Sequence record: OQ703618.1
DNA from: Escherichia phage GADS24
Reading direction: 5' to 3' (one strand)
Length of the DNA: 64,000 bases
The notes below the pieces were generated by a model. The model was not told where the DNA came from. It saw only the letters and a program-made list of their open reading frames with translations, and made no database searches. Within the stretch, counting starts at the first letter, position 1, and each line of letters begins with the position of its first letter. A program made the position numbers and the translations under genes. Shown here piece by piece: positions 1 to 64,000 of the stretch.

Positions 1-1237
1 TATTATTCCAACTCCACAGAATGCTGGTGAATCAGGTGGTATTTCTAATTTACGTCCGTTCTATATTGCATTAAGTGATGGTAAAGTCAGCATGGGTCAT
101 GATGTTGATATCGGCGGCGGTAGATTTAAAGTAGAAGCGGCTGGGACTACGGTTGGTCAACGCATAACAGTAAATATGGCATCAGATGCTATTAGAATAA
201 ATGCCCCAACACAAGAATCTTCTAACTTCATCCAAGGACGTAAAGCAGATGTTCCAAAATGGTATTTAGGTATTGGCGATGGCGGCAACGTCGTTCGTAT
301 GCACAGTTACACCTACTCCCATGGTATTGCATTAAACTCTGATACGGTTGATATAGCTAAACCTCTTAGAATAGGTTCAACCCAGATTGGTACTGATGGT
401 AATATTACTGGTGGTTCTGGTAATTTTGCTAACTTGAATACCACAATAAATAACCTTAAGACGGATATTGTGTCGAGTTATCCAATTGGTGCTCCGATTC
501 CTTGGCCAACGGATACTCCTCCTGAAGGTTATGCCATAATGGAAGGTCAAACATTTGATGTTGACTTGTATCCTAAATTAGCTGCGGTGTATCCTTCCGG
601 CGCACTGCCTGATATGCGTGGTCAAACTATCAAGGGTAAACCATCTGGGCGTGATGTATTGAGTACAGAAGCAGACGGTGTTAAGTCACATAGCCATAGT
701 GCAAGTGCATCAAGCACAGATTTGGGTACTAAAAATACGTCAAGTTTTGATTATGGTAATAAAACGACTTCAAGCTTTGATTATGGTACTAAGACCAGCA
801 ATACCACAGGTAACCATGCTCATACGGTAAGTGGTACTACGAGTGCAGCTGGTAACCACCAGCACTCACAGACAGGCCCAAGAGGACCTAGTAACCAACC
901 GACCGGGATATTTCCTAATGGGGCTACTCTAATTAGTGGGTCTCAGGTTGTTGGTTTTGGCCTAAGCAACGGTGTCGTGCCTGGTACAAGCCAATATATT
1001 GCAAAGTCGTCAACAGAAGGTAACCATACTCATAGTTGGTCTGGTACTACAAGCACTACAGGTAACCATGCTCATACGGTAGGTATTGGTGCTCATTCTC
1101 ATACTGTGGGTATTGGCGCTCATTCTCATACTGTTGCAATTGGTTCCCATGGACATACAATAACTGTAAATGCCACAGGAAATACAGAAAACACAGTTAA
1201 AAACGTTGCTTTTAACTATATCGTTCGTTTAGCATAA
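1..1237 (+). CDS. 37: Long tail fibre distal subunit gp37, C-terminal part (5' end lies outside the window)
   Basis: Reading frame is open from position 2 with no stop; Gly/Thr-rich with repeated GNHxH and HSHTVxIG motifs like the T4 gp37 tip; sits immediately upstream of gene 38 and t. Confidence 0.75.
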
Positions 1238-1240
1238 GGA

Positions 1241-1263
1241 GAAGGGACTTCTGTCCCTTTTTA
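1241..1263 (+). terminator. Hairpin plus T-run directly after the gene 37 stop (terminator or attenuator-like)
   Basis: GAAGGGAC-TTCT-GTCCCTT followed by TTTTTAT. Confidence 0.4.
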
Positions 1264-1267
1264 TAAT

Positions 1268-1819
1268 ATGAAACTCTATCACTATTATTTTGACACTAAA
1301 GAATTTTACAAAGAAGAAAATTATAAACCATTAAAAGGCGTAGGATTTCCGGCTCATTCAACACCAAAAAAACCTTTAGACCCTAAAGAAGGCTATGCTG
1401 TTATATTTGACGAACGCGAGCAAGAATGGGTATATGTTGAAGACCATCGTGGAAAAACAGTATGGACTTATGATAAGCAAAAAATTGTTATTGACACCCC
1501 AGGTGCTCTTCAAAATGTTACTACAGAAGAACCTGGTGAATTTGACATTTGGACTGGCGACGGGTGGAAGGAAGATGAAGCATATAAACGCGTAGTTCAA
1601 CGTGATAAGAAAATTCATGAACTCTATAAATTATTCAGTGTTTTAAGTTCTCTTATTGACGCAGAGGTTGCTAATAGAGAAGAAAAACGAAAATTTAAAG
1701 AGCTCAAAAAATTCTTTGCCCTTTTAGAAAAACACGAACATCTTGGCGGTGAATTCCCTAAATTCCCTGACCTTGAAAACAAATCTATTGTCAAAGCGAT
1801 TATAAATATCTTTAAGTAA
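1268..1819 (+). CDS. 38: Tail fibre assembly chaperone gp38 (T4 type, 183 aa)
   Basis: N-terminus MKLYHYYFDTKEFYKEENYKP and FALLEKHEHLGGEFP match recalled T4 gp38; same length; position between 37 and t. Confidence 0.85.
   Translation: MKLYHYYFDTKEFYKEENYKPLKGVGFPAHSTPKKPLDPKEGYAVIFDEREQEWVYVEDHRGKTVWTYDKQKIVIDTPGALQNVTTEEPGEFDIWTGDGWKEDEAYKRVVQRDKKIHELYKLFSVLSSLIDAEVANREEKRKFKELKKFFALLEKHEHLGGEFPKFPDLENKSIVKAIINIFK
1801..1808 (+). promoter_or_regulatory. T4-type late promoter (TATAAATA) upstream of holin t
   Basis: Exact TATAAATA about 20 nt upstream of the t start codon. Confidence 0.5.
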
Positions 1820-1828
1820 GGAGGTATT

Positions 1829-2488
1829 ATGGCAACACCAAAAGTATCATTTTCACTTAGTGATATTCTATTTGGGTTGCTAGATCGTATTTTCAAAGAT
1901 AACGCTACTGGAAAGGTTTTAATGTCCCGAGTAGCGGTAATTATTCTTTTGTTCCTAATGGCACTAATATGGTACAAAGGAAGTATTTTGCTGGATTATT
2001 ACGTAAGAGCTAAGTATGATACTTATACTGAAATAATCCAAAAAGAACGAGCTTTACGTTTTGAATCTGCGGCTCTAGAACAACTGCAAATAGTTCATAT
2101 CTCATCTGGTGCAGATTTTAGTGCTGTGTATTCTTTCAGACCTAAAAACTTAAATTATTTTGTCGACCTTATAGCTTATGAAGGCAAACTACCTAGCACA
2201 ATTTCTGAAAAGTCCCTTGGTGGATTCCCGGTGGATAAAACGGCCGATGAATATATAATTCATTTAAGCGGCCGTCATTTCTCATCTAAATCAGAATTTG
2301 CATTTTTGCCTACAAAATCTAAGACTGCCGAACTTTCTTATATGTATAGTTGTCCATACTTTAATTTGGATAACATCTATGCTGGAACTGTGACGATGTA
2401 TTGGTATAAGGGGAATAATATACTTGAGGAGGACCGCTTAGCGGCTATATGCAACCAAGCGGTCCGAATACTAGGAAGGGCTAAATAA
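1829..2488 (+). CDS. t: Holin T
   Basis: 219 aa; near-identical blocks to recalled T4 holin (SDILFG..DRxFKDNATGKVL, FSAVYSFRPKNLNYFVD, YMYSCPYFNLDNIYAGT); SD AAGGAGG upstream. Confidence 0.9.
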   Translation: MATPKVSFSLSDILFGLLDRIFKDNATGKVLMSRVAVIILLFLMALIWYKGSILLDYYVRAKYDTYTEIIQKERALRFESAALEQLQIVHISSGADFSAVYSFRPKNLNYFVDLIAYEGKLPSTISEKSLGGFPVDKTADEYIIHLSGRHFSSKSEFAFLPTKSKTAELSYMYSCPYFNLDNIYAGTVTMYWYKGNNILEEDRLAAICNQAVRILGRAK

Positions 2489-2761
2489 TTAGTTGTTAGA
2501 ATACATCGCTAAATGACGATAAATATTTTCAAAACCTTCATTGAATTCACTAATCAGTGTTTTCTTTTCTTCGGCAGTTAAATTTGTAATTAGTTTTCTG
2601 AACGAATTCTGATTTAACTGCCGACCATCTTTTTTAATTCCAATCTCATTCAAGAATCCGATGAAACTTGCTCGGTCTTCAACAATATCTTCCCTAGAGA
2701 ATTTAATCAAAATAGAAGCAATAGTAATAATTTCACGTACGATTTCAATGTCTTTATTCAT
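2489..2761 (-). CDS. asiA: Anti-sigma70 factor AsiA
   Basis: 90 aa; MNKDIEIVREIITIASILIKFSREDIVE matches recalled T4 AsiA. Confidence 0.9.
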   Translation of the reverse strand: MNKDIEIVREIITIASILIKFSREDIVEDRASFIGFLNEIGIKKDGRQLNQNSFRKLITNLTAEEKKTLISEFNEGFENIYRHLAMYSNN

Positions 2762-2807
2762 AACGTTTTATTCATTCCACTTAGTTGATATGGATATAGT
2801 ACCATTA

Positions 2808-3023
2808 TCAGTGTTGATTGTAAACGGCTTTTTCTACGCTTTTAACGTAATTGGTATAGTCTTCCTGTTCGTACGAGTGTAAGGCCAAGAACGGAACTAA
2901 TAGTTCATTATAGACTAAAGCCTCACGCTCACGTTCGGCCTCTACTACGTTCTGAAGATTATGACTCATATCGTTCCTTATAACTATCAATGTAGTCCTG
3001 TATGTCGAAGAACGACATTTCAT
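2808..3023 (-). CDS. Hypothetical small protein (arn region); likely starts at an internal Met
   Basis: ORF on the gene-dense minus strand between asiA and motA; overlaps the next ORF at its 5' end. Confidence 0.3.
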   Translation of the reverse strand: MKCRSSTYRTTLIVIRNDMSHNLQNVVEAEREREALVYNELLVPFLALHSYEQEDYTNYVKSVEKAVYNQH

Positions 3024-3345
3024 ATTCTAGGGCATTAAGAGCCCGTTCTTCAGTATAGTCAGAACCAAAGACGATAGTGATTTCACCAGGCTTCATGTGA
3101 TTGAAATCAACACTAAAAGGAATACGAGAACATACTTCGTCTGCCATATCTGCAACAACACTACGATACACTTCTCGGTTAACCTGATAAAGCTCTGCGA
3201 GTTCTTCAGAACGAATAACAAGTTCAGTGGCAGGATTTTCTTTGATTTTAGTAAGCATAGTCTTTACCCTTATGTTTTTGTTTACGTTTAGATTGAAGTT
3301 CTGATTTCTTCTTGTCCTTATGGACGGAAGCCTTATTGAAATCAT
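2959..3345 (-). CDS. Hypothetical protein in the asiA-motA interval (arn-like position)
   Basis: ORF on the coding strand; probable true start at internal MLTKIKENP; function not recognised. Confidence 0.45.
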   Translation of the reverse strand: MISIRLPSIRTRRNQNFNLNVNKNIRVKTMLTKIKENPATELVIRSEELAELYQVNREVYRSVVADMADEVCSRIPFSVDFNHMKPGEITIVFGSDYTEERALNALEYEMSFFDIQDYIDSYKERYES

Positions 3346-3557
3346 GTTTTGCTACAAGATTGTTCATAATGCTTTATAACCTCGTTTAAACATTTACTAG
3401 TGAAAGAAAACTTTTTAGCCACTGAACATTCGATAATGTGCTCTTTCAAATCTTTAGAGTCGGTATATCCCATCTCAGTAATAAAGTGGCGAATTAAAGC
3501 TTTATTCTTATCATTAACAGAATTAAAATAATCTGCTTTAGAATCAATTATTCTCAT
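3342..3557 (-). CDS. Hypothetical protein (71 aa)
   Basis: Tightly packed minus-strand ORF with ATGA overlap to neighbour. Confidence 0.5.
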   Translation of the reverse strand: MRIIDSKADYFNSVNDKNKALIRHFITEMGYTDSKDLKEHIIECSVAKKFSFTSKCLNEVIKHYEQSCSKT

Positions 3558-3825
3558 CGTCTAATTTCCTTAATTGATATTGCAACGAGCTAATAATTTC
3601 TTCGTTCATTTTAATATACATGTCACGCAAGAAAGATTTTAACCCGTCACGAATAATTGCTAACGTATCACCTTTACATAAATTAACCAAATAAGGATGG
3701 TCTAAAGCGTCCCAACCAGGCTGATTAGCATACATACCATAGTTTTCTTCCATCATATGATTAAGACGTTTGATATCTTGGATACGTGATTCAATAGCAT
3801 CTTTCTGGAGTTGTTTAATATTCAT
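3544..3825 (-). CDS. Hypothetical protein (93 aa)
   Basis: Minus-strand ORF in the early region, overlapping stop/start with neighbours. Confidence 0.5.
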   Translation of the reverse strand: MNIKQLQKDAIESRIQDIKRLNHMMEENYGMYANQPGWDALDHPYLVNLCKGDTLAIIRDGLKSFLRDMYIKMNEEIISSLQYQLRKLDDENN

Positions 3826-4286
3826 TAATAAAGGTCCTCTGAATAAAGTTCTTTCTCACTTCCGCCACGTTCAATACGTACCTGTCCAGCATACGTTGCA
3901 ATAATCATTGCTTCTTCACGAGTCCAGTAATTAGAGTATTGGTCGATAAAGCCTTGGTCATCACCACAAACTTGTTGCGAGACTAATTGAGGACCAACTA
4001 TATCAAGTACTTCAGCCATATCTTTAGAGTAATGACGAACTCCAGGAATAACCAGAGTTCCACCGCTCTTCAATTTAAATCTATTAGCTGCACATACTAT
4101 AACACGTTGAACTTTTTGGTCATTATTCCAATAACACGTTTGCCAACAGATTTCAGGAACTTCATTCATTACATCATCAGCAGAATAATTATAACCATAG
4201 GACTGAAATTTTTCTGCTAGACTTTCAGGAGTCTCACGAGACAAGGCCAAATCTAATAGCTCTAAACGTTCTTTAAATGATTTCAT
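3825..4286 (-). CDS. Hypothetical protein (153 aa)
   Basis: Minus-strand ORF with start/stop overlap to flanking ORFs. Confidence 0.55.
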
Positions 4287-4612
4287 TTAAACCATTCCTT
4301 AATACGTTGCCAAATAGATTTTTGTGCTTGTTTATTTACACCAATCGAACGAATAACTGGTTGTGACTGCTGATATTCTTTATAATCTTCTTTATAGATT
4401 TCGTAAGCTGCATCAACAAATGAACTGATCGCTGCCATAAAGTTTTTACGAAGGCCAAATGGTGCGTCATTATTTTCACGAATAACCATATATTGGCCTG
4501 CTTTAATCTTTACAATTGTCCCTAAATAAGCCCCGTGGTACCAAATATCCCATCCTTCCTGAGTAGGTTCTGCACATTTACGAAGTTCGTTAATAATATT
4601 CAGCTTATTCAT
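4283..4612 (-). CDS. Hypothetical protein (109 aa), motA.1-like position
   Basis: Minus-strand ORF directly downstream of motA. Confidence 0.55.
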
Positions 4613-4622
4613 TATGTATTCC

Positions 4623-5255
4623 TCACAGTACGTTAGTTACAAGGGTAATGATTTCTTTGGAAACATTAGGGAAGTCGATGTAGGTATATTTACCACCGAT
4701 CTTAATCTTAACATCATTTTCAAGAGAAGTAAACAGCTTTGATTCAGTTTCTGACATGTTGTATGCAAAGATTCTAAGAGAACCATTTCGACGAATTTCG
4801 ATCTGTCGAATACCTAGAACTCGTTTTGCAAATCGAACTTCCAAGTTACTACGGTTTTCACCGATTTCTTTAACTTCAACTTTATCTTTAATATTTTCAA
4901 AAACAAAGTTTGCTAATTCATGCATTTCAGGAGTAACTCCACGTGCTTTTCTGGTGTTACGTTTCTGAAGAAGTTCTGGAGCATTTTCTTGAGCAAATAG
5001 GTCTGCAGCTTTTTGGATAATATCCATTGCTTCACCTGTTGCTATAAGTCCATCACCAGATTTTTCGACTAAACCTTTCTTAATCAATACACCAATGTTA
5101 GAGTTAACAACCGATGCATTGTATTCCGCTTCCAGAGCTTCACGGACATTGGCAGCAGTGGTGAAGTTGTTCTTAATGATATAAACCATTATTGCAGCAG
5201 TTTTTTCATTCAGAGCGTTTTCAGAAGCTTTGATGATGTAAGTAACTTTAGACAT
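4623..5255 (-). CDS. motA: Middle-transcription activator MotA
   Basis: 210 aa; MSKVTYIIKAS..NSNIGVLIKKGLVEKSGDGLI..ENAPELL matches recalled T4 MotA; early promoter and terminator upstream. Confidence 0.9.
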   Translation of the reverse strand: MSKVTYIIKASENALNEKTAAIMVYIIKNNFTTAANVREALEAEYNASVVNSNIGVLIKKGLVEKSGDGLIATGEAMDIIQKAADLFAQENAPELLQKRNTRKARGVTPEMHELANFVFENIKDKVEVKEIGENRSNLEVRFAKRVLGIRQIEIRRNGSLRIFAYNMSETESKLFTSLENDVKIKIGGKYTYIDFPNVSKEIITLVTNVL

Positions 5256-5282
5256 TTTATTTCTCCAATTTGGTTGTTTTGT

Positions 5283-5323
5283 TTTGATAGGTCTATAATA
5301 TCATGTTTGAAGCATATGTAAAC
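5283..5323 (-). promoter_or_regulatory. Early promoter cassette for motA
   Basis: Minus strand GTTTAC-17 nt-TATTAT followed by AGACCTATCAAAAC. Confidence 0.55.
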
Positions 5324-5333
5324 TGTTTTGTGA

Positions 5334-5366
5334 GAAAAAAATGCACAAAAGGGAGCCGAAGCTCCC
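5334..5366 (-). terminator. Rho-independent terminator downstream of gene 52
   Basis: Minus strand GGGAGC-UUCG-GCUCCC followed by TTTTGTGCATTTTTTT. Confidence 0.6.
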
Positions 5367-5442
5367 TAATCATGTTTGTCCAACCAATACAGCCAAATCA
5401 CTAGTGCAGCTATTGCACCGAGAAATCCTAAGGCTAGGGCAC

Positions 5443-6768
5443 TCAAAGTGCCTCCAAGTCTTTAGTGTACTCTGTCACAACATCAGTAGACTTCCAATAC
5501 TCATTTTCTTCTTTCTTAGCTTTAGCTTCTTCTGCTAGTTTACGTGCTTCGTCGGAAGTGATATGGAAGATGTTAAGACCTACCAGTTTATCGACATGTT
5601 CTTTATACATTTCGATTTGTGCTAGCTCTTCAGTCAAAGCTTTACGAGTCTTGCCCTGAATCACAATTTCACCACTGATAACTTTTTTGATGAAGTGTGC
5701 CTTAGCAAAAGCAAGTTTAAATGCTTTTTCAGATTCAAGGATTTTGTTGTCAATACGTTTCTGAACGTAAGTCTTACGGACTTCAACAAAATCTTTGATT
5801 AAGTCCACTACGTTATCGTAGACAGCTAATTTACCCTTTTCATTAATCACTGTGATGTTTTGTGAACGACGTTCGATTAGACTAAAATCTTTCATGATTT
5901 TTTCATGACGTAGCTCTTCGTCATCAGGAAGCGAGTACTCTTTACGGAACTTCACCTTAAACCCAAAGCCGTGTTCACCGCAATCATCTTCCCATGAGAT
6001 TAGACCTTTGTCTTCCAACGGGTCGAGAACCTTACTCACATACGTTTCACGGTCGAATTTATATGGGATTTCAGTTATCTGCATTTGAGTGCGAGATGTG
6101 AACTTATATGTTCCGTGAATCTCATAACGCCCATCAACTTCATGTACTTCACCACGGAATTCCGGGAATTCAACTTTTGGCTTAGTGACATTTTTACCTT
6201 GAAGAGCTTGTAATACAGCCTTTTTGACTGATTTAAAACTATGAGGCAGAATATTTGTTGCGTAACCGGTTGCAATACCAGAGACGCCATTCAAAAGAAC
6301 TGTCGGAATAATAGGAAGATAGAATTTTGGTGGAATGTGTTCTTTATCTTCATGAGCTGGAGCATATTCAGTATCTTTATATACGTTATAGAAATTTTTA
6401 CTTACACGAGCAAAAATATAACGAGATGCTGCAGCTTTTTGGACTGTTCTAGAACCAAAGTTGCCTTGGCCATCTAACAGTGGATAGTTGTTGTTCCATG
6501 TGTTAGCCATCAATGCACCTGCATCTTGTGCAGAAGATTCACCATGGTGATAACCTAAATCTGCAACACCGCCTGCAATTGACGCAAGTTTATGAAATTT
6601 TTCTTTATTACCACGAGCCAAATCTAATGCACGATGAACCACAAAACGTTGAACCGGCTTAAATCCATCAATCATGTTTGGGATTGCACGGTTTTCAACG
6701 GTGTACATCGCATATGCTAAGGCTTCGTTATCAATAATACTTTTTAGATTACGAGAATTCAATTGCAT
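5443..6768 (-). CDS. 52: DNA topoisomerase II medium subunit gp52 (GyrA-like)
   Basis: 441 aa; GyrA-type motifs (RAIPNMIDGFKPVQR, active-site region HHGESSAQDA); T4 gene order. Confidence 0.9.
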   Translation of the reverse strand: MQLNSRNLKSIIDNEALAYAMYTVENRAIPNMIDGFKPVQRFVVHRALDLARGNKEKFHKLASIAGGVADLGYHHGESSAQDAGALMANTWNNNYPLLDGQGNFGSRTVQKAAASRYIFARVSKNFYNVYKDTEYAPAHEDKEHIPPKFYLPIIPTVLLNGVSGIATGYATNILPHSFKSVKKAVLQALQGKNVTKPKVEFPEFRGEVHEVDGRYEIHGTYKFTSRTQMQITEIPYKFDRETYVSKVLDPLEDKGLISWEDDCGEHGFGFKVKFRKEYSLPDDEELRHEKIMKDFSLIERRSQNITVINEKGKLAVYDNVVDLIKDFVEVRKTYVQKRIDNKILESEKAFKLAFAKAHFIKKVISGEIVIQGKTRKALTEELAQIEMYKEHVDKLVGLNIFHITSDEARKLAEEAKAKKEENEYWKSTDVVTEYTKDLEAL

Positions 6769-6772
6769 ATTT

Positions 6773-6913
6773 TCACCATATTAATGAACGAATAGCCATT
6801 ATAACATCTGAAATGAAAAGCACTACTTGGATTAGTCCAAACATCACACCATAGTACAGAACCGTAAGCAACAACAAGAGCCCGAAGGCTCCTGCTAAGA
6901 TTTTCTTAATCAT
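6773..6913 (-). CDS. Small hydrophobic peptide (46 aa), possible ac-like membrane peptide
   Basis: ATG with stop overlapping gene 52 start; translation MIKKILAGAFGLLLLLTVLYYGVMFGL is one transmembrane helix; below the ORF-track length cutoff. Confidence 0.35.
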   Translation of the reverse strand: MIKKILAGAFGLLLLLTVLYYGVMFGLIQVVLFISDVIMAIRSLIW

Positions 6914-7059
6914 TACTCGCCTTTTAATACGTTAAGAAGAGCTAAGACCGCTAAGGTACCTTGTGACACCGCCTGTTGAAATACTGTTGTTTCGCCTGTA
7001 ACTAAAGTGTTAACGAATAAAAACGACCAACACAGCAATGCAATAATCCATGCTACCAT
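6913..7059 (-). CDS. Small hydrophobic peptide (48 aa)
   Basis: ATG-initiated ORF MVAWIIALLCWSFLFVN..; stop overlaps the start of the downstream small ORF. Confidence 0.35.
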   Translation of the reverse strand: MVAWIIALLCWSFLFVNTLVTGETTVFQQAVSQGTLAVLALLNVLKGE

Positions 7060-7111
7060 TTTAATTACCTCAAAAATAAATTAAAGGCCCAACTTAATAG
7101 GCCCGTATAAA

Positions 7112-7558
7112 TTAGTAACTCTGCAGAATGAATTTGAAATTATCTGCCAGAAGACGGTTCATTTCAGTGAGTGTTTGATATTCTGATGTATGATTGCGAG
7201 TGAATGCCAGAGCCAATTGTCCTTTACCATAACCAGTGGTCAGAGGTTTCATGTTCTTAGCTGCAACAAAGATTACATCATATTCAATATTGTTAGTGCC
7301 CATGGTACGGGCTAGTTGCGAACGGCCTTGACGAATGTGAGAAAGAATTGCATCCAACCCTTGTTTAGAACGTTGACGTCCTACAAAGAATCGTGCTGCA
7401 ACTTGACGCCAATCAGATGAACCTTTAACAAAGAAGTAAAAACCTTCACGAGAACGAAACTCTTTAGAAACTTCAGAACCGTACTCGCCATTACGAACTA
7501 CTGCAACAACTTCACCGCCAACTGCCAGAAGGTCTTTACGAGTTAAATATTTGGACAT
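7112..7558 (-). CDS. ndd: Nucleoid disruption protein Ndd
   Basis: 148 aa; [65 protein letters not shown] matches recalled T4 Ndd. Confidence 0.8.
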
Positions 7559-7592
7559 GCTAATTTCCTCAATTGATTAATGTTTTTGTAAT

Positions 7593-7633
7593 CCATGAGA
7601 GCATTATACTCTGCTCTCAAGAGTTTGTACAAT
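7593..7633 (-). promoter_or_regulatory. Early promoter cassette for ndd (near-duplicate of cassette at 52499)
   Basis: Minus strand TTGTACA-AACTCTTGAGAGCAGAG-TATAAT-GCTCTCA. Confidence 0.55.
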
Positions 7634-7634
7634 T

Positions 7635-7835
7635 TTATTCGGCTATATCAGAACGTTCAAAAAGCTCTTCAACAGTTAAACATTCAGTGTCATCTTCAAT
7701 AAAGAATCGAGTCCAACACGTTGGGGCGATACAGTTATGAGTTTGTCCGGCTATAGAAGCTACACGAATAAGCTGTTGGCCATTATTCAGGACAAATTTT
7801 TCGCCAATTTCAACATCTTTAAAAAGCTTAGCCAT
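7635..7835 (-). CDS. Hypothetical protein (66 aa)
   Basis: Minus-strand ORF preceded by an early-promoter cassette. Confidence 0.5.
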   Translation of the reverse strand: MAKLFKDVEIGEKFVLNNGQQLIRVASIAGQTHNCIAPTCWTRFFIEDDTECLTVEELFERSDIAE

Positions 7836-7854
7836 TTTGTGTTCCTCGTGTTTT

Positions 7855-7903
7855 GATAGGACTACTATACCATAATCCTACCTTGATGTAAACAATTAAA
7901 TTA
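7855..7903 (-). promoter_or_regulatory. Early promoter/stem-loop cassette
   Basis: Minus strand GTTTAC-18 nt-TATAGT-AGTCCTATCAAAAC. Confidence 0.5.
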
Positions 7904-8085
7904 CATTAAAGTATGTTAAAGCCAACCATGTTCCAGTGAACGAACATGCGATGTAAAAACCCGTATCACAAATTGTTCTTAGTACAATAATAAGTGCATT
8001 TTTCATAAGTACCTCAACACAATTGAAAATATTATACAAATCATTGGGATACTAAGCAACCATATTCCGATCCACATTTTAGAGC

Positions 8086-8349
8086 TCATATCTCAACTTC
8101 CGCGAGTTCCATATATCCTTTGTTGATAACCTCTTTAAGGTCTTTAGAAAGAATAACACAAAAATGGTCGTTCATATGCCCATTAACCAGACGAGTTATT
8201 TCGGCTTCAGATGACATATAAGGCACGTCTGAGTCCCAATGAGATAGTCCCAAATGGGTATAAATCATCCCTTCGTCATCTGCAGTGTTGTACATTGAAA
8301 CAAATTCGCCTGTTACTTTATGTTTTGCGTAGAAAAATTTAAATTTCAT
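8086..8349 (-). CDS. Hypothetical protein (87 aa)
   Basis: Minus-strand ORF preceded by an early-promoter cassette. Confidence 0.5.
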   Translation of the reverse strand: MKFKFFYAKHKVTGEFVSMYNTADDEGMIYTHLGLSHWDSDVPYMSSEAEITRLVNGHMNDHFCVILSKDLKEVINKGYMELAEVEI

Positions 8350-8365
8350 GATGTTATCCTCTTTT

Positions 8366-8404
8366 AGATAGGACTACTATATCATAGTCCTACTTAGTTG
8401 TAAA
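8366..8404 (-). promoter_or_regulatory. Early promoter/stem-loop cassette
   Basis: Minus strand ATTTAC..GGACTATG-ATATAG-TAGTCCTATC (inverted repeat around -10). Confidence 0.45.
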
Positions 8405-8417
8405 TACTTTTATGAAA

Positions 8418-9038
8418 TTAAAGTTGAAGATACCACCCGTTGTAGTTGCTCTTGCGGACGATTTTCTTTAGGTCTTCATGGTCTCCCACAAACTTTATAG
8501 AATAAGAGAAGACGTCAGGTGAGGTTTCTTTGGCATCTAATATAATAATGCAATCTGCGACTCGATGGTTCAAGAAGGGGCCTATATTGATTCCATTACC
8601 ACCCGGATAATCACCACTGTATCCTGTGGTAACCGAAATCCATTTAGAATCTATCTGATGTGTCTTGACTTCTACACGAATTCCACAATACTTCGGATGG
8701 GCTAACACGTCCCATGCATACGTGTACGGGTCTTCTACGTCTTCAATACCTTTATTAACATATCCGTCTAGCCAATTTGCTACTACATACTCTGCAAAGA
8801 CCGCAACCTTACAACGTCGAACTACATCTTCTTTGTTTTGGTCAGGATTTTGGCTCAGGGAATACCGAGCAGTGTCAGCAATCTTCACCTTCATTTCACT
8901 AGTCAAAAACTCATTCGACAGGATAAATGTCGGAAGATTCTTCAGTCTCAACAGTCCCAAGTTCGTCTTTACCATAGATACCTCTGATGTGTAGTTCGCC
9001 AAAATAAATGCGGTCACCTTCTTCAAGATATTCTGCAT
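8418..9038 (-). CDS. Hypothetical protein (206 aa); occupies the position of denB (endonuclease IV) in T4
   Basis: Assignment by synteny only (between rIIB and ndd); sequence not recognised. Confidence 0.5.
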   Translation of the reverse strand: MQNILKKVTAFILANYTSEVSMVKTNLGLLRLKNLPTFILSNEFLTSEMKVKIADTARYSLSQNPDQNKEDVVRRCKVAVFAEYVVANWLDGYVNKGIEDVEDPYTYAWDVLAHPKYCGIRVEVKTHQIDSKWISVTTGYSGDYPGGNGINIGPFLNHRVADCIIILDAKETSPDVFSYSIKFVGDHEDLKKIVRKSNYNGWYLQL

Positions 9039-9198
9039 CTACAGGCGGAATTTCAATAACAACTTCGTCACATTCTAACCACCCGTAGTGTGCATCGCCA
9101 GGATGTTTTACCAATTTAGCACAATAAACTGATTTACATTTATGATGGCCACGAAGATTAGCGATTTTGGATTCTGATACGTCAAATGGATGAATCAT
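8911..9198 (-). CDS. Hypothetical protein (about 95 aa from internal Met)
   Basis: ORF downstream of rIIB; track start overlaps rIIB so trimmed to internal ATG (MIHPFDV). Confidence 0.4.
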   Translation of the reverse strand: MIHPFDVSESKIANLRGHHKCKSVYCAKLVKHPGDAHYGWLECDEVVIEIPPVDAEYLEEGDRIYFGELHIRGIYGKDELGTVETEESSDIYPVE

Positions 9199-9208
9199 AA
9201 TTACCCCT

Positions 9209-9233
9209 AAAGAAAAAGGGGACCGAAGTCCCC
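9209..9233 (-). terminator. Rho-independent terminator downstream of rIIB
   Basis: GGGGAC-UUCG-GUCCCC followed by TTTTTCTTT. Confidence 0.55.
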
Positions 9234-9238
9234 AATTA

Positions 9239-10174
9239 TTATTCTGCAAATAATTCAGTAACGTCTGAAATTACTTCATAACGACAAGTACGCATCTTAG
9301 CATCGCCGTAGTCAACTGGGATGGACACAACATCACGTGGATGAACTTTAACCTTAACAACTTTATCTGAGCTAGAACCAAAGTAACGAATATATGATTT
9401 AGCACAAACATGTAGACCACGGGAACAAGTTTGTGTATCATCATCGTTAACACGAGTACGAGGCATTGAAACAACTTTACCAGGTGAGTTATCAAATGTA
9501 CCACTATAGCAGTCTAAATAGTCCTTACGAACTACTTTCCACGCATAGAAATGCCCATCTTCAGTGATTTCAATATCGTTTGCAACCAAGAAGTCGAATA
9601 AACGTTGTACAGCTTTTTCGCTTGGGTTTTCTAACAGGTTTTCAAGGAATGGCAGATAGAATTTAAAGTCTTCGCCTTTTTCCATAGAATCAATAATACG
9701 ATTAACCAGCCCTGAACGAATCTCTATACCTTGATAAAATAAACTACCACCTTCAATAGTAACATTACCATCAACAAACTTAGTAATAGCTTTCTTGACG
9801 TTAATAAGTTCGACAGCTTTACTAAGGTTTCCTGCGACCAGATTAGCTTTAATTTCTTCAAAATTTGCATGACTTGATGGAGTCGCATTGTATGCTACGC
9901 GTCCTTCAATAATTGAAATAAATTTAGATGACGCGTTCCATACGATTTCAGGACGATGTCCGCCGATAATAGGTTCATCATTTTCTGGGACCTGTTCTTC
10001 GTCTTCAAATTCAGCTGCTTTCTCTTCAGCTTTAAAATTCTTAACAATCTTACGAAGAGTATCTGTTGAAATGTCGAAGTAATCGGCAATTTCTTTACGG
10101 GTCCATTTGCCTGATTCGACCAGGCCGTAAGCTTCTAACTGTTCTTCTTGGGGCAAGCATTTGATATTGTACAT
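9239..10174 (-). CDS. rIIB: rIIB protein (lysis inhibition / Rex exclusion)
   Basis: 311 aa (T4 rIIB 312 aa); immediately downstream of rIIA. Confidence 0.85.
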   Translation of the reverse strand: MYNIKCLPQEEQLEAYGLVESGKWTRKEIADYFDISTDTLRKIVKNFKAEEKAAEFEDEEQVPENDEPIIGGHRPEIVWNASSKFISIIEGRVAYNATPSSHANFEEIKANLVAGNLSKAVELINVKKAITKFVDGNVTIEGGSLFYQGIEIRSGLVNRIIDSMEKGEDFKFYLPFLENLLENPSEKAVQRLFDFLVANDIEITEDGHFYAWKVVRKDYLDCYSGTFDNSPGKVVSMPRTRVNDDDTQTCSRGLHVCAKSYIRYFGSSSDKVVKVKVHPRDVVSIPVDYGDAKMRTCRYEVISDVTELFAE

Positions 10175-10183
10175 AATGTTTCC

Positions 10184-12397
10184 TTATTTGGCCGCTTCCA
10201 CGGCCTTCATGAATTTAACGATTTGAGCGACCTGTTCTTTAGAAAGAGTACCACGTCGTCCCATGTATTCTGACACAATATGATAATTGGTTTCAAATTC
10301 AATAACCATTTTATCATCATTATCGTAAGCATTATCTTTAAGCTTATCGAAAATTTTAGCACACAGTTCTAACTTCCTGTTCAGGTCTCTGTTATTAGCA
10401 CCTGCGAATCGATTCCATCCCCAACGATTATTTACTGTTGAAAGTTTTGCAAAATCTTTACTGATTTCTTTGTTCTTAGAGCTAAAATACTTACTAAGGA
10501 AGTTAAGCTCTTCATTACGAGTAATATGGTTTAGATAGGGCTGTGCTCTACGACTTGGTGATACATACTCATCATAATCTACTTTATCGATTAGCGTAAT
10601 GTAGTCATTAATTGATTTTTCGAACAAGCATTCTACTTCACCAAGTTTACGAACTTTCTTAGCAATCTGTGGGCGGACCACAGTGAACTCTTTAATACCT
10701 GACAAATCGGCAATACGAGTCAAGAAACCAGAATCATAGTTCAACCAACCTTTATCTGCGTCAAGACATTCAGCATTAGAACGATTACGAACTATAGCAT
10801 AACCTTGGATTTCATCAGCTTCACTCGCCGGAATAAAGAGATCTTCTGATACCCAAACATCGTTTTCGTTCTTAAAGAACCGATGAGCACTTGGGGATTT
10901 AGGACGAGGCCCATTAGAACGAGTCTTGACTTCAATCCATGGCTTAACGATTTGTAAAAGCTCTGAAGTCTTGTACATGTTAATGTTGTCGCCATCAAAG
11001 ATAACTTTAAGGCGTTCCAGAAGTTTCATTGCATCTTCGTCTGTAGGGTCAACGAATAGTACGCTTTTACCAAAACCGCGTGGAACTTTACCGGTTAATT
11101 TAACCTCGTCTTTAGACATTTCAATTGAATTAAGAGCTCGCATTAATGGAACACGTCCCTTAACGTCGTCAATAACAATTTCAACGTTTTTAATGTTAAT
11201 GCCAATCAGACTGTTAATTGAAATAGTTGCAGATGAGCTACCACTTTCACGAATACGACGAAGACGAGGGTCTTCAATGATATCGTATACGACGCCGAGA
11301 TTACACCATTCGGGTCCCATTTTAAAACGTTTGTACAACTCAGAATAAGTTAGTTGTTCTTTAGAATATTTCAGAGATTCAATATTAGTCCCAGCCTTTT
11401 CCATGTATTTGCGAGCGGTATAGCCAAGAGAATCAATTTCACGGAACACATGACGCGGGTATTTACAATCAATCCATTTCTTAGAATCTTCAGCGAACAA
11501 TTTAGCATCGATTTCTGCAACGCGTTTATGGATATTTGCTACTGTACGTTTATCAAATGACAATGCTTCACGAGACGGGGCTACATCTAGTTCACCCATA
11601 GGGAATTTAATATAAGCTGTAGTGCATCGCGTCATCATCCATGTTTGTTCTTTAATAACACTTCCGATTGGATACACAATACCACCATAAACAGCCATGA
11701 TATTACCACGTTCACCCCATGGAGCTTCCTTGGCCAAATATACATCATCAAATTCAGGAAAGTATTTGATATCTTTAACACCACGAACTTCTGCAATATC
11801 ACCTAGAGGACGCATAACATAAGCAATTTCGGATGCGAACTTTTCAAAATCTTCTGGGTTAACAGGCACAACTACTTCAACGCCAGTCCGGTCATCAGGT
11901 CCCATCTTATCTACGAAGGTTGGCTTAATTTGTGGACCACTGTCATCTTGGTAGATTACGTAACCACGAACTTCACCATTGTGATAAGACGTAAGGTTAA
12001 ACGTATCGGTATATGCTAGTGGAGCTTTAGAGCCGAGTCCGAATCCACCAATGAAATCGTTACTCGATGTTTTAGTTGAAGCAAAATATGAGTTATAGAT
12101 TCCTGGCTCTTCGTCATTACCTCGAATGGTGAAATCACTCATACCAGGACCAAAGTCTCTAACTACAAAACGTGGGTCTAAACGACCTGGAGCCTGAACA
12201 ATAAACTTATCAGTGCAACCATTAAGAATTTGTCCATCGATACAGTTTGTGATTAATTCACGTACACAAGCCAATTCTTTGTTTGTATAAAGGTCATTAG
12301 ACAAAATCTTATAAACTTTGCTATTGCCTTGAATAGTAAATGCTGTGCTCTTACCGCCTGAGCCAATAATCGTTTCTTTAGCCGTTTCAATAATCAT
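10184..12397 (-). CDS. rIIA: rIIA protein
   Basis: 737 aa; N-terminus MIIETAKETIIGSGGKS..KVYKILSNDLYTNK resembles recalled T4 rIIA. Confidence 0.9.
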   Translation of the reverse strand: MIIETAKETIIGSGGKSTAFTIQGNSKVYKILSNDLYTNKELACVRELITNCIDGQILNGCTDKFIVQAPGRLDPRFVVRDFGPGMSDFTIRGNDEEPGIYNSYFASTKTSSNDFIGGFGLGSKAPLAYTDTFNLTSYHNGEVRGYVIYQDDSGPQIKPTFVDKMGPDDRTGVEVVVPVNPEDFEKFASEIAYVMRPLGDIAEVRGVKDIKYFPEFDDVYLAKEAPWGERGNIMAVYGGIVYPIGSVIKEQTWMMTRCTTAYIKFPMGELDVAPSREALSFDKRTVANIHKRVAEIDAKLFAEDSKKWIDCKYPRHVFREIDSLGYTARKYMEKAGTNIESLKYSKEQLTYSELYKRFKMGPEWCNLGVVYDIIEDPRLRRIRESGSSSATISINSLIGINIKNVEIVIDDVKGRVPLMRALNSIEMSKDEVKLTGKVPRGFGKSVLFVDPTDEDAMKLLERLKVIFDGDNINMYKTSELLQIVKPWIEVKTRSNGPRPKSPSAHRFFKNENDVWVSEDLFIPASEADEIQGYAIVRNRSNAECLDADKGWLNYDSGFLTRIADLSGIKEFTVVRPQIAKKVRKLGEVECLFEKSINDYITLIDKVDYDEYVSPSRRAQPYLNHITRNEELNFLSKYFSSKNKEISKDFAKLSTVNNRWGWNRFAGANNRDLNRKLELCAKIFDKLKDNAYDNDDKMVIEFETNYHIVSEYMGRRGTLSKEQVAQIVKFMKAVEAAK

Positions 12398-12409
12398 ATT
12401 TTTCTCTCA

Positions 12410-12610
12410 TCACAAGTTACGTTTAAAAATTTCTGCTACTTCAAGAAGTTCTTCTTTAGTAGCTGTATCGGTTTGTATTTTATATCGAATTTCTTTAAAG
12501 CGTTCTTTAAAGGACTCTGCTGACTCGATATCAAAAAATCTTTGGATAAGCCGGAATTCCCGGAGCACCGCTTTATCAAAAAGGTCCAAGTCCACGTTAT
12601 ATGTTCTCAT
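12410..12610 (-). CDS. Hypothetical protein (rIIA.1-like, 66 aa)
   Basis: Small ORF directly upstream of rIIA with SD GAAGAGAA. Confidence 0.5.
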   Translation of the reverse strand: MRTYNVDLDLFDKAVLREFRLIQRFFDIESAESFKERFKEIRYKIQTDTATKEELLEVAEIFKRNL

Positions 12611-12702
12611 AATATTCTCTTCAGTAGATTCCTAGGGCACTATTATTAAAGACCATATAATCTATCATCTTATGTGTAATAGTGCCTCAGGCGATTCAGG
12701 AT

Positions 12703-13803
12703 TTACGCTGTGAAGATTTTATCCCACATCGCAACAACTGCATCTCGGTTATACTTCTTCCATACTGCTTCAGCGCGTTTAACTCGAGCTTCGTATGTGT
12801 CAGTGAATTCTAATACAGCTTTTGTGTAAAGCGCAACTACTTCTTTCTTAGGAGTAGAGGAATCAATTTCTACACGCACAGTATCTGGGTCGTATTCGAA
12901 TGTCGCATGAGGATAATCCTTAAAAACTAACTGGATTACAGGGACACCTTTAGAGATGGCTTCAATAGAACTATTCTCTACTGTACCTGTGTCAGGACAC
13001 GTATTAATAAGTGCTTTAGCTGTTTTAAGACGTTCCATGATTTCACTGTGTGGAGCATCAATAATAACAGGATATTTAGCTGGTGGTGCCCATTTACTAG
13101 GACAGTATCCTACACCATTTTCGCCTAGTGCTTTAATCGCTTCAAGAGCAACATCAGTACGACGCATTTTAGTGTCATAACGTTGTGCACTAATAATCAA
13201 ATCAGTTGCCGGGAGAACTTCTGGTTTTTCAGTCAAACAAATAACCGGATAATCTTCGGCTTCAAACAACGGATTTGCTCGCCAATAATCATAATCAATT
13301 TTGTCAGTCAGACCTGAAGTCATATAACAATATTTGCGTTCAAATTCACGGAAGGCTTTAGTAGGAGCATAACTCTTACCACCATTCTTATGAATTTGAA
13401 TAGTCTGGTCCCAAATTTGAACAATGCCACGAGATACCGGTTCAAATGGTGTTGCCATAAAATTCTTATGAACTTTAGAGAGACCTGCGTCTTTAATTGC
13501 CTGAACGGTTAGTTTAGTCGGTTCCATAGTAACAACAAAATCGTATTCATGTATGCCGGCTAGTTCGACAATCTTACGAGCCATAGTATAACTCATACCT
13601 AGACTGAATTTAGTCAGATGTCCAACAGGGTGGTGTGTAACTTTCCAGTCACCAAACGTGTCATTATCAAAGCCGATATAATCAATATCAGCACCGATGG
13701 ACACAAGATATTTCAACACATTTAAATGTACTGCTTCAAGACCACCTTGTACACGGTCAGGATTAAATGGGACTGCACGAGATGGGATAAACATAACTTT
13801 CAT
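12703..13803 (-). CDS. GT-B fold glycosyltransferase; candidate hmC-DNA sugar transferase (arabinosyltransferase-like)
   Basis: 366 aa; C-terminal GT4-like E-x7-E motif (VENSSIEAISKGVPVI); lies between rIIA.1 and gene 39 where T4 has gene 60; no alpha/beta-gt elsewhere in the window. Confidence 0.75.
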   Translation of the reverse strand: MKVMFIPSRAVPFNPDRVQGGLEAVHLNVLKYLVSIGADIDYIGFDNDTFGDWKVTHHPVGHLTKFSLGMSYTMARKIVELAGIHEYDFVVTMEPTKLTVQAIKDAGLSKVHKNFMATPFEPVSRGIVQIWDQTIQIHKNGGKSYAPTKAFREFERKYCYMTSGLTDKIDYDYWRANPLFEAEDYPVICLTEKPEVLPATDLIISAQRYDTKMRRTDVALEAIKALGENGVGYCPSKWAPPAKYPVIIDAPHSEIMERLKTAKALINTCPDTGTVENSSIEAISKGVPVIQLVFKDYPHATFEYDPDTVRVEIDSSTPKKEVVALYTKAVLEFTDTYEARVKRAEAVWKKYNRDAVVAMWDKIFTA

Positions 13804-13814
13804 AATTAAGCCTT

Positions 13815-13847
13815 ATTAAAATTAAAATGAAGCTCCCGAAGGAGCTT
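13815..13847 (-). terminator. Hairpin at the 3' end of gene 39 (terminator/attenuator-like)
   Basis: AAGCUCC-UUCG-GGAGCUU followed by an A/T-rich run; overlaps the last codons of gene 39. Confidence 0.35.
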
Positions 13848-15663
13848 AGGACATCCATTCTTTACGAAGTTCTGAATCATCACCCAACAACATTTCAAAG
13901 AGTTCTTTCCAGTTTTCAGGAAGTTTAACTACGTCGTACACAGGGTTCTGAATCATTTCACGATATTCTGACTTTTCAAGGGAGCCTAATCCCTTGATGT
14001 ATCGAATACTATGCTTAGGCAGTGTATCTTTAACTTCTTCATACTCAGCTACAGTATAAAACCATTTTTGAGTTTTGCCAATTTGTGCAATAATTACAGG
14101 CGTTTTAACAAAGCGAATACGTCCTTGTTCAAACAATTCAGGCCAATTACTAAAGAAAGCAAGCAAAGCCGGATAAATACTTCCAAGGCCGTCATGATCG
14201 GCATCGGTCATAATTGCAATATTACGATAGTTCGTATTCTCTGCCTTTTCACCAAGAATAAGACCTGTGATAGCACAGATATCAAAGAGCTCTTTGTTCT
14301 TCATCATATCAGCATATGACATACCCCAGCTATTCATCACCTTACCACGTAATGGGAATCCACCGTGTAGTTCACGGTCACGAACATCAATGAGATAACC
14401 AATTGCCGAATCACCTTCTGTTAAGAACAATGTCGTATCTGCATCTTTACCACATTGGTTAGCTTTAATATGCTTATGAACCTTAGCTTTAGTTGCCTTT
14501 TTAGCTGCTTTAGTTTCTGCAGCCTTTTCTGCTGCCAATTTACGAGCTAATGCTGCTTCAACAATAGGCATAATCAAGGCTTCGTTTTTAAGAAGTGCCT
14601 GAGCAATTTTCTTAGCATCTAATTGGATATGATTACGAATATCACCATACGTTGACGTTAATCGTTCTTTAGTCTGAGAATCAAAACGCATGTTGCTCAT
14701 GTCTCTAATAAACATCAACATTGTGAGGCATTCTTTAACACGAGCTTTAGTGACTTCAATACCCTTATATTTCTTTTTAATACCAGGCAAAAGATGTTCG
14801 CAGATATCATCCATTACACATTCAACATGATGACCACCGTTTTTAGTATGGATGTTATTCACATAAGTTAAATGACGGAAGCCGTCTGGTGATGTTGTGA
14901 ATGCTATAGAGACTTTATCATTTTCTTGAATGATGTTATCTTCGCCAAATTGTTTAGCAAATCGTTTAAAATTACCATCAACCTTTTTACCATTAAATGT
15001 GAACTTGATATCAGGATAAACGACTGCCAATGTTTGAAGTCGGTCTAAAGTAATATCTAAATAAATTTGAGATAAATTATGCTCTTCAAACGAAGAGAAA
15101 TCAGGAGTGAAGATTACTTTAGTGCCTTTACCTTTAGATTTCTTAGAAGACCATGATTTGTTTTCCATTCCGTTTGAACAGTTAACAGTGATTTCATTTT
15201 CGCCATCCGACGTGATGCCTGTAAACAACGTGGAGAAGATATTAGTTAAACTACTCCCGACGCCGTTCATACCACCAGTCTTGCGTTCAGAGTCATCACC
15301 AAAGTTACCACCGGCCTTTGGAATAGTCCAGGCTGCTACAGGCCCAGGAATTTGTTCACCTGTTTGGTCGGTAACTAAACCTTGAGGAATACCACGTCCG
15401 TTATCTTCCACCGAAACTTGATTATTTTTAATTTGCACATCAATTTTATTTGCAAACTTAAATGATGTACGAATAGCTTCATCAACCGAGTTGTCAATAA
15501 TCTCATCGATTAATTTAACCAGACCAGGAACATATTCAACTTGTTGATATTTACCAAACAAAAAACGCTCATGGGCTTCTTTAGCAGAAGAACCAATATA
15601 CATACCACTACGTTTCTTAATATGTTCTACATCTGACAATACCTTAATTTCATTTTTAATCAT
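13846..15663 (-). CDS. 39: DNA topoisomerase II large subunit (single 39+60 polypeptide, GyrB-like ATPase)
   Basis: 605 aa; GHKL ATPase and TOPRIM motifs (GLVKLIDEIIDNSVDE, TEGDSA, DADHDG); T4 gene order. Confidence 0.9.
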   Translation of the reverse strand: MIKNEIKVLSDVEHIKKRSGMYIGSSAKEAHERFLFGKYQQVEYVPGLVKLIDEIIDNSVDEAIRTSFKFANKIDVQIKNNQVSVEDNGRGIPQGLVTDQTGEQIPGPVAAWTIPKAGGNFGDDSERKTGGMNGVGSSLTNIFSTLFTGITSDGENEITVNCSNGMENKSWSSKKSKGKGTKVIFTPDFSSFEEHNLSQIYLDITLDRLQTLAVVYPDIKFTFNGKKVDGNFKRFAKQFGEDNIIQENDKVSIAFTTSPDGFRHLTYVNNIHTKNGGHHVECVMDDICEHLLPGIKKKYKGIEVTKARVKECLTMLMFIRDMSNMRFDSQTKERLTSTYGDIRNHIQLDAKKIAQALLKNEALIMPIVEAALARKLAAEKAAETKAAKKATKAKVHKHIKANQCGKDADTTLFLTEGDSAIGYLIDVRDRELHGGFPLRGKVMNSWGMSYADMMKNKELFDICAITGLILGEKAENTNYRNIAIMTDADHDGLGSIYPALLAFFSNWPELFEQGRIRFVKTPVIIAQIGKTQKWFYTVAEYEEVKDTLPKHSIRYIKGLGSLEKSEYREMIQNPVYDVVKLPENWKELFEMLLGDDSELRKEWMS

Positions 15664-15704
15664 GTTGTCTCCTCGTTATGAAGGTATTCTATCATCCGAA
15701 ATCT

Positions 15705-15726
15705 AAAGCAAAAAGGGCCGAAGCCC
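15705..15726 (-). terminator. Rho-independent terminator upstream of gene 39
   Basis: GGGC-UUCG-GCCC followed by TTTTTGCTTT. Confidence 0.5.
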
Positions 15727-16086
15727 TTATTTAAATTTAATTTTCTGAAGTGCATCAATTGCAGCCAAACGCCCTTGTTCACTTTTAACTGTAATGACCA
15801 CATCGCCTGATACGATCACCGAACCATCAACAAATTCTATAGAGCCTTTTTTGAAATCGACCGCTGTATCTGGTTCCGGAACTTCTTCAAAGAATTTAAA
15901 TTCTGCACCATAAAGCAGAATATCACCTTGCATACTATGAATAGTTCGACCATAATCACCTACGGCTTCTACAGCAATAACAGAAACGCCGTAACCAATC
16001 ATCTCTTCCACAATAAAATCTTTGGACAATAAAGTAGTATGCAGATTAGTATTAAGACGTTTACCAGTCGTATTAAGAAGTCTCAA
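15727..16086 (-). CDS. Hypothetical protein (39.1-like); start uncertain (TTG in track)
   Basis: ORF upstream of gene 39 followed by a UUCG-loop terminator; a short ATG ORF in another frame lies just upstream. Confidence 0.45.
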   Translation of the reverse strand: MRLLNTTGKRLNTNLHTTLLSKDFIVEEMIGYGVSVIAVEAVGDYGRTIHSMQGDILLYGAEFKFFEEVPEPDTAVDFKKGSIEFVDGSVIVSGDVVITVKSEQGRLAAIDALQKIKFK

Positions 16087-16338
16087 GAAATTATCTTCTT
16101 GTCCTTTGATAATACGATATATTTCTTACCAATTTCAAAACCTTTAAAAGCCATAATTAACCCTTCTTAAGTAAGTCGTAAAAACCACCATTTACATGTT
16201 TAGGAGCAGAAACCCGACGAGTAGACAGACGATGACATTCAGGGCAAACATCGTTTTCTCGTTCAGAGATCCTTTTAATTTTTTCATATTCATGACCACA
16301 ATCTTCAGATTGACATTTATAGTCGTATAACGGCATTA

Positions 16339-16749
16339 TTATTCCTTAAAATGTGCTTTCAACATTTGATACAAAGACCATGCCTGGTCGGTATTTTCGA
16401 TAGTAATCGTCATCACCGGAAATTCAGACAATTCGTCAAGTTCACCAGAATCTTGCTCTTCAGACGCTTGATACGGATTTCCAACTTCGTCAAAGAACTC
16501 TGCTTCATTCGTAGAGAGCCAGATAAAGTTTTCATCAAGGATATCACCACCTGTTGCGTATCCAACCGCACCAGTAGATGTTAAAATTTTAGTAGGACGT
16601 CCGAGATGGTCAACATCTAAAATTTTAAAAGGTTCCATGCCAAGACGTCGTGCATAAATCCCATTATCAGTGTGGTCTTTAATAAACTCTTCTTGGGCCC
16701 GTTTATCTATAAATTGGTACCATGAGTTAACGCGGAATTTATTAGCCAT
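16339..16749 (-). CDS. Hypothetical acidic protein (about 136 aa)
   Basis: Trimmed to MANKFRVN with SD GGAAGGAAA; TAATG overlap with upstream ORF. Confidence 0.5.
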
Positions 16750-16976
16750 TAGTAAGTTTCCTTCCAATAAGTTGTACCATTTTCAGTGATTTCACGGAAG
16801 ATGCCATAGATAGGCATTTCGTCACCGAGTTTTTCGTAAACGTAAACCACTTCGGTGTAGCATAAAAATTCAGTCCAGCTTTTTTGTACAACAACTAAAT
16901 CAGGATTAAACAGAACATCTTCAAACTCATTGATGTTTGAATCAGTAGTTACGTTTTTAATGATTTGACGTTTCAT
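16749..16976 (-). CDS. Hypothetical protein (about 75 aa)
   Basis: Trimmed to MKRQIIKN with SD AAGAGGAGAA; early-promoter cassette immediately upstream. Confidence 0.45.
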
Positions 16977-16994
16977 AATATTCTCCTCTTGTTT

Positions 16995-17035
16995 TGATAG
17001 GTCTATAGTATCATAGACCATAGTTGTTGTACATC
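16995..17035 (-). promoter_or_regulatory. Early promoter/stem-loop cassette
   Basis: Minus strand TGTACA..GGTCTATG-ATACTA-TAGACCTATCAAAAC. Confidence 0.45.
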
Positions 17036-17558
17036 ATTTTAGCAAAATAAAATCAACTTGTTCTGCCAATGAACGTCTGAACATTAATTGACAACTTCCG
17101 AGGATGAAATCAGGTGCTTCATAGACCGCGATGTAGTATCCTTTAGCTTTCAAGAGTTCAACATCCACCTGGTCATCAAACCATGCATAAACCGCGTCAA
17201 CACTTTCAAATCCAAAATAGAACCCTTGAGCCCAATCTTCGCTCAATTCAAATGCGTGATCAATTCTATAGTATCTTAAGATATTTTGTTCAAGGAGTTT
17301 GTCTTCATTTACTGTAGGACGATTAGGGACATTATAGTTGTCGCCGTGATGGTAGAAGTTACCTGAGAGTATTCCATGCTTATCAAGGAACTCCCATGTT
17401 TCTTCAGAGTTGTCGGTGCCCGACCAACCGTATGGCGAGCGAGGTTCTTTATTCCAAGAGGTTTCCCAAATTCTGACGGCTTTACCGTCTTCGATAGCAA
17501 TTCCAGGTAATGATTCACGTTGAGTACAAAAACTACGTTCTACGCGGTAAACTAACAT
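17034..17558 (-). CDS. Hypothetical protein (174 aa)
   Basis: Minus-strand ORF preceded by an early-promoter cassette with SD. Confidence 0.55.
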   Translation of the reverse strand: MLVYRVERSFCTQRESLPGIAIEDGKAVRIWETSWNKEPRSPYGWSGTDNSEETWEFLDKHGILSGNFYHHGDNYNVPNRPTVNEDKLLEQNILRYYRIDHAFELSEDWAQGFYFGFESVDAVYAWFDDQVDVELLKAKGYYIAVYEAPDFILGSCQLMFRRSLAEQVDFILLK

Positions 17559-17571
17559 ATTATTCTCCTCT

Positions 17572-17612
17572 GGTTGATATGGTTATAATATCAAAACCAG
17601 AGGAGAAGTAAA
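17572..17612 (-). promoter_or_regulatory. Early promoter cassette
   Basis: Minus strand GTTTAC-17 nt-TATTAT upstream of SD AGAGGAGAA. Confidence 0.45.
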
Positions 17613-17617
17613 CAACT

Positions 17618-18037
17618 TTATGCAAAAGCAGCTGGGCTATATTTTTTAATTTGGAATTCAGGAACTACCATGAACTGTCCAGCGAAAACGATGTTATAAA
17701 GCTTGACACCATCTTCTACCCAACGGTCGCTAATAAATCCAGCGATTTGCTTAGTTTTCCACGGCGTTCCATCAGTTGCCGCAGCAATAGTGAATTCATG
17801 GTCTTTTTCAACAGAAACTGATCTGCATAGTCCCCATTTGAACGCTTTTTCTTCTGGTTCAATGAATTGGCTTTTAACGTAGCCAATATTACCATTAGCA
17901 TCACGAACTTTAACTTGGTTACGGCCAAAAACCGGATCACTCACAGAAAGAACTTCAACCAACTTCCCGGCAACTTTAGAGCGAGAAGCAACAGATACAT
18001 ATACGTAATCACCTGTAGAGAGATTTACAATATTCAT
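17618..18037 (-). CDS. Paralog family member A (139 aa), unknown function
   Basis: Shares N-terminal ASRSKxAGxLVEV and C-terminal FISDxWVEDGxKLYNIVFxGxFxVV motifs with the two adjacent ORFs. Confidence 0.55.
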   Translation of the reverse strand: MNIVNLSTGDYVYVSVASRSKVAGKLVEVLSVSDPVFGRNQVKVRDANGNIGYVKSQFIEPEEKAFKWGLCRSVSVEKDHEFTIAAATDGTPWKTKQIAGFISDRWVEDGVKLYNIVFAGQFMVVPEFQIKKYSPAAFA

Positions 18038-18046
18038 AATAATTCC

Positions 18047-18544
18047 TTAAGCTTTACGAGGAGACACATAGCGAGTGATTTCAGATTCTTTAACAACTCG
18101 GAAGTCACCTAAGAATACGATATTGTATAACTTTTCACCATCTTCAACCCATTGGTCACTAATGAAGCCACACATAATATCAGTTTTGCTTGGATATCCG
18201 TATTCGTCGATGTAATCAAATTCTTTATCGGTTATAAATTCAACGCCTTTGCAAAGGGCCCATTTAAACTGTGTAGTAGGCTCAACGATATCGTTTGAAG
18301 CAAAGTGTGCAGGTGCAACTTCTTCGCTTGAAGCAAATTGGACTCGTATATGTTTTTCCAGGAATTTAGGACTTACGTAAGCATACTGGGCATCTTGTCC
18401 GCCAAAACTAGGAATGATTCGAACTTTAACTTCTTTAATACGTCCCATGCCATTTGTGCGAAGTCCGACAACTTCAACCAGACGACCTGCGGCTTTAGAC
18501 CGGGATGCAGTTGATACACGTTTAATTTCACCAATAGTAATCAT
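18047..18544 (-). CDS. Paralog family member B (about 165 aa from internal ATG)
   Basis: Same motifs as 17618-18037; trimmed to MITIGEIKRV with SD; own promoter cassette upstream. Confidence 0.55.
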   Translation of the reverse strand: MITIGEIKRVSTASRSKAAGRLVEVVGLRTNGMGRIKEVKVRIIPSFGGQDAQYAYVSPKFLEKHIRVQFASSEEVAPAHFASNDIVEPTTQFKWALCKGVEFITDKEFDYIDEYGYPSKTDIMCGFISDQWVEDGEKLYNIVFLGDFRVVKESEITRYVSPRKA

Positions 18545-18561
18545 ATTTTTTCTCTCTTTGT

Positions 18562-18604
18562 TTAAGTTGAATTCATTATACTCCATCCATCCTTGGATGT
18601 ACAA
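18562..18604 (-). promoter_or_regulatory. Early promoter cassette (CCAAGGATGG spacer family)
   Basis: Minus strand TTGTAC-ATCCAAGGATGGATGGAG-TATAAT. Confidence 0.5.
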
Positions 18605-18606
18605 CA

Positions 18607-19101
18607 TTAATTTAGAATATTAACTACTGCACTACGTGGAACCACACTAAAGTCACCGGCATGAACAACGTTCAGAAGTTCAACCCCATCTTCAATCCAC
18701 TGGTCAGTTACCCAGCCACTTACCGGTCCAGCGAATGGTCGACGAATTGAAACTGCTTTACACAACAAGTCTGTAGGCTCAATAGGCTTAATCAGAGTAC
18801 CGTACATACAAGCGATATCCATATCAAAGTGGAGACCATCTTTAACAGGTGCTTCTTCAATCAACAGTTCAAAGTCAGTGCTTGGAATGGCGGTAGTAGA
18901 AATTGTACCGTGTGAATTTTTAATTTCTAAGAATAACCAAGGGCCTTCAGCTTGTTTGATGAAGTTAACAATAGTGAAACTATTACCTTGAGTGGCACCT
19001 AAAATTTCACAAAACTTTTCATAAGCTCGCACTGAAGCACCGTACCAGTTGATTTGTTTTTCGTCTTTCAGGATGTAAGTAGCCGTAGTATTGATATTCA
19101 T
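18607..19101 (-). CDS. Paralog family member C (164 aa)
   Basis: C-terminal WIEDGVELLNVVHAGDFSVVP motif shared with members A and B; own promoter cassette. Confidence 0.55.
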   Translation of the reverse strand: MNINTTATYILKDEKQINWYGASVRAYEKFCEILGATQGNSFTIVNFIKQAEGPWLFLEIKNSHGTISTTAIPSTDFELLIEEAPVKDGLHFDMDIACMYGTLIKPIEPTDLLCKAVSIRRPFAGPVSGWVTDQWIEDGVELLNVVHAGDFSVVPRSAVVNILN

Positions 19102-19119
19102 AATGTTTTTCCTGTTTGG

Positions 19120-19162
19120 TTAAGATAGAAAGATTATACTCCAACCATCCTTGGTTGTAAAC
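19120..19162 (-). promoter_or_regulatory. Early promoter cassette (CCAAGGATGG spacer family)
   Basis: Minus strand GTTTAC-AACCAAGGATGGTTGGAG-TATAAT-CTTTCTATC. Confidence 0.55.
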
Positions 19163-19167
19163 TGATT

Positions 19168-19845
19168 TTATCGCTGTTTTACACTTAACGGGTCAGGATT
19201 CTCAGGGACATCTTCAAGGCCAAGCGCATAACGCTGAGCATATTTTAACATCAAAATATCTTTAGCACAATCATGAATACTATCATGGGCAACGAATCCT
19301 TTTAGCGTACCCATCGGTAATGGACACATACTTAATCCTCGTGTCAACGAGTAAGCTTCGATTGCCGTACGAATATCGCGTTGAGCCCAGAATTTAACCG
19401 GTTCTAATTTATCGGTATCAATCTCTGGTTCAAGAACACCTTCATCACGATAGAGGTCACGAATCAAATCGACCAATATCGGGAAGTCAAAGCTCATACC
19501 ACGGCACCACATCTGTGATTTCCATTGGTCAACTTTATTAGCTCGGCAATAATCTAAAAAGATTTTAATGCCTTCAAGCGTAGTGACATCGTCTTCAGAC
19601 GGAGCTAGGTTTTTACGTGCTTCTGCTGATTGTTCTTTCCACCATTTCATAGTGGATTTAGCGAAAACTCGCTTCCCTTTCTGAGAAGCTAAATTAAATT
19701 TAATTCGCTTACCTCGTTGAACAAGTTCTTCAAATGATTCAACAACTTCAGGGTCGGAATTATATGCAATAACCGCAAGGTCAATAACAGCCGCTTTTGA
19801 TGTATTGCCGAATGTTTCAAAATCTATAATAACATCAGTGCTCAT
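19168..19845 (-). CDS. dexA: Exonuclease A (DexA), DnaQ-like 3'-5' exonuclease
   Basis: 225 aa (T4 DexA 227 aa); N-terminal IIDFETFG exonuclease motif; adjacent to dda. Confidence 0.8.
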   Translation of the reverse strand: MSTDVIIDFETFGNTSKAAVIDLAVIAYNSDPEVVESFEELVQRGKRIKFNLASQKGKRVFAKSTMKWWKEQSAEARKNLAPSEDDVTTLEGIKIFLDYCRANKVDQWKSQMWCRGMSFDFPILVDLIRDLYRDEGVLEPEIDTDKLEPVKFWAQRDIRTAIEAYSLTRGLSMCPLPMGTLKGFVAHDSIHDCAKDILMLKYAQRYALGLEDVPENPDPLSVKQR

Positions 19846-19854
19846 AATTTTCTC

Positions 19855-21168
19855 TCAAATAAAATGGACGTCAAACCGACCACGAGTTGTGCCAACATAC
19901 AATAACTGTTTAGCTAATTCTGAATCGGCATAATGGATACACGGTGTATAAACAAAGGCCGTGTCAACAGACATACCCTGGGCCTTATGGAAGGTTGATA
20001 CTGGTAGTGCCTTCACCTTAGTGAACATACGTTTAGCATCCCAGAATTCGCTCCATGGAGCTTTACCACCTTTATTCCAAAATTTGTATGTTTCTGCGGT
20101 TTTAGCCAAAAACAAATTGAATTTATAAAGCTCTTCTTCAGAAGAAATAACCTTTATATCTTCGCGGATGTATTCTTCATCATCCCCATATGTTTCTACT
20201 GTAAGATTCCAGTATCGTATCATATATTCGCCTGAAACACCCCGTGCTTTAACAAATGTAGACGTTTCTACAGCATCTCGAATACGAACGAATTGTCCGT
20301 TATTGAAAAGCATTTCAGTCATATTTTTGCCATCTAACTTATATGTCTTGGTAAACGGCTCTTGTAGAACAATGACTTCATCTTTAATAAATGGCTTTTC
20401 TGTTTCGAGAAGTTTTCGGCGAATAATTGAATTTAACTTGTCTACTGACTTATTTGTGAATGCCATCATTCGATTTTCGAAAAGGTCTTCAGGAGTTTTA
20501 ACGACGTTAAAATAATTCATCATATACGATTTAAGGTCTGTATATCCGTGAACACCGTGCCCATCAACTACTTTATCGTAAATCCATTTGCCATTACGAA
20601 TATCAGTCGCAACATCAATAATTGGTGCATTGCTACGTTTAACTTCTGTAAGGTTGCATTGCACGAAGTCTTTGTGTGTGAAGAAAGGACTTAGATACGC
20701 AGTTGATTCGCCTGGGTCTACCGGACGAATTTGGCATCGGTCGCCGATTCCAATTACTGTACACCATTTAGGGATACTAGCTAACATTATTTTAAACAGA
20801 GAACGGTCGCACATTGACGCTTCATCAAATAACAGCACACGGCACAAGGCTAAGTCTGGAACCTTTTTCTGTTCAAATAATACGTTTTCTTCGTATGTAG
20901 TTGGGTTGATTTTAAGAATGCTATGAATAGTCGATGCTTCTTGACCTGCGAGTTTGCTTAGAACCTTTTTAGCAGCATGTGTAGGGGCTGCTAAAATAAT
21001 ACCTGATTCTCCAGAAGAAATAAGGGCTTCAACGATGAATCTAGTAAGGGTTGTTTTACCTGTACCAGCAGGCCCATTAATAGTTACGTGATGTTTCTTT
21101 TCTTTAATAGCGTTCATAACAACGTTGAAGGCGTTTTTCTGGCCTTCAGTCAAATCATCAAATGTCAT
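19855..21168 (-). CDS. dda: Dda DNA helicase (SF1)
   Basis: 437 aa; Walker A GPAGTGKTT, helicase motifs, MTFDDLTEGQKNAFN matches recalled T4 Dda. Confidence 0.9.
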   Translation of the reverse strand: MTFDDLTEGQKNAFNVVMNAIKEKKHHVTINGPAGTGKTTLTRFIVEALISSGESGIILAAPTHAAKKVLSKLAGQEASTIHSILKINPTTYEENVLFEQKKVPDLALCRVLLFDEASMCDRSLFKIMLASIPKWCTVIGIGDRCQIRPVDPGESTAYLSPFFTHKDFVQCNLTEVKRSNAPIIDVATDIRNGKWIYDKVVDGHGVHGYTDLKSYMMNYFNVVKTPEDLFENRMMAFTNKSVDKLNSIIRRKLLETEKPFIKDEVIVLQEPFTKTYKLDGKNMTEMLFNNGQFVRIRDAVETSTFVKARGVSGEYMIRYWNLTVETYGDDEEYIREDIKVISSEEELYKFNLFLAKTAETYKFWNKGGKAPWSEFWDAKRMFTKVKALPVSTFHKAQGMSVDTAFVYTPCIHYADSELAKQLLYVGTTRGRFDVHFI

Positions 21169-21476
21169 CGTAAAGTCCCTGCAATCGGAATACTAACAAT
21201 ACGGCCTGTGTCCAGGATTCGTTGATACAATTTTTGCGTCTCCGCATCTAGTTTAATGTGTTTCATTTCAAGCTTATTAAACCAGAACTTACGCGGAGTT
21301 TCGACCATTCTTAGAACTCCCATTTTTAAATCTGTTTTATACTGTGTTTTCAAAGTATCGAAAACTTTATCTGCAATATCCTTTCTAAAAAATACTGCAG
21401 GACGATGCTCATCAAGTGGAACCGGGACAGTAAATCCTTCCATATCTCGATAAACTATTGCATATACATAAACCAT
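21165..21476 (-). CDS. Hypothetical protein (dda.1 position, 103 aa)
   Basis: ORF with ATGA overlap to dda. Confidence 0.5.
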   Translation of the reverse strand: MVYVYAIVYRDMEGFTVPVPLDEHRPAVFFRKDIADKVFDTLKTQYKTDLKMGVLRMVETPRKFWFNKLEMKHIKLDAETQKLYQRILDTGRIVSIPIAGTLR

Positions 21477-21478
21477 AA

Positions 21479-22225
21479 TTAACCTTTAATCAGTTGGAAT
21501 AATGATGCGCTAAGTGGTAGGCCACGTTTCAATTTTAATTTACCAATGAAACCGATCTTTTCAAAACGTTGCAGACCTTGGATAACTTTATCATATGTAT
21601 CGAAAAGCGATTCAGCGTCAGTTAATTTAGTTTTAGTTTTCCAGTCAGAGCCTTTAAGAAGAACATTGAGTTTAGTAAGTTCATGGCCTTCTGCTTGATG
21701 TGAGCCATTAATGCGTGCTTTCAAAGCAACAATTCTAAGTTTAGATTCGTTAGATAAAGGTTGATTTTTCATCATGTTCGCCATATGCTTAACACGATTT
21801 TCACGTTTTGCTCGGATTTTTAAAATAGTACCATAAACCTTTTTAATTTGGGCCCATTTCTTCTCGTCGAGATTAAGTTTCTCTACTTTACGGGCAGAAG
21901 GATTAGCAATACGTCTTGCAACAGCGTCACGTTTCTCAATAAGTTCTTCTAATGTTAAATCAGAACGAGCCGTGTTATATTTTTTCTTAACTGGGATAAC
22001 ATTACCTTTAATGTAGCCTATATCATTATTAAAACGTTCTAAGGATAATTTCTCACCTTCAACAGAGTTATTGAAAGATTCACCTGAGTAAGCGCAGACC
22101 TTTTGATCAAGAATGTTTTTAAGGTAATTAAAGTCTAAGTTAAAATCCTTAGAGCGTCTCTTCGCAGAAGCTCTAGTGTGGTCAAGACGACGATTGATTT
22201 TGTTAATTTTATTATTTGATAACAT
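21479..22225 (-). CDS. srd: Srd-like protein (putative sigma-factor mimic), 248 aa
   Basis: Size and position between dda and modA as in T4; basic, helical composition. Confidence 0.6.
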   Translation of the reverse strand: MLSNNKINKINRRLDHTRASAKRRSKDFNLDFNYLKNILDQKVCAYSGESFNNSVEGEKLSLERFNNDIGYIKGNVIPVKKKYNTARSDLTLEELIEKRDAVARRIANPSARKVEKLNLDEKKWAQIKKVYGTILKIRAKRENRVKHMANMMKNQPLSNESKLRIVALKARINGSHQAEGHELTKLNVLLKGSDWKTKTKLTDAESLFDTYDKVIQGLQRFEKIGFIGKLKLKRGLPLSASLFQLIKG

Positions 22226-22263
22226 AATATTTTCCTCTGTCTTACGGACGTTAGGTCATTTAG

Positions 22264-22302
22264 CTGATAGGTCTATAATATCACGCCCTCAGGTAGTGTA
22301 CA
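22264..22302 (-). promoter_or_regulatory. Early promoter cassette for srd
   Basis: Minus strand GTGTAC-17 nt-TATTAT-AGACCTATCAGC. Confidence 0.5.
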
Positions 22303-22377
22303 CTCTTTTTTCGTAAAATGCTTTAATTTTTTATGTGTTATAATGGTTCTGAGTTCCATCCGGTTATTCCAATCCAG

Positions 22378-22986
22378 TCAGTAACTGACAATAGACAGAT
22401 TCCAGATTGTATAACGTCCATCTTGAATAATAGAATCTACACGCAGTGTAGTCCCTATAGGGAGCATAAATTCACATTCGTCAGATATAAGTCTAGCATT
22501 AGACCGTCTTGTCGCTTCAGGGAAAGCTCCATTGAACTCGCAAGATGGTGCAGCCAGAATCATATTAAGCATATGTTCACGGAAGTTGAAAGCAAATGGT
22601 GCATCTTTGATGCAGAACATATTAAATGTTCCATAAAAATTATATGAAGCGAAGTTACGTGCTACACCAAACACCGGACTAAAGCTCATTACTCTATCAA
22701 ATTTAATAATACTACCAACGCCTTTATCGTCGAGTGTGGCCATAGTTTTCTTAGAGATTCCACGATACATTGTCTCAGGAACTGAAGAAGACCAATTTCT
22801 ACGAACGATTGAACTTAACTCCTGTTGAATACAGTCTGGCTTGTTTTCCATACACTGCCAAAGGATGCTTTGTTCATTATCGTTGAATTGACTATCAATT
22901 TCGTACTGCAATACATCTTGATATTCGGGGTTTTGAGCACGACGAACCATTTCTTCAATTTCACACTCGTTATACGGCATAAACAT
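22378..22986 (-). CDS. modA: ADP-ribosyltransferase ModA
   Basis: 202 aa; paralogous to the next ORF (shared QNILW, VPxxLYRG blocks); T4 order srd-modA-modB. Confidence 0.75.
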   Translation of the reverse strand: MFMPYNECEIEEMVRRAQNPEYQDVLQYEIDSQFNDNEQSILWQCMENKPDCIQQELSSIVRRNWSSSVPETMYRGISKKTMATLDDKGVGSIIKFDRVMSFSPVFGVARNFASYNFYGTFNMFCIKDAPFAFNFREHMLNMILAAPSCEFNGAFPEATRRSNARLISDECEFMLPIGTTLRVDSIIQDGRYTIWNLSIVSY

Positions 22987-23002
22987 TTTGGTTTCTCCTC
23001 TG

Positions 23003-23045
23003 GTTGATAGGACTATAGTATCATCGTCCTTGTTGTTTGTACACT
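23003..23045 (-). promoter_or_regulatory. Early promoter cassette for modA
   Basis: Minus strand GTGTAC..GGACGATG-ATACTA-TAGTCCTATCAACC. Confidence 0.5.
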
Positions 23046-23625
23046 AAAAATTCAACATTTTTAAATGAATGATTTTGTATAACCGAGATAAAGGGTCATA
23101 TTCTAAGTCTTCAATTTCCACAATCTCAAATCTAGAGATACCTGAGACCATGTACTCTTGTTCAGATTCAATCATATCTAGGACGTCAACACGTGTTTCT
23201 TCCATAACATGCTTAGGGTTCTTTCCGGCAAGTACAATGTTAACCATGTTTTGGTAGTAATCAAAAACGAATGGAGCATTCCTGAGACTAAGAATAGTGT
23301 ACGTCTGGTATTCCCAACTCCCGGAGAATTGACGAGCTGTACTGAAATCAGTTGTGAACGATGTTACTCGTCCAGGAGACCAATGGCATCCAACAGAAAG
23401 AAGTGAAAGACGTTCTACTTCTTCTGGAGTTACACCACGGTAGAGTTCTACTGGTACTGTAGAAGTCATATGCTTACGAACAAGATGGTCTAATTCATAG
23501 TGGAAATCCGGGTCTTCCTTAGAATCGGTGCAAGCCCAGAGAATGTTTTGTTCTTGGCGGGTGAATTTGCTATCAATCAGATTTGTTAGGTATTCACGTT
23601 CTTGAAGTTCAGATTGACATGTCAT
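23044..23625 (-). CDS. modB: ADP-ribosyltransferase ModB
   Basis: 193 aa; paralog of modA, same motif blocks. Confidence 0.75.
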   Translation of the reverse strand: MTCQSELQEREYLTNLIDSKFTRQEQNILWACTDSKEDPDFHYELDHLVRKHMTSTVPVELYRGVTPEEVERLSLLSVGCHWSPGRVTSFTTDFSTARQFSGSWEYQTYTILSLRNAPFVFDYYQNMVNIVLAGKNPKHVMEETRVDVLDMIESEQEYMVSGISRFEIVEIEDLEYDPLSRLYKIIHLKMLNF

Positions 23626-23647
23626 GATAGACCTCCATTTAAAGATA

Positions 23648-23690
23648 AGCCTATCATAACACGAGAGGAGGGAATGTAAACTACTTTTTA
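23648..23690 (-). promoter_or_regulatory. Early promoter for modB
   Basis: Minus strand GTTTAC-17 nt-TATGAT-AGGCTTATC. Confidence 0.45.
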
Positions 23691-23841
23691 AGCTTTCCTA
23701 CTAAAGGACCATCAGGGCCAGGTTGTTCTAACATGAATAAGGACGCTTTAAAAAGCAATGTCAACCCTTTCACCATTCGATACCATGTCTCAAAGTCTTT
23801 TTCCTTGATTTCTAGTAAGAATTTCTCTTTAAATTTCTCTT

Positions 23842-24033
23842 TCATTTCCATGGACTCCATGGTGGAGGGTCGTCATAATAAGAGGCAAGGTCTTTCAGGG
23901 CTTCAACAGGTAAACTAAAGCCGTGTCGTTGTATAATACTATCTAGTTCATCAACAAGTTCACTACGATGCACTTTAGGAGCCTCAACTTCAGGCTCGTC
24001 AAACATACTCATCAAGTCCATATTATTCACCAA
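23842..24033 (-). CDS. Hypothetical acidic protein (63 aa)
   Basis: Minus-strand ORF with ATGA overlap to upstream ORF. Confidence 0.4.
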   Translation of the reverse strand: MVNNMDLMSMFDEPEVEAPKVHRSELVDELDSIIQRHGFSLPVEALKDLASYYDDPPPWSPWK

Positions 24034-24487
24034 GATAAAAACTAGCAGGTTCAGAGAATGTTTCTAGTGCTACGCCTTTTGTCTTAAAAAATTTCCAAAT
24101 AGCTCGTTGCAAATGGGTTAAATCTGCTAATGATGTAATAAAGTATTTTTTGGCAAAATACTTATGGTCTCGCTTTTCAAATAAGTCTAAACGCTTTTCA
24201 GGATTCACATAAACTGCATTTTCCGTAGATTCATAACCTAAGTCCTTTATGCCTTCTTCAAGACTAAACGGAGAATTTTTAGAATGAGTAATAGCTCCAA
24301 CTCGCTCTACACGAATTTTGTAACCTTTAGGAATCTGCAATTTGCAGAATTCTTCTACGATATATTGCGGATTATTTAGACTTTTGTTAATGAGAATAGC
24401 TATTTCTAGTGGAGTCTTATCTTCTACTGGTATATGTTTAAACGACTTGGCTTCAAGCAAATACATTTTAAATAACATAGCATCCAT
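24023..24487 (-). CDS. Hypothetical protein (154 aa)
   Basis: Minus-strand ORF in the modB-soc hyperplastic region. Confidence 0.5.
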   Translation of the reverse strand: MDAMLFKMYLLEAKSFKHIPVEDKTPLEIAILINKSLNNPQYIVEEFCKLQIPKGYKIRVERVGAITHSKNSPFSLEEGIKDLGYESTENAVYVNPEKRLDLFEKRDHKYFAKKYFITSLADLTHLQRAIWKFFKTKGVALETFSEPASFYLGE

Positions 24488-24693
24488 TATAATTTCCTCG
24501 ATGGTTCACCCATATAAAGTTTTACAATACGTTCGCCTTCATCTTCGACGAGCTTCTCTTCGTGTTTCTGGAATTCTTTAGCCATATTCTCTTCAAGAAC
24601 ATCCAGCCAATCTTCTGGACCGACACCATCGTCCCAGCTTTTAAACCATTTAACTATCTTGTTCATTCGCAGCTCCCTGAGCTTGAACCACAA
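24487..24693 (-). CDS. Hypothetical protein (68 aa)
   Basis: Minus-strand ORF with overlapping stop/start. Confidence 0.45.
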   Translation of the reverse strand: MWFKLRELRMNKIVKWFKSWDDGVGPEDWLDVLEENMAKEFQKHEEKLVEDEGERIVKLYMGEPSRKL

Positions 24694-24911
24694 TCAGAAT
24701 AACTTGACCCGGAATCACCAGGCCAAGACGATACGTATGAATGATTATAACTTGAAGAGCTTGAAGCGTTAACCTGTTTTGTTTTTGGACGAATAACTTC
24801 TTCCATCATGCCGTCACCAATGTATTCCCAACTTTTTTCGTGTGTATCAGGAATAGGCATCATACCTTCGCCTGGTTTAACAGCAAACAACTTCTTCAGC
24901 ATCGTAAGCAT
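24663..24911 (-). CDS. Hypothetical Ser-rich protein (about 82 aa from internal ATG)
   Basis: Trimmed to MLTMLKK with SD GAGGAA. Confidence 0.4.
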   Translation of the reverse strand: MLTMLKKLFAVKPGEGMMPIPDTHEKSWEYIGDGMMEEVIRPKTKQVNASSSSSYNHSYVSSWPGDSGSSYSDCGSSSGSCE

Positions 24912-25104
24912 TAATTGTTCCTCGAACAAAACGAACACCACCATCGTCCCAACGAATTTCGGAATTAAATTTGACGTCTTCACCATCCATCATGAATGAG
25001 TGTACGACTACATCATCATAATATCCAAGACCATATTTCAACGAAACTTCTTGAGCAATCAAAGCACCTAATGTGTTATTAGGTTTAATCCAACGATTTA
25101 ACAT
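24877..25104 (-). CDS. Hypothetical protein (about 75 aa)
   Basis: Trimmed to MLNRWIKP with strong SD AAGAGGAGAA; promoter-like GTTTAC element upstream. Confidence 0.45.
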   Translation of the reverse strand: MLNRWIKPNNTLGALIAQEVSLKYGLGYYDDVVVHSFMMDGEDVKFNSEIRWDDGGVRFVRGTINAYDAEEVVCC

Positions 25105-25167
25105 ATTGTTCTCCTCTTGAGTAAGTAGGAATATCTTAACACAGTTTTTAGTGGTTGTAAACTGTAG

Positions 25168-25200
25168 AAACAAAAAAAAAGGAATCCCGAAGGATTCCTT
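25168..25200 (-). terminator. Rho-independent terminator downstream of soc
   Basis: AAGGAAUCC-UUCG-GGAUUCCUU followed by TTTTTTTTTG. Confidence 0.6.
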
Positions 25201-25207
25201 AAATTAT

Positions 25208-25444
25208 TTAACCACTTACTGGTGTAGGGGTAAACATTGCAGCGTTCTTAGTTTTCCAAGTTGCTGCATCAGAAACTACAGTAGAATATGCTGCCTTTTC
25301 TGACGGAAAGATTTGATAATGAGAATCCGCAATCCGATGTTCGTTTGAATAAATCTCAAACGGTACAGAAACTTCCATACCTTTAACTTCTTTACCTTCA
25401 CCAGCAGGATGCGTAAAGGTTTTGATGTTTACATAACCACCCAT
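25208..25444 (-). CDS. soc: Small outer capsid protein Soc
   Basis: 78 aa; GYVNIKTF..HYQIFPSEKAAYSTV matches recalled T4 Soc; TATAAATA late promoter upstream, terminator downstream. Confidence 0.85.
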   Translation of the reverse strand: MGGYVNIKTFTHPAGEGKEVKGMEVSVPFEIYSNEHRIADSHYQIFPSEKAAYSTVVSDAATWKTKNAAMFTPTPVSG

Positions 25445-25475
25445 AATTAACTCCTTTGTTGTTTAATTACAGGTG

Positions 25476-25483
25476 TATTTATA
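25476..25483 (-). promoter_or_regulatory. T4-type late promoter (TATAAATA) for soc
   Basis: Reverse complement of TATTTATA about 32 nt upstream of the soc start. Confidence 0.55.
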
Positions 25484-25489
25484 ACTTAA

Positions 25490-26011
25490 TCAGTAACCAT
25501 TATCCTGGCGTTCAAAGTTGTGTTGGTTTTTCAAGTAGTAAAGTTTAAAGATTTCTTCAGCGGAAAGACCCAGACCTTGGAACATATTCAGAACAAAGTG
25601 GAGAATATCAATCATCTCAAATTTAATTTCAAGCTGGTCTTCAGGAGACAGTTCATCGATACGACGATTTCGATATTCAGCATGTTGTGCTTTCCATGGC
25701 TTCCATACAGAGCTAGCGGCTTTTTCACCATTGCTCATACCACCGAGTGAAGTCAGCAGTTCACGGAATTCATCATCAATATAATCTTTCTGATTACGCA
25801 GCCAATCAACAACATCACCGGCAGTGGCCAATTCATCAGGATGTTTGTTATGTTCAGGCTTGTCATTTGCCAGACGAACCTGTAAAGATTTCTGCATATC
25901 AAGCATTACCTGAAGTGGGTCTTTATCTTCGTGAATCAGAGCATTAAAATAAGCTTCTTCTGCTTTATCAACACCAGAAATAAGTTGTGAACATTCATTA
26001 AAGTGCGCCAT
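25490..26011 (-). CDS. 56: dCTPase/dUTPase gp56 (MazG-like dCTP pyrophosphatase)
   Basis: About 173 aa from ATG at 26011 (track start is TTG); position between soc and 61; SD AAAGGAAA. Confidence 0.8.
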   Translation of the reverse strand: MAHFNECSQLISGVDKAEEAYFNALIHEDKDPLQVMLDMQKSLQVRLANDKPEHNKHPDELATAGDVVDWLRNQKDYIDDEFRELLTSLGGMSNGEKAASSVWKPWKAQHAEYRNRRIDELSPEDQLEIKFEMIDILHFVLNMFQGLGLSAEEIFKLYYLKNQHNFERQDNGY

Positions 26012-26099
26012 TATTTTTCCTTTCAATTCAGTATAAGAGAGTTAATTCTAACATTAATTTTATAAAGCGTAATAAATAATAGGTAACTAAGGAGATATT

Positions 26100-26297
26100 A
26101 TGTTTAAACTTCCGTCGTTAATCAACGCTATTAAAGGCAATAAAAAGAAAACTGCTATCGCTGCAATAGTTGTAGGTGGCATTATTTCATGGAACTTCGG
26201 GATTGCACCATTGTTAGTTGCTAATGGTATTATAGTTCCTTCTGTTCCATTGGATACTGTAGTTGATTTGGCCTTTGCTATTATAGGGCTTATTTAA
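26100..26297 (+). CDS. Small membrane protein (65 aa), only plus-strand ORF inside the early block
   Basis: Strong SD AAGGAGATATT-ATG; hydrophobic core AIAAIVVGGIISWNFGIAPLLVANGIIVP; fits exactly between gp56 start and gp61 stop. Confidence 0.45.
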   Translation: MFKLPSLINAIKGNKKKTAIAAIVVGGIISWNFGIAPLLVANGIIVPSVPLDTVVDLAFAIIGLI

Positions 26298-27316
26298 ATC
26301 TTTGAATAACGAGATAATCTCATTTTAGCATGCAACCCACTTGAAATATTCTGTTTCATATATTCTAAAATTTCTTGTGGTGTTGCATTTTCTTTCATTA
26401 CCATATCATTCACGTCCTTTGATCTCCACGGAGCTCGGTCCCAGAACATGACACGTTCGCCTGCATCAACTAATCGCTTCATGCGAGCTATAGTGTCCGG
26501 ATGCCTAGGTTCATTATCCATTACCCATACCCGACGTTCTTTAAATGGTACCACATCTAAATCTATTGAGCCGCCTGTAATAGCGATTGCATTGGGTATG
26601 AATAAACTATCAATAGGGCCTTCCATTACCCAGACGTCTCCTTCCTTAACACGTTCAACACCATAAATTTTTGTTGCAGACTCAAACGCTTTAATAGTGA
26701 TATATTTCTGAGGAGCATCTTTACGAAGTGCACGTCCTTGGAATGACTCAGCCTTCCCATCTTTATTAAAAATAGGAATCACTAAACGTGGCTCGGGAAT
26801 CTCTTTCTTATACGTACCAGGTTGAATCTTGTTGACCAATTTAGGCCATTCTAATGTGAACCATAATCTGTTCCATGATTCTTTAGGAATACACCGAGAC
26901 TTAACATATTTCACAATAGGATGCTCTTCAGGCAGCTTGTCCAGACGAGAACAAGACGGCAAAGAATTTATAGTCTTTTTCTCCGGTTCTGGTTTATGTT
27001 CAGGAACCTTTTCAATCTTTGGTTCCATTCTAGCTTTTTCTTTACGAACTTCCATTAGATATTCGCGATAAAGCTCTTCATCATACTCTTTTAAGTATCC
27101 GGAAATTGTATTATGGTATTGACAATTATAGCAATGTACATTACCAGGAGTACCGCCATAATACCATCCGCGAGCTTTCATTGCATCTGTCTGGGAGTCG
27201 CCACAAACTGGACATCGAAATGTTAATTTAAATGTGCTTGAATTATTGATTTGTCTAAAACGAGGTAGGTGAGAAAACGCACGATAAGCAAATTCATTAT
27301 CTATCCATTCAGCCAT
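26294..27316 (-). CDS. 61: DNA primase gp61
   Basis: 340 aa; zinc-ribbon CPVCGDS..CYNCQYH and primase core; T4 order 56-61. Confidence 0.9.
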   Translation of the reverse strand: MAEWIDNEFAYRAFSHLPRFRQINNSSTFKLTFRCPVCGDSQTDAMKARGWYYGGTPGNVHCYNCQYHNTISGYLKEYDEELYREYLMEVRKEKARMEPKIEKVPEHKPEPEKKTINSLPSCSRLDKLPEEHPIVKYVKSRCIPKESWNRLWFTLEWPKLVNKIQPGTYKKEIPEPRLVIPIFNKDGKAESFQGRALRKDAPQKYITIKAFESATKIYGVERVKEGDVWVMEGPIDSLFIPNAIAITGGSIDLDVVPFKERRVWVMDNEPRHPDTIARMKRLVDAGERVMFWDRAPWRSKDVNDMVMKENATPQEILEYMKQNISSGLHAKMRLSRYSKI

Positions 27317-27355
27317 AGTATTCTCCAGAGGCCTTAAATTAATAAGGCCATCATA

Positions 27356-27850
27356 TCACAACTTATTAATATTTACTTTAATTCGCTTTCTTTTCTTGGA
27401 AGGAATTTGTTCTGGACCTTTATTTACGACTGCACCTGTAGTTGTTCCTGATGCAATAGCTTGAGGACTACCGCCTGAATCACCAGCAACCATATCCTCA
27501 AATAAAGGGAGTTCTTTAAATATTTCTTTCTGTTGTTCTTCCGTAATGTTATAGCGTGAAGCTACAGCACTCCAGGCAGACATCATTGAGGCCATTCCAT
27601 TAAGACCTGGAACAGTGCTCATCATTCGCTTCATTGAACGAACTGAAGCATGAAAAGGTGTATACGCCGCTTTCTCTTCGGGAGTAGAAGGACGTTTAAG
27701 AACACTTCCACGTTCATCGATGATTTTGGCTTCGTATGCTTTCCATTCGGTAAAAGGTTTTTGCATTAGTCGAATAAACTTATATGCGTAAACAGAATCT
27801 ATTGCAGTGTTAATAATACCCATAGGTACCTCCTGAGTATATTTAATCAA
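27356..27850 (-). CDS. Hypothetical protein (61.1 position, 164 aa)
   Basis: Minus-strand ORF downstream of primase. Confidence 0.55.
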   Translation of the reverse strand: MIKYTQEVPMGIINTAIDSVYAYKFIRLMQKPFTEWKAYEAKIIDERGSVLKRPSTPEEKAAYTPFHASVRSMKRMMSTVPGLNGMASMMSAWSAVASRYNITEEQQKEIFKELPLFEDMVAGDSGGSPQAIASGTTTGAVVNKGPEQIPSKKRKRIKVNINKL

Positions 27851-28040
27851 TTACAAAGATTGCTTTGTCACCATTTATATCTGTGACTTCATATGTAGTG
27901 CCTTCATACTGTGGAATATTCCAAATTACACCATCATTAGCTTTTACGCTAATATGGCATTGGTGTTTTGAAACAACTTCATAATCTTCAAAACTTGTAA
28001 AAACACTAATTTTAGAACCAGTGCAAATTGCAGTAGTCAT
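27843..28040 (-). CDS. Hypothetical protein (65 aa)
   Basis: Small ORF with overlapping start/stop. Confidence 0.45.
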   Translation of the reverse strand: MTTAICTGSKISVFTSFEDYEVVSKHQCHISVKANDGVIWNIPQYEGTTYEVTDINGDKAIFVID

Positions 28041-28041
28041 T

Positions 28042-28701
28042 TTAACCTCGATTCATAAATGCATTAAATATTTGGTCATCAACAGAAATTTCTAATTCGA
28101 CTTCAATTGTTTCAGCCTTTTCTTCAGGTGGTAATTCGTATCCACACACTACAATTTTTTCATCGATACCAAAATATACAGAAGCAATACGATTAATGTT
28201 ACTTTCAGTTAAGTCTAAATCAACATCAACATCTTTTTGACATACACTTAAAGGATAACTAATACGGGTTATTTTATTATCTTTAACAAAGAGTCCGCCA
28301 ACATACTCTGTACTACGTTTGAAGTTTACACGTTTCCGAATTGAAAGATATGATACATCTTTACCGTGAGCTCGGCTCATAGGACATAATGAATAGCTAG
28401 AATAAGAGATGTCAAATCCTACACCTTCAATATGAGCCAACGCGTCATGATTAAACCAATTATAATCATATGCCAAATCCATTATATTGTAATATGTGAA
28501 AGGCATCGGATTAACATCATACGTTGTACCTTTAAAATCTGCCCAGGCGACGATTTCGTTATCTTTAACAATTACAAAAATTACACCAATATGATATCCG
28601 TTATTATTTTCGTTAGGCGTTATATTATAACATTGTGCATTAGGAAATTTACCATATTTAAATGGCGCATTTTTGTGCATATAATAAATCATATTATTCA
28701 C
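28042..28701 (-). CDS. Hypothetical protein (219 aa)
   Basis: Minus-strand ORF with ATGA overlap to sp. Confidence 0.55.
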   Translation of the reverse strand: MNNMIYYMHKNAPFKYGKFPNAQCYNITPNENNNGYHIGVIFVIVKDNEIVAWADFKGTTYDVNPMPFTYYNIMDLAYDYNWFNHDALAHIEGVGFDISYSSYSLCPMSRAHGKDVSYLSIRKRVNFKRSTEYVGGLFVKDNKITRISYPLSVCQKDVDVDLDLTESNINRIASVYFGIDEKIVVCGYELPPEEKAETIEVELEISVDDQIFNAFMNRG

Positions 28702-28987
28702 CTGTGATTTCGGTTACGATATCTTTGTTATCGAAATTAGGGTCACAATACAAAACATAATTGTACTGCATGATACCGCCAGACTTAAGTTGTTCAACAA
28801 CTTTATTAACCATATTAGGACGGTCTCTTTTAGTGATGTTCATGATATCAGAGAAGATTTGTTGTTCAACATCTTCTTGATTTGCAGTCATTGACCACTC
28901 ACAGAGGTCTTTATCATAACCTGCCGTAACTGGAGCTGGTGCACATGATACTGCAAGTAAGATTGCTGCCAATGATAACTTTTTCAT
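28694..28987 (-). CDS. sp: Spackle-like periplasmic protein (superinfection exclusion / lysozyme inhibitor)
   Basis: 97 aa with N-terminal signal peptide MKKLSLAAILLAVSCAPAPVTA; same length and position as T4 Sp; own promoter. Confidence 0.65.
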   Translation of the reverse strand: MKKLSLAAILLAVSCAPAPVTAGYDKDLCEWSMTANQEDVEQQIFSDIMNITKRDRPNMVNKVVEQLKSGGIMQYNYVLYCDPNFDNKDIVTEITGE

Positions 28988-29002
28988 TTTAACTCCTTAG
29001 TT

Positions 29003-29046
29003 GATTTGATAGGACTACTATACTATAGTCCATCTATAATGTAAAC
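29003..29046 (-). promoter_or_regulatory. Early promoter/stem-loop cassette for sp
   Basis: Minus strand GTTTAC..GGACTATAG-TATAGT-AGTCCTATCAAATC. Confidence 0.5.
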
Positions 29047-29050
29047 AAGT

Positions 29051-29299
29051 TTATTCTTTTTCGCGAATAATAATTACTTGTTGAGGCTGCTGAGCAGATT
29101 TCTTTTCGGCAACGATAGACCAAATTAAAGTTCCAATCCAACCAACCATCGTCCAGTTAAAGAGTAAAGATACAAAGAAGATTGCTGTTGTGCTTTTTGT
29201 GCCACGAATAAGTGCGATTACCCAAGGCAACATGTAAATGATGATTGAACCAATACCTGCGATTAAAACCGCTACTGAACTAGCTACGAATAATTCCAT
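29051..29299 (-). CDS. Small integral membrane protein (82 aa, 2-3 TM helices)
   Basis: Hydrophobic segments VASSVAVLIAGIGSIIIYMLPWVIALI and AIFFVSLLFNWTMVGWIGTLIWSIV. Confidence 0.5.
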   Translation of the reverse strand: MELFVASSVAVLIAGIGSIIIYMLPWVIALIRGTKSTTAIFFVSLLFNWTMVGWIGTLIWSIVAEKKSAQQPQQVIIIREKE

Positions 29300-29360
29300 G
29301 TTAATTTCCTCTTGATTTGTTATGTTTATAATATCTTATTTTAACTTTGGTGTAAACCAA

Positions 29361-29729
29361 TTAGTTAAATTTGTTTAAACGTTCAATACACTGGACGTAG
29401 TTATTTGCGATTTGTTTCTGGGTAGGCTCTTTACCAGTTGTTTCAACATAGCGAATGAATGCGATTTCAGTAGCCTGTAGACAATGTTCTTTAACGCGTT
29501 GTTCTTTTGACATAGCTACAGTATCAGAATCACGATAACGTTGAGCATGTGCATCAGCTTGAATCATTCGATTACCTACAGTAACCGGGTCTTCCACTTC
29601 AACTTTAGGTTGGTCATACTGTTTAACATTTGGATTGTAAATCAGTTGGCCAACGTTATTAGGGATAAAGCCATGGGCACCACATCCGGTTAATCCAAAT
29701 ACCATTGCTAAAGCGATTAATTTTTTCAT
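29361..29729 (-). CDS. Putative lipoprotein (122 aa)
   Basis: Signal peptide with lipobox MKKLIALAMVFGLTGC; early promoter upstream. Confidence 0.55.
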   Translation of the reverse strand: MKKLIALAMVFGLTGCGAHGFIPNNVGQLIYNPNVKQYDQPKVEVEDPVTVGNRMIQADAHAQRYRDSDTVAMSKEQRVKEHCLQATEIAFIRYVETTGKEPTQKQIANNYVQCIERLNKFN

Positions 29730-29745
29730 TTCAATTTCCTCTGTG

Positions 29746-29787
29746 GTTGATAGAAAGATAGTAACACAGTATGCGATGCTTGTAAAC
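29746..29787 (-). promoter_or_regulatory. Early promoter for the lipoprotein gene
   Basis: Minus strand GTTTAC-17 nt-TGTTAC-TATCTTTCTATC. Confidence 0.4.
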
Positions 29788-29789
29788 AG

Positions 29790-30002
29790 CTATTTTAAAC
29801 TTTTGCGAAATTTGCGTTTTTCTTGACGAATCTGTCGTTTAGTCGGACGTACAGCAAATTTAACGAAGTCCACTTTGCCATGTGGAAACTTTTCAGATGC
29901 TTCACAGTCCATCATTAGTTCCCATCCTTCCAGAATAAGAGCTTTCCATTGTGTAGTTGATGCAAATTCGTATGTTGATGGTTTAAACACAGTTGAATAC
30001 AT
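29790..30002 (-). CDS. Small basic protein, member of the RPTK(R/K)Q C-terminal motif family
   Basis: Trimmed to MYSTVFKP with SD GAGGA; C-terminal FAVRPTKRQIRQEKRKFRK shared with ORFs at 57505 and 58109. Confidence 0.45.
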   Translation of the reverse strand: MYSTVFKPSTYEFASTTQWKALILEGWELMMDCEASEKFPHGKVDFVKFAVRPTKRQIRQEKRKFRKSLK

Positions 30003-30003
30003 A

Positions 30004-30195
30004 TTATCCTCTGAAATCAGCTTCAAAAACTTTCTCGTCATTAACAAATGCTTTAACTAATGCTTTGTTCACTTCAGCAAGTTGTACCGTAACCCACTCG
30101 ATTTCTTCGCGATCACCTGATAACATGATATCTTTAGTGAACATCTCACCACTTTTAAACCAACCAATAAAAGTAACTTTAGTTAATTTGCTCAT
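30004..30195 (-). CDS. dmd: Dmd (inhibitor of RnlA/LsoA toxin RNases)
   Basis: 63 aa from ATG; FIGWFKSGEMFTKDIM..AEVNKALVKAFVNDEKVFEADFRG matches recalled T4 Dmd. Confidence 0.8.
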   Translation of the reverse strand: MSKLTKVTFIGWFKSGEMFTKDIMLSGDREEIEWVTVQLAEVNKALVKAFVNDEKVFEADFRG

Positions 30196-30509
30196 ATTTC
30201 CTCGCAAAATGCCCATTCAGCGTGATAAACTGTAGCACCTTTAGTATTATTCATTTGAACTACGTCTACCGGAGAAATTACTCGATAGAGACGTGGTTCA
30301 CCTCCATAAGAGCGTGCTGCTCGTCCTGCATAAATCTTTGCTAAACCAATATCTTCAGTAAAGAATACACGATCCAGGTTTTTCTTACGTCCAGTTTCAG
30401 ACAGAACTCCTGTTTCCTCAGGAGGACAAAGCATGTTTTCGATGTTAGCTGAACTACTTGAACCGTGATAAAAAATCTTAAATTCTGCTTTACAATCGAT
30501 GGTTTTCAT
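30192..30509 (-). CDS. Hypothetical protein (105 aa)
   Basis: Minus-strand ORF with ATGA overlap to dmd; promoter cassette upstream. Confidence 0.5.
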   Translation of the reverse strand: MKTIDCKAEFKIFYHGSSSSANIENMLCPPEETGVLSETGRKKNLDRVFFTEDIGLAKIYAGRAARSYGGEPRLYRVISPVDVVQMNNTKGATVYHAEWAFCEEI

Positions 30510-30523
30510 TTTGTTCTCCAGTA

Positions 30524-30564
30524 GTTGATAAGTCTATAATAACACAACTACTGGAGAAGTAAAC
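30524..30564 (-). promoter_or_regulatory. Early promoter cassette
   Basis: Minus strand GTTTAC-17 nt-TATTAT-AGACTTATCAAC. Confidence 0.45.
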
Positions 30565-30939
30565 TTAAAAACGTAATTTAGATACATCTACGTTGATTTC
30601 GCTTTGGTTTGCGTCGTATGCAATTAAACGAACCGCTTTAGATGGGTCATTCAATGCATAGAAATGATGGAACATTGCTCGAACGATATCACCATTTACG
30701 AGTTCTACCTGGATAGGAGAACCTTTTTCGAGTTGGAAATGTTCATAAGCTTTGATGGTTCGCAGATAATCAAGTTTTTGATTTCCGGCTCCAACAATTT
30801 GTACGATACGTTTGCCCATGTTTTCCATACGAGATACAATAGTTTTAGGAGCAAGAATAACGTAGGTTGCCAGTGGAGAAACTACTTCAACAGTTGTGTT
30901 TTCGGTGATTGCAGTAAAAATTGCTTGAGACATATTCAT
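30565..30939 (-). CDS. Hypothetical protein (124 aa)
   Basis: Minus-strand ORF with SD AAGAGGAAAAC. Confidence 0.5.
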   Translation of the reverse strand: MNMSQAIFTAITENTTVEVVSPLATYVILAPKTIVSRMENMGKRIVQIVGAGNQKLDYLRTIKAYEHFQLEKGSPIQVELVNGDIVRAMFHHFYALNDPSKAVRLIAYDANQSEINVDVSKLRF

Positions 30940-30964
30940 AATGTTTTCCTCTTGGTTGGTGTAA

Positions 30965-30998
30965 GTACATCATATCATGCCTAGAGGAAGATGTAAAC
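30965..30998 (-). promoter_or_regulatory. Early promoter-like element
   Basis: Minus strand GTTTAC-17 nt-TATGAT upstream of SD AAGAGGAAAAC. Confidence 0.4.
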
Positions 30999-31001
30999 CC
31001 C

Positions 31002-31028
31002 GAAAGGAGACCGAAGTCTCCTTTTTAT
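31002..31028 (-). terminator. Hairpin terminator downstream of gene 41
   Basis: GGAGAC-UUCG-GUCUCC followed by TTTCGGGGTTT (and TTTTT on the opposite strand). Confidence 0.4.
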
Positions 31029-32470
31029 TAAAATTTTAACTCATTGGCTAAGCTATCTAGGTCAGCACGTGTTGTTTTGGCTTTACCTACGCGTTCCGTA
31101 CGATTCACCTCTGCCTGACGCATCTGAGCACCTGCGTTTTCATTTACTGTGTTAGGTGTGTTCATGCCTTCTTGCTCAATCTCAATCCATTTCTGGTTGC
31201 CTTTACGTACACCCATCAGGAATTTATTCCACTTATTCTTATCACCGTATCGTGATTTGATTTGTTTGATAAGTTGTTGTTCAGCTTGTGCAAGTTCTTC
31301 TGTTTCAATTACGGCCAACATGAAATCTGCCGTTGCTGGTAAACCTGCTGATTCTGCAATATCACTCATGTTCATATCCGAAGCATCCCATGCTGCACGT
31401 CCTACTTGAGCTGCAGTCCATAGAACTGTTTCAGATTCTACTGCTAATGCACGAAGTTCTTCTGCGATAGCTTTAACTAATGTGTAGCTATTTTCAGTGT
31501 AAACTCTGATACGACAAGACCCACAAATACCTAAGTAATCAACCATGATTACAGATGGCACAAAGTTCTTCTTGAGTTTCAATTCATTAAGCAATGCACG
31601 GAATGTATTAGCATTAGCTCCACCAGTAGGATACTGTTTAACTACTAAACGTCCTAATGTTGTTTTTGAACGCCATTTTTCCATCTTAGCTTTATATTCA
31701 GCATAAGATACGTTACCATCATCGATATCATCGAGTGATACGTCAAGCATGTTTGCATCTATACGCTTAGCGCAAACTTCTTCGGCCATTTCCATGGAAA
31801 TATAAAGAACATTATGACCTGTTTGAAGATAATCTGCAGCAAGTGAACAAAGGCCTAAAGATTTACCGACGTTAACACCAGCCATTAAAACGTTTAGTGT
31901 ACCTGTTTCTGCACCGCCTTTGGTGATTTTATTCAAAATGTTTAATTTGAACGGGACCTTACGTGCTTTATTTAGATAAGAAAGCCAGCGTGCTTCGTAG
32001 TCTTCCATCCAATCATGTCCAACATAACTATCGAACGAAATTGAAAGTGCTTGACGCATAATATCAGGAATAGCTCCTACGTCAGGCATTTTCTTGTTAC
32101 GTTGTTCTGGAGGTAGTTCAGCATTAGACTGAATCTCAATGATTTTGGACGTAGCATTATACATCGCTTTTTGCTGGACGTATTTCTCAGTTTCTTTAAC
32201 CAGCCATTCGTGGTCTTCAGGAGTATCAGCCAATTTTTCAATTAGGTCTGAAGTTCCTTTATATTCTGCTTCAGTTAAAGAACTGTTATCTAAAGCCACC
32301 TTTAACGCATTGATAGATGGCATTGCATTATATTCGTTAACGTGGCTCTTTATAATTTTAAAGACGTTTTTTGCCGGTCCACGCTCAAAGTAATCAGAAT
32401 CCATATAAGGCCAGACCTTAGAAAAATAAGCCTGGTCATATACTAGATGAGACAAAATAATTTCTACCAC
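31028..32470 (-). CDS. 41: Replicative DNA helicase gp41 (DnaB-like)
   Basis: 480 aa; Walker A GVNVGKS, DnaB-family motifs; T4 order 61..41-40-uvsX. Confidence 0.9.
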   Translation of the reverse strand: MVEIILSHLVYDQAYFSKVWPYMDSDYFERGPAKNVFKIIKSHVNEYNAMPSINALKVALDNSSLTEAEYKGTSDLIEKLADTPEDHEWLVKETEKYVQQKAMYNATSKIIEIQSNAELPPEQRNKKMPDVGAIPDIMRQALSISFDSYVGHDWMEDYEARWLSYLNKARKVPFKLNILNKITKGGAETGTLNVLMAGVNVGKSLGLCSLAADYLQTGHNVLYISMEMAEEVCAKRIDANMLDVSLDDIDDGNVSYAEYKAKMEKWRSKTTLGRLVVKQYPTGGANANTFRALLNELKLKKNFVPSVIMVDYLGICGSCRIRVYTENSYTLVKAIAEELRALAVESETVLWTAAQVGRAAWDASDMNMSDIAESAGLPATADFMLAVIETEELAQAEQQLIKQIKSRYGDKNKWNKFLMGVRKGNQKWIEIEQEGMNTPNTVNENAGAQMRQAEVNRTERVGKAKTTRADLDSLANELKF

Positions 32471-32479
32471 GATAACTCC

Positions 32480-32842
32480 TTAAAAGAATTTAAATTTTTT
32501 CTTGGTCCGTTCATTAAAAGCTTGTTGTACTTGCATTGTAACACATTTTTCAACATGTGGTGCAAGTTCTGCTTTTCTGTCCTGGTCAAGAACTGCAAAG
32601 TCCATTACGATTTTACCATCAACCCAGTCTAGTTTTGTAATATAGACTATATGATGAGAACCATCTTCAAGCGTAATCAGAATCTCTTGAATGACATTTT
32701 CCATTGCTGAACGGACGATTTTAAGAGATTCATTAAACACTCGTTCTTTGCGAATGTCTTCCCCTTCCGAAGAAGGGGATTCATCAACGATTTCTAGATT
32801 TAAATCATCGAGATTATTCATCGAAATCTTCCATTTCGTCAA
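32480..32842 (-). CDS. 40: gp40-like protein (head vertex assembly chaperone position)
   Basis: 120 aa; assignment by synteny between uvsX and 41. Confidence 0.5.
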   Translation of the reverse strand: MTKWKISMNNLDDLNLEIVDESPSSEGEDIRKERVFNESLKIVRSAMENVIQEILITLEDGSHHIVYITKLDWVDGKIVMDFAVLDQDRKAELAPHVEKCVTMQVQQAFNERTKKKFKFF

Positions 32843-33986
32843 GGTCGTTTTCTATATCTGCTGCAGAAGGAGCATCAGAAGTTTTAACCGGAACTTTAGT
32901 TGTTGCTTTGCAATTAATAAGGTCATTAACAGCGTCATCAACTTCTTTAATAGAAGAGATAGCACCTAGTTTATATTTAGTTTCAATTGCATCTCGGAAA
33001 GGTTTGTGTTTAAACAATGGTCCCCAGAATTCTACACAATCAGTAGCTTTAGCACGCCATGATTTTTCTTCACGAATCATTTCACCTGTTTCTTCGTCAA
33101 GGAATTCACGAGCATACCAACCAGCTTTAGGCTTAACCACAAAACCGATTTCAGTTGCCATTTCTAACAAGCCGCTGAATGGGTCAATACCGCCATCAAA
33201 ATTAACCGTGATTGGGAAAGTAGATTTCTCTTTAACTGTACGAGATTTTTCTGCTTTCAACGTGAAGTCATAACCGGTCAATTCTGTACCTTCTTTAACC
33301 TGACGTTTAGAGATAAAGAATACAGTGTTAGCAGAGTAAAGAATACCTGTACCACCACCCATAATCTCTTTAGGATATAGACCGCCGATTTCCATTGCTG
33401 TATGGTTGATTGCAACACACGGAATATCTTTAATAGTCAGATAAGGAGTCACAATGCGGAACAGAGATTTAAGTGCCTTAGCACGAGACATATCACCTAC
33501 AACTTTCTCGTTCAACGCATCTTCGGTTTCTTTCTTAGATGCAGTATTACCGATTGAATCGATAAAGATAATAACTTTATCGCCGCGTTCAATCGCGTCA
33601 AGCTGATTAGTCATATCAACTTTAAGTTGTTCTACAGATTGAATCGGAGTATGAACTACACGGTCCAAATCAACACCCATTGAACGGAAGTAAGATTCTG
33701 AAGCACCGAATTCTGAGTCATAAAACAAACAGATTGCATCTTTATATTTCTTCATATATGCTGCAACCATGGTCAGTCCAAACAACGTTTTAAAGTGTTT
33801 AGAAGGAGCAGCAAAAATAGTTAAGCCTGATTGCAACCCAGCATTCAGTGCACCACCTAATGCAATATTCAACATCGGAATACGAGTAGGGACTTCATCA
33901 CGATTATTAAACAGCTTAGACTTAGTCAAGTCTGCAGTCATTTTAGAAGTAGAAGCTTTAATCAGACGAGATTTTAAATCAGACAT
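32814..33986 (-). CDS. uvsX: UvsX recombinase (RecA-like)
   Basis: 390 aa; RecA core; N-terminus MSDLKSRLIKASTSKMTA resembles recalled T4 UvsX. Confidence 0.9.
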   Translation of the reverse strand: MSDLKSRLIKASTSKMTADLTKSKLFNNRDEVPTRIPMLNIALGGALNAGLQSGLTIFAAPSKHFKTLFGLTMVAAYMKKYKDAICLFYDSEFGASESYFRSMGVDLDRVVHTPIQSVEQLKVDMTNQLDAIERGDKVIIFIDSIGNTASKKETEDALNEKVVGDMSRAKALKSLFRIVTPYLTIKDIPCVAINHTAMEIGGLYPKEIMGGGTGILYSANTVFFISKRQVKEGTELTGYDFTLKAEKSRTVKEKSTFPITVNFDGGIDPFSGLLEMATEIGFVVKPKAGWYAREFLDEETGEMIREEKSWRAKATDCVEFWGPLFKHKPFRDAIETKYKLGAISSIKEVDDAVNDLINCKATTKVPVKTSDAPSAADIENDLDEMEDFDE

Positions 33987-34085
33987 TGTATTTTTCCATA
34001 GGCATCATTATATTTTACTCATGTTTAAAAGATAAGACGATTATATACTAAGGGTTATACAGCGTTTAAAACTTTAAACAGGCTC

Positions 34086-34634
34086 TTAACGAGCCCATTT
34101 GATAATTTCTGTAATCAAATTATTACGTTCGCTTGCATTAAATCCTATAACTTTGTTAGCACCATCATGATTAAGTAATTGATATGTTTGGATTTTGTTA
34201 TGAATTGCAAACTCTTCAAAATGTGAAATGACTGTATTAAAACCGAATGAAGACAAAGTAATAAGGTCGTCTTCAAAACTTTCAGTCATTTCGTTACGTG
34301 TTAAAATAATTGTGAACACATCATGGTTTTGGCAAAGACGAACATAATCCTGTTCATAAACATCAAGAACCGAGTCCGCATCTTGTCGAATACGTCCATA
34401 AACCCAGTTACTAATATATCCACGGTCTAACAGATAAATCTTAGTAGGGTCTAAATAATTCAACATCGTTTCGAAACAGCCAACTTCATTTCGAGACTTA
34501 ACATCAAAACGTCCATCAACTGTTCGTTTAGGGAAATCAATTTTTACATATCTTTCACTAATTTCCATTATGTCATTAATGAAAGTTGTTTTACCAGCAT
34601 TATCCGGGCCATCTACTAAAATAATTTTAGCCAT
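34086..34634 (-). CDS. P-loop nucleotide/nucleoside kinase-like protein
   Basis: 182 aa; Walker A VDGPDNAGKTT and LLDRGYIS (DR motif) as in dNMP/thymidylate-type kinases; first gene of the modification cluster. Confidence 0.6.
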   Translation of the reverse strand: MAKIILVDGPDNAGKTTFINDIMEISERYVKIDFPKRTVDGRFDVKSRNEVGCFETMLNYLDPTKIYLLDRGYISNWVYGRIRQDADSVLDVYEQDYVRLCQNHDVFTIILTRNEMTESFEDDLITLSSFGFNTVISHFEEFAIHNKIQTYQLLNHDGANKVIGFNASERNNLITEIIKWAR

Positions 34635-34635
34635 T

Positions 34636-35535
34636 TTATTCCTCGATTACGACATCTTCGTATTTAGGTATATTATACGGTGAAGAAATTAAAGCATTAA
34701 AGTAGATGAACTCGCCAAGACCTGGATGGAATACTTCTTCAGGATTTTCGAAATATTGAATCTTCGGCCGTCCTTTAAGAATTTGATAGTACTCAGTTTT
34801 AGTTGGTTTAAAAATTCGAATCAGCGCTTCTTCAGGATACTTATTTCTATCGAAGCTATTATTTGGATCGGTTACATAAAGCGGTTGACCTAATTGAATT
34901 GCACATTCAACCACTTGTTCAAAACGATAGCACGGGTCACTAATTCGAAATGGATGAAAAATACCATCTAGATGAATAGGAGCCAAATCACCTACAAAAC
35001 GCTGCATGATGGAAGGACGTATAACTTTCTGGGTTACGATAATCTTATTACCATCTGCACCAGCGTTAACCAGCACTTCCTTTTGACGTTCATTCAACAC
35101 AGTAGTTTGAAGTGAACGATTAACCGACAACATGTCGGTTTTTAAGAATTCGTCAATATAAAAACGTGGTTTATTAGGGTCTGCAGTGATATTGAAATTG
35201 AATTCTACATCAAAAGCTCCGTCATATCCAGTGATATCTGTTATTAGAAAATCACAATCATAATAAGCAATTAATGAATCAACCACAAATTCATTTTCAG
35301 ACCAGAAATATTTACGAGTGTTATACGCGTTATCTTTATACCATAACGGAACAAACTTAAATTCTGGGAAAAGACGTTCACATTCTTTAATATCAGATGC
35401 ATTACGTGGATATGTAATAACATCACCCGGATTAGCACGGTGCAAATGAAGTTGGAAGTTGCCATCCTTAAGGATAGCATACTCTCCAGTTTCATAAGAC
35501 CGCATACTCAAGATAGGTACGCGGAAAATAGCCAT
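34636..35535 (-). CDS. Hypothetical protein (299 aa) in the modification cluster; possible transferase
   Basis: Immediately downstream of gene 42 with ATGA overlap; Asp-rich YYDCDF segment; no family recognised. Confidence 0.55.
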   Translation of the reverse strand: MAIFRVPILSMRSYETGEYAILKDGNFQLHLHRANPGDVITYPRNASDIKECERLFPEFKFVPLWYKDNAYNTRKYFWSENEFVVDSLIAYYDCDFLITDITGYDGAFDVEFNFNITADPNKPRFYIDEFLKTDMLSVNRSLQTTVLNERQKEVLVNAGADGNKIIVTQKVIRPSIMQRFVGDLAPIHLDGIFHPFRISDPCYRFEQVVECAIQLGQPLYVTDPNNSFDRNKYPEEALIRIFKPTKTEYYQILKGRPKIQYFENPEEVFHPGLGEFIYFNALISSPYNIPKYEDVVIEE

Positions 35536-36251
35536 TAGTCAAGGAATCCTTTAACATAATCAAAATCACGTTCAAACACATGGGCACTTACCATGGTATG
35601 AGTATAATCACCAACTTCTACACCACATTCGTTAGCGATATAATGAAGTAATTTTCCTTGGAGATAAAAATCCAACTGCATAACAACAGCACAGTTCTGA
35701 GAACGCATATGGCAGTGGGTATAAAGCTTACCATCACGAATATAATAAGTCACTGAGTCAGTACATGGATATTCAAGCGTTTCGTCCGAATCAAGCAAAG
35801 CCTGATCAGAACTTTCTAGAATTTGGAACACAACTCTTCGAGAGTTAGGTTTCTCTTTAAGTTCTTTGAGAAGAGCTGGTAACTGGGCCGCAATTCGTGG
35901 ACCATAGAAAGTGTTGAAGTTTGCAGGCAAAGCATCTGATTTCGGTTTAGAAATAAATTTAGCAACGTTAGGATATGCCTTAAATGCTTCTTCTGCATCA
36001 GTTCCGCCAGAAATCATAAATTTCCAGAAATCTTCGGCATATTCATAAGAGATGCGGTTAATACGTGGGTCGGTCATTTTGAATGATGATGGAGTGTCAA
36101 CAACTACTGTCATAGACCCAATTTCATTACAACGTCCAATACGAGAATCAGTTACGAATTCCGGGTTTTCTAAAATCTCACGATTGACTGCTTTAAATGC
36201 GGATTGAAAATCTGCGGCTTTAATATATTTCATTGTGTTATGTTTTCCCAT
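35535..36251 (-). CDS. 42: dCMP hydroxymethylase (thymidylate synthase family), gene 42
   Basis: 238 aa; TS-family core with nucleophile Cys in YPCTDS, RS dyad 20-21 residues later and Asp at the position of TS Asn177 (cytosine specificity). Confidence 0.75.
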   Translation of the reverse strand: MGKHNTMKYIKAADFQSAFKAVNREILENPEFVTDSRIGRCNEIGSMTVVVDTPSSFKMTDPRINRISYEYAEDFWKFMISGGTDAEEAFKAYPNVAKFISKPKSDALPANFNTFYGPRIAAQLPALLKELKEKPNSRRVVFQILESSDQALLDSDETLEYPCTDSVTYYIRDGKLYTHCHMRSQNCAVVMQLDFYLQGKLLHYIANECGVEVGDYTHTMVSAHVFERDFDYVKGFLD

Positions 36252-36292
36252 GTTTACCTCAATACAGTTATTATATACTCAATTCATAAAGC

Positions 36293-36532
36293 TTATTTGA
36301 ATTTCTTAGCGATGTTGATATAACGTAGAGCTTCGGCATCGATACTTCTAAGGACACTATGAAGGAATGCGTCGGCATAGTATTCTAGTTGAACAGGTTC
36401 TTTAATCGCTTTAGCCGCTTTAGTTTCAAACAGGCCCATAAGGGCCTTTTTAAGAATTTGTTCGTTGCTGGTAATTTTAATAGTCAAAATCTCTTCATTA
36501 AGTTGGTGGTTAAAAGTTTTTCTAGAAATCAT
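36293..36532 (-). CDS. Hypothetical protein (79 aa)
   Basis: Small ORF between the U32-like gene and gene 42. Confidence 0.45.
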   Translation of the reverse strand: MISRKTFNHQLNEEILTIKITSNEQILKKALMGLFETKAAKAIKEPVQLEYYADAFLHSVLRSIDAEALRYINIAKKFK

Positions 36533-37689
36533 TCCGGGTACCTCAAAGCGTCGTCAGAGTTAGTTATATCAATAATAGATATAGAATTTTCTGATAACCC
36601 ATTTTTAGATAACTGACGTTTATAATATCTTTCACAATATGTACACGTCGTCCCGCAGATTTCATTAGCACAATCGAAATCTGGATGTCTGAACCACCTT
36701 TTTTCTAAAAAGCCGTCTAACAAAGAGGTTTCAATATTTACCGTATGTGAAAACTCGGTCTCATTTTCAAGAGTGAAAATGGTCTCTAAAGGCTTCCACA
36801 GTTCTAACAAATTACCTTCAAACTTTTCAGAAGCGTATGCTTCAAGAACTTTCAAAATGTAGTCTGTGCTACCTGTACGTCCTGAAACTTTGAATTGAGT
36901 GATACCAATATCATTATAAAGTTTCAAATCTTGTGGACGAACAAAACGAGTTCTCAACCAGTTAAATGGGTCTGTATCACGAGCTTTAATACAGTGCTGC
37001 ATAGGATATCCATTTAAGGATTTAGCATCATCAGCTGTAACATCAGTACTATGGAAAATATAGCAAGAGTCACGATAGCTACAATGTGTTGTATACCCTT
37101 TACCAGCATTAGAACAGAACTCATTTACAAGAACTTCAAATATTATATTGTTCTTATTGCAAAACTCTGCTGCACGCTTCAGGAAAGAAACTGAACGGTT
37201 CTTATGAATTCCACAGCAGACCTTTTTGATATTATACTGGTCATGTAAGTATTTGATTTGAGTTACAGCATCGACATGTAAAATTGTTGAAACTTCAATC
37301 TCAATGTCTTTATTGACTTCACGAACAATTTCCATAACAACAGGGTTAGCGATAGTAATACGCCATACGCCTATTGACCAAAGATACTGAACATAATCCT
37401 GAATAGCTTTCTTCTTCCACTCAACTAGTTCTCTTTTTGAACCGGGATTTATCGTGTTGAGTGTATAGTTAAAGCAAATACCTAATTCGTTACAACGTTT
37501 AACGTAATCTTCTAACATCTTTTTGTCAACGTCAGGAAGCCTAAAATCAGGTCTGGCTGCTACAAAAGCCATTTCTCTTGTAGAGCCGTATACTTCGTTT
37601 ATCAAGCTATTAGGATAAGTTTTATTGAGCTCTACGATTTTATCAAGAAGAGCTAAATCAAAATTCGTTCCGATTTTAAAAGTATTCAT
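36529..37689 (-). CDS. Cys-rich TIM-barrel-like enzyme, peptidase-U32-like (putative Fe-S protein), about 386 aa
   Basis: N-terminal pattern resembling U32 proteins (..EVYGS..ARPDF..ICFNYTLNT), central EVLVNEFCSNAGKGYTTHCSY, C-terminal CGTTCTYC (CxxxCxxC); trimmed to first ATG. Confidence 0.55.
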   Translation of the reverse strand: MNTFKIGTNFDLALLDKIVELNKTYPNSLINEVYGSTREMAFVAARPDFRLPDVDKKMLEDYVKRCNELGICFNYTLNTINPGSKRELVEWKKKAIQDYVQYLWSIGVWRITIANPVVMEIVREVNKDIEIEVSTILHVDAVTQIKYLHDQYNIKKVCCGIHKNRSVSFLKRAAEFCNKNNIIFEVLVNEFCSNAGKGYTTHCSYRDSCYIFHSTDVTADDAKSLNGYPMQHCIKARDTDPFNWLRTRFVRPQDLKLYNDIGITQFKVSGRTGSTDYILKVLEAYASEKFEGNLLELWKPLETIFTLENETEFSHTVNIETSLLDGFLEKRWFRHPDFDCANEICGTTCTYCERYYKRQLSKNGLSENSISIIDITNSDDALRYPE

Positions 37690-37748
37690 TTTTTTTTTGC
37701 ATCTCACGTTAATTGACGCGATGGTTTTTGCAGGTCTTACTTAAATTA

Positions 37749-38150
37749 TTATAGATTCGGTTTATATGATTTAAATGTTTCGAATTCGCCTTTATTCATA
37801 AGAGCTTTGAATTCGTCGGGACGCATAGCTTTGTCGTCGATAATCCAATCATATACTGGTTTATGTGTTAGCAAATTATGGTACTTCAAGCCAATGTTTG
37901 CCAAGTTCTGAATAAGACTTGGGAGAATGTCAATTGCTATACGACCAGGACCTACTGACTTCATACCGCGAGCAGTGTAAAGCGTTATGGTATGCCCTGC
38001 ATCATACAGGGCATTAATGGCAGACACCATTTCGACGTCTGGTTTGAAGTTCACGTAATCACGATTGTTATTCCACTCTGTTATACAATCATCGACATCA
38101 AAACAAAGATTAAGCATGTTTTCTACACGGTGCATTAGATTCGTTCCCAT
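37749..38150 (-). CDS. HAD-superfamily phosphatase (KdsC-like sugar-phosphate phosphatase)
   Basis: 133 aa; motif I FDVDDCIT (DxDx[T/V]) near the N-terminus; overlaps the upstream gene. Confidence 0.65.
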   Translation of the reverse strand: MGTNLMHRVENMLNLCFDVDDCITEWNNNRDYVNFKPDVEMVSAINALYDAGHTITLYTARGMKSVGPGRIAIDILPSLIQNLANIGLKYHNLLTHKPVYDWIIDDKAMRPDEFKALMNKGEFETFKSYKPNL

Positions 38151-39820
38151 TGATGAGTGATATCGCCACCGATTGGACGATAGGAAACACCAGTTTCTTT
38201 ATCAGTTAGTACCCATTTACCAGGATTTTTTGTAATCAGAGTAGCCGTTACAGGTTCTGCCATGTCATAACTAATAGAGCCGTCCTGAAGTACACGGCCC
38301 ATGTTACGTAATTGCTTAGTCAGAAGTTCCATACCTTTATAATATGCGGCTACCGCTTTAAGTGGATTATTCTTGAAATAACCACCTAATGCAATCCAGA
38401 TAATTGCTACAGCCAAATGATGATACTCGTTAAATGAACTCATCTTTCCATATTTGTAAACTAATGGATTGATGTTAATAGTCACATTACAAGTTGTTTC
38501 ATCAATAGTAAACTGTCCCCAGGTCGGATTAGCGTTGAATTCATCATAACCTGAAACAGCATAAAGCACTTTAGCTTCATCGTACAATTTTGGCCCGTAA
38601 ATCTTGGTTTCGCCAAAATATCCACGAGGGTCGATAAACTTGACTTCGCCGTTATCAGTAATCATAGTATTACTGAAGTTCGGGTCACCGTGAATAACAG
38701 AGTACTGTCCCTGAGAACGGTTATGATAACGAATAAGGTGTTCTAAAGCTTGTTTCAGCATTGGCTTCAGACGCCCAATCTTAGTGTAGTTCACATGTGT
38801 GATTTTACCAAATGAATCAATCAATGGTTGAATACTTTCACAACGATCAATAACTTTCGTATAGAATTCTTTAGTGAAATCACGACGAACAGTTTCAGGA
38901 CTTACAAAATAAGTGTCTGTGCTGAATTTCAGTGCATCTAAAATTGCATCAACAATTTGTGGACGAGCAAGACTCGATTTAGATTTAATATATTCAAATG
39001 CCGGCTTACCTTTAATGCGTTCCATTTCAAAGTTATTTTCATTAACAGAAACTAACTGAGGAACTGAATCTGATTTCACTTTAAGATACCATGAAATCTC
39101 ATCTTTCTGAAGAGCTCGTCCCTGTTCGGTTAATGCGAATTTAGTTACAGTTTCTTCACCAATTTCAACTGCATTAAAACTACGATTAAGTTCACGAACT
39201 TCATGAGCTTTTTCAAGTTTAGGCATATCACCTAAATCAATTAGATTCATAAGCTCTGATTTATTGAATGCGCCGCTGTAAAGGAATTCTACGAAATCAC
39301 GTCCTTTGCAGTATTCATGAATTTCCTCATCAGTAGAACCCATATAGAATTCCCAGTCTTTGAATTGATAAATTCCTACAACATTACCACCTGTTGAACC
39401 TACGTTAGTGATATTTTCACCGTCGAAATTATATCGACATTCGTCACCCTTAACATAGATTGCGTTAACATTCCAAGACCATGAACCAAAATCAGGAATA
39501 ATATCACACCAGTTAACAATTACATTATGGCCGTCTAAATCTTTGTGTAATTTAGCAAGAGCATAAGCGGAACCATATGCTTCATCAACTGTACGAATAG
39601 TCACATTGAACCCTTCTTGCTCACAATAAGCTCGAACAGTTTCAGCAAATTTTGAATGAACTACTACAATAATTTCATCTGCGCCAAGGTCAGAATAAAT
39701 TGTATACAAATTGCTCAGAATAGTGTCTTGTTTATAGTTAACAAGCACCTTAGGAATATGATGCGTTATTGGATACAAACGAGTTGCCAGTCCAGCACCA
39801 AGAATAACAGCTTTTTTCAT
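38135..39820 (-). CDS. Bifunctional sugar-1-phosphate nucleotidyltransferase (N-terminal) / sugar kinase (C-terminal)
   Basis: 561 aa; N-terminal ILGAGLATRLYPIT..PKVLV (RmlA/GlmU-type G-x-G-x-R); C-terminal HGDPNFSNTMI..FIDPRGYFG resembling APH/choline-kinase catalytic loop. Confidence 0.7.
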   Translation of the reverse strand: MKKAVILGAGLATRLYPITHHIPKVLVNYKQDTILSNLYTIYSDLGADEIIVVVHSKFAETVRAYCEQEGFNVTIRTVDEAYGSAYALAKLHKDLDGHNVIVNWCDIIPDFGSWSWNVNAIYVKGDECRYNFDGENITNVGSTGGNVVGIYQFKDWEFYMGSTDEEIHEYCKGRDFVEFLYSGAFNKSELMNLIDLGDMPKLEKAHEVRELNRSFNAVEIGEETVTKFALTEQGRALQKDEISWYLKVKSDSVPQLVSVNENNFEMERIKGKPAFEYIKSKSSLARPQIVDAILDALKFSTDTYFVSPETVRRDFTKEFYTKVIDRCESIQPLIDSFGKITHVNYTKIGRLKPMLKQALEHLIRYHNRSQGQYSVIHGDPNFSNTMITDNGEVKFIDPRGYFGETKIYGPKLYDEAKVLYAVSGYDEFNANPTWGQFTIDETTCNVTININPLVYKYGKMSSFNEYHHLAVAIIWIALGGYFKNNPLKAVAAYYKGMELLTKQLRNMGRVLQDGSISYDMAEPVTATLITKNPGKWVLTDKETGVSYRPIGGDITHQWERI

Positions 39821-39861
39821 GTTGTGGTCCTCATTGGTAAGTAGGAGTATTGTACACTATT

Positions 39862-40005
39862 CTAGTTAAAGCATTCATACTTTGCTTGTAGTCCAATCAT
39901 AATCCATCCAATTACAAGTGTTGGAATCATTACTGGAGCCGTTAAGCTCCAGTAGATAGTCATGACAAGCATCAATAGTAAAAGTCCTATTGTTATTGCT
40001 TTCAT
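39862..40005 (-). CDS. Small hydrophobic peptide (47 aa)
   Basis: ATG overlaps the stop of the isomerase gene (ATGA); translation MKAITIGLLLLMLVMTIYWSLTAPVMIPTLVIGWIMIGL; below ORF-track cutoff. Confidence 0.3.
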   Translation of the reverse strand: MKAITIGLLLLMLVMTIYWSLTAPVMIPTLVIGWIMIGLQAKYECFN

Positions 40006-40637
40006 TGTTCGCCTCGTAACATGGCACCTAGTGCACCACCAGGGTGGAACTTAAGGAAGTCATTAGAGGTAAATCCACGTTCAGACGAAAGGTTGATAGC
40101 GAACGTATCGATAAGCGCTAACAACAATGTAGTAGACATTGTCGGAGCTAAAGAGTTCTCGTCAACTTCTACCGCGATGCCTGTACAGAAAGAGTAATCA
40201 AAAAGGGCTTCATTTTCTTGCGGAATGTCAGGGTTACAATGTAACAGAATCTGTTTAACCTGAGGACGAATCATACGAAGATGTTTAGCAACACCTATCA
40301 TTTCTTCGGTTTTACCAGAACGACTAATATGAATCAACACATCATTAGGCGCAATGAATCCTGCATCACCGTGAGAATAATGCCCAGTGTTCAAGTACAT
40401 ACTCGGGATACCGAGTGAAGCAAATGTCTCAGAAGCTTTAGTTGCAATATTAGCATTCTTACCAACACCTGTAATAATTACTCGGCTTTCATAATTACTA
40501 AGTCCTGGGCGTCGAAGAGTTTCTAGAATAGCATTATAACGAGCAGGGTTTTGACTAATTACTTTGGCCATAGTAGCCAAAGAAGAAGCTTGTTTTACGA
40601 TTGCGTCAATAGCGATAGTAATAGGAGTAGTTTTCAT
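40002..40637 (-). CDS. SIS-domain sugar-phosphate isomerase (KdsD/GutQ-like arabinose-5-phosphate isomerase)
   Basis: 211 aa; SIS motifs ITGVGKNANIA and SRSGKTEE, C-terminal FHPGGALG as in API enzymes. Confidence 0.75.
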   Translation of the reverse strand: MKTTPITIAIDAIVKQASSLATMAKVISQNPARYNAILETLRRPGLSNYESRVIITGVGKNANIATKASETFASLGIPSMYLNTGHYSHGDAGFIAPNDVLIHISRSGKTEEMIGVAKHLRMIRPQVKQILLHCNPDIPQENEALFDYSFCTGIAVEVDENSLAPTMSTTLLLALIDTFAINLSSERGFTSNDFLKFHPGGALGAMLRGEQ

Positions 40638-40677
40638 ATTTCTCTCATTTAATTAGTTTACCGTCCATGGTATTATA

Positions 40678-43389
40678 TCAAAAATCGAACATATCGAACA
40701 GAGATGCTTTCTTCTCGTAATCGAGTTTCGCCGCTGATGTGAATCCTTCAAGTGGTTTAATAAATGTCTTCTCAAGGAGAACAGTGTAGTCCATCCAATG
40801 AAGTACGTCGTCTTTAATTAAATCTGTGATTTCAGTACCAGAAGGCCATGCGATACATTTATCACCGAATGGGTTTCCTTCACGTAAAGGCAGAACATAT
40901 ACTTTTTCACCTTCTACAACTTGCGGTGCATCGATATTACCTTTGATAGCTCTGTTATATGTCAGAATTCCACGAATATGGAACGGACATTTAGGACCAG
41001 GGAATCCACCAACGTCATATTTAGCAATGTTATTCGCAGAAGATACCGACGCGATGCTAATATAATTCAATTGACGGAATTCTTTTTCAAACTCTTTAAA
41101 ATATTCTTGTAATGATTCTTCACCTTCTTGAAGCATACGGCGAATACATTCTTTAAGAGCTTTCTGTACTGCTTTAGGGGTCGAAGATTTCTGAGTCTCT
41201 AGACCCATGATTTTGAGTTTAGGCTCAGCGTAACGAGTACCTTCCATATCCCACACGTTTAATGCATAACGTTTCTTACCAGTCCAGAATCCACCAATAC
41301 CTTTAGAACCGAGTGGAGGACCAGCGATAGCTTCTCGGTCCATGAACATTAAGTGTTGTTTATTGTTCATGTATTCACACATTTCACGGAAACCTCTATC
41401 AATAGCTGGTTCCATACGTTCACGTGCAAACTTATCTAAGAAGTCTACCCAATGGTTGGTATCACGGAATTTAGATTCACCAACCTTATCAATAATTTTA
41501 TCAGCAGATACGTAAATAGAGTCTGTATCACCATAAAGAACGAAAGCTTCACCTTCTGTGCCACAAACTTCATTCAGATATTCATTAACTTTACGTTCAA
41601 TCCACTGTAAAGCCATTTGCCCGAATGTTGTGATTGCAGTAGCATTACGCAAATCATAATAACGGAACCAAACGTTGCCAAGTGCACCATAAAGTGAGTT
41701 GATAAGCAATTTACGGTTAATTTGGGCAGTCATACCTGCAACTTCAGTACGTTGAGCTCTAAACAACATTTCATTAAGAGATTTAGCAGACAACTTTTTA
41801 ATCTTTTCTTTAATCTCATCACTGAAGTCGAAACGATAATCAACATCTAACGGTTCGTCAACAGAAAGATTAGGATTATGCAATGCCTCTTTAATTATTT
41901 CACCGTTACGTTGAGCCGCAAGCATATAACCTTTATGTTCTTTACGTTGATTAAAGACTTTAGTGATTTCAGTTGGAACAACACCGTCACGGTCTTTATA
42001 ATACATCATGCCGTTAGGAGAACAACTGTACACATCAGAAGGTCGTTCAGCAACAGCGTTAATATAATCATGCAATGGAGCTACTTTAAACGTTCCTGCT
42101 ATTGTTTCTGGGCTAATATTCACTTGGCGAATAATACTTGGATACAGAGATGTGAGGTCGAAGCTCATCACATATTTGTATCGATTTGGAATAGGTTCCT
42201 TAACAAAAGCGCCAGGATAAGGTTGAACCGGATGAGAACGACCTTGTGGAATCACCTTGTTCTGCTCTTTAAGGCTATTAAAAATAATAGCATCCCATGT
42301 TTTAATAGGGCTAAACACAGATTGAATCTGTATCTTAGCATAATAACCCATGTCCAAGCTCAAGTTAATGAACTGACGTTTACCATCAATTTGCAATACA
42401 CGATACACGTCGATAATGTTATAAGAAATATATCGTTGGTGATTGCTTTCACGAAGCTTAGAAATAGGGCCGTCATATTTCAGTTTACCAACGTTCAATT
42501 CAAATTCTGAAATGTAATCCAGAGAATACGACGGTTGATTAGTAAAAGAGAATTTTTTGTAAAGGTCAATGTAATCAAGAACAGAGATACCGAACAATGT
42601 AATGATTTCACGAGAACCATACATGTTTTCGATAACTTTAACACGTGTTTTACGATGCGGTGATAAACGTTTCGCAGTAGATTCGCCAAAAATATTCTTG
42701 ATTCGGTTATACACATATGGAATATCAAATGACTCAACGTTCCATCCAGTCAAAATGACAGGAGTTTTCTGTTGCCAGAAGTTGAGATATTCCATCAACA
42801 ATTCTTTTTCATTATCGAACGGCATATAAACGATTTTGTCGATAATTTCGGATGGAACTTCATCACCACCTTGTTCTTGAAGCTTAGCAGCAATTTCGAT
42901 AGACCATTCTTCCACATTACCATATGGAGAATTCAAAAGGTCAAATACGTAGAACCTGTCGTCAATTGAGTCATAATGGGTGATAGCATCAATTGGATGT
43001 TTTGCTTGTGACGGCTCAGGGAACCCGTCTGGAGATGTTACTTCGATGTCGAAGTTAGCCACACGAATTTTTGTATGGTCGTATTTGATTTCATAGTTAT
43101 AAGTGTCAGACAAATACGCCAATTTGAAATCGTCCATGCCAAGTGCTTCAAGTCCGATATCTTCCATGCGTTTAATCCATTGGGAGGCATCACGCATATT
43201 GGCGAACAACTTACGAGTACACGGCTTACCGTAGATATCGAAATATTTCGTAGCCTGACTTTCCGGACAATGAGCAAACAGTGATGGTTTATATTCTACT
43301 TCACGAGTACGTTCACGGCCATTAGAATCGATGTAACGTTCAAAAATTGAATCACCAATCTGTTCAACCGTTAAGTAAAATTCTTTCAT
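40678..43389 (-). CDS. 43: DNA polymerase gp43 (family B)
   Basis: 903 aa; exo motifs FDIEV, pol motifs DTDS and KxxxNSxYG; N-terminus MKEFYLTVEQIGDSIFERYIDSNGRERTREVEYKPSLFAHCPE matches recalled RB69 polymerase. Confidence 0.95.
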   Translation of the reverse strand: MKEFYLTVEQIGDSIFERYIDSNGRERTREVEYKPSLFAHCPESQATKYFDIYGKPCTRKLFANMRDASQWIKRMEDIGLEALGMDDFKLAYLSDTYNYEIKYDHTKIRVANFDIEVTSPDGFPEPSQAKHPIDAITHYDSIDDRFYVFDLLNSPYGNVEEWSIEIAAKLQEQGGDEVPSEIIDKIVYMPFDNEKELLMEYLNFWQQKTPVILTGWNVESFDIPYVYNRIKNIFGESTAKRLSPHRKTRVKVIENMYGSREIITLFGISVLDYIDLYKKFSFTNQPSYSLDYISEFELNVGKLKYDGPISKLRESNHQRYISYNIIDVYRVLQIDGKRQFINLSLDMGYYAKIQIQSVFSPIKTWDAIIFNSLKEQNKVIPQGRSHPVQPYPGAFVKEPIPNRYKYVMSFDLTSLYPSIIRQVNISPETIAGTFKVAPLHDYINAVAERPSDVYSCSPNGMMYYKDRDGVVPTEITKVFNQRKEHKGYMLAAQRNGEIIKEALHNPNLSVDEPLDVDYRFDFSDEIKEKIKKLSAKSLNEMLFRAQRTEVAGMTAQINRKLLINSLYGALGNVWFRYYDLRNATAITTFGQMALQWIERKVNEYLNEVCGTEGEAFVLYGDTDSIYVSADKIIDKVGESKFRDTNHWVDFLDKFARERMEPAIDRGFREMCEYMNNKQHLMFMDREAIAGPPLGSKGIGGFWTGKKRYALNVWDMEGTRYAEPKLKIMGLETQKSSTPKAVQKALKECIRRMLQEGEESLQEYFKEFEKEFRQLNYISIASVSSANNIAKYDVGGFPGPKCPFHIRGILTYNRAIKGNIDAPQVVEGEKVYVLPLREGNPFGDKCIAWPSGTEITDLIKDDVLHWMDYTVLLEKTFIKPLEGFTSAAKLDYEKKASLFDMFDF

Positions 43390-43449
43390 TTAATTTCCTT
43401 TAGACGAGTTATTGTCTTTTGTTTGTTGATGAACTTATTATACTCCAAA

Positions 43450-43465
43450 TGGGACCGAAGTCCCA
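43450..43465 (-). terminator. UUCG-loop hairpin between regA and gene 43 (weak terminator or RNA element)
   Basis: UGGGAC-UUCG-GUCCCA followed only by TTTGG. Confidence 0.3.
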
Positions 43466-43470
43466 TTGCT

Positions 43471-43848
43471 TTAATTACCAATTGTATATTTTGCTTTCAA
43501 AGTCCAGTCATCTTTCTGTTTAAAAGAGATAACACGGAAGTTATTAGTCAGGCCAAACAGATCTTCACGAGCAGAGTCTTCAATAACAATCAATCCCCAG
43601 TCTTCAAGCAACTGAGCAATCGAATCACGTCGCTGATAGTCTTCACCATCAATATCAACCTGACGTCCGTCCATACGCAGCATTTCTTTAAAGTGGACGA
43701 TATAGTACTTACCTTGCTTTTGGAGGATATGACAAGACTGGTAAAGGACTTTATCCTTGTTATTAGCGATGCCCATACGGGTCAAAGTCTCTTTGACTTT
43801 CAGAAAATCTTCAGGGTTCTTCAATTTAATTTCAATCATTTTTACCAT
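43471..43848 (-). CDS. regA: Translational repressor RegA
   Basis: 125 aa; [43 protein letters not shown] matches recalled T4 RegA. Confidence 0.85.
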
Positions 43849-44405
43849 TCCAATGCTAATTTTTTAAATTGTTTTTGTTCTTTCACATTTTTTGTAACTT
43901 CTTTGAGAAACTCATCAGTGACCATGGCCTTCAGTTCTTTAAGGACTATTGGCAACTTGTTATTTTTTTCAAGGAGCCGCTTATACTCAGTAGCATCATT
44001 CATGTTGATTGTGTAACGTTTCATCAACAGTTTGATAACTAGTAACTCTGAAGTGTCTTCGACTAGTTTAGCCCATTTAGAGAATCGACGACCATGCGGA
44101 ATTGCCGCCATCATATAGTTGAAGTGCGCTTCATCACTTAATTCAGAACCGACTAAGTTCATCATGTAAACAGCTGGCATACATTCTGGGAACTGGGATA
44201 ATGAGTTCTCAACCATAAATTTTGAGTAGTCGACCTGAGCAATTGACATAGGTTTCTTTTCATTAATAGCATTAATGATTTTAAAGAATTCATTCTCAGG
44301 TTTTTCTTTAAACATATCAGCACATTTTTGAATCGCATCAGCGTCATTAGACTTCCATGCAATTTGGTGCTCGTTAAGCCGGACGTCATCATCGAATAAG
44401 TTCAT
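43842..44405 (-). CDS. 62: Clamp loader small subunit gp62
   Basis: 187 aa, as T4 gp62; between regA and 44. Confidence 0.8.
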
Positions 44406-44406
44406 A

Positions 44407-45369
44407 TTATTTCCAAGTCAGTTCGCAGGTCAGTTGAAGAAGCATATACATAACATGTAATTCAATATTACTTGCTAATCCATGAAACTTATTGTTTTCG
44501 CCTGCAATTTCATAAAGCGAAATAATACTTTTACCAGGTGCAACTTGGTCATAACATTCTGAAACTAATTTATCGATGAACCACGAATAATCTGCGGCAT
44601 ATTTTGGAGCTAATGCACGAAGCTGTTTGATATCTTTGTTCTTCATTGCTTCGATAACATCAGAGACTGTGCCACGGTCATTAGTTACGATAGACAAAAT
44701 ACCCGCATCAAGAACACCTTTAGACGAGTACTGGTCTAATTGACCAATTGTGCGACGAAAGTCTGGGAAGTTCTTTTTAACCAGAGCTGCAACAACTTTC
44801 ATATCAGCGATTTCGATATTTTCATTCTTACAGATTTCAACCATACGATGAATCATTTTCTTCATCATCGAGATTTTATCTTCTTCGGTTGGACGTCCGA
44901 ATTCGATAACTCGACAACGACTACGTAACGGTTCAATAATTCCATCGATGTTGTTAGCAGTAATAACAATAGAGCAGTTACTAGAGAATTCTTCCATAAA
45001 CGTACGAAGGTGACGTTGTGATTCGGCGAGGCCACTACGGTCAAATTCATCAATAACAATAACTTTAGGCTTACCTTCCATTGAGACTGAACGAGCGAAT
45101 GCGGTTAACGGACCCCGCACAAAATCAATCTTACAATCAGAACCGTTGACGAACATCATTTCGGCGTTGATATCATTACATAATGCTTTTGCTACGGTTG
45201 TTTTACCTGTACCAGGAGAAGGAGAGTGCAAAATAATATGAGGAAGTTTTCCTTTAGATACTAAAGACTTGAATGTTTCATGGTCATACGCAGGCAGAAT
45301 ACATTCGTCAATGGAAGAAGGACGATATTTCTGTTCTAGAATGTGTTCTTTGGAATTGATAGTAATCAT
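44407..45369 (-). CDS. 44: Clamp loader large subunit gp44 (AAA+ ATPase)
   Basis: 320 aa; Walker [11 protein letters not shown], DExD box VIVIDEFD. Confidence 0.9.
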
Positions 45370-45444
45370 GTAATTTTCCTCATTATCATTAAACTGGAGG
45401 ATTTCTCCTCCATAATCGTATCACAATAAACGTAAAGCTTTGAC

Positions 45445-46131
45445 TTAGAAGTCGTGAGTAGAATCGGCTTCCATCGCAATAACATAACTTACTTGAGAGC
45501 TTTCAAACTTGGCTGCAACTTTATCACCAGCTCCCCACAACATTACTTTATAGTTACCTGGCTGGATTTTCATATTAGCCATATTGATTACGAAGTTAAA
45601 GTTGTTAGAACCATCATAATCGGTAAGAGTCAAAGAATACTTAGGACGAGTTAGTCCAGAATCTTCAACTTTATTATAGCCATTGATAACAATTTTACCA
45701 TCTTTATTTGTAATAGCAATTGTATCAATCTGAAGACCACGTGAAACTCGAAGCAATTGTTGAAGGTCTTCAGCTTTAATTTCAGTAATCACAGAAGCCA
45801 CTGGGAATTGAATTGGCTTATTAGGAAAAACAATGGTGCTCTTGTCAGCGGCAGGCCAATAAACTGTGGAACGTGTATCTGCAATTTTAATATTGCCATC
45901 AGTGTGCATTGAAATTTCAGCATCATCAGACACTAGACTCAAAATGCTTAAGAAGCTATTCAAATCATAAAGTGCTACGTCAAAATCAATTTCATCAGAG
46001 ATATTTGCTTCCGCATAAGTGGTGCCATTAACTGCACGAGTCATAATAAATTTACCTTGACTCAGCAGAATGCCAGAGTTAATAGAGGCAAAGTTTTTCA
46101 GAATAGCGATAGTATCTTTAGACAGTTTCAT
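45445..46131 (-). CDS. 45: Sliding clamp gp45
   Basis: 228 aa from ATG (track start is TTG); MKLSKDTIAILKNFASINSGI and C-terminal VIAMEADSTHDF match recalled T4 gp45. Confidence 0.9.
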   Translation of the reverse strand: MKLSKDTIAILKNFASINSGILLSQGKFIMTRAVNGTTYAEANISDEIDFDVALYDLNSFLSILSLVSDDAEISMHTDGNIKIADTRSTVYWPAADKSTIVFPNKPIQFPVASVITEIKAEDLQQLLRVSRGLQIDTIAITNKDGKIVINGYNKVEDSGLTRPKYSLTLTDYDGSNNFNFVINMANMKIQPGNYKVMLWGAGDKVAAKFESSQVSYVIAMEADSTHDF

Positions 46132-46173
46132 TTTATTTCCTTTCAAGACAATTCAAAGTTTATAACAAATTTA

Positions 46174-46590
46174 TTATGCAGCAACCATCTGCTTTTTAAT
46201 AGCTTCAGGCAGTGATTCAATATATTCTGGAATTTTAGAAGCAACAATTTCGCCAGCTGCAATTAGTTGTTCGTCGGCATCAACACAGTAGAGATCTTCC
46301 AGACGCTCAGAACCATCTTTATCAAGAACGATTTTTCCGCCGGCTTCAATAGAATCTTTATAGTGCTTACGCATCAGATGAATCCACATATCAGATACAT
46401 CGTTATCAATAAAACCATAAATCATAAAACGAGTTTCTTGTGGCAAAGATTGGAGTTTTTTAGCACTTGCGTCATCACAATGCAGGACCCATGCTTTACG
46501 AACACGATTATGGTTATGTGGGTTAGCGTCAGTACGGATAGAAGTAACTTTCAGATCAGCAGCAGTGAAACCTTTAGCAGTAGTAAACAT
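46174..46590 (-). CDS. rpbA: RNA polymerase binding protein RpbA-like
   Basis: 138 aa; assignment mainly by synteny (between 45 and 46). Confidence 0.55.
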   Translation of the reverse strand: MFTTAKGFTAADLKVTSIRTDANPHNHNRVRKAWVLHCDDASAKKLQSLPQETRFMIYGFIDNDVSDMWIHLMRKHYKDSIEAGGKIVLDKDGSERLEDLYCVDADEQLIAAGEIVASKIPEYIESLPEAIKKQMVAA

Positions 46591-46602
46591 ATTATTTCTC
46601 TC

Positions 46603-46803
46603 TTATTCGTAGAAGTCGGTAACTGTCCATGCGGAATTGCGATTAGACATTATTTTATTATACTCATCTTTAAAAGCAGATTTGAGCATTTGTTCAGTAA
46701 CAATATGTTCTTCACCTGAAAACGTATTGGTCAAAACATATTTTTTAATTTCAGGGACAACGAGAAGATGTTGACCGGTTGAATACTCCATGTTGTTCTC
46801 CAT
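46603..46803 (-). CDS. Hypothetical protein (66 aa, 45.2 position)
   Basis: Small ORF between rpbA and 46. Confidence 0.45.
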   Translation of the reverse strand: MENNMEYSTGQHLLVVPEIKKYVLTNTFSGEEHIVTEQMLKSAFKDEYNKIMSNRNSAWTVTDFYE

Positions 46804-46845
46804 TTAATTTGATGTGGTCATTATAACCACATCGTGTTAAAGCGT

Positions 46846-48534
46846 TTATGAAACAGTCATTACCGTAAATCGTCCAACTTTGCTCATCTGAAGATGTTGT
46901 CCATAACGTTGAGGGTCATGGTCTCGATGAGAGATAATGAACACGTTAGTATTTTGTAAACTTCCAAGAATGGTATCTATAGCCTTAACAGCCTCAGAAT
47001 CAACAGCACCATCAAAAACCTCATCAAGAATCAGAGTGTTGATTTTAACACCAGAGACCTTTTCAGCAATATCTCGCCATGTAAACAACAACGCGATATC
47101 GATACGTGCTTTTTCACCTTGACTAAATGAAGCATAACTAAAATCTTCACGACCACGTGATTTTATAGATTCATTGAATTCTTCGTCAATAGAAAACACG
47201 TAATCAGCTTCCATAATTTTAAGATAATGATTAATCTGTTTGTTGAACAGAGGCACATATTTTTTAATGATAGCACCTTTAATACCAGAATCTTTTAACA
47301 TATCTGTGATAATACCACGATGGTATTTTTCAAGAACGATATCTGATTTTGTTTTAATGATTTTATCAAGTTCTTTTTGAAGCAAAGCTATCTCATCGGC
47401 ATGGTCGATAAATTCAGCCGAGGCTTGTTCTATTGCAGCTTTAACTTTCTTAGCTTTATCAATAGTGGCAATCATTGCTTGTTTCTTGGTACGAATATCA
47501 GATGCAAGGTCCTGTTTAGTCTTAACATTAGCTCTATATTCGTCCACTAGGACACTCAGATTATCTCTGTGACATGTAAGTTGCTCGAATGAGTGATTAC
47601 ATTCGTGAAGCTTATCGGTAATCTTAGAGACAATAGGATCACCCTGGTGCAACTGTGATGCACAAGTAGGACATGTGCCACCATCATGATACATCTTAAT
47701 AACTTTGTTATATGAGTCGATTTTAGATTTAATCAAGAATGCTTCTTGTCCGATCTTGTTGAATGCCTCAGTAGGGTCTTCGTCAAGAACGATATTAAGT
47801 AGACGCTCGTTAGCTTCTTCAATTTCTGCTTTTAATGAACGAGCTTCTTTGGCTAGGTCGTCATACATATTCTGTAGACGCGCTACATTATCACCAGATA
47901 ATTTCTTTTGACGTTCGATATTCTCGTTATAAATCTTAATTTGTTGGATAACACCATCTTTCTTGGCATCGAGAACTTGTCCCTGGGAATTAAGTTCTCG
48001 AACTTGAGACTTATTGATTTTATCCATTTCAGCGAGTGTGCCGACTTCTAAAAGGTCTTCGACAAGTTTTCTACGAGCAGGGGTGCTAAGAGCCATGAAA
48101 GGGGTATACCCTGCCGTCCCAAGCACAACGATTTGTTTAAAAGACGCGTATGACATTCCGATGCTACGTTCAAATTCTTCTTGGAAGTCACGACTGCTGG
48201 CAGATTCATCAAGACGAACACCGTCAACGGAGATTTCGAAAATATTGGGTTTTTGGCCGCGTTTAATGAAGTATTTTTTATCATCGAATTCCATCCAAAG
48301 CTCAACTAAGAGCTCTTTCTTGTTCGTGCTATTAATGATTTGCCCTTTCTTAACATCACGAAATGGTTTACCGAAAAGTCCGAAAGTAATGGCTTCTAAC
48401 ATCGTAGATTTACCACCGCCATTTTTACCAGTGATTAATGTCTTTTGGACTTTATCTAATTGGATATCAATAGGATTCCCGCCTACCGACATGATATTTT
48501 GATAACGAACACGATTTAATTTAAATGATTTCAT
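46846..48534 (-). CDS. 46: Recombination endonuclease subunit gp46 (SbcC/Rad50-like ATPase)
   Basis: 562 aa; Walker A GKNGGGKST, coiled-coil middle with CPTC zinc hook, Walker B LILDE. Confidence 0.9.
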   Translation of the reverse strand: MKSFKLNRVRYQNIMSVGGNPIDIQLDKVQKTLITGKNGGGKSTMLEAITFGLFGKPFRDVKKGQIINSTNKKELLVELWMEFDDKKYFIKRGQKPNIFEISVDGVRLDESASSRDFQEEFERSIGMSYASFKQIVVLGTAGYTPFMALSTPARRKLVEDLLEVGTLAEMDKINKSQVRELNSQGQVLDAKKDGVIQQIKIYNENIERQKKLSGDNVARLQNMYDDLAKEARSLKAEIEEANERLLNIVLDEDPTEAFNKIGQEAFLIKSKIDSYNKVIKMYHDGGTCPTCASQLHQGDPIVSKITDKLHECNHSFEQLTCHRDNLSVLVDEYRANVKTKQDLASDIRTKKQAMIATIDKAKKVKAAIEQASAEFIDHADEIALLQKELDKIIKTKSDIVLEKYHRGIITDMLKDSGIKGAIIKKYVPLFNKQINHYLKIMEADYVFSIDEEFNESIKSRGREDFSYASFSQGEKARIDIALLFTWRDIAEKVSGVKINTLILDEVFDGAVDSEAVKAIDTILGSLQNTNVFIISHRDHDPQRYGQHLQMSKVGRFTVMTVS

Positions 48535-48785
48535 ATGTATTCTCTTCGAATGAAGTCCTCTACATATTTTAACATGTCATCTCTATCAGCAAAATATTCA
48601 TCTAGTTCTGCGTACATAACAACACCCGGTGCGTACTCACAGGTAACATACATTGTTCCAAAGAAACGAGGAGTTGATTCCTCGTAATTCTCAGTCCATT
48701 CAACAATACCAATATAACCGTCGCCAATACTAAATTCATGGCGATGGATTTCATAGTTAGTCTTCGTCATTATACGCATCCTCAA
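48531..48785 (-). CDS. Hypothetical protein (84 aa, 46.1 position)
   Basis: ORF with ATGA overlap to gp46. Confidence 0.5.
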   Translation of the reverse strand: MRMRIMTKTNYEIHRHEFSIGDGYIGIVEWTENYEESTPRFFGTMYVTCEYAPGVVMYAELDEYFADRDDMLKYVEDFIRREYI

Positions 48786-49014
48786 TACACGCTTCAGCCA
48801 TTTTAAGAATAGAGCCAGGAGTATCGTTGTCCATTATATTAAAGCTAAATTCAATAGCCCAGTCAGTGCAGACATGAACTGCTTTAACTTCATTGCCTTC
48901 AACGCGTAATGGCTCAATCCAATACTTGATAGTGTTCTCGAATCCATCATCATCTTTAACGTCCATTTCAACTTCAAGCCTGAGTCCAGCATTGTTAAAT
49001 TCATCTAAAGTCAT
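48757..49014 (-). CDS. Hypothetical protein (85 aa)
   Basis: ORF with ATGA overlap to gp47. Confidence 0.5.
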   Translation of the reverse strand: MTLDEFNNAGLRLEVEMDVKDDDGFENTIKYWIEPLRVEGNEVKAVHVCTDWAIEFSFNIMDNDTPGSILKMAEACIEDAYNDED

Positions 49015-50030
49015 TGTGTTGCCTCAACATAAAGTTCGTTGGAATATTTGACCAGCGCTTCTCTGTCTTCATCTGAGATATCTGGAATCGCGTCAATATA
49101 TTCTTTAATGATATCTTGAAGTGATTTAATCTCGATTTCCTGGTCGTCATCAGATTCAACACTGTTATCAACTTTAGAAACCATACGAAGAGAGTGAACT
49201 ACTTTTTCAAGTTCAGATTCAAACTTAGTCAACTCTGAATCAATTTCTGATACTATAACACGTACGGCTAGATTAGTATAATCAGAATAATTGATTTTGC
49301 CTTTAAACGGATAAGTGATTCGTCGGTGCCATGTTGTTTCATTAGGAATAAATTCCATACGTTCAACATCAGTGTCAAATACCCAGAATCCTCGAGGGTC
49401 GTTCTCATCACCTGCAGTAAGGGTCCATGGTGTCCCAATATATTTGACGTTAGCAGCTTCAGAGATTGTGTGGAAGTGGCCAGAACAGACTTGTTTATAG
49501 GTCTTTAAGAAATCAGGTTCAAGCCCATGAGACTTCATTCCTTTATAGAAATAAAAGCCATTCAGTTCCCAGTGCCCAACACAATACTCTGCGGAAGAAG
49601 TCTTGATGTGCTCTAAGATTTCACCTGTATTTTCTTCACACATCCATGGAACGATATCAATCAGACATCCATCAAAATCTACAGTAGTTGGATGCTCATA
49701 AATAGTAAAGTTTTCAAATTGAGTTAACAATTCAGAAACAGTGTTAGGTGTTATTGTATTCTTAAACGCCATGTCATGGTTTCCTACCGTGACATGAACG
49801 TGAATGCCTGCTTTAGAAATCATATCAACGATTTCACGATTGAATTCCATCGTACGATGTGTTATTGCTTTACGGACGTCAAACCAATCACCGCACTGAA
49901 TCCAAGTTTTAATCCCATGTTTCTTAGAGTATTCAATTGCTTGACGAATACCATCACGTTGAATGTCTTGAACCCATGGGTCGTCTTGTTTGACTCCGAT
50001 ATGGAAGTCGCCTAAGTACAAAATTTTCAT
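49011..50030 (-). CDS. 47: Recombination nuclease gp47 (SbcD/Mre11-like phosphoesterase)
   Basis: 339 aa; calcineurin-like motifs DFH, GDWFD, GNHD. Confidence 0.9.
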   Translation of the reverse strand: MKILYLGDFHIGVKQDDPWVQDIQRDGIRQAIEYSKKHGIKTWIQCGDWFDVRKAITHRTMEFNREIVDMISKAGIHVHVTVGNHDMAFKNTITPNTVSELLTQFENFTIYEHPTTVDFDGCLIDIVPWMCEENTGEILEHIKTSSAEYCVGHWELNGFYFYKGMKSHGLEPDFLKTYKQVCSGHFHTISEAANVKYIGTPWTLTAGDENDPRGFWVFDTDVERMEFIPNETTWHRRITYPFKGKINYSDYTNLAVRVIVSEIDSELTKFESELEKVVHSLRMVSKVDNSVESDDDQEIEIKSLQDIIKEYIDAIPDISDEDREALVKYSNELYVEATQ

Positions 50031-50070
50031 ATTATTTCCTCATTAGTTAATTCATTCTATCATCCGTTTA

Positions 50071-50101
50071 TAAAGCAAAAAAGGAACTCCGAAGAGTTCC
50101 T
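50071..50101 (-). terminator. Rho-independent terminator upstream of gene 47
   Basis: GGAACUC-UUCG-GAGUUCC followed by TTTTTTGCTTT. Confidence 0.5.
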
Positions 50102-50271
50102 ATCCACATAGTACACCGTACAGAGGCTCATTTGAACTTTTAAATCGAATGGGCTTGTATGTAATAGTTCCTTCGGCTTTAGCTTTATCATAAGACTCTT
50201 TAAAACGTCTCATTCTTTCTGCTTTGCCTTTACGGATTTTATCGAAATTTTCAGAAGTCGGGATGTTCGTC
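50098..50271 (-). CDS. Small basic protein (57 aa)
   Basis: ATG-initiated ORF MTNIPTSENFDKIRKGKAERMRRFKESYDKAKAEG, flanked by a terminator; below ORF-track cutoff. Confidence 0.3.
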
Positions 50272-50312
50272 ATGCATAAGCACCTCTCAGAAAATACCTA
50301 AATCGATTTCTC

Positions 50313-50534
50313 TCATCGTTTCCACCATTTCTTAACTTGAAATGAATCAACCCACACGAGTTGTTTTGGGTCTGCCTTTACAATAGGCGGACAAATTTCT
50401 GTAATAGAACCGTCGTGATATTCCTTTTCAGAGATTTTAACACAAAGAGGACCTCCCAATTTAAGGGTGAACCCTGCATTCAGCTTCAGACGTTTAAACT
50501 TTGTTTGAACTAGCGCCATTAATGATGTCCTCAA
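50313..50534 (-). CDS. Hypothetical protein (73 aa or shorter)
   Basis: Minus-strand ORF in the 47-55 interval. Confidence 0.4.
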   Translation of the reverse strand: MRTSLMALVQTKFKRLKLNAGFTLKLGGPLCVKISEKEYHDGSITEICPPIVKADPKQLVWVDSFQVKKWWKR

Positions 50535-50817
50535 TAGCCTGACGAGTAGTAATCCACTGGATTTTAATTAACTTGTCATTGTATGGTTGTCGTAGAATAT
50601 CCCGAGATTTCTTAATAGCATATTCGTAAGCTTCGAAGTTATTTTGAATTGCTGCTTCTTGAGCATGAGCATAAAGACGGTTTAGTTCAAAACGATTCTT
50701 TTTAAGAATCTTTTCGGATTTTTTACGTGCTTCAGCTTCATTTTTCTTTTGGATTTCTTGTAGCATTTTAGCTACTGCATCTTCTGCTTCTTTATTTTCA
50801 ATAATCTCGGTAGTCAT
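50494..50817 (-). CDS. Hypothetical protein (107 aa)
   Basis: Minus-strand ORF in the 47-55 interval. Confidence 0.5.
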   Translation of the reverse strand: MTTEIIENKEAEDAVAKMLQEIQKKNEAEARKKSEKILKKNRFELNRLYAHAQEAAIQNNFEAYEYAIKKSRDILRQPYNDKLIKIQWITTRQAIEDIINGASSNKV

Positions 50818-50818
50818 A

Positions 50819-51031
50819 TTATCTCATTAAATTAAAATAAAAACGTCCATCCTCTTCAATACAGAACTCGTACTCAACCGGAGTCCCATTTATTGAAAAT
50901 GACACGTCATGTGGGTTCAAAGGGTCGATGTCAAAATTAATTTTAAATTCACGACCCAACAGTTTTACCAAATAAGGGATTGCTTCGTCAAAAGGTTCTT
51001 CTAAGTAGTTAGAGATGTCAATTGTCATCCT
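50819..51031 (-). CDS. Hypothetical protein (about 70 aa from internal Met)
   Basis: Track ORF overlaps gene 55 in another frame; trimmed to MRMTIDIS. Confidence 0.4.
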
Positions 51032-51575
51032 CATATAAAAAATCCAAACTAGGCGAATCGCTAACAACTTCCTTCTTTTCAGCCCCAGGAGCTTTATAAG
51101 CGGATTCTTCATAATGCGTCATTTTATCGTAGATGTCTTGAATAAACGTTTCATCTACCAACGCTACCATATCATCGTCATGACTGTCGTAGACATTATG
51201 AACGAAGTAACTATATTTCTTTGCAACTTCCTTACGTTCTTTTTTGATACGTTGGACAAAAGCATTAAAACAAGCTCGAGTTATGTATGCATGTGGGTTA
51301 TTGTACTTAGTTTCGTCGAAATTATGAAGTCCCTTAATAGAGGCTTCAATCCCATCTGCAATCATCTCTTGCTTCCAAGACTGGGTATATCCTGAAAAGT
51401 TGAAACGTTTGGACAGGCCTTCGGCGATAAGCATAATTGCTAAACCGATGGTATCATTCTGACGAATAATTTTGTTTGGGTCTTTATTATTTAAGAGCTC
51501 CTTTTTCCACTCGATTATAGCGGCGAGAAGCTCTTTATTATTCACATAGTTATTTTTAGGTTTTTGTTCAGTCAT
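51018..51575 (-). CDS. 55: Late-transcription sigma factor gp55
   Basis: 185 aa; [63 protein letters not shown] near-identical to recalled T4 gp55. Confidence 0.9.
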
Positions 51576-51595
51576 AAGTACCTCTTAGCTCAATT

Positions 51596-51640
51596 CATAG
51601 GTCTATTATATCATAATATTTAGAGACCTATCTTAAAGCA
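51596..51640 (-). promoter_or_regulatory. Promoter-like palindromic cassette upstream of gene 55
   Basis: Minus strand GATAGGTCTCT..TATGATATAAT-AGACCTATG; lacks a GTTTAC -35. Confidence 0.4.
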
Positions 51641-51647
51641 CGAGATA

Positions 51648-51917
51648 TTATCGGAGCAAACAATAAGCCTGAAATACTTTTTCCATTAAACGTTTGAACT
51701 CATGGATATCGATATAAAGCTCAGTAAGTCCGGCATTATAAAGAAAATCTAAAAAGTTCTCATGTGTTTCGTTATAGTCGCCTTCGTTTAATTTAGATAC
51801 ATGAGTTTCCCAAAAACCAACACCTTTAACGAATGGAAAATACGTGACTTTCATGTATTCGTCAACATAAAATTCGCCCAGCTTTTCTTCAGTTATACTG
51901 ATTCGAGTTAATTTCAT
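51648..51917 (-). CDS. Hypothetical protein (89 aa)
   Basis: Minus-strand ORF with ATGA overlap. Confidence 0.5.
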   Translation of the reverse strand: MKLTRISITEEKLGEFYVDEYMKVTYFPFVKGVGFWETHVSKLNEGDYNETHENFLDFLYNAGLTELYIDIHEFKRLMEKVFQAYCLLR

Positions 51918-52141
51918 TCTAGTTCCTTTGCTGCTTCAAGAGCAGCATCCAGCGAATCAAATTGGTCAACGAAATCAATATTCAATGCATCGTCAACCGT
52001 AGCATATAACCACCATTGTTTGAATTCATATTCTAGGATAAATCCAGGCCCTTCAATCTGAGGAAGACCTAGACTATTTGTACCAACTTCGTAACCAGCT
52101 AGACGCAAGTCATTAATCAAAGTTTCTGTTAATACGCTCAT
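51914..52141 (-). CDS. Hypothetical acidic protein (75 aa)
   Basis: Minus-strand ORF with ATGA overlap. Confidence 0.5.
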   Translation of the reverse strand: MSVLTETLINDLRLAGYEVGTNSLGLPQIEGPGFILEYEFKQWWLYATVDDALNIDFVDQFDSLDAALEAAKELE

Positions 52142-52469
52142 TTTACCGCCTTAACAATTTTCAGATCAACGAATTTTTTCTTACGTTGATTTTTCATACG
52201 ACGGATAGTCTTTTCAGAGATTTCATGTTTCTGATAAGCTTTAGATTCAACACCAAATGCAGCAACGTCAAATTCAGAAAGAATATATTGTACTAGAATT
52301 TCACGAATAGAATTACGTCCAATTTTCTGGTCGTGTTTTTGCATGATTTCATAAAGACGGAATTCCCACGCATCAAGAACTTGAGGAGTAACAATATTGC
52401 CGGATTCCAGAAGAGCAACAACTTTATCGAAAGCGAAAGAATTAACTACGTTTTTGATTTTAGTAGACA
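52138..52469 (-). CDS. Hypothetical protein (about 110 aa)
   Basis: Trimmed to MSTKIKN with SD GAGGAAAATAAT; promoter cassette upstream. Confidence 0.5.
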
Positions 52470-52498
52470 TATTATTTTCCTCGGTTATTTTATTATCC

Positions 52499-52538
52499 AA
52501 TGAGAGCATTATACTCCGCTCTCAAGAGTTTGTACACT
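52499..52538 (-). promoter_or_regulatory. Early promoter cassette (near-duplicate of cassette at 7593)
   Basis: Minus strand TGTACA-AACTCTTGAGAGCGGAG-TATAAT-GCTCTCA. Confidence 0.5.
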
Positions 52539-52776
52539 ATTTTTTAAGCATGAAAAGTAAGTAATTTGTATCACGTGGAGTAATATCAACACCCATATCA
52601 AAGATGCCTTTATAGATTGGGTATTTGTTTTCGGTTGTATCGAAGCTGAAACTATTTCCATCACAACTAACAGTAATAGCATCTGTTAAAATGTCATACT
52701 CAATCCTAACAATTGAATCCCCAATTTTAACGTCGAGGTGTTTTTTGAATTTGATAAAATCTAACTCTTGGGCCAT
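52537..52776 (-). CDS. Hypothetical protein (79 aa)
   Basis: Minus-strand ORF. Confidence 0.5.
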   Translation of the reverse strand: MAQELDFIKFKKHLDVKIGDSIVRIEYDILTDAITVSCDGNSFSFDTTENKYPIYKGIFDMGVDITPRDTNYLLFMLKK

Positions 52777-52839
52777 GATATTTTCCTCATTTTAAGACGA
52801 TAGGAAGATAATAACATGTCTTCCTATCGTTGTACATTA

Positions 52840-53052
52840 TTAACCGAACTTTTTAGCGCCTTTCCAGCCTTCATACATAGCTGCACAAGTCAGTAGTACA
52901 GCGTGCTGACATTCTTTGTATTTGTAAATCCAGAACCAGCGTAAGAAGTCTTCGTCCTCAACGCCGTTGAGTTTCATATTGGCAAAGAATTCGGCACGTT
53001 CTTCACGAAGTTGCCATGACACAATATTTTCAGGATTCATTTTGTGTTCCAC
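52840..53052 (-). CDS. Hypothetical protein (70 aa)
   Basis: Minus-strand ORF. Confidence 0.45.
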   Translation of the reverse strand: MEHKMNPENIVSWQLREERAEFFANMKLNGVEDEDFLRWFWIYKYKECQHAVLLTCAAMYEGWKGAKKFG

Positions 53053-53171
53053 GCCCCATTTTCATCGATGAACTTAATCCAGTCATTTACAGACCATTTA
53101 GTTGTATCACCCTTTGGATTAACATTTAAAGTATATAATCCCTGCTTAAAAAGCATTCGTTTGATATTCAT
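53037..53171 (-). CDS. Small hypothetical protein (about 44 aa)
   Basis: Trimmed to MNIKRMLF with SD GAGGAAATT; track version overlaps the upstream ORF. Confidence 0.3.
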   Translation of the reverse strand: MNIKRMLFKQGLYTLNVNPKGDTTKWSVNDWIKFIDENGAWNTK

Positions 53172-53178
53172 AATTTCC

Positions 53179-53499
53179 TCAACTGTAACGATAACATTCG
53201 TTAGCTTTACGTTTGGCTTCAGTATGAGAAGTATTATAATCATAATCTTCTTTACTGTAAACATCTTTTTTCAACTTACGAACTTCTTTGCGAAGTTGTC
53301 GATTCATTTCGTTCTTAACTTCAGAGTCAACGCCTTTCATACGTTTCCATTTATCTGAGCGGAAAATGTTTTCAACCATGTCTTTGTGGCTAACACCGTC
53401 AGGAGCTTTACGTTTACCAAAATAGTCGTAATCACGAACTTTCAAATCTTTACGACGATACGTTTTACCCATAAGTACCTCAGAGGTTGATTGATACAA
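53179..53499 (-). CDS. Hypothetical basic protein (106 aa)
   Basis: Minus-strand ORF. Confidence 0.5.
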   Translation of the reverse strand: MYQSTSEVLMGKTYRRKDLKVRDYDYFGKRKAPDGVSHKDMVENIFRSDKWKRMKGVDSEVKNEMNRQLRKEVRKLKKDVYSKEDYDYNTSHTEAKRKANECYRYS

Positions 53500-53728
53500 T
53501 GCGTTTGATAAAATTCACTTCACTTACTGAAAGGTCTTTAAGACCGATTGATTCTAAACGCTGAGTAAGAGTCAACATTGGGATATAGTCCCATTGTGTT
53601 TTAGACGTTTGATAAGTACGGACGCCATTAGCAATTTCAACGTTCAAATCGGAAATGGTAATGAATATCGTACGTTCGTTGTTTACATTAAGAGTTAAAA
53701 CAACTTTCTTTGAATCTAAACTAATCAT
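53480..53728 (-). CDS. Hypothetical protein (82 aa)
   Basis: Minus-strand ORF. Confidence 0.45.
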   Translation of the reverse strand: MISLDSKKVVLTLNVNNERTIFITISDLNVEIANGVRTYQTSKTQWDYIPMLTLTQRLESIGLKDLSVSEVNFIKRIVSINL

Positions 53729-53907
53729 GGCTTAATTTCCTTCGCAATTGAACAGAAGATACCACGGTCACAAAGCATTTCACCAATTTCTGGATATTTG
53801 ATCGAACGGTACCAAACATCCAGGCTTGAAACTCTGGTTATCTGTACTGCATTACCGTTGACAGAATAGTACTGGTCGACCTTAATTTCTTTATCTTCAA
53901 TTGTCAT
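53725..53907 (-). CDS. Hypothetical protein (about 61 aa)
   Basis: Trimmed to MTIEDKEIK with SD GAGGAAAATAAA. Confidence 0.4.
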   Translation of the reverse strand: MTIEDKEIKVDQYYSVNGNAVQITRVSSLDVWYRSIKYPEIGEMLCDRGIFCSIAKEIKP

Positions 53908-54072
53908 TTTATTTTCCTCTATAGTAGATGGTTTAATCTTAACACATCTATTGAGGATGTAAACTGTTTTATGAAAATATTTTCGATTTGAGAGGGGCAC
54001 AAGGAGATAGTGAAGTGAAGATTCCAATGGATTATATTAGAAATGAGATAAAGAAGACCAGGCGGCACCTGG

Positions 54073-54381
54073 TCAATCTTCTATGATATCAGAGTCATAT
54101 CCTAATGAAATCAAGGACTTTTTAAACTCTGCAATATTCTTTTGTTTCTTATCATTTAAAAATATGACAGGATAACGAATATTAAGTGAAGTGAATCCTG
54201 CACGTTTAGCAAGAGATACGATTAAAGGACGGTCGTATTCAATCTTACCATTATTAGTGAGGACTTTATAAAATGTATAAGGAGCATTGAGCTCCTTTAA
54301 AAGTTTTGTAACAGTATAACATCCCGGACAACGTCCTACTTCTTCAGGGATGCCATAGATTTCAATCTTGTTGTGTTCCAC
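54073..54381 (-). CDS. nrdH: NrdH-like glutaredoxin
   Basis: 102 aa; CPGC redox motif near N-terminus; adjacent to nrdG/nrdD. Confidence 0.65.
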   Translation of the reverse strand: MEHNKIEIYGIPEEVGRCPGCYTVTKLLKELNAPYTFYKVLTNNGKIEYDRPLIVSLAKRAGFTSLNIRYPVIFLNDKKQKNIAEFKKSLISLGYDSDIIED

Positions 54382-54383
54382 AA

Positions 54384-54620
54384 TTATTCCTTGCCAAGAA
54401 CAGAATTCAGTTTATTAGTAATTTTGTCCAAACGTTCATTGAATTCGTTGGAGGATAAACCCTTTTCCGGAGAAATTAAACTAATCACGAAAAATACAAC
54501 AGTAAAAGGAATAAGAAAAATAGCTCCAACTGCCATAAACAAAAAGAACGTTACAGTTGTAAAAAAATCAGCTAAACCTTTACGAAATTTATACATATTT
54601 ACCCTTAATTGATTAACCAA
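54384..54620 (-). CDS. Small membrane protein (78 aa)
   Basis: Hydrophobic segment FFTTVTFFLFMAVGAIFLIPFTVVFFVISLI. Confidence 0.45.
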   Translation of the reverse strand: MVNQLRVNMYKFRKGLADFFTTVTFFLFMAVGAIFLIPFTVVFFVISLISPEKGLSSNEFNERLDKITNKLNSVLGKE

Positions 54621-54710
54621 GCATTGATAAACACTAAACTATATTGTGAATAAAATTCTGGACCAAAATGAAAAATCATATCATTTATAGTATCTATAAT
54701 GTAATTCAAT

Positions 54711-55181
54711 TTAATCATGTTTCCACACCCCATCGGTATTTGACCAAAGTCGCTGATTATCTGATCCTCGCCACAGTTTTTTGGTCGGAAGATTTTTCTC
54801 ATACTTCCCATCAATAATAACATCAACATATTTAAGCATTTCTAGTTGTTTAATATCTTCAAATTTATATCCTGTCCACAACCAAATGCTTTTATTGGGA
54901 TAAAGATTTTTTACTGTTTGAACAATGCAATGAATAACATCTCGGTTATCAGGATAGAGAGGGTCTCCTCCAGTTATAGTCAATCCTTCTATATAATCAT
55001 TATTCAAACATTCAATTAATTGTTCCAGTGTTTCACCAGTGAATGGAACGCCATTTCTAGCGTTCCATGTTGATTTATTATAACACCCTTCGCATTTATG
55101 CAAACAACCTGTAACGAAAAGAACGACCCTGCATCCAGGGCCATTCACAAAATCGCAAGGATAAAATCTATCATAATTCAT
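54711..55181 (-). CDS. nrdG: Anaerobic ribonucleotide reductase activating protein NrdG (radical SAM)
   Basis: 156 aa; radical-SAM CxxxCxxC (CLHKCEGCYN); immediately downstream of nrdD. Confidence 0.9.
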   Translation of the reverse strand: MNYDRFYPCDFVNGPGCRVVLFVTGCLHKCEGCYNKSTWNARNGVPFTGETLEQLIECLNNDYIEGLTITGGDPLYPDNRDVIHCIVQTVKNLYPNKSIWLWTGYKFEDIKQLEMLKYVDVIIDGKYEKNLPTKKLWRGSDNQRLWSNTDGVWKHD

Positions 55182-56995
55182 TGGTGTTTAACCCTATGCA
55201 TGATTTCTTTATTTTTGCCTAGATTAAATCCGCGTTCGTTCGGATTTCCCAAATAACCACAAGTTCTTCTTATTGTGTTCATCTTTTTAGGATCAGTTTC
55301 TCCACAAATAGAACAAACAAATCCATTTTCGGTAGGAGTCATTTCATGGGTACTTCCACACGTAAAACATTTATCTACTGGCATATTAACACCAAAATAA
55401 TCTAAATGTTGCGCAGCATAATCCCAGACAGCCTCAAGACCTTTTAAGTTATTTTTCATATCAGGAAGTTCAACATAAGAAATGTGACCGCCTGTCGCAA
55501 TGAAATGATATGGTGCTTCGCGAGAAATCTTTTCAAACGGAGTGATATTTTCTTCTACTGAAACATGGAAACTATTAGTGTACCAGCCTTTATCAGTAAC
55601 ATCTTTTACACTTCCATATTTTTTGGTATCAAGTTTACAGAAGCGATAACAAAGGTTTTCAGCAGGAGTAGAATACAAGCTAAAAGCAAAACCGGTTCTT
55701 TCGGTCCACTGCTTAAGACGAGCATTCATTTTAGTTAAAATTTCTTGCCCAATATCACGTCCGACAAGAATATTCAATTCGTGAATTCCAATGTATCCCA
55801 AAGACACTGAACTTCTGCCGTTTTTAAATAACTCAATTATATCGTCATCAGGTTTAAGACGAACCCCGAATGCACCTTCTTGGTAAAGAATAGGAGCAAC
55901 AGTTGCTTTAACACCCTTTAAAGAACTAATTCTACACATCAAGGCTTCAAAACATAAATCCATTCGTTCATTAAATAGCTCAACAAATTTCTGTTCATTG
56001 AACTGTGTTCCAATATAAGAATCTAGTGCAATACGAGGAAGATTCAGTGTTACAACACCAAGATTATTACGTCCATCAAGAATTTCATTACCAGTCGAAT
56101 CTTTCCATACGCCCAAGAAACTACGGCAACCCATTGGAGAAACAGGAATAGATGAACCAGTGATAGCTTTATTGTTCTTAGCTGAAATAATATCAGGATA
56201 CATTCTTTTGCTTGCACACTCTAGAGCAAGCTGCTTAATATCATAGTTCGGGTCGTCTTTATAAAGATTGACACCTTCTTCAACGAACATAACAAGTTTA
56301 GGGAAAATAGGAGTTATTCCATCACGACCAAGGCCTTTAATGCGGTTTTTAAGAATTGCCTTCTGAATAATTCGTTCAGTCCAGTCAGTTCCAGTACCAA
56401 ATGTAATTGTTACAAAAGGCGTTTGTCCGTTTGAACTAAAGAGAGTATTTACTTCATATTCATAAGCTTGGAATGCATCGTATACGTCTTTTTCTGTTTT
56501 AGATTGGGCATAATTCAACGCATCAGCGATTTGCCATTTTTCTGCATCCTCAATATGTTTTGCATAGGTGCGTTTAACATAAGGAGAAAGTACTTTATCT
56601 ACATTAGCAAAAGTCGTTCCGCCGTACTGATGTGAAGCAACCTGTGCGGTAATTTGTGCCATAATTGCAGTAGCAACACCAATCGATTTAGGCGTTTCAA
56701 TTTGAGCATTGCCGAGCTTAAATCCGTTTTCAAGCATCCCCTTTAAATCGACTAAACAACAATTAGTAAACGGAAGAGCAGGGGAATAATCAATATCATG
56801 GAAATGAATAATTCCGCTTTCATGCGCTTTCATAATAAAAGACGGGACCATATTTTTGGCAATGTGCTTAGACACAATACCAGCCATAAGGTCCCGTTGA
56901 GTTGGAAAAACACGAGAATCTTTATTAGCATTCTCGTTCAAAAGATCTTTATTAGTTTTATGAATTAATCCTTCAATTTCTTTTTCAATTTTCAT
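55178..56995 (-). CDS. nrdD: Anaerobic ribonucleoside-triphosphate reductase NrdD
   Basis: 605 aa; C-terminal glycyl-radical motif RTCGYLG and Zn-ribbon CFTCG..CSICG. Confidence 0.9.
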   Translation of the reverse strand: MKIEKEIEGLIHKTNKDLLNENANKDSRVFPTQRDLMAGIVSKHIAKNMVPSFIMKAHESGIIHFHDIDYSPALPFTNCCLVDLKGMLENGFKLGNAQIETPKSIGVATAIMAQITAQVASHQYGGTTFANVDKVLSPYVKRTYAKHIEDAEKWQIADALNYAQSKTEKDVYDAFQAYEYEVNTLFSSNGQTPFVTITFGTGTDWTERIIQKAILKNRIKGLGRDGITPIFPKLVMFVEEGVNLYKDDPNYDIKQLALECASKRMYPDIISAKNNKAITGSSIPVSPMGCRSFLGVWKDSTGNEILDGRNNLGVVTLNLPRIALDSYIGTQFNEQKFVELFNERMDLCFEALMCRISSLKGVKATVAPILYQEGAFGVRLKPDDDIIELFKNGRSSVSLGYIGIHELNILVGRDIGQEILTKMNARLKQWTERTGFAFSLYSTPAENLCYRFCKLDTKKYGSVKDVTDKGWYTNSFHVSVEENITPFEKISREAPYHFIATGGHISYVELPDMKNNLKGLEAVWDYAAQHLDYFGVNMPVDKCFTCGSTHEMTPTENGFVCSICGETDPKKMNTIRRTCGYLGNPNERGFNLGKNKEIMHRVKHQ

Positions 56996-57465
56996 TTTAA
57001 ACTCTTTCTAAGCTGCTTTTTGAATGAAGCTATTAATTGTGTTTTGGTATCAGATTCATTATATTCAAATCCTCTTTGAAGCATCTCAGCCACCATTTCC
57101 TCTTTACCTAGTCTTGAGAACTCTTTAGTTTTGTCTGGAACAAAATTAGGATGGATATTATTATCAGAATAATCTTGTTTCAAATAAGCGAGAAGAGCTT
57201 CAAGCCATTCGAGGTAGTCGACATCACGGCCTTTAAGACCAGAACGGTTGAACTTATGCTTCATTTGGCCTTCTGCTGCGTTGCACAGATTACAGAGTAA
57301 CCCACGAACTCTACCTGCTTTTGGCCCGTTTAATTCGTGGTCGTGGTCAAGATGGTTACCTTGAACATCAGGGTCTAATTCACGGTGGCAAATAGGACAC
57401 TTACCATTCTGTGCATCATAAAATTTTTGTTTTTCTTCTTTATATTTTGCGCCTGATAATAACAT
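56992..57465 (-). CDS. 49: Endonuclease VII (Holliday junction resolvase) gp49
   Basis: 157 aa; near-identical to recalled T4 EndoVII (MLLxGxKYKEEKQKFYDAQNGKC..HLDHDHELNGPKAG..LCNLCNAAEGQMKHKFNRSGLKG). Confidence 0.9.
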   Translation of the reverse strand: MLLSGAKYKEEKQKFYDAQNGKCPICHRELDPDVQGNHLDHDHELNGPKAGRVRGLLCNLCNAAEGQMKHKFNRSGLKGRDVDYLEWLEALLAYLKQDYSDNNIHPNFVPDKTKEFSRLGKEEMVAEMLQRGFEYNESDTKTQLIASFKKQLRKSLK

Positions 57466-57494
57466 GTTAAACCCTTACCTTAAATAGATAAGGG

Positions 57495-57502
57495 TATTTA
57501 TA
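57495..57502 (-). promoter_or_regulatory. T4-type late promoter (TATAAATA) upstream of gene 49
   Basis: Reverse complement of TATTTATA about 30 nt upstream of the gp49 start. Confidence 0.5.
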
Positions 57503-57504
57503 AT

Positions 57505-57684
57505 TTAGTAAACGTTATAAAAGTCTCGATGAAAACGTTTATATTGACGAATCATTTTCTTAGTAGGACGTGTTACTGAAATAATTGAAGTAGTCATAGT
57601 CGGATTGTTTGGAGCGCCAGTCATAACAAATTTCCAGGATTTTTGTCCATTTTTTCTTTCACCATAAAATAATTCAGTTTTCAT
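57505..57684 (-). CDS. Small basic protein (59 aa), RPTK(R/K) motif family
   Basis: ATG ORF MKTELFYGERKNGQKSW..VTRPTKKMIRQYKRFHRDFYNVY; below track cutoff; paralogous to 58109-58279 and 29790-30002. Confidence 0.4.
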   Translation of the reverse strand: MKTELFYGERKNGQKSWKFVMTGAPNNPTMTTSIISVTRPTKKMIRQYKRFHRDFYNVY

Positions 57685-57693
57685 AATAAACCT

Positions 57694-58107
57694 TTAACTT
57701 AAACGTCTTTCTAAATATTCAATGTATTCCGCTGCGGCTTGCATCAGATTACCTTCATAACCATCATTATTTTCTTGGGCGGCTAATTTAGCTAAAGCAT
57801 AAGAAATACGTTCACCTTCGAATTCGCCAAGTCCACCATCACAAACTACTTGGTCAATTTCTTCGAGTTCATCTATTGAATGGGATTCCCAGAAGCACCA
57901 AAGAGAAGTATCACGGTCATAGATGCAAAGTTTCTCACCTGTGTTCAACATCACTTCGATAATGCCATGGTCACCATAACCATCTTCGGTAGTAGTACCA
58001 ATTACCTTGATGATCGTATCTTTCTTTAATTCAGGAAACTTGTCTTGTAGTTCTTCGTCTTCTTTAACAATCTTGAACCATTTACCGCGAGTTTCAGAAA
58101 TATTCAT
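57694..58107 (-). CDS. Hypothetical acidic protein (about 137 aa from internal ATG)
   Basis: Trimmed to MNISETRGKWF; track version overlaps the adjacent small ORF in another frame. Confidence 0.5.
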   Translation of the reverse strand: MNISETRGKWFKIVKEDEELQDKFPELKKDTIIKVIGTTTEDGYGDHGIIEVMLNTGEKLCIYDRDTSLWCFWESHSIDELEEIDQVVCDGGLGEFEGERISYALAKLAAQENNDGYEGNLMQAAAEYIEYLERRLS

Positions 58108-58108
58108 A

Positions 58109-58279
58109 TCAATATCCTCTATAAAAGTTACGATGAGAACGTTTAGCTTTGCGAAGCTGACGTTTAGTAGGACGAACTGTAAATGGTTGTCCAGAGAAAA
58201 AATTCGGATCGGTTTTAATAAGCAAATACCAATCATGCTCGCCATTTTTTAATAAACGGTACAATAATTTAACTTGCAT
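58109..58279 (-). CDS. Small basic protein (about 56 aa), RPTKRQ motif family
   Basis: Trimmed to MQVKLLYRLLKNGEHDW..FTVRPTKRQLRKAKRSHRNFYRGY; track start is TTG. Confidence 0.4.
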   Translation of the reverse strand: MQVKLLYRLLKNGEHDWYLLIKTDPNFFSGQPFTVRPTKRQLRKAKRSHRNFYRGY

Positions 58280-58407
58280 AATAATCTCTTCCCATTTCCA
58301 TATCAATTAATTCATTTATTGAAGGTTCATCATAACATGGTTCTTCGTCGTTGTAAACCGTTTCGACGTCTGGCTCGACAGTCTCCCATCGAGCAGAATA
58401 CCACGGT

Positions 58408-58764
58408 TTAACCCCGGAGTTTATTGAGCTCTTCATAATCAATCCAGGATTCTAGCCCTGATGGCAGGTCACATTCAATGTTCCACAGAAGCTCTTCAAT
58501 GGCTTGCAGGCGATTATATTCTTCAATGGTAATGGTAACCATTGGTGCAACCGGTTCTGCCTTTTTAACCATCATATCGTTCATCAGGACGTAAAGGTCA
58601 TCACGAACGACAGTGTCGTTCCAACCCCATGATTTGGCTTCGTAAGCTAATGATGAAGGGAGCACATTTAAAACTTCAATAATAGTTGGAGCATCAGGAC
58701 CAAGTTCATTGGCACAAACTTCGTATACATCTTGGAAATCTTTAAGATTTAATGAATATGTCAT
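58408..58764 (-). CDS. Hypothetical protein (118 aa)
   Basis: ORF with ATGA overlap to nrdC. Confidence 0.5.
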   Translation of the reverse strand: MTYSLNLKDFQDVYEVCANELGPDAPTIIEVLNVLPSSLAYEAKSWGWNDTVVRDDLYVLMNDMMVKKAEPVAPMVTITIEEYNRLQAIEELLWNIECDLPSGLESWIDYEELNKLRG

Positions 58765-59024
58765 TTAAAATATTCTCGTAGTTGGTCAAATCCACCAATG
58801 TGACTTCCATCAGGAGCAAACACTTGAGGCATAGTCAATCCGACTTGTGATTCACGTCCAAGCTTAGCCAGAAGCTCAGCAATTTTTTCTTCATCGAATA
58901 TACCTTTTTCTGGCATAACATTAATGAATTCGAATGGCTGTTTCTTAACAGTCAGCAATCGTTTCGCATTATCGCAATAAATGCATTTATGAATAGTAGA
59001 GTCATACCCGTACACTTTAAACAT
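58761..59024 (-). CDS. nrdC: NrdC thioredoxin/glutaredoxin
   Basis: 87 aa from ATG; MFKVYGYDSTIHKCIYCDNAKRLLTVKKQPFEF..MPQVFAPDGSHIGGFDQLREYFK matches recalled T4 NrdC. Confidence 0.8.
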   Translation of the reverse strand: MFKVYGYDSTIHKCIYCDNAKRLLTVKKQPFEFINVMPEKGIFDEEKIAELLAKLGRESQVGLTMPQVFAPDGSHIGGFDQLREYFK

Positions 59025-59430
59025 TATTTTTCCTTTCATCAATTAAATATGCAACGCCAAATACAATACATGTAATAAAACCTGTGATACAGATAGAAAC
59101 CAATAACACTGTACCAAAGAACCAAATCAGGTTATCTTTAGTAGTTTGTTTGATATCCATCTCACGAATTTCTATAGCTATCGTATCACCTTTATTCAGA
59201 AGCGTATAAAACGACGGTGATACACGCCTGTCAAAAACTCGTCCTTGCTCATCTTTATAGACGGCAATAAATTCTAATTTAGAATATTTTCCTGTAGATT
59301 GACCTGAAATTAATTCCACTACCTCCACAGGAATTACTTTAGTTTCCATGTAAGTATTCTGGCTGTTCCAAATGAACGGAACGATGGCAAAAACTAAAGC
59401 TGCGATAAAACAACGAAGGCTATATCTCAT
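59017..59430 (-). CDS. Membrane protein (137 aa, TM helices at both ends)
   Basis: N-terminal FIAALVFAIVPFIW and C-terminal FFGTVLLVSICITGFITCIVFGVAYLI hydrophobic segments. Confidence 0.5.
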   Translation of the reverse strand: MRYSLRCFIAALVFAIVPFIWNSQNTYMETKVIPVEVVELISGQSTGKYSKLEFIAVYKDEQGRVFDRRVSPSFYTLLNKGDTIAIEIREMDIKQTTKDNLIWFFGTVLLVSICITGFITCIVFGVAYLIDERKNNV

Positions 59431-59735
59431 TATAATGTTCTCTCAAATTTGTGGAAGCATTTACGGCATTTCAATTTCAAGTTATCAGTAGTCCAGTTAA
59501 CAAGTTGGACTTGGATAGTTCCACATTCTGGGCATGGATGTTTTGCTGCCGATTTGGCAGCATTTTCACGCCGTTCAACCATTTTCATGATTTCGTTCCA
59601 TGCCGGAGGAACGAACTCTTCTTCACCGTGGATTTTATCTCGCTGAACAAATTCAATCTTTGAACTATCGTCAATAAACTTAACCAAGCTATGATTAGTG
59701 CTCATATCAATATCCTCTAAAAGACGTAGTTTCAT
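59430..59735 (-). CDS. Small zinc-ribbon protein (101 aa)
   Basis: CPEC..(18)..CRKC four-cysteine arrangement. Confidence 0.5.
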   Translation of the reverse strand: MKLRLLEDIDMSTNHSLVKFIDDSSKIEFVQRDKIHGEEEFVPPAWNEIMKMVERRENAAKSAAKHPCPECGTIQVQLVNWTTDNLKLKCRKCFHKFERTL

Positions 59736-60685
59736 TATAAAACCTCAATGGCATTTCGTAAACCGTCCGCTTTCGCATTCAGAGCTTTTAACGATTTAGT
59801 TTGTTCTGCAATCTGGGCTTCGACTTCTTTCAGACGAGATTTGAGGTATTCGCGTTCTTCTCTTAAATTATCAACTTTTTCTGCTTTAGGTTCTTTAATA
59901 GACTTAGGTTTATACGTATTAGGGTTCTTCAGCTTAATTTGAATACGAGAACTGAATAACATTGAACCGTTATCTTCGGTTTCGCTGAACATTTCAACAA
60001 CATCCATAGTCTGTAGTATCATACGAAGTTTATAAGACAATGAACGAACGGTTTTGTTATGCTTATTAATTTCTTCAGCTTTCATGGTACCGAGATTACG
60101 TGAGTAGTAATAAGGAACCTGGATATCAATTGATAATGATGCGTTACCATTACCGGTTGGTTTGAATACTGCAGTAACCCAATCTTTAACATGAACTTTA
60201 TTTGTACGACCATCACCGCCCGTGAATAATTTACGAGAATGTTTAAAAAGCATATTCACTTGGTTATTGAATTCACAAGCAAATTTATCAGCAAATTTAG
60301 TTTCAGGAATGGTAGATAACCAATCAGCCAAATGAGTCTTTTTAACATCATTAACAATAGTGAATTCAACCAAATCAGTTTTAGATGTCACAGATTTAAT
60401 AAAGCTTGGCTTCATAAAGTTTTTAATGTTATCACGAGCCACAGTAGAAGATAATAAACGAGAACGTTTGAACCATTGAAGCAGTGTCCCTAATGAATGA
60501 GAATACGCATTCTGAGTATCTTTACAGATATGATTTTCTTGACCTGTGTATGTACCAAAATCTCGAAGAATACCACTTACTACATCTCGGTGTGGAACAT
60601 CAAATCCTAATGAACCGGAAGCACGTTGGGCATGAACGTTAGCGATAAGACCTGCAAAATAATCAATGTAATGTGAACGTGTCAT
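59735..60685 (-). CDS. Hypothetical protein (316 aa) with C-terminal coiled coil
   Basis: Long ORF with own promoter cassette; C-terminal heptad-like region EEREYLKSRLKEVEAQIAEQTKSLKALNAK. Confidence 0.6.
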   Translation of the reverse strand: MTRSHYIDYFAGLIANVHAQRASGSLGFDVPHRDVVSGILRDFGTYTGQENHICKDTQNAYSHSLGTLLQWFKRSRLLSSTVARDNIKNFMKPSFIKSVTSKTDLVEFTIVNDVKKTHLADWLSTIPETKFADKFACEFNNQVNMLFKHSRKLFTGGDGRTNKVHVKDWVTAVFKPTGNGNASLSIDIQVPYYYSRNLGTMKAEEINKHNKTVRSLSYKLRMILQTMDVVEMFSETEDNGSMLFSSRIQIKLKNPNTYKPKSIKEPKAEKVDNLREEREYLKSRLKEVEAQIAEQTKSLKALNAKADGLRNAIEVL

Positions 60686-60699
60686 AATATTTTCCTCTC

Positions 60700-60743
60700 G
60701 TTAAGATAGAAAGATTATACTCCAACCGTCCTTGGTTGTAAAC
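60700..60743 (-). promoter_or_regulatory. Early promoter cassette (CCAAGGACGG spacer family)
   Basis: Minus strand GTTTAC-AACCAAGGACGGTTGGAG-TATAAT-CTTTCTATC. Confidence 0.5.
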
Positions 60744-60747
60744 TGAT

Positions 60748-61683
60748 TTATGGTTTTAATGCATTCATTGCGTTAAAAAGTTTAGAGTACTGCAACTGGA
60801 GCTTGGTAACTACTTGTTGAGCATCACGAAGCTTAGCTTGTGCTTTATCAAGTTCAACAGACAGTTGGTCCATAGTGCCCTTGATTTGATTATAATAGTA
60901 ATCTTCGGCAGGAAGAAGACCATTAGATATTTCCAGTTTAGTCGACGGTGAAGTGTATATAGATGGAGCAGTAGAATATGCACCTAGAACTTCAGCATTG
61001 CCAATTGGGGTTGCAGTAATTGACGCTTCGAACGTCGCATTTTCCTTTTTAAGATTTTGATAGTATTCAGAGTCTTTGTGCCACCATGGCGCAGGAACCT
61101 TTTTACCAATAGATACACGAGCCTGGATAGCGATATGGCCCTTATTCTTGATAGGGTTGATAATATTAAGCTCGCGAGAATAAATTGCTTTAATCTGGTG
61201 GATATTATCACCTAACACTTCCAACGCTTGGTGGAATACACGAGCAACGTTATCATTCTTAGGTTTATACGTAAGAGTGAATTCGTTCTCACTGATAACC
61301 ATAATTTCCAACTTATCGTAAGTATATTTCAAATGTTTCATGTTAATTGCTTGAGGACGAATACGAGAAGCAATGGCCATCAGATTGTTAAGGTTATTCC
61401 GGAACTGCTTAGCGAAATATTGTCCTTCACCACCAATACAAAAATTACGAAGTTTCTGTTTAGCTAATAAACGGCTGAACTCACCATTTTTAATGAACTC
61501 TTTAACGGGTGTGTTAGTAACGCATTCAAATTGAGTAAACTTACGAGAAGTAATCCCATAATATGAACAGACTTCCTCAATCTCTTCAGGAGTCTTTACA
61601 GGCATACGGATAGGATTAGGTCCTGGAGTATATGCGTTCGAGGTAAATTCTTTGATAAGTTCTCTACGTGTAATAAAAGCCAT
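60748..61683 (-). CDS. Hypothetical protein (311 aa) with C-terminal coiled coil
   Basis: Long ORF with own promoter cassette; C-terminal LDKAQAKLRDAQQVVTKLQLQYSKL. Confidence 0.6.
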   Translation of the reverse strand: MAFITRRELIKEFTSNAYTPGPNPIRMPVKTPEEIEEVCSYYGITSRKFTQFECVTNTPVKEFIKNGEFSRLLAKQKLRNFCIGGEGQYFAKQFRNNLNNLMAIASRIRPQAINMKHLKYTYDKLEIMVISENEFTLTYKPKNDNVARVFHQALEVLGDNIHQIKAIYSRELNIINPIKNKGHIAIQARVSIGKKVPAPWWHKDSEYYQNLKKENATFEASITATPIGNAEVLGAYSTAPSIYTSPSTKLEISNGLLPAEDYYYNQIKGTMDQLSVELDKAQAKLRDAQQVVTKLQLQYSKLFNAMNALKP

Positions 61684-61697
61684 TTTATATTCCTCGT

Positions 61698-61738
61698 GTT
61701 GAAAAATTTATTATACTCCAACCGTCCTTGGTTGTACA
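61698..61738 (-). promoter_or_regulatory. Early promoter cassette (CCAAGGACGG spacer family)
   Basis: Minus strand TGTACA-ACCAAGGACGGTTGGAG-TATAAT. Confidence 0.5.
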
Positions 61739-62734
61739 TCATTCCTTAAGAAGTTTTACTACTTGAATAAGATTAGCTCGTTCTGTTTTATTTTTACCGT
61801 TTAAGCCTGCTAATCGTGAGATTTCATCGTCAGTCTGTTGAATAGTTACATTAAGTTCGTTAATCAAAGCTTCAAAGTATTTGATTTGCTCAGCATGTTT
61901 TGATTCAAATTTCTGAACCGGAATAACGTCTTGGTTCAGTTCATCAATAAGGTCTTTAAGAGCATCTTCTTGGTTGATATCATATTCAACTTCTTTTATT
62001 TCTTCAACGAGCTCGTCTTTATATCTAACGTCTTTTAGTCCTGGAGCTGGTCCTGAAATCTCTTCTTTAAGAGTACAAACATATACATTACGGTATCTAA
62101 TGCCGTCTCGCTTGATATCAACTTCGTCAATAAATCCACAATGTTTAAGTCCAGAGCCGATTATGTCAAAATATCCTTGACGTTGTCCTTCAAACGTTAC
62201 ACGAACTACTAAGACAGTTTTGCCACCAACCTTTTGAAGCTCACATTTATAAAAGTCTGTTGAACCTGAATAACGCGGATGAGTTTTAAAGTTCATCTGA
62301 CGATCTAGGCCCATTTGTAAGCGTGCTGATACGGCCATAAAACGTGTTTGGTTCTCGTTAAGATGAGCAACAATCCGTTTCAAAGGCATTTTACCCTGTT
62401 CACGACCGAACAAATCAGTACGTCCTAGATTACGCAGAATGTTGTTAGAGTTAATCATCGACAGAACGTTAAGTTTATTCAGCGCGCTGAAGATTCCATC
62501 GGCCATTGATTTTCCGTAACCTTTACACGCTTTAATAAGCGCTCGCGGGAGATTAGTATAGATTTCAGACGGCATATGAAAATCAAATTTACTAGTCAGT
62601 AATTGATGAACTTGGATAGCAATTTGCTCATAATTAAGTGCTCTGCGATCGTTATGGTCTTTAAACCACACTTTAATCTGTGAAGCACATAAACCGTTAA
62701 TTTCATGTTTTACCGCATCAGATGTAATGCTCAT
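61739..62734 (-). CDS. Hypothetical protein (331 aa) with C-terminal coiled coil
   Basis: Long ORF with own promoter-like element; acidic/coiled C-terminus. Confidence 0.6.
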   Translation of the reverse strand: MSITSDAVKHEINGLCASQIKVWFKDHNDRRALNYEQIAIQVHQLLTSKFDFHMPSEIYTNLPRALIKACKGYGKSMADGIFSALNKLNVLSMINSNNILRNLGRTDLFGREQGKMPLKRIVAHLNENQTRFMAVSARLQMGLDRQMNFKTHPRYSGSTDFYKCELQKVGGKTVLVVRVTFEGQRQGYFDIIGSGLKHCGFIDEVDIKRDGIRYRNVYVCTLKEEISGPAPGLKDVRYKDELVEEIKEVEYDINQEDALKDLIDELNQDVIPVQKFESKHAEQIKYFEALINELNVTIQQTDDEISRLAGLNGKNKTERANLIQVVKLLKE

Positions 62735-62757
62735 AACTATTTCCTCAGATTGAATTG

Positions 62758-62792
62758 GAACTCAGAACCATTATAACCCGTCCTTGGGTAAA
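62758..62792 (-). promoter_or_regulatory. Degenerate promoter cassette of the same family
   Basis: Minus strand CTTTACCCAAGGACGGG-TTATAAT; -35 and spacer diverged. Confidence 0.35.
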
Positions 62793-62796
62793 GCGT

Positions 62797-63324
62797 TTAT
62801 GCGTGAACCGTCTTTAAACGTTCTTCAAATTTCCGAAGAGTACTAATACGTTCTGCTTTCTGTTTTGTATAGTTTGCAATACGTTCTGAAGTGAGAGCGT
62901 ATCGTTCGTTTACTGTTTCTTTCATGAAGTCAGGGATTTCACGAGAAGCTTTAATTTCATCAAACTTATCGAGTACTGCCTGGTCTTCAGCGATTAAATT
63001 TTCGTACATCTCGATATCTTTCTTGATAAACTCGATATCTTCCTGGGTTACTTTGGATAAACGAGATGCTTTATCCTTTTTGTACTGCTCGTTAGTTTCA
63101 CGAGACCAGAATAATGTACGTTTTTTGTTAGTATTTTTGTAGACTTCCACAATTCCAACTGAATCGATGATAGCAATCCAATTCCAGCGAGATTTGAAAA
63201 TCTGACCTCCGTCCACGGTAATCTCATTACCATAAGCAACGTCATTAAAGAACTTGCTTTGTGCTTCAGATTTAAATTTACCGTCGTTATAATTTACCAG
63301 GTTGAAAATATCTTTAGCGTTCAT
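62797..63324 (-). CDS. Hypothetical protein (175 aa)
   Basis: Minus-strand ORF with promoter cassette upstream. Confidence 0.55.
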   Translation of the reverse strand: MNAKDIFNLVNYNDGKFKSEAQSKFFNDVAYGNEITVDGGQIFKSRWNWIAIIDSVGIVEVYKNTNKKRTLFWSRETNEQYKKDKASRLSKVTQEDIEFIKKDIEMYENLIAEDQAVLDKFDEIKASREIPDFMKETVNERYALTSERIANYTKQKAERISTLRKFEERLKTVHA

Positions 63325-63340
63325 GTTTTACCTCCAGTAG

Positions 63341-63380
63341 TTGATAGGTCTATAATAACATAACCATAGACCTTGTAAAC
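63341..63380 (-). promoter_or_regulatory. Early promoter/stem-loop cassette
   Basis: Minus strand GTTTAC-AAGGTCTATGGTTATGT-TATTAT-AGACCTATCAA. Confidence 0.5.
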
Positions 63381-63382
63381 AA

Positions 63383-63670
63383 CTAAAAGAAACTTTTTTC
63401 GGTATTTTTTCCACTGAACCAAACCGACTTCGGGACTTTCTGTAATTTTTCGGATTTAAGTTTCTCTTCCTGTTCTTTCTTATATGCATCCTTGTCGTAC
63501 TGGAACAACTCTAGGGCATTCTTTTGTAGACGGTCTAAGGTAATTAAGGCTTTAGTTTTTCCTTTCAAGGAAGAGTCCTGGCGAACCTCCTCGCTATATT
63601 GCATTGTAGAACTAACCATACGATGAGCATACAGTTCGACTGCGGCTTTAATTTTTTGCATAAAATCCAT
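63383..63670 (-). CDS. Hypothetical protein (95 aa)
   Basis: Minus-strand ORF. Confidence 0.45.
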   Translation of the reverse strand: MDFMQKIKAAVELYAHRMVSSTMQYSEEVRQDSSLKGKTKALITLDRLQKNALELFQYDKDAYKKEQEEKLKSEKLQKVPKSVWFSGKNTEKSFF

Positions 63671-63808
63671 AACATATCCTCTTTGATTTGTACATCATTA
63701 TTTTTAAATATTTCTATGCCCTCAGTAGGTTCCTGGTGTCCTTCTTTGAGGTAAGCCATATGATTATTCATCTTTATGGCTTTTGTTACCTCAGAACTTC
63801 CTATAAGC

Positions 63809-64000
63809 TTATTTCAGTAAAGTTACTTCAGAGATTTCCTCCCAACCATCTTTATCAGTTGAAATAAAATCTGCTACATAAAGAGCCGTACGTAATGATA
63901 CGTTGCGAAGACGAGATACGTTAGCCTTCATCCAGGACAATGCTTTATACGTTTCTGCATCTGTCAGACCACGTTTCTGCATCATGTCAGTAGATAATAT
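63809..64000 (-). CDS. Hypothetical protein, 3' end; frame is open to the window edge (an in-frame ATG-ATG at about 63955 could also start a 48 aa product)
   Basis: Minus-strand frame ending TAA at 63809-63811, no stop up to the window end. Confidence 0.3.
   Translation of the reverse strand: MLSTDMMQKRGLTDAETYKALSWMKANVSRLRNVSLRTALYVADFISTDKDGWEEISEVTLLK

Follow-up and report, generated by a model that had tools for sequence, protein, structure and literature searches.

A near-identical early-promoter cassette with the -10 hexamer inside an inverted repeat, upstream of ndd and of a gene 55.2 homologue in an RB69-group phage

Why are two intergenic regions of one phage genome nearly identical although they lie about 45 kb apart, and why is the -10 hexamer of a promoter enclosed in an inverted repeat? 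These questions are raised by a short element upstream of the gene ndd in Escherichia phage GADS24 (sequence record OQ703618.1), which a first-pass annotation had described as a 45 bp promoter cassette with a second copy upstream of a hypothetical gene. The analysis covered a stretch of 64,000 nucleotides of this phage, which is called the window in the following. The window is 94-98% identical to Mosigvirus genomes (the RB69/JS09/HX01 group of T-even phages). The gene order is distal tail-fibre gene, gene 52, ndd, denB, rIIB/A, 39, 43, and 55, towards the tk end of the map, and the early genes are located on the minus strand. In the match to the distal long-tail-fibre gene of the close relative ST0, tandem 27-nt repeats (CATNCTCATACNGTNGGTATTGG...) were observed at positions 803-1147 of the window on the plus strand; in the reading frame that begins with CAT, their translation would be a series of His-x-His motifs.

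Two copies of an early promoter

The organization is the same at both sites. On the gene strand, the stop codon of the upstream open reading frame is followed by TGTACA, 17 nt, TATAAT, a Shine-Dalgarno (SD) sequence, and an ATG. At site A, the stop codon TAA (7635..7637, minus strand) belongs to an ndd.1-like reading frame (7635-7835), and it lies 3 nt before the -35 hexamer. The orthologue of this reading frame is annotated as ndd.1 in the RB69 record. The downstream unit (7112..7570, minus strand) consists of the SD GAGGAAA (7564-7570) and a coding sequence (7112-7558), whose designation as ndd was confirmed by its match to the Pfam family Phage_T4_Ndd (4e-89). At site B, the stop codon TAG (52537..52539, minus strand) of the upstream reading frame (52537-52776) abuts the -35 hexamer, and the downstream unit (52138..52482, minus strand) consists of the SD GAGGAAAA (52475-52482) and the coding sequence 52138-52470. 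A gene is thus present also downstream of site B, as had been noted, but it is more than a hypothetical gene: it encodes a protein of 110 aa (DUF7570) with 75% amino acid identity to T4 gp55.2.

The start codon of the 55.2 homologue deserves a remark. The -10 hexamer of site B is part of the sequence TATAATG and thereby creates an in-frame ATG (window 52468-52509, minus strand), and RefSeq records (e.g., HX01 gp119) let the gene start at this ATG, 13 codons too early. The alignment with T4 gp55.2 and the position of the SD GAGGAAAA place the true start at the ATG at 52468-52470.

At both sites the hexamers form a T4-type sigma-70 early promoter, TGTACA-N17-TATAAT, which agrees with the consensus at 10 of 12 positions and has a 17-nt spacer, and thus the promoter assignment was supported. 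The -35 hexamer TGTACA is located at 7626..7631 in site A and at 52531..52536 in site B, and the -10 hexamer TATAAT at 7603..7608 and 52508..52513, respectively (all on the minus strand; the plus strand reads ATTATA at the latter two positions). From the usual distance of 7 nt to the -10 hexamer, transcription is predicted to start at about position 7596 (an A) in site A and at about position 52501 in site B. The SD and the ATG follow 26-38 nt after these predicted start sites. A homologous T4-type sequence carries a promoter annotation in a Tequatrovirus record, and the motB promoter of T4 has been detected by primer extension (PMC1702504).

The alignment of site A (7592-7631) with site B (52496-52536) spans 40 nt of the former and 41 nt of the latter, which differ by one substitution and a 1-nt indel, and thus the length of the repeat is nearer to 40 bp than to the 45 bp that had been reported. 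Both copies have the same orientation, and they are spaced 44,905 bp apart (repeat family D8). In the core of 36 nt (7596-7631 versus 52501-52536) there is one mismatch, a T/C exchange in the loop of the inverted repeat, which is the sole substitution between the copies. The ATCCA(A) at the end of the element is an extension beyond this core and is included in the 40/41-nt match. A match like the core was not found in any of 100 dinucleotide-preserving shuffles of the window, in line with the claim of a near-identical, distant duplicate. When 350 nt of flanking sequence were included in the pairwise alignment, the likeness was confined to the cassette and ended at its edges, save for the generic SD/ATG region.

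The likeness is also not limited to generic -35 and -10 hexamers. As a comparison set, 46 T4-type early promoters were catalogued in the complete genome of ST0. Pairs of these promoters share a median of 18 of the 36 core positions, and the 95th percentile is 27, whereas the members of the site A/B family make up the three best pairs, with 34-35 of 36 positions. Outside the hexamers, 23-24 of 24 positions are identical within the family, compared to a median of 10 for the ST0 promoters.

A hairpin around the -10 hexamer

The embedding of the -10 hexamer in an inverted repeat TGAGAGC..GCTCTCA, which had been recognized from the start, was verified for both sites. On the gene strand, the 5' arm TGAGAGC is located at 7613..7619 in site A and at 52518..52524 in site B, and thus lies within the promoter spacer. 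The 3' arm GCTCTCA is located at 7596..7602 and 52501..52507 (minus strand in all cases), covers the region from -6 to +1, and ends at the predicted start sites. The stem comprises 7-8 bp, the loop with the -10 hexamer has 10 nt at both sites, or 8 nt if an A-U closing pair forms, and the whole repeat extends from about -25 to +1. The predicted folding energies of the hairpins are -12.6 and -11.7 kcal/mol (z = -4.2). In RNAs started at the two promoters themselves, the leader is predicted to be unstructured (-3.3 and -1.3 kcal/mol, z > 0). An outer helix UUGUA/UACAA in the fold of site A was dropped, because it is absent at site B.

Whether the arms are kept complementary in other phages was analyzed with IMG/VR, which was scanned with the pattern ACAAACTCT-N7-AGAGTATAAT. 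In this pattern the 5' arm is free and the 3' arm is absent. The scan yielded 38 matches, and the arms were complementary in all 32 matches from T-even-like contigs and in none of the six matches from unrelated contigs. The covariation alignment contained 20 distinct sequences, the rows of which are phylogenetically related; spacer and loop were set by the search pattern, and their invariance in the alignment is by construction. The arm cells were paired in 98.6% of the cases, versus 34-51% when the partner columns were slid. Compensatory changes were present in four of the seven stem pairs, and two pairs were invariant. The covariation score was 0.51 compared to 0.28 in shuffles, and it was reached by none of 500 shuffles. 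On the sense strand, 17 of the non-Watson-Crick stem cells were G.U and two were C.A. A G.U on the sense strand corresponds to an A.C on the other strand, and thus the exceptions point to a hairpin of the sense-strand RNA. An alternative helix ACUCU/AGAGU, the bases of which are fixed by the search pattern, could replace the pairing of the main stem.

The arrangement is not restricted to this family. A perfect helix of at least 7 bp that spans the -10 hexamer was found in 15 of the 46 early promoters of ST0, compared to 4.6 expected from swapping arms between promoters, and the number of 15 was reached in none of 20,000 arm-swap permutations. The mean folding z-score of the early promoters was -2.0, versus 0.1 for coding controls. 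Across the genome, a preference of G.T over A.C in the promoter helices was not significant (16 versus 10, p = 0.24), nor was the difference between the sense and the antisense folding energies of the early promoters (p = 0.34). Therefore, the assignment to the RNA strand rests on the alignment of the subfamily and on the UUCG loops of orthologous hairpins, which are described below. Both indicate that the hairpin would be formed as RNA in transcripts that read through from the upstream gene.

Scans for known RNA families and for terminators gave negative results. Rfam had no match at the gathering score in the whole window, and for the region 7500-7700 a search at E <= 10 returned chance-level matches only (E > 1). 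The scan with an intrinsic-terminator consensus called neither of the two sites. The stem is not followed by a U-tract, and the tails read AUGGAUUAC and AUUGGAUAA at the two sites.

Orthologous hairpins, family members, and known counterparts

Orthologous positions were compared in other T-even genera. In T4, both positions that are orthologous to sites A and B have a hairpin and no early promoter. Upstream of T4 ndd the hairpin is GGCCG...CGGCC, followed by UUGGAGUAGAAAAU (L008 3541-3602, T4 ndd.1-ndd). Hairpins without a promoter were found upstream of ndd also in a Karamvirus (GGGCC-UUCG-GGCCC), a Marfavirus (GGGAGC-CUA-GCUCCC), and a Jiaodavirus (GAGGGGC-UUCG-GCCCCUC), and in these three phages an A-rich stretch that contains GGAG or GGAU is located 3-5 nt past the hairpin. 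The JS98-like phage LQ5 has a promoter upstream of ndd, with a different stem, GAGAAUC/GGUUCUC, around the -10 hexamer. Upstream of T4 55.2, a UUCG hairpin with a U-run is followed by GGAUAAUAAAAU (L047 1787-1860, T4 55.3-55.2), and the same sequence is found after the stem of site B.

UUCG tetraloops are a feature of RNA. The hairpins at orthologous positions lack a promoter and some of them have a UUCG loop, and therefore the conserved element is the intercistronic RNA hairpin. Judged from these alignments, the Mosigvirus version is one in which the loop has been expanded to hold a -10 hexamer. The compensatory changes, the G.U exceptions, and the orthologous hairpins without promoter add comparative evidence that the stem of the cassette has been selected as an RNA structure. 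The description as a regulatory module was therefore correct with respect to the promoter, but incomplete, since the module includes also a selected RNA hairpin and a RegB-type site (see below).

The first-pass annotation had treated the cassette as a pair, and the window indeed contains two copies, but ST0 has four. Two of them are the orthologues of sites A and B, the third precedes a gene near pseT, and the fourth lies between the tRNA genes and the internal-protein genes; the latter two are outside the window. Other promoter subfamilies are almost as alike. Further members were found in relatives, i.e., among the 32 matches in T-even-like contigs mentioned above and in T4, where the early promoter of motB has the same spacer and loop, and the stem GGGACC/GGTCCC instead of GAGAGC/GCTCTC, a difference of two compensatory pair changes. 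Among the IMG/VR matches, more than 10 different genes have the cassette in front of them, and one genome contains three different stems. JS98-type phages have the same cassette family in front of their 55.2 homologue, and thus the cassette of site B is orthologous across genera.

A recent duplication of the module had also been proposed. A recent duplication in this phage was ruled out, because RB69 carries the identical site A cassette at ndd, ST0 has both sites, and site A is matched at 99% or more by 144 phage records. The other part of the proposal, copying or recombination of a module, was retained. The arms vary in a compensatory manner between genera and yet are alike within one genome, which argues for copying of the module or gene conversion. 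In addition, a contig and ST0 copy 4 (L037 versus ST0) are 99% identical downstream of the cassette and 95% identical within it, and they are unrelated upstream, so that the breakpoint lies exactly at the cassette edge. The converse pattern was observed for another pair (L015 versus L041), with 87% identity upstream and unrelated sequences downstream. From these patterns we infer that the near-identity of the distant copies results from recombination or gene conversion between short homologous cassettes. For T4, a homology of less than 50 bp is quoted as sufficient for recombination. Between sites A and B, a crossover would remove about 45 kb with the replication genes, and thus only conversion would be viable there.

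Additional early promoters of the window have features of their own. A second near-identical subfamily on the minus strand was found at 19119-19168 and 60700-60749 (98% identity over 50 nt, 41.6 kb apart) and also at 61696-61745 and 18561-18610. Its spacer contains a small hairpin, (A)ACCA-AGGA-UGGU(U), and its flanks covary from member to member (AUCCA/UGGAU, CACCA/UGGUG, and CCACAA/UUGUGG in ST0). Three further early promoters on the minus strand (30516-30579, 17565-17628, and 63332-63395) have a stem of 11-12 bp in which a CUCC immediately after the -35 hexamer pairs with the GGAG of the SD of the downstream gene. The SD would thus be masked in read-through RNAs and accessible in RNAs that begin at the promoter, as in the T4 genes e, soc, and 49, except that the promoters here are early.

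Cassettes of this kind have been described before. PeSLs, promoter-early stem-loop cassettes of T4-like phages (Arbiol et al. 2010, PMC2839356; Comeau et al. 2014, PMC4122927), are, according to the passages on these cassettes, intergenic elements among small early reading frames that begin with the upstream stop codon in A/T-rich sequence. A sigma-70 early promoter has a stem-loop that lies between the hexamers, overlaps the -10 or the -35 hexamer, or flanks the promoter, and the SD and the ATG follow. The same passages report that each genome has several conserved copies, that genes are replaced at the cassette, and that cassettes recombine into mini-circles. Sites A and B share all of the defining features that can be read from a sequence, and are on this basis PeSL-type cassettes. 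In the cited passages, PeSLs are described for RB49/phi1, T4/PST, and KVP40/nt-1, and not for the RB69 group, and neither covariation of the arms nor a RegB-type site as part of the cassette is mentioned there. The RB49 stems, as described in that text, consist of a G-run and a C-run and are reported to be strong terminators, in contrast to the stem of sites A and B, which lacks a U-tract. Because of this lack and the negative terminator scan, the role of an effective terminator that is claimed for the RB49 PeSLs may not apply to sites A and B.

By sequence, sites A and B fall into the same subfamily as the early promoter of T4 motB: both have the succession GTTTACAAACTCT - 7-nt arm - AGAGTATAAT - complementary arm - (U)GGAG/U plus an A-rich run. 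They differ in the genes served. Here it stands in front of four genes, among them ndd and the 55.2 homologue, whereas the leaders of T4 ndd and 55.2 have the hairpin only. The T4 genes e, soc, 49, and I-TevI (review PMC3014915) resemble the cassette in that a promoter lies inside a hairpin and only read-through RNAs fold it. In these cases the hairpin hides the SD or the AUG and the internal promoter is late, in contrast to sites A and B, where the stem is clear of the SD. With intrinsic terminators the cassette shares a G+C-containing hairpin directly after a stop codon, but it differs from them in the missing U-tract, the loop of 8-10 nt, and the negative consensus scan. Thus, the type of cassette is already described, its T4 motB member has been characterized experimentally, and sites A and B are a clear, if ordinary, case of it. 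What is added here, the covariation of the arms and the connection with a RegB-type site, is modest. A literature search for T4 transcriptome or 3'-end maps yielded nothing usable.

A RegB-type site and the proposed working of the cassette

The target of RegB/S1 has been defined as 11 single-stranded nt with the consensus GGAGRAYARAA (PMC1702504). The mRNA of T4 motB is cut efficiently by RegB at GGAGUAUAAAA (Durand et al. 2006, PMC1702504), which is the sequence after the stem of the motB cassette. Among the intergenic GGAU sequences of T4, RegB is reported to cut just two, including one 5' of orf 55.2. Cleavage at GGAU requires strictly A-rich surroundings, and a C at position 7 was seen in none of the T4 sites that are cut (PMC1702504). 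At site B, the RegB/S1-type 11-mer GGAUAAUAAAA (52488..52498, minus strand) is identical to the 11-mer after the T4 55.2 hairpin. At site A, the 11-mer GGAUUACAAAA (7584..7594, minus strand) is a degenerate fit to the consensus, with a U at position 4 and a C at position 7. It is the weaker candidate, because a C at position 7 is absent from the cleaved T4 sites, and it may not be cut. Both 11-mers start at about +3 in intergenic leaders of early genes that are predicted to be single-stranded. ST0 encodes RegB (PF10715, 3.5e-69; regB is located outside of this window), and matches to the RegB consensus favour the early strand over the opposite one by 12:1 in ST0 and by 5:1 in the window. Overall, the stem of the cassette is followed by a probable cutting site of the RNase RegB.

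A related layout was observed elsewhere in the window. Terminators that consist of a UUCG hairpin and a U-run are present on the minus strand at about 50065 and 15697, in each case followed about 15 nt later by GGAUGAUAGAA, and then by an SD and an ATG. By synteny with ST0, the downstream genes are gene 47 (SbcD-like) and the gene 39 homologue, respectively. GGAUGAUAGAA fits the RegB/S1 consensus, and thus the order of hairpin, RegB-type site, and SD is a recurring intercistronic layout.

On this basis, sites A and B are likely to be compact intergenic expression cassettes that combine a promoter, the -10 hexamer of which lies in the loop of an RNA hairpin, with a RegB-type site and an SD, and the copies of which arise by recombination or conversion. 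Host RNA polymerase would start at the last base of the 3' arm, and therefore the promoter's own mRNA would be without the hairpin. Its leader would be unstructured, with the RegB-type site and the SD exposed. Transcripts that come from the upstream gene would hold both arms and would fold the hairpin directly after the upstream stop codon. There it would mark and protect the 3' end of the upstream message, and it may attenuate read-through. A cut at GG^A just 3' of the hairpin would separate the fates of the upstream and the downstream cistrons, and the upstream message would then end only a few nucleotides past the stem. On such an end 3' exonucleases should act poorly, as expected from their established properties. 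The same cut would start the 5'-to-3' decay of the downstream early mRNA. RegB cuts leave 5'-OH ends, which become targets of RNase G/E once the T4 kinase has phosphorylated them, and the 3' ends that result from RegB cuts are open to exonucleases (review PMC3014915).

The same features can be read in other ways. The hairpin could be mainly a terminator or attenuator of the upstream unit, so that the cassette would be an insulator of terminator and promoter in which RNA processing and stability have no special part. The stem-loop of an RB49 PeSL lowered the expression of a downstream lacZ about as much as the rrnB T1 terminator, as stated in the passages on these cassettes, and the T4 55.3/55.2 junction has a canonical UUCG hairpin and then a U-run. 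At sites A and B, however, the large loop is combined with a sequence that reads ...GCUCUCAUGGAUUAC without a U-tract, the terminator scan was negative, and U-tracts are lacking also after the orthologous ndd hairpins of four other genera. A purely terminating role is rather unlikely, but it is a live minority reading.

Alternatively, the inverted repeat could act as DNA, either as an operator for a dimeric protein or as a structure that can be extruded from the duplex, and could in this way modulate the early promoter or shut it off. The location of the whole repeat inside the promoter and the two invariant stem pairs would fit this idea, and the mechanism by which T4 early promoters are shut off is stated in the literature to be unknown. 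Yet it is the complementarity that is kept and not the sequence, as seen from the four compensatory pairs and from three stems in one genome; the exceptions are G.T on the sense strand and thus A.C mismatches on the other strand; where orthologous positions have no promoter the hairpin persists, in many cases with a UUCG tetraloop of the RNA type; and a stem of 7 bp with a loop of 10 nt would be a poor cruciform. An action at the DNA level is thus regarded as very improbable. Hardly credible is the view that no module and no recombination are involved, i.e., that independent strong promoters became alike by selection for polymerase binding and that the inverted repeat is incidental. T4 early promoters do share an extended consensus beyond the hexamers, and a TGATA...TATCA dyad arises from the consensus alone. 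But this would not account for a non-hexamer identity far above the median of the ST0 promoters, for arms that differ between genera and stay complementary, or for the loss of helices when arms are swapped between promoters.

The expression cassette with its RNA hairpin and RegB-type site is thus the preferred reading. It has an extension, which we consider a long shot: the placement of the -10 hexamer in a hairpin that is formed solely by read-through RNAs could be a deliberate discriminator of the origin of transcripts. If this were true, the same 45 bp would give local and upstream RNAs a different susceptibility to RegB, a different stability of the 3' end, or different polymerase pausing over the promoter. 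In this phage group, about one in three early promoters would be such a discriminator, and the architecture might contribute to the unexplained rapid shut-off or insulation of T-even early transcription units.

The analysis is a dissection at the sequence level of an early-gene control cassette of the RB69 group, and it overturns nothing that is known. It is of use for the annotation of promoters, true start codons, and repeats that can confuse assemblies, and the cassettes could serve as compact, insulated expression modules in phage engineering. Among the T-even genera the intercistronic hairpin is conserved, but the promoter nested in it is present in some and absent from others, and this difference would change which genes are immediate-early. 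Finally, the analysis is of use for understanding how small early genes are swapped among T4-like phages.

Follow-up and report, generated by a model that had tools for sequence, protein, structure and literature searches.

Genomic context of the glycosyltransferase gene

The stretch of DNA analysed here (the window) covers 64,000 nucleotides of Escherichia phage GADS24 (OQ703618.1) and comes from an RB69-like phage, a Mosigvirus: comparison of the region with many coliphages of this kind gives 98-98.6% DNA identity, and at the protein level the identity to RB69 is 99.8% for the DNA polymerase, 100% for UvsX and 98.9% for a glycosyltransferase of 366 amino acids. The gene coding for the latter lies in the following arrangement:

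10184-12397, rIIA
12410-12610, rIIA.1
12703..13803, minus strand, 366-aa GT-B glycosyltransferase gene (ATG-to-stop ORF; ortholog of RB69 ORF003c/gp3)
13804..13847, minus strand, short intergenic leader (from a terminator-like scan and reading of the sequence)
13846-15663, fused gp60+39 topoisomerase large subunit, 605 aa

The ORF is thus present at 12703-13803 as the initial annotation had it, and its placement between rIIA and gene 39 can be made more precise, the immediate neighbours being rIIA.1 and the fused gp60+39. This was also correctly recognised as the slot of T4 gene 60: T4 has genes 60, 60.1 and mobA in the interval between rIIA.1 and the topoisomerase, RB69 has ORF003c, and HY126 has XAN60436.1. 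The gap to the sugar-nucleotide cluster (34.1-40.6 kb), previously estimated at about 20 kb, is 20-27 kb, and a second glycosyltransferase gene described below, coding for a protein of 299 aa, lies about 21 kb away.

The ORF represents a real gene, since it is conserved across phages (211 records) and matches PHROG 8302 over its full length; it is also backed by a solved structure, and is far beyond what chance would produce. The leader contains a terminator-like hairpin with a UUCG loop (AAGCUCC-UUCG-GGAGCUU), in overlap with the stop codon of gp39; next come a U-rich tract, an AAGG Shine-Dalgarno sequence and the ATG of the 366-aa gene. Sigma-70 promoter sites around the gene are no commoner than in shuffled sequence. 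Horizontal transfer of the gene was considered and found to be unsupported, its GC content (39.6%) and GC3 (26.7%) being like those of the neighbouring genes.

Fold and family membership

The 366-aa protein differs from RB69 ORF003c, which has the same length, by only four substitutions (T56N, T191N, V231A, T327I); the two are the same gene, with no functional difference. It is also ~98-99% identical to a glycosyltransferase of phage HY126 whose structures are available as PDB 9IQZ/9IR0 (phmmer, E 3.6e-250). The depositors named the HY126 protein 'Glycosyltransferase subfamily 4-like N-terminal domain-containing protein', and entry 9IR0, released 2025-07-16, is entitled 'phage HY126 glycosyltransferase with UDP', which implies that the 366-aa protein binds UDP. 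The Bas46 ortholog is annotated 'putative hmC-arabinosyltransferase'.

By way of 9IQZ/9IR0, the protein has the two Rossmann-like domains of a GT-B enzyme, with the donor in the C-terminal one. An AF2 model built from a six-sequence alignment was poor (pLDDT 60.3, pTM 0.47, with a weak N-domain) and served only as query for Foldseek. This search gave 203 matches at E<=0.001, and the best 50 of the 203 are the protein's own structure and GT-B enzymes: 9IR0/9IQZ come first at 99% identity, and are followed by GT4-type enzymes with E-values from 1e-10 to 1e-7, namely PimA (1e-10), then LmbT, BshA and WaaG. The assignment to the GT-B class made from the raw sequence is therefore borne out by the 99% identity to 9IR0 and by the GT4 neighbours, and the structural comparison to GT-B folds that had been proposed as a check did find a glycosyltransferase fold.

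At the level of sequence models, no Pfam family matches the protein at E<=10, including Glycos_transf_1 and Glyco_trans_4, and the NCBIfam search gave no match; by Pfam models the protein does not classify as CAZy GT4-like. Similarly, an HMM of 14 family members searched against PDB sequences retrieved the protein's own structure and no other glycosyltransferase. Clear homologues are found in the Acinetobacter phage DLP3, whose gp77 and gp76 are respectively 43% and 40% identical to the 366-aa protein from end to end. The protein is hence, by full-length homology, a member of the RB69 gp3/DLP3 gp76-77 family of DNA arabinosyltransferases, and these data support its identification as a GT-B nucleotide-sugar transferase of the phage DNA sugar-modification system.

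The motif on which the protein had been called GT4-like is present, in that VENSSIEAISKGVPVI occupies residues 275-290, but it does not have the E-x7-E spacing attributed to it. The glutamates are E276 and E281, with spacing E-x4-E and a full pattern G-x2-E-x4-E, the residues of the region being T-G273-T-V-E276-N-S-S-I-E281-A. A distant homologue, P0124, carries the canonical E-x7-E (ETAGYAVFEAVSSGVPVI), and hhalign aligns it (ETAGYAVFEA) with the family at a probability of 96.8%, so that the first Glu of P0124 faces the invariant G273 and the second coincides with E281. Only the second canonical Glu (E281) is therefore kept in the C-terminal domain. The signature TGTVE[NH]xSxEA is common to 14/14 family members, as are the N-terminal GG loop and a QR-x5-R motif. 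The GT-B nucleotide-binding signature is real, and it is the label 'E-x7-E' that is wrong.

The modification cluster and a second GT-B enzyme

The genes that would provide the modified base and the activated sugar were identified mainly at 34.1-40.6 kb, where the 5-hydroxy-dCMP synthase and the UDP-arabinose genes share 98-99.6% identity with their RB69 counterparts:

25493..26011, minus strand, gp56 dCTPase (tblastn with RB69 gp56, 97% identity over 173 aa)
34086..34634, minus strand, nucleotide-kinase-like protein, 182 aa (98.9% identical to RB69 ORF045c, whose role is given in Table 1 of PMC13326640; weak dTMP-kinase signal)
34636-35535, minus strand, 299-aa GT-B fold protein (RB69 ORF047c+046c read as one ORF)
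35535..36251, minus strand, 5-hydroxy-dCMP synthase of the thymidylate-synthase family (Pfam Thymidylat_synt)
36529..37707, minus strand, peptidase-U32-family protein, 392 aa (RB69 ORF050c; Pfam Peptidase_U32, E 7.7e-11)
37749..38150, minus strand, HAD-type sugar phosphatase (99% identical to RB69 ORF051c; NCBIfam capsule biosynthesis phosphatase, E 4e-13; analogous to HY126 AfhF, role according to PMC13326640)
38135..39820, minus strand, bifunctional sugar kinase and UDP-arabinose pyrophosphorylase, 561 aa (RB69 ORF053c+052c, 98.6-99.4% identical; Pfam NTP_transferase and a kinase-like C-terminus; analogous to HY126 AfhE, role according to PMC13326640)
40002..40637, minus strand, SIS-domain arabinose-5-phosphate isomerase (Pfam SIS; 98.1% identical to RB69 ORF055c)

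Concerning the acceptor base, the initial annotation had assumed hmC. The ThyA homologue at 35535..36251 is however 99.6% identical to RB69 gp48/ORF048c and only 25% to T4 gp42, and RB69 gp48 has been shown experimentally to make 5-hydroxy-dCMP (PMC13326640). In RB69 DNA, the C5-O of 5-hydroxy-dC bears beta-D-Araf-(1->3)-alpha-D-Araf in ether linkage, and a mono-arabinosyl form occurs as well (PMC13326640); the same arabinosyl-5-hydroxycytosine chemistry is reported for Mosigvirus NP, with the earlier hmC assignment being called erroneous (PMC13390438). By orthology to RB69 gp48, the acceptor base in this phage would thus be 5-hydroxycytosine (5hoC) and not hmC. The ThyA homologue also matches PDB 9IQC/9IR2 (E 1.8e-162), and the codes of its matching entries (9IQC/9IR2/9IQU) neighbour those of the glycosyltransferase. 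For the crystal structure and enzymology of the hydroxylase of HY126, PMC13326640 cites He et al. (Nat Chem Biol 2026), and entries 9IQZ/9IR0 probably originate from the same work.

The 366-aa protein had also been described as the only recognisable GT-B enzyme in the window. This does not hold: the 299-aa protein at 34636-35535 has a high-confidence GT-B fold as well (AF2 model, pLDDT 94.3). Neither Pfam nor NCBIfam gave a match for it, and since these collections recognise neither protein, the second GT-B enzyme was not visible to a reader of the raw sequence; the glycosyltransferase nature of either enzyme appears only when structures are compared. In the RB69 record, the split into ORF047c and ORF046c results from a sequencing error, and the RB69 counterpart, gp46:47, has been labelled 'arabinosyltransferase 1' as a hypothesis (PMC13326640). 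The gene lies directly downstream of the ThyA homologue, just as T4 beta-gt lies downstream of gene 42. We infer that the 299-aa protein is the first, base-directed arabinosyltransferase, an assignment that is clouded by the UDP-xylose pyrophosphorylase activity reported in vitro for a member of the same family, TH1_063 of phage Thanatos (PMC12838424). The possibility that the 366-aa and 299-aa families are recent paralogues was discarded (hhalign probability 0.5%, and no relation by BLASTP). As for the T4 enzymes, tblastn of alpha-gt and beta-gt against the window found nothing (best E-values 1.8-2.8), in agreement with the absence of alpha- and beta-glucosyltransferase homologues noted earlier.

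The cluster also includes the gene coding for the U32-family protein (36529-37707), which displays a weak UbiU signal. Conservation of this gene is 81-100% among arabinosylating phages whose hosts are facultative anaerobes, and it is absent from all Acinetobacter phages, as well as from JS98. A gene for a chorismate mutase (Pfam CM_2, 44.6 bits) separates the U32 gene from that of the hydroxylase in LC53 and some 50 further phages. TrhP, RlhA and UbiU/V, which belong to the U32 family, catalyse hydroxylations that depend on prephenate and need no O2. Together, these observations suggest an anaerobic route to 5-hydroxycytosine, of which we found no mention in the literature searched. The idea that a 79-aa ORF at 36293-36532, in the slot of the LC53 chorismate mutase, is a diverged version of that enzyme found no support (no Pfam match, hhalign probability 0.65%).

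Taxonomic distribution and number of arabinoses

The two glycosyltransferase families differ in their distribution. All T4-like phages that arabinosylate their DNA have a member of the 299-aa family. Homologues of the 299-aa protein are present in 348 phage records from many genera, including Dhakavirus and phages of Klebsiella, Serratia, Yersinia, Proteus, Edwardsiella and Acinetobacter. The 211 records of the 366-aa family consist of ~155 Mosigvirus-type coliphages with a single copy and 55 Acinetobacter T4-like phages with the gene in two places, and the organism groups concerned, as judged by per-organism counts, are all among the groups that carry the 299-aa family. An exhaustive search of 1.84 billion proteins gave only 11 representatives related to the 366-aa protein, and a search of a plasmid collection with it gave no match.

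The phages whose DNA chemistry or locus could be compared are as follows:

LC53: one arabinose; no copy of the 366-aa family, two small ORFs only in the slot between rIIA.1 and the topoisomerase
JS98: no copy, slot empty
RB69, Bas46, NP: two arabinoses; one copy
DLP3: three arabinoses; two copies (gp76, gp77), inside the cluster

The DNA of LC53 is mono-arabinosylated (bioRxiv 10.64898/2025.12.19.695335), and that of RB69, Bas46 and NP is di-arabinosylated (PMC13326640; PMC13390438). Across the five chemically characterised phages compared, the copy number of the 366-aa family tracks the number of sugars, and among phages with known chemistry the family is restricted to those that attach more than one arabinose. 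A primary transferase would be expected in every cytosine-arabinosylating phage; homologues of the 366-aa protein are instead absent from LC53, JS98, and cluster-bearing phages of Klebsiella, Yersinia, Proteus and Edwardsiella.

A probable second, chain-extending arabinosyltransferase

Based on this phyletic distribution and on the published chemistry, we consider it probable that the 366-aa gene codes for an accessory DNA arabinofuranosyltransferase of Mosigvirus phages, acting second to extend the sugar chain. This agrees with recent proposals: RB69 gp3 was labelled 'beta-arabinosyltransferase 2', explicitly as a hypothesis (PMC13326640), and two transferases acting in sequence were put forward for Mosigvirus, the second being located between rIIA and the topoisomerase (PMC13390438). 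Of the initial view that this protein is the DNA sugar transferase, what stands is a glycosyltransferase of DNA modification, in line with the 40-43% identity to DLP3 gp76/gp77; what it had added, the transfer of the first sugar onto the base, is probably not its role.

The corresponding pathway would start with the dCTPase (25493-26011), which would supply dCMP for hydroxylation, and continue with the ThyA-like enzyme (35535-36251), which would convert dCMP into 5-hydroxy-dCMP. This would be phosphorylated by kinases and incorporated at replication, 5-hydroxy-dC replacing dC. UDP-D-Araf would be produced by the arabinose-5-phosphate isomerase, the bifunctional kinase/uridylyltransferase and the HAD phosphatase of the 37.7-40.6 kb cluster. 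The 299-aa GT-B enzyme would then place a first alpha-Araf onto O5 of the base, and the 366-aa enzyme, with UDP-Araf bound in its C-terminal Rossmann domain, would add a second Araf, beta-(1->3), onto the first arabinose. The product, 5-ara-ara-hydroxycytosine, would form a thicker coat of sugar, protecting the DNA against nucleases of the host.

The 366-aa protein might conceivably be the primary transferase instead, adding the first arabinose to 5hoC (the initial view with a corrected base), and the 299-aa protein might perform, for instance, nucleotide-sugar chemistry. It is ORF003c that Thomas et al. proposed in 2018 as the arabinosyltransferase (PMC6024577), the 366-aa protein is the one crystallised with UDP, and the pyrophosphorylase activity of Thanatos TH1_063 (PMC12838424) would fit such a role for its 299-aa homologue. 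Nevertheless, LC53, Thanatos, JS98 and ~130 other records have the hydroxylase and UDP-Ara genes without a homologue of the 366-aa protein, and the DNA of LC53 and Thanatos is pentosylated all the same. Aat, reportedly described by Mahler et al. in 2025, is said to designate the transferases that add extra arabinoses. Deletion of the Aat arabinosyltransferase in Bas46, in a paper that does not give the Aat locus, left a viable phage that was sensitised to a defence system (PMC13216743), and this viability also speaks against a primary role, which we regard as unlikely.

The DLP3 data complicate the picture in another way. With UDP-Araf, gp76 and gp77 together add a third Araf to RB69 DNA in vitro, and no single DLP3 glycosyltransferase is active on 5hoC-DNA (PMC13326640). 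As the two paralogues are needed together for one addition, a scheme of one enzyme per sugar is too simple. The 366-aa protein could by analogy be an obligate partner of the 299-aa enzyme or of another factor, the pair installing both sugars, just as gp76 and gp77 are each inactive alone and active only together (PMC13326640). The pairing of the DLP3 paralogues is however not directly applicable to the single Mosigvirus copy, the genes of the two presumed partners are 21 kb apart, and one arabinose is still added in phages that lack the 366-aa gene, all of which makes an obligate partnership quite improbable. That the protein would glycosylate a non-DNA target, for instance a protein or part of the host envelope, and be linked to DNA modification by coincidence, could be argued from its nearest structural neighbours (PimA, WaaG and BshA are lipid, LPS and small-molecule GT4 enzymes) and from the position of its gene outside the modification cluster, but is extremely improbable given that the family is confined, by per-organism counts, to phage groups with 5hoC and the UDP-Ara cluster, is missing from plasmids and almost missing among 1.84 billion proteins, and has Acinetobacter paralogues that lie inside the cluster and act on DNA in vitro (PMC13326640).

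If the 366-aa protein is indeed the second transferase, a mechanistic consequence follows. Because the first Araf in RB69 DNA is alpha-linked and the second beta-linked, both enzymes, if fed by one UDP-D-Araf pool, must follow opposite stereochemical courses. We therefore tentatively raise the possibility, doubtful as it may be, that the 366-aa protein is a beta-(1->3)-arabinofuranosyltransferase of inverting type on a GT4-like scaffold that is normally retaining, with G273 in place of the first canonical Glu and E276 shifted, and that it would read a sugar borne by duplex DNA and not a flipped-out base.

Comparison with known DNA-modification systems

A parallel with known activity is provided by DLP3 gp76/gp77, homologues that share the invariant TGTVE[NH]xSxEA and jointly extend arabinosylated DNA from UDP-Araf. 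DLP3 has two paralogues in the cluster, both needed for the third sugar, whereas Mosigvirus has one copy, 21 kb off, and two sugars. A functional precedent exists in T2/T6, where beta-glucosyl-HMC-alpha-glucosyltransferase adds a second sugar to give gentiobiosyl-hmC. Like this enzyme, the 366-aa protein would put a second sugar on the sugar of a modified DNA cytosine; the T2/T6 enzyme differs in its donor (UDP-glucose), in its base (hmC) and, presumably, in its sequence family. The T2 ba-gt is mentioned in PMC6024577. The alpha-glucosyltransferase (GT72) and beta-glucosyltransferase (GT63) of T4 are likewise DNA-modifying GT-B enzymes with a UDP-sugar donor, but they put glucose on hmC, while the system of the window would put arabinofuranose on 5hoC, and they have no sequence match in the window. 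An HHpred similarity of ORF003c to 1XV5 was reported by Thomas et al. (PMC6024577).

After its own crystal structure, the best structural neighbours of the 366-aa protein are retaining GT4 enzymes of bacteria (PimA, MshA, BshA, WaaG). It shares with them the N-terminal GG loop, the conserved QR-x5-R and an EA-x3-G-x-PV signature. Unlike them, it has no Pfam match, has Gly273 for the first Glu, and would take as acceptor a sugar attached to DNA instead of a lipid or small molecule.

The gene itself is already known, having been nominated in 2018 (PMC6024577), represented in the PDB since 2025, and proposed as a second transferase in 2026 (PMC13326640, PMC13390438). The value of the present analysis therefore lies in what it corrects: by orthology the base would be 5-hydroxycytosine, the window codes for two GT-B enzymes, and the enzyme singled out at first is probably the extender. 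Access of host defences to Mosigvirus DNA is decided by its arabinose coat, these defences including restriction enzymes, CRISPR-Cas, DNA glycosylases, and GmrSD/BrxU-type enzymes. Mosigvirus phages are common in phage-therapy collections, and assigning each enzyme to its sugar would allow phages with defined mono- and di-arabinosylated DNA to be built.

Identity and integrity of the cluster genes

Three adjacent genes of the 5-hydroxycytosine and UDP-arabinose cluster are considered here:

35535-36251, minus strand: gene for 5-hydroxy-dCMP synthase, an O2/flavin-dependent enzyme
36293-36532, minus strand: 79-aa ORF, corresponding to RB69 ORF049c, PHROG 8601 (function unknown)
36529-37707, minus strand: peptidase-U32-family gene, corresponding to RB69 ORF050c, adjoining the 5-hydroxy-dCMP synthase gene

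The first of these might readily be labelled dCMP hydroxymethylase (gp42), but its product has only 25% identity to T4 gp42 versus 99.6% to RB69 gp48, a 5-hydroxy-dCMP synthase. Judged from these identities, annotation of hmC chemistry anywhere in the window is wrong.

Two further genes, both on the minus strand, are single intact ORFs in the window (34636-35535, 299 aa; 38135-39820, 561 aa), where the RB69 record AY303349.1 has two ORFs each, ORF046c/047c and ORF052c/053c, respectively. This comparison supports what has already been published, namely that sequencing errors account for the split ORFs in RB69.

In Dhakavirus JS98 (NC_010105.1, 2570-7305) the cluster is reduced and rearranged, comprising a glycosyltransferase, synthase, kinase, phosphatase and bifunctional enzyme, and the phage has neither the SIS isomerase nor any member of the 366-aa glycosyltransferase family. 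JS98 presumably relies on the arabinose-5-phosphate isomerase of its host and attaches one sugar only.

Intergenic hairpins

Between genes there are two perfect hairpins, both GC-rich and each with a UUCG tetraloop:

13830-13847: directly 3' of the gp39 stop codon
15713-15728: directly 3' of the stop codon of ORF 15727-16086

Seven terminator-like sites occur in the 12.3-16.2 kb region, versus 2.2 +/- 1.6 in shuffled sequence, and the UUCG hairpins, placed between early genes, may act as terminators or influence RNA stability.

The U32-family gene and its neighbour

A chorismate mutase gene (Pfam CM_2) separates the synthase and U32 genes in phage LC53 and in about 50 further phages (LC53 chorismate mutase/U32 pair, 21181-21525 and 21522-22691). 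The window has the 79-aa ORF in this slot, and its product shows no detectable similarity to chorismate mutase (no Pfam match; hhalign probability 0.65%).

The U32 gene is 81-100% conserved in 221 phage records, with enterobacteria and Shewanella as hosts, and is missing from JS98 and from all Acinetobacter phages carrying the pathway, whose host is a strict aerobe. Its product has been named a 'sugar or heterocycle reductase', with no mention of an anaerobic route to 5-hydroxycytosine involving U32 (PMC13326640).

U32 proteins such as TrhP, RlhA and UbiU/V are hydroxylases that depend on prephenate but not on O2; RlhA produces the 5-hydroxycytidine of rRNA. By analogy with these enzymes, the phage U32 gene may serve an anaerobic route to 5-hydroxycytosine.

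Follow-up and report, generated by a model that had tools for sequence, protein, structure and literature searches.

Gene Organization of the Locus

The window, the whole 64-kb stretch of DNA analyzed here, belongs to an RB69/HX01-like T4-type phage of Mosigvirus (Tevenvirinae). Positions 17000–19900 (2.9 kb) showed 95–99% DNA identity to many Mosigvirus genomes, such as JN02, HX01, and moskry, and the annotation of the matching genomes lists two MotB-like genes at this locus. Three consecutive genes of 139, about 165, and 164 aa had been reported in a preliminary description of the sequence. The corresponding ORFs were confirmed on the minus strand and are called c1 (17618–18037), c2 (18047–18544), and c3 (18607–19101). 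The minus-strand gene order was dda (19855–21168), dexA (19168–19845), c3, c2, c1, a 174-aa gene (17034–17558), cef (16749–17021), a goF homologue, a zinc-ribbon gene, and gene 39. The cluster had been placed upstream of dexA, which holds in plus-strand coordinates only; by the direction of transcription, the three genes lie downstream of dexA.

The c2 ORF extends in the 5′ direction to an ATG at 18607, giving 186 aa, and this extra stretch holds a promoter. The start of the 165-aa protein is the ATG at 18544, and its N-terminus, MITIGEIKRVS, aligns with that of T4 MotB, MIINIGELARVS. The 174-aa neighbor was considered as a fourth paralogue and rejected; it is a homologue of T4 MotB.2 (34% identity), which is unrelated to MotB. 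A six-frame hmmsearch of the 64-kb window for further MotB-domain copies returned only c1, c2, and c3 below E = 0.3.

Family Membership and Domain Composition

All three proteins scored above the gathering threshold of PF17613 (motB, 25 bits), with 75.9 bits for c1, 129 bits for c2, and 36.8 bits for c3, where the match spans aa 88–159. Over the whole protein, c1 and c2 both matched phrog_1671 ("MotB-like transcriptional regulator"; 6e-51 and 1e-63, respectively). The full length of c3 matched phrog_2333 (2.3e-81), and MotB profiles matched c3 only in its last ~40 residues. In blastp comparisons among the three, c1 and c2 shared 40% identity over 159 aa (90 bits), c1 and c3 35% over 57 aa (44 bits), and c2 and c3 35% over 55 aa (42 bits). 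It was checked whether this similarity was limited to low-complexity segments; it was real and not of low complexity. All three genes are intact and encode the family-invariant residues, and they are true paralogues.

The C-terminal segment that had been described as common to the three proteins was present in each of them (FISDRWVEDGVKLYNIVFAGQFMVVP, FISDQWVEDGEKLYNIVFLGDFRVV, and WVTDQWIEDGVELLNVVHAGDFSVVP). It contains the core motif D-x-W-[VI]-E-D-G-x-x-L-x-N-[IV]-V, and D, W, E, G, L, N, and V were invariant in the alignment of the C-terminal domain. The N-terminal segment ASRSKxAGxLVEV, also ascribed to all three, was found in c1 and c2 but not in c3, whose N-terminal domain is unrelated. 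Since c3 combines a MotB.1-type N-terminal domain with the common C-terminal domain, the locus did not arise as three tandem copies of a single two-domain protein.

The domain boundaries differ among the three genes. In c2, a basic KOW-like N-terminal domain (aa 1–62; 18359–18544) is followed by a variable linker (aa 63–93; 18266–18358) and the C-terminal domain (aa 94–165; 18050–18265). The long linker is lacking in c1, which consists of an N-terminal domain (aa 1–60; 17858–18037) and a C-terminal domain (aa 61–139; 17621–17857). In c3, the N-terminal domain (aa 1–85; 18847–19101) and the MotB-type C-terminal domain (aa 105–164; 18610–18789) are separated by a disordered linker (approximately aa 86–104; 18790–18846).

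According to a published description, MotB joins a KOW N-terminal domain to a conserved C-terminal domain; MotB.1 has this C-terminal domain in common with MotB, but its N-terminal domain is different (PMC7827196). The SRSKxAGxLVEV motif and the KOW-like N-terminal domain of MotB proper ("Category 1" of PMC7827196) are present in c1 and c2. Both are lacking in c3, so that c3 does not count as MotB proper. A further mark of MotB proper is a location between dexA and cef with early transcription; the gene order found here agrees with this location, and promoter-like sites are present. In both of its domains (PTDLLCKAVxIRRPF...WVTDQWIEDGVELLNVVHAG), c3 fits the MotB.1 subfamily. The blastp comparisons with T4 gave 46% identity over 161 aa between c2 and MotB, with aligned N-termini, 37% between c1 and MotB, likewise over the full length, and 38% over 134 aa between c3 and MotB.1. 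Therefore, c2 is the MotB orthologue, c1 is a second full MotB paralogue of the RB69 ORF010c type without the inter-domain linker, and c3 is the MotB.1 orthologue.

Like T4 MotB, c1 and c2 carry the KOW-like N-terminal domain with an SRSKAAG motif and the DQWVEDGxKLYNxVF core of the C-terminal domain, and they occupy the same site between dexA and cef with an early promoter in front. They differ from T4 MotB in copy number (one in T4, two here), in being less basic, and, for c1, in the absence of the inter-domain linker of ~25–30 aa. Two motB copies and one motB.1 have been published for RB69 (PMC7827196, section 3.2), so a cluster of this kind is already known. We assign a probability of roughly 85% to the reading that the three genes are the motB.1–motB–motB-like cluster typical of RB69-like phages.

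Frameshifts in the Reference Records of motB.1

T4 MotB.1 and the RB69 pair motB.1 and ORF012c (phrog_2333; "Categories 2–3" of PMC7827196) have the same N-terminal and MotB.1-type C-terminal domain types as c3, and their genes are likewise located immediately before motB. The difference is that c3 is intact at 164 aa, whereas the reference sequences are cut by 1-nt insertions to 119 aa in T4 and to 132 + 29 aa in RB69.

In the T4 reference (NC_000866/AF158101), the 119-aa motB.1 product ends in ...WVTDQWIGRWR*, and the next frame continues with EDGVELLNVVHAGEYSVVPRSAVVAILN*. The reading frame is split by an extra G, as seen when ATTGGAAGAT of the T4 reference is compared with ATTGAAGAT of the window. 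Other T4 records listed, including T4T, KJ477684-6, MT984581, RB55, and RB59, scored higher (1e-91), consistent with an uninterrupted motB.1, and an intact 143-aa motB.1 CDS was confirmed in MT984581. Compared with c3, the RB69 reference motB.1 (132 aa) and ORF012 (29 aa) contain two 1-nt insertions ~50 nt apart. The "Category 3" peptide of PMC7827196 thus represents the displaced C-terminus of MotB.1.

Promoters and Intergenic Elements

Two of the genes had been described as having their own promoter cassettes, and strong sigma-70-type sites were indeed found before c3 and c2. The early-type promoter-like site before c3 reads TTTACA-17-TATAAT (minus strand, 19161..19133) and agrees at 11 of 12 positions. 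The site before c2 reads TGTACA-17-TATAAT (minus strand, 18603..18575) and agrees at 10 of 12 positions. The two promoters have a common spacer, CCAAGGATGG(T/A)TGGAGTATAAT. With one mismatch allowed, this spacer occurred only 4 times in the window, with 0 occurrences expected; besides the copy in the c3 promoter, the copies were located at 18575–18596, 60714–60735, and 61710–61731. Two of the cassette copies flank c3 as direct repeats. Three ORFs of 311–331 aa lie beside the other two copies (59735–62734). They were considered as a further paralogue set and rejected, having no detectable similarity and belonging to three different PHROGs. No promoter of its own was found for c1, which starts 9 nt after the c2 stop codon and is therefore presumably co-transcribed with c2.

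Promoter/stem-loop (PeSL) cassettes have been described in T4-like phages (PMC2839356, PMC4122927). The cassettes of the cluster resemble them in that TTTACW-N17-TAYWAT early promoters are repeated between genes of a plastic region. The site at 19161..19133 corresponds exactly to this consensus, and the site at 18603..18575 has TGTACA as its first hexamer. A PeSL-type hairpin in the c3 and c2 cassettes was rejected, since these cassettes folded no better than shuffled sequences (z = −0.51 and −0.23, respectively), and the lack of a significant hairpin distinguishes them from PeSL elements. The element that forms the 3′ boundary of the cluster (minus strand, 17563..17612) is PeSL-like in this respect, as it combines a promoter-like TTTACT-16-TATTAT with a strong hairpin. 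The hairpin at 17563–17607 had a folding energy of −28 kcal/mol (z = −6.05; 0 of 200 shuffles folded as well). It encloses the −10 region, and the ribosome-binding site of the 174-aa gene, GAGGAG, lies in its 3′ arm.

Predicted Structures and Domain Charges

The AlphaFold2 model of c1 (mean pLDDT 86.5, pTM 0.72) showed two packed all-beta domains, both beta-barrels. In the c3 model (mean pLDDT 80.7), the N-terminal domain covered residues 1–85 and the C-terminal domain residues 105–164, and residues 87–99 scored below 50. Each of c1, c2, and c3 is predicted to be composed of small SH3-like (KOW/Tudor-type) beta-barrels, with the NusG/Spt5 KOW and Tudor-type SH3-like barrels among the closest known systems. 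In a Foldseek search against viral models (BFVD), the matches were MotB-like or "KOW domain-containing" proteins from other T4-like phages, among them Potts1, phiR1-RT, PS2, Merlin, and CC31. Cold-shock OB-fold proteins were absent from the top matches, and the matches could not be attributed to one domain. A PDB sequence search with c2 retrieved no solved structure of any MotB relative (sole match, E = 0.69). Together with GoF and Frd.2, the N-terminal domain of MotB.1 has been placed in an LSm-like fold family, defined by a bent, five-stranded antiparallel beta-sheet at the N-terminus (PMC12152347, Kim et al. 2025).

The net charge of the N-terminal domain was +7 in c2 (pI 10.7) and +5 in T4 MotB. 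The C-terminal domain carried −4 in c2, −2 in c3, and +2 in T4 MotB. The whole-protein pI was 8.6 for c1, 6.75 for c2, and 9.2 for T4 MotB, and c3 as a whole had a charge of −8 and a pI of 4.8. Being less basic, c1 and c2 may differ from T4 MotB in DNA coating.

These charges bear on which domain binds DNA. HHpred has predicted a cold-shock-type OB-fold, possibly DNA-binding, for the C-terminal domain of T4 MotB (PMC7827196, Patterson-West et al. 2021). The common C-terminal domain could accordingly be read as an OB-fold-like DNA-binding module, with which all three proteins coat DNA while the N-terminal domains modulate this activity. The mildly basic C-terminal domain of T4 MotB is in line with such a module, as is the conservation of this domain, which is stronger than in any other part of the family. 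However, both c2 and c3 have an acidic C-terminal domain, c3 is acidic overall, and we consider this explanation rather doubtful. Because the KOW N-terminal domain is strongly basic, whereas the common C-terminal domain has a net negative charge in c2 and c3, the N-terminal domain is the likelier DNA-binding part. DNA binding would most likely sit in the basic KOW N-terminal domain, and the common C-terminal domain would more likely be a protein-interaction or assembly module. The published OB-fold prediction conflicts with this assignment of the C-terminal domain.

Distribution and Age of the Paralogues

The gene order in RB69 was the same, with dexA, motB.1, the 29-aa ORF012, motB, ORF010c (139 aa), motB.2, and cef, and a matching arrangement was found in the Mosigvirus genomes HX01, moskry, a20, PhAPEC2, and G53. 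In the Tequatrovirus genomes RB27 and ime09, motB is followed 9 nt later by a 139-aa copy. RB69 ORF010c and the "motB-like protein" of ime09 and RB27 are the same gene as c1, with 139 aa, 88–96% identity, and a start 9 nt after motB, and they showed no difference of note. A tblastn search with the C-terminal domain of c2 found 1487 places in 771 phage records. Mosigvirus and RB27-type phages typically had three places per genome, and the remaining T-even genomes listed had one or two. The motB and motB.1 genes occurred in hundreds of T-even genomes; c1 was absent from T4 and most Tequatrovirus.

The full-length c1-type proteins formed a tight group of 139–145 aa with 84–95% identity; nearly all were exactly 139 aa long, with one of 145 aa, and their clusters hold more than 200 member sequences. 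In an unbootstrapped neighbor-joining tree of identity distances, the c1 clade branched outside the T4-type, JS98-type, and RB69-type MotB clades. This position means either that the c1 duplication is old or that c1 evolved fast early. The identities of 35–40%, the same arrangement across Mosigvirus and RB27-type Tequatrovirus, and the presence of motB and motB.1 in hundreds of T-even genomes contradict a recent expansion.

Natural hybrid genes were also observed. P0031, P0035, and P0098 combine the N-terminal part of motB (RB69-type or T4-type) with a c1-type C-terminal part, and the junctions lie at FKW(K)L or inside GFISDQWVEDG. P0035 and P0098 were placed beside c1 in the neighbor-joining tree because they are chimeras. 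P0098 was present in five contigs from several samples and is followed by no separate c1; likewise, P0035 is directly followed by cef. Hybrids without a separate c1 point to unequal recombination between tandem copies, by which a single gene replaces two.

Among 1.84 billion representatives, a C-terminal domain profile matched 40 clusters, of which ~27 were small single-stretch family proteins. The remaining clusters, long multi-repeat proteins with several very short matches each, were considered as non-family homologues and regarded as spurious. With only ~27 small family clusters, this domain seems to be confined to T4-like phages. The MotB.1-type C-terminal domain was joined to at least three N-terminal domain classes, represented by 88, 27, and 4 proteins among the 120 matches listed.

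Selection on Genes and Domains

The dN/dS ratios were calculated by the Nei–Gojobori method between the window and eight relatives, gene-wide and per domain. The values were 0.04–0.15 for c1 and 0.09–0.29 for c2. For c3, they were 0.02–0.14 within Mosigvirus and 0.16–0.29 against more distant relatives. The neighbors dexA and dda showed 0–0.05 within Mosigvirus. Folded domains had dN/dS of 0–0.26, and the linkers, with 0.2–0.67, were the only relaxed part. The variation of c2 lay mainly in its linker, where identity among close relatives was 0.28–0.52 with indels. Within Mosigvirus, the C-terminal domain of c3 had dN of 0–0.03 at dS of 0.4–0.9, and that of c1 had dN = 0 among most genomes. For the same phage pairs, dS in the N-terminal domain of c3 was only 0–0.1, much lower than in the C-terminal domain, which suggests mosaic exchange at the domain junction.

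Selection on c1, c2, and c3 is purifying at both gene and domain resolution. The diversifying selection that had been proposed was found in no partition, whether genes, domains, or linkers. An arms race of anti-defence or host-range type, as the cause of a recent tandem expansion, would agree with the location of the cluster in an early, plastic region, with a copy number that varies from one to three places per genome, with the hypervariable c2 linker, and with the ongoing recombination seen in the hybrid genes. However, the paralogues share only 35–40% identity, the c1 clade lies outside all other MotB clades, dN/dS reached at most 0.29 per gene and 0.67 even in linkers, and dN was ~0 in the C-terminal domain of c3 within Mosigvirus. 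In addition, neither a defence-related match nor a documented anti-defence role in the literature was found. The arms-race explanation is largely refuted at the gene level, and we hold it to be very improbable.

It is also hardly credible that c1 is a redundant, decaying motB duplicate in which linker loss was the first step to gene loss: although c1 is short, lacks a promoter of its own, is absent from T4 and most Tequatrovirus, and forms a single hybrid gene with motB in several natural genomes, it shows the low dN/dS given above, a C-terminal domain with dN = 0 among most Mosigvirus, a nearly constant length among its full-length homologues, a confident and compact two-domain model, and all family-invariant residues (29 invariant columns among 69 MotB-family sequences, including the c1 clade). 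The cluster is an old, domain-shuffled set of paralogues under purifying selection rather than a fresh triplication shaped by diversifying selection.

Functional Implications

T4 MotB, the characterized member of the family, is made early, and its overexpression is toxic in E. coli; it coats DNA, whether unmodified or containing glucosyl-hydroxymethylcytosine, in a sequence-independent manner (PMC6070864, PMC7827196). [quoted passage not shown] MotB de-represses H-NS-regulated host genes; it upregulated 75 host genes, about one-third of them in the H-NS regulon, and raised burst size ~2-fold (PMC6070864, PMC7827196). Deletion of T4 motB.1 gave no phenotype (PMC12152347). The preliminary description had suggested host interaction for tandem paralogues in a phage early region. 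This agrees with T4 MotB being a host-interaction protein (PMC6070864, PMC7827196), and the genes are true paralogues in a region that is early and non-essential.

By homology, the cluster products would be early nucleoid- or H-NS-modifying proteins. By analogy with T4 MotB, transferred at 46% identity for c2 and 37% for c1, c2 and probably c1 would act on the host nucleoid. MotB may be connected to H-NS indirectly, by way of co-binding to DNA. Two early phage proteins that target H-NS, T7 gp5.5 and T4 Arn, are possible functional analogues in that they counter H-NS; their folds and mechanisms are unrelated to those of MotB. T4 Arn is a DNA mimic that targets H-NS. T7 gp5.5 targets H-NS as well (cited in PMC7827196) and blocks its oligomerisation.

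In c3, the putative interaction module would be attached to an LSm-like, possibly RNA-binding, N-terminal domain. We tentatively propose that the C-terminal domain is an interchangeable docking module for one conserved partner, which might be H-NS/StpA, RNA polymerase, or the paralogues themselves. Such a role, possible though unlikely at present, would fit the acidic C-terminal domains of c2 and c3, the extreme selection on this domain (dN ~0 at dS up to 0.9 within Mosigvirus), its joining to N-terminal classes that are unrelated to each other, and the swapping of C-terminal domains between motB and motB-like in the natural hybrids. If the docking proposal is true, the paralogues would deliver different nucleic-acid-binding barrels, two KOW-type and one LSm-like, to the same host target.

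The value of assigning the three genes to a motB.1–motB–motB-like cluster lies mainly in curation, as they map to the published MotB and MotB.1, and MotB is a T4 host-takeover factor linked to H-NS. The 119-aa T4 MotB.1 and the RB69 "29-aa peptide" derive from frameshifts in the reference records that other genomes do not have; in resequenced T4 and in other Mosigvirus genomes, MotB.1 is intact and has a full C-terminal domain, which matters for experiments using the 13.8-kDa MotB.1. From the charges and predicted folds of the domains, DNA binding would reside in the KOW N-terminal domain rather than in the common C-terminal domain. The natural motB/motB-like hybrids, in turn, show a route by which copy number changes in this cluster.

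Recombination in the motB paralogues

The synonymous divergence of c3, the MotB.1 orthologue, was compared between its two domains using the same Mosigvirus relatives. The C-terminal domain (window 18610-18789) displayed a synonymous divergence of 0.4-0.9 with a dN of 0-0.03, whereas the N-terminal domain (window 18847-19101) displayed only 0-0.1. This difference in the sequences points to a mosaic exchange at the domain junction of c3.

Natural hybrid genes were carried by Logan contigs L012-L016. Their MotB-family products (P0031, P0035, and P0098) combined a motB N-terminal part, of either T4 or RB69 type, with a C-terminal domain of the type of c1, the linker-less MotB paralogue, and were joined at FKW(K)L or GFISDQWVEDG. 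On these contigs, the hybrid genes were not followed by a distinct c1 gene. Recombination between tandem motB paralogues lowers copy number.

Promoter copies and neighboring genes

Two further copies of the early-type promoter cassette (CCAAGGACGGTTGGAGTATAAT) were located on the minus strand at window 60714-60735 and 61710-61731, sharing about 50 nt of flanking identity with the cassette before c3. These copies flanked a 311-aa ORF (60748-61683). This ORF and its two neighbors (316 and 331 aa) each fell into a different PHROG, all three of unknown function, and no mutual similarity was found among the three ORFs.

A promoter-like site had its -10 region enclosed in a strong minus-strand hairpin (window 17563-17612; -28 kcal/mol, z -6.05). 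The 174-aa MotB.2 homologue had its ribosome-binding site, GAGGAG, in the 3' arm of this hairpin. The arrangement suggests that translation of this homologue is blocked on read-through transcripts and allowed on transcripts begun within the hairpin.

Two minus-strand ORFs (window 15727-16086 and 16339-16767) both matched phrog_622 and goF-related PHROGs, so that a paralogue of the goF homologue, of the RB69 ORF005c type, apparently lies close by on the far side of the zinc-ribbon gene. From its TTG start, this paralogue comprised 119 aa in the window, compared to 140-145 aa in relatives.

Annotation of c2 and reference motB.1 genes

The ORF of c2, the MotB orthologue, can be extended by 21 codons at its 5' end through its own promoter (window 18545-18607, minus strand), and because of this extension its length in public annotations differs, from 151 to 197 aa. 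In the matching stretch, the HX01 annotation places a 22-aa 'modifier of transcription' CDS.

Compared with c3, which is intact at 164 aa, motB.1 of the RB69 reference (NC_004928.1, locus 2716-3212) carries two 1-nt insertions that split it into a 132-aa product and the 29-aa ORF012. This displaced MotB.1 C-terminus is the '29-aa Category 3 peptide' of PMC7827196.

The T4 reference motB.1 (NC_000866.4, locus 2643-3151, minus strand) was likewise frameshifted. A 1-nt insertion (an extra G) ended it early, at 119 aa, within the conserved C-terminal motif, and the 28 leftover codons (EDGVELLNVVHAGEYSVVPRSAVVAILN) lay in the next frame. The resequenced T4 genome MT984581 encoded an intact 143-aa MotB.1, and in further T4-type records motB.1 scored like an uninterrupted gene. 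The 13.8-kDa MotB.1 of published work may be a truncated form.

Follow-up and report, generated by a model that had tools for sequence, protein, structure and literature searches.

Early promoters of a Mosigvirus genome that share a conserved spacer probably belong to the PeSL-type repeated cassettes of T-even-type phages

Five early-promoter elements of Escherichia phage GADS24 (sequence record OQ703618.1) probably constitute a single subfamily of PeSLs, the early-promoter cassettes that occur as repeats in T-even-type phages. Cassettes of this type are already known, and the Mosigvirus subfamily is a subclass in which the stem-loop is located wholly within the promoter spacer. According to this explanation, each full copy would be a near-consensus host sigma-70 promoter driving an immediate-early, non-essential gene (motB.1, motB, nrdC.3 or nrdC.5) in a plastic region, and its 17-bp spacer would contain an inverted repeat of 5-6 bp, in which AGGA forms the loop, and then GGAG. 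Homologous copies would exchange sequence by homologous recombination, leading to gene conversion, mosaics and loss of the gene located between tandem copies, while selection on the base-pairing of the stem would be a second force keeping the spacers alike. The promoters presumably fire early, and the stem-loop would act in single-stranded form, most likely in RNA that reads through from early promoters further upstream; such RNA is the obvious site of action, because the transcripts that start at the copies do not include the spacer. The evidence consists of the promoter-like anatomy and repeat structure of the copies, the covariation in their stems, and the recombinant and deletion variants found in natural relatives.

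The window, which is the whole stretch of 64,000 nucleotides that was analysed, belongs to a Mosigvirus (RB69-like, T4-type) and exhibits the gene order of RB69. The 3-kb piece around the promoters shows 98% identity to Escherichia phage JN02 and 96-97% identity to HX01 and other RB69-like phages. In locus 1, the minus-strand early genes follow the order dda, dexA, motB.1-like, motB-like and third MotB-like gene, and in locus 2 the order is nrdC.8, nrdC.6, nrdC.5, nrdC.3, nrdC.2, nrdC.7 and nrdC. The genes considered here are the following:

21168-19855, minus strand: dda
19845-19168, minus strand: dexA
18607..19101, minus strand: motB.1-like gene, 164 aa, with a C-terminal match to Pfam motB
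18047..18544, minus strand: motB-like gene, 165 aa, 3' of copy 2, Pfam motB 1.6e-37
18037-17618, minus strand: third MotB-like gene, Pfam motB
63324-62797, minus strand: nrdC.8
61739..62734, minus strand: nrdC.6, 331 aa, 3' of the short-spacer copy
60748..61683, minus strand: nrdC.5, 311 aa, DUF7235
59735..60685, minus strand: nrdC.3, 316 aa, 3' of copy 3, 56% identity to T4 NrdC.3

Tandem copies 1 and 2, at a distance of 558 bp, flank the motB.1-like gene, and tandem copies 4 and 3, at a distance of 996 bp, flank nrdC.5. Each of the three MotB-like proteins gives a match to the Pfam motB family. NrdC.8 is encoded, at 90% identity or higher, in about 147 of the roughly 150 genomes of Mosigvirus. 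The initial annotation had placed the promoters before the triplicated paralogs, and this holds for two of the MotB-like genes but not for the third, which has no copy of its own. All five elements were recovered at the positions that it gave, with the strand corrected to minus, which is the strand of the early genes:

19161-19133, minus strand: copy 1, motB.1-like promoter, TTTACA-accaaggatggttggag-TATAAT (-35 TTTACA 19161-19156; 17-nt spacer 19155-19139; -10 TATAAT 19138-19133; inverted repeat CAACCA-AGGA-TGGTTG 19157-19142; GGAG 19142-19139)
18603-18575, minus strand: copy 2, motB-like promoter, TGTACA-tccaaggatggatggag-TATAAT (-35 TGTACA 18603-18598; -10 TATAAT 18580-18575; inverted repeat CATCCA-AGGA-TGGATG 18599-18584; GGAG 18584-18581)
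60742-60714, minus strand: copy 3, nrdC.3 promoter, TTTACA-accaaggacggttggag-TATAAT (inverted repeat 60738-60723, with A.C as the loop-closing pair; GGAG 60723-60720)
61738-61710, minus strand: copy 4, nrdC.5 promoter, TGTACA-accaaggacggttggag-TATAAT (inverted repeat 61734-61719; GGAG 61719-61716)
62792-62770, minus strand: short-spacer copy, 5' of nrdC.6, TTTACC-caaggacgggt-TATAAT, 11-nt spacer (inverted repeat ACCCA-AGGA-CGGGT 62789-62776)

Judging by their promoter-like anatomy, the four full copies are sigma-70-type early promoters. Copies 1 to 4 score 11/12, 10/12, 11/12 and 10/12 against the sigma-70 consensus with 17-nt spacers, and are the top matches of their regions. They are repeated in plastic regions (motB, nrdC.x) before non-essential ORFs, with a SD sequence and an ATG at the 3' end, about 25-35 nt downstream of the full copies. 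In the record of the relative NBG1, copy 1 is labelled 'promoter', which is a prediction. The claim that a single spacer is common to all five promoters stands for the four full copies, which share the 17-nt (A/T)CCAAGGA(T/C)GG(T/A)TGGAG, but not for the fifth element, whose spacer has only 11 nt and thereby falls outside the 16-18 nt expected for sigma-70. A search of the window with the pattern CCAAGGAYGGWTGGAG, the 16-mer of the initial annotation, gave four exact matches, all on the minus strand, and with up to 3 mismatches the same pattern has a mean of 0.63 matches in shuffles. The complete RB69 genome contains counterparts of all four full copies and of the short one, as well as an extra partial copy preceding ORF145c (TGTACA agcaccaaggatggtga TACTAT), with no further copies beyond these. 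As had been claimed, the conservation of the spacer is far above what RNA polymerase needs at sigma-70-type promoters. Unrelated spacers are found in some 20 further early-type promoters of the window's minus strand. The short-spacer copy is orthologous to TTTATACCA-AGGA-TGGTATAAT in T4, JS98 and P896; because of these orthologues, it is regarded as an old, stable variant, and the possibility that it is a recently decayed promoter was rejected.

With regard to the unit that was copied, the comparisons point to the promoter cassette and not to the gene. The MotB-like paralogs are only 35-40% identical to one another, and BLASTP among NrdC.3, NrdC.5 and NrdC.6 detected no similarity. A recent duplication of whole genes was rejected, since the proteins encoded downstream either share 35-40% identity or are unrelated. 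The likeness between copies ends within a few tens of nucleotides. Recent duplication including identical coding flanks, which the initial annotation had named as the finding that would speak against its proposal, is contradicted by these protein comparisons and short shared tracts. The longest likeness is that of two extended cassettes:

19119..19168, minus strand: extended cassette of copy 1, 98% identity over 50 nt to 60700-60749
60700..60749, minus strand: extended cassette of copy 3, partner of 19119-19168

This likeness spans about -45 to +17, with the leader ctttctatcttaac, and the two copies are 41 kb apart with unrelated genes downstream. Copies 2 and 4 have essentially the 29-bp promoter alone in common. 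Among the copies, 15-17 of the 17 spacer positions are common. More generally, the largest direct-repeat families of the window are all early-promoter cassettes (D1-D5, D8), the spacer family being D4, with four copies, and significant stem-loops over the -10 box (z -2.6 to -6.4) were seen in some nine further early promoters of the window.

The symmetric element of the spacer is an interrupted inverted repeat, CA(A/T)CCA-AGGA-YGG(T/A)TG, and not the CCAAGG/CCTTGG-type palindrome proposed initially. The CCAAGG hexamer was discarded as a functional palindrome, as CCAAGG/CCTTGG occurs 21 times in the window, mostly within genes, and the covarying positions lie outside the hexamer. The (T/A) position that had been noted as variable covaries with the base directly 5' of CCAAGG, and between copy 1 and copy 2 the A>T and T>A changes are compensatory. 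Further stems were found in RB69, T4 and other relatives:

RB69 ORF145c promoter: CACCA-AGGA-TGGTG
T4, 5' of nrdC.3 (orthologous gene, 56% aa identity): AGCCA-AGGA-TGGCT
T4 nrdC.4 promoter: CCACA-AGGA-TGTGG
3' of nrdC.8 in T4, JS98 and P896: TACCA-AGGA-TGGTA
3' of nrdC.8 in Mosigvirus: ACCCA-AGGA-YGGGT
JS98 nrdC.4 promoter: ATCCA-AGGA-CGGAT
P896 site: TTCCA-AGGA-TGGAG

The stem variants comprise AACCA/TGGTT, ATCCA/TGGAT, CACCA/TGGTG, AGCCA/TGGCT, TACCA/TGGTA, ACCCA/YGGGT and CCACA/TGTGG. For the covariation set, the seed CAAGGAYG was used to gather 12 distinct instances, which represent four genera; this seed fixes the loop and the two inner pairs by data selection. In this set, standard pairs occupy 87.5% of the cells and both-side changes occur in 4 of the 6 pairs. 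Double-changed cells number 14, compared with 5.3+-1.6 in shuffles, none of 500 shuffles reaching 14, although these statistics are inflated by the descent that relates the instances. The covariation score is 0.515 vs 0.123, and in controls that shift the 3' partner by 1-3 columns, 19-44% of the cells are paired. Where CAAGGAYG occurs inside genes, no complementarity was found at the three flanking positions. Because the substitutions in the stem are compensated, its pairing appears to be under selection, and we infer that near-identity of the copies is kept jointly by recombination or gene conversion and by this constraint on the stem. The core CCA-AGGA-YGG with GGAG is more conserved than pairing alone demands. 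In T4 nrdC.4p the stem-loop is moved by 4 nt within the spacer, and it is also present where the hexamers are just 10-11 nt apart. As for the strand on which pairing would occur, the C variants show an A.C loop-closing mismatch on the sense strand, which corresponds to G.U on the antisense strand, whereas the U.G of P896 points to the sense strand.

The minimum free energy fold agrees with the covariation in placing within the spacer a stem of 5-6 bp whose loop is AGGA or AAGGAC. The hairpin is weak, with -6 to -9 kcal/mol and z of -0.5 to -1.7 vs shuffles. It is not followed by a U-tract, no terminator-like site was called in silico at the copies, and an Rfam search of the window matched no family. 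An intrinsic terminator was rejected on the basis of these in silico results (no terminator-like call, ordinary folding energy, no U-tract), and the sequence features make a terminator role such as that of the RB49 PeSLs unlikely for the Mosigvirus stem-loop; an effective terminator or attenuator is the one PeSL feature that the predictions did not reveal. A mini-ORF in the spacer, AUG-GUU-GGA-GUA-UAA, was also discarded: its SD-like AGGA directly adjoins the AUG, and in the C variants the start codon is replaced by ACG.

Recombination between copies is visible in natural relatives, which were taken from the GenBank phage collection; a search of IMG/VR with NrdC.5 gave two loci only. An IMG/VR scan with CCAAGGAYGG-N0-8-TATAAW returned at least 120 unrelated chance matches and was discarded. 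In phi25-307 and PTE-Eco05, motB.1 is absent and a single chimeric promoter is located between dexA and motB. The chimera of phi25-307 is copy-1-like through TTTACA and copy-2-like from TCCAAGG on, and that of PTE-Eco05 is copy-1-like through GGAGTATAAT with a copy-2-like leader. In ESCO47, nrdC.5 is absent and the one promoter left is a copy-4/copy-3-type chimera, comprising the upstream flank and left stem arm of copy 4, a different right arm and a copy-3-type leader; its stem is broken (AACCA/CGGAT). These are three independent deletions between tandem copies, with crossovers at differing points inside the common 29 bp. Because the chimeric promoters stand exactly at the motB.1 or nrdC.5 deletions, we conclude that the copies recombine, and the resulting loss of an ORF is the behaviour known from PeSLs. 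On a smaller scale, the leader gaatctatcttaac in L128 and L129 is a small mosaic, and a patchy T/C polymorphism is observed among the copies of close relatives. The small mosaics and the T/C patchiness indicate that exchange is apparently continuing.

The initial annotation had taken the conserved spacer to suggest a shared regulator site; a phage or host DNA-binding protein would then control motB.1, motB, nrdC.3 and nrdC.5 as a small regulon. We consider such an operator very unlikely, although the spacer is a classical repressor location, the four copies and RB69 all have an unchanged core CCAAGGAYGG..GGAG, which is restricted genome-wide to those promoters, and the shut-off mechanism of T4 early promoters has been called incompletely understood (PMC3014915). 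An operator would be expected to keep a fixed position relative to the hexamers and the identity of the bases in both half-sites, and neither was found: the element is moved by 4 nt in T4 nrdC.4p and occurs with hexamers 10-11 nt apart, while the outer stem positions vary in identity yet stay complementary. Since these positions change but stay complementary, they bear the signature of nucleic-acid pairing and not of base-specific protein contacts. In addition, T4 motB has a different promoter type, and recombination between copies suffices for their near-identity. As for MotB itself, which would be the most evident candidate because its genes follow two of the copies, the available part of PMC7827196 describes non-specific DNA binding and a T4 transcriptome that is unchanged on knock-down, which argues against an operator and makes autoregulation by MotB, also considered, unlikely. 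The regulator site inferred from the spacer is accordingly poorly supported in view of the covariation, the position shift, the recombination and the PeSL precedent (PMC2839356). A related and most improbable idea is that a dedicated factor, binding DNA or the hairpin, recognises CCA-AGGA-YGG with GGAG and tunes or shuts a four-gene immediate-early regulon in RB69-type phages; if true, this factor would make the shut-off of T-even early promoters, which still lacks an explanation, accessible to experiment. The opposite explanation, in which the likeness results from recent copying and gene conversion alone and the stem-loop has no selected function, is also unlikely. It would account for the 98% identity of copies 1 and 3 over 50 nt, for the T/C patchiness and mosaic leaders of close relatives as signs of ongoing exchange, and for a hairpin that is thermodynamically unremarkable. 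Against it, pairing survives at least six double substitutions at orthologous sites (Tequatrovirus, Dhakavirus, Gaprivervirus-labelled P896 and Mosigvirus), and it is kept although the leaders and flanks of those sites have diverged and the proteins are 56-85% identical.

A tentative proposal, which is compatible with the PeSL explanation, is that the spacer and the -10 box form a putative RegB/S1 endoribonuclease site in read-through RNA (hairpin-GGAGUAUAAU). These 10 nt would then have two roles, as the -10 region at the DNA level and as a cleavage site at the RNA level, so that read-through RNA would be cut and promoter-proximal transcripts, which are without the site, would be spared. RegB together with ribosomal protein S1 cuts GG^AG before a 7-nt A-rich, C-poor stretch, and the consensus of strong sites is GGAGRAYARAA (PMC3014915; PMC1702504). 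Such a site is expected between genes, as GGAG/U on an early transcript. The T4 motB leader, which serves as model substrate, has U at positions 5 and 7 and A at positions 9 and 10 (PMC1702504), and because of these described base changes its site corresponds to GGAGUAUAAAA. By alignment, GGAG with TATAAT(A) is orthologous to this site: the counterpart of the T4 site (cgtGGAGTATAAAatc...ttaacaa..gagaga..ATG) is GGAGTATAA(T/A) in the motB promoter of Mosigvirus, the T4 sequence cgtGGAGTATAAAatctttttaacaagtgagagataactATG being aligned to ggatGGAGTATAAAtcttaacaacaaagagagaaaaattATG of the RB69 motB promoter, where the window has TATAAT. The other copies match GGAGUAUAAAA at 9-10 of the 11 positions. 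The proposal is also consistent with the T4 nrdC.3 upstream element, which retains the hairpin and GGAGTATAAA despite poor hexamers (TTTAAA, 18 nt, TATAAA), TATAAA being without the final T of the -10 box; RB69 motBp likewise exhibits TATAAA. All six occurrences of GGAGTATAA in the window are intergenic and lie on the early strand, whereas about 0.8 would be expected for both strands together. The copies read GGAGUAUAAU(C/A/G), in which positions 6-9 fit the consensus and U5 is tolerated, but few cleaved sites (3/26) have U at position 10, and C at position 11, present in two copies, is almost excluded from the consensus. Furthermore, the fold prediction puts the first G of GGAG into the sixth pair of the stem, and RegB is inhibited by structure. 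RegB cleavage is independent of the sequence 5' of GGAG (PMC1702504), which leaves the hairpin unexplained, and in T4 nrdC.4p and the short-spacer elements the hairpin is kept without GGAG. Documented cleavage concerns the orthologous T4 motB site only (PMC1702504); that site lies in a transcribed leader with a different promoter upstream, whereas the Mosigvirus candidate overlaps the -10 box and occurs in read-through RNA only. A -10 box that overlaps a RegB-type site would bear on the way in which early transcripts of the read-through kind are distinguished from promoter-proximal ones.

If the PeSL explanation is correct, these repeats would be working parts of the reshuffling of accessory genes in T4-type phages, with no hidden regulon, and the tandem copies mark the exact places at which motB.1 and nrdC.5 were lost in natural relatives. 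The compensatory changes suggest that the small stem-loop itself is maintained by selection; no such test is reported in the available portions of the published PeSL work. For annotation, a conserved promoter spacer in a phage genome need not be an operator.

PeSLs were defined in RB49 and phi1 by Arbiol et al. 2010 as cassettes comprising an early promoter together with a stem-loop, the latter often located between -35 and -10 (PMC2839356). They are repeated in hyperplastic regions, form several subclasses, and mediate modular shuffling by recombination, including deletion, insertion and mini-circles, with one crossover mapped in the loop (PMC2839356). The Mosigvirus cassettes resemble those of RB49/phi1 in their strong sigma-70-like early promoter, their stem-loop between -35 and -10, and the SD sequence and start codon at their 3' end. 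Both are repeated in plastic regions before small non-essential ORFs, with several subclasses per genome, and in both recombination of tandem copies deletes the ORF between them, with crossovers within the cassette, loop included. The stems differ: those of RB49 are stable G-tract/C-tract hairpins and proven terminators, whereas the Mosigvirus stem is weak, with 5-6 bp, an AGGA loop and no U-tract. The -35 box of the RB49/phi1 PeSLs is TTGACA, compared with TTTACA/TGTACA in Mosigvirus.

PeSLs are also known from the T4/PST pair. The available part of Comeau et al. 2014 (PMC4122927) describes promoters of the type TTTACW-N17-TAYWAT with short AGNA-loop-TCNT stems. As far as that part extends, the T4/PST PeSLs share with the Mosigvirus cassettes the phage subfamily, this promoter type and short AGNA-loop-TCNT stems of variable sequence, and they are likewise tied to indels in nrdC/ndd-type plastic regions. 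Their stems, as presented there, mostly pair around the promoter (AGNA...TCNT), whereas the Mosigvirus stem-loop is contained whole in the spacer, with AGGA as its loop; Mosigvirus (RB69-type) genomes lie outside the T4/PST analysis in the part of that paper available. Canonical T4 early promoters, which are served by the host sigma-70 holoenzyme, are like the Mosigvirus copies in their hexamers, spacing, strand, location before early genes and AT-richer upstream region, and T4 motB itself has a promoter of another type than the Mosigvirus motB copy. In contrast to the spacers of canonical T4 early promoters, which differ from one another, those of the Mosigvirus copies have 15-17 of 17 positions in common.

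With regard to the CCAAGG-type family, the minus-strand early promoters with a stem-loop in their spacer, the motB copy has a -10 box that differs between close relatives: the window carries TATAAT, RB69 (8365-8337) TATAAA and NBG1 (~8437) TATAGT. The spacer stem-loop and the GGAG remain constant in all three. Chimeric promoters are found at the deletion junctions of natural Mosigvirus variants, namely phi25-307 and PTE-Eco05, which do not have motB.1, and ESCO47, which does not have nrdC.5. The stem of the ESCO47 chimera is mismatched (AACCA/CGGAT), as would fit a crossover located in the loop.

In the regA-gene 43 interval of the window (43446, minus strand), GGAGTATAATA lies immediately 3' of a GGGAC-UUCG-GUCCC hairpin, and the same GGAGTATAATA is present in RB69 at 33407. 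Possible readings of this sequence are a -10 box, a RegB-type (GGAG-centred endoribonuclease) site, or a piece of the gene 43 leader. In NBG1, the intergenic stretch separating gene 43 from the next ORF (~30308, minus strand) contains a GCC-AAGGAC-GGC hairpin with the loop of the CCAAGG-type family, where the promoter hexamers are absent. The plus-strand stretch 803-1147 of the window comprises 27-nt coding repeats in tandem (CATNCTCATACNGT...GGT), which give recurring His-x-His motifs in the encoded protein and probably sit in a tail-fibre gene; these repeats are unrelated to the CCAAGG-type promoters.

Further promoters of the window, on the minus strand, include the following.
-35 starts at 8404, 7892, 29045, 23043, 17033 and 52836, minus strand: early promoters of D1-D3, the largest repeat families (up to 10 copies)
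30563-30536, 17612-17585 and 63379-63352, minus strand: D5, a second early-promoter family
7631-7603 and 52536-52508, minus strand: a further promoter type in two copies, TGTACA aactcttgagagc(a/g)gag TATAAT gctctc (84% identity across 57 nt)

The D5 promoters exhibit an inverted repeat of 12-14 bp spanning spacer to leader, with the Shine-Dalgarno GGAG inside its 3' arm, e.g. tctccagtagttg...caactactggaga. Predicted folding gives -21 to -24 kcal/mol (z -5.6 to -6.4). The Shine-Dalgarno would be masked in RNA reading through the promoter and free in transcripts started from it. In D1-D3, the stems AGGAC/GGTCT...GTCCT/AGACC overlap the -10 box, and the leader (A/G)(G/A)(T/A)CCTATCAA is conserved.

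The D1-D3 promoters are counterparts of the early-promoter stem-loop cassettes (PeSLs) of the AGNA-loop-TCNT type, which have been described for T4/PST. The short element, the fifth CCAAGG-type copy, reads TTTATACCA-AGGA-TGGTATAAT in T4 (upstream of nrdC.7), JS98 (~2431) and P896, where both promoter-like hexamers pair together in an 8-bp stem and TGGTATAAT matches the extended -10 box, TGnTATAAT. The Mosigvirus element (window 62792-62770) does not have the TG. T4 motB is preceded not by a CCAAGG-type promoter but by the TGTACA-aactcttgagagc type (TTTACA aactcttgggaccagag TATAAT ggtccc).
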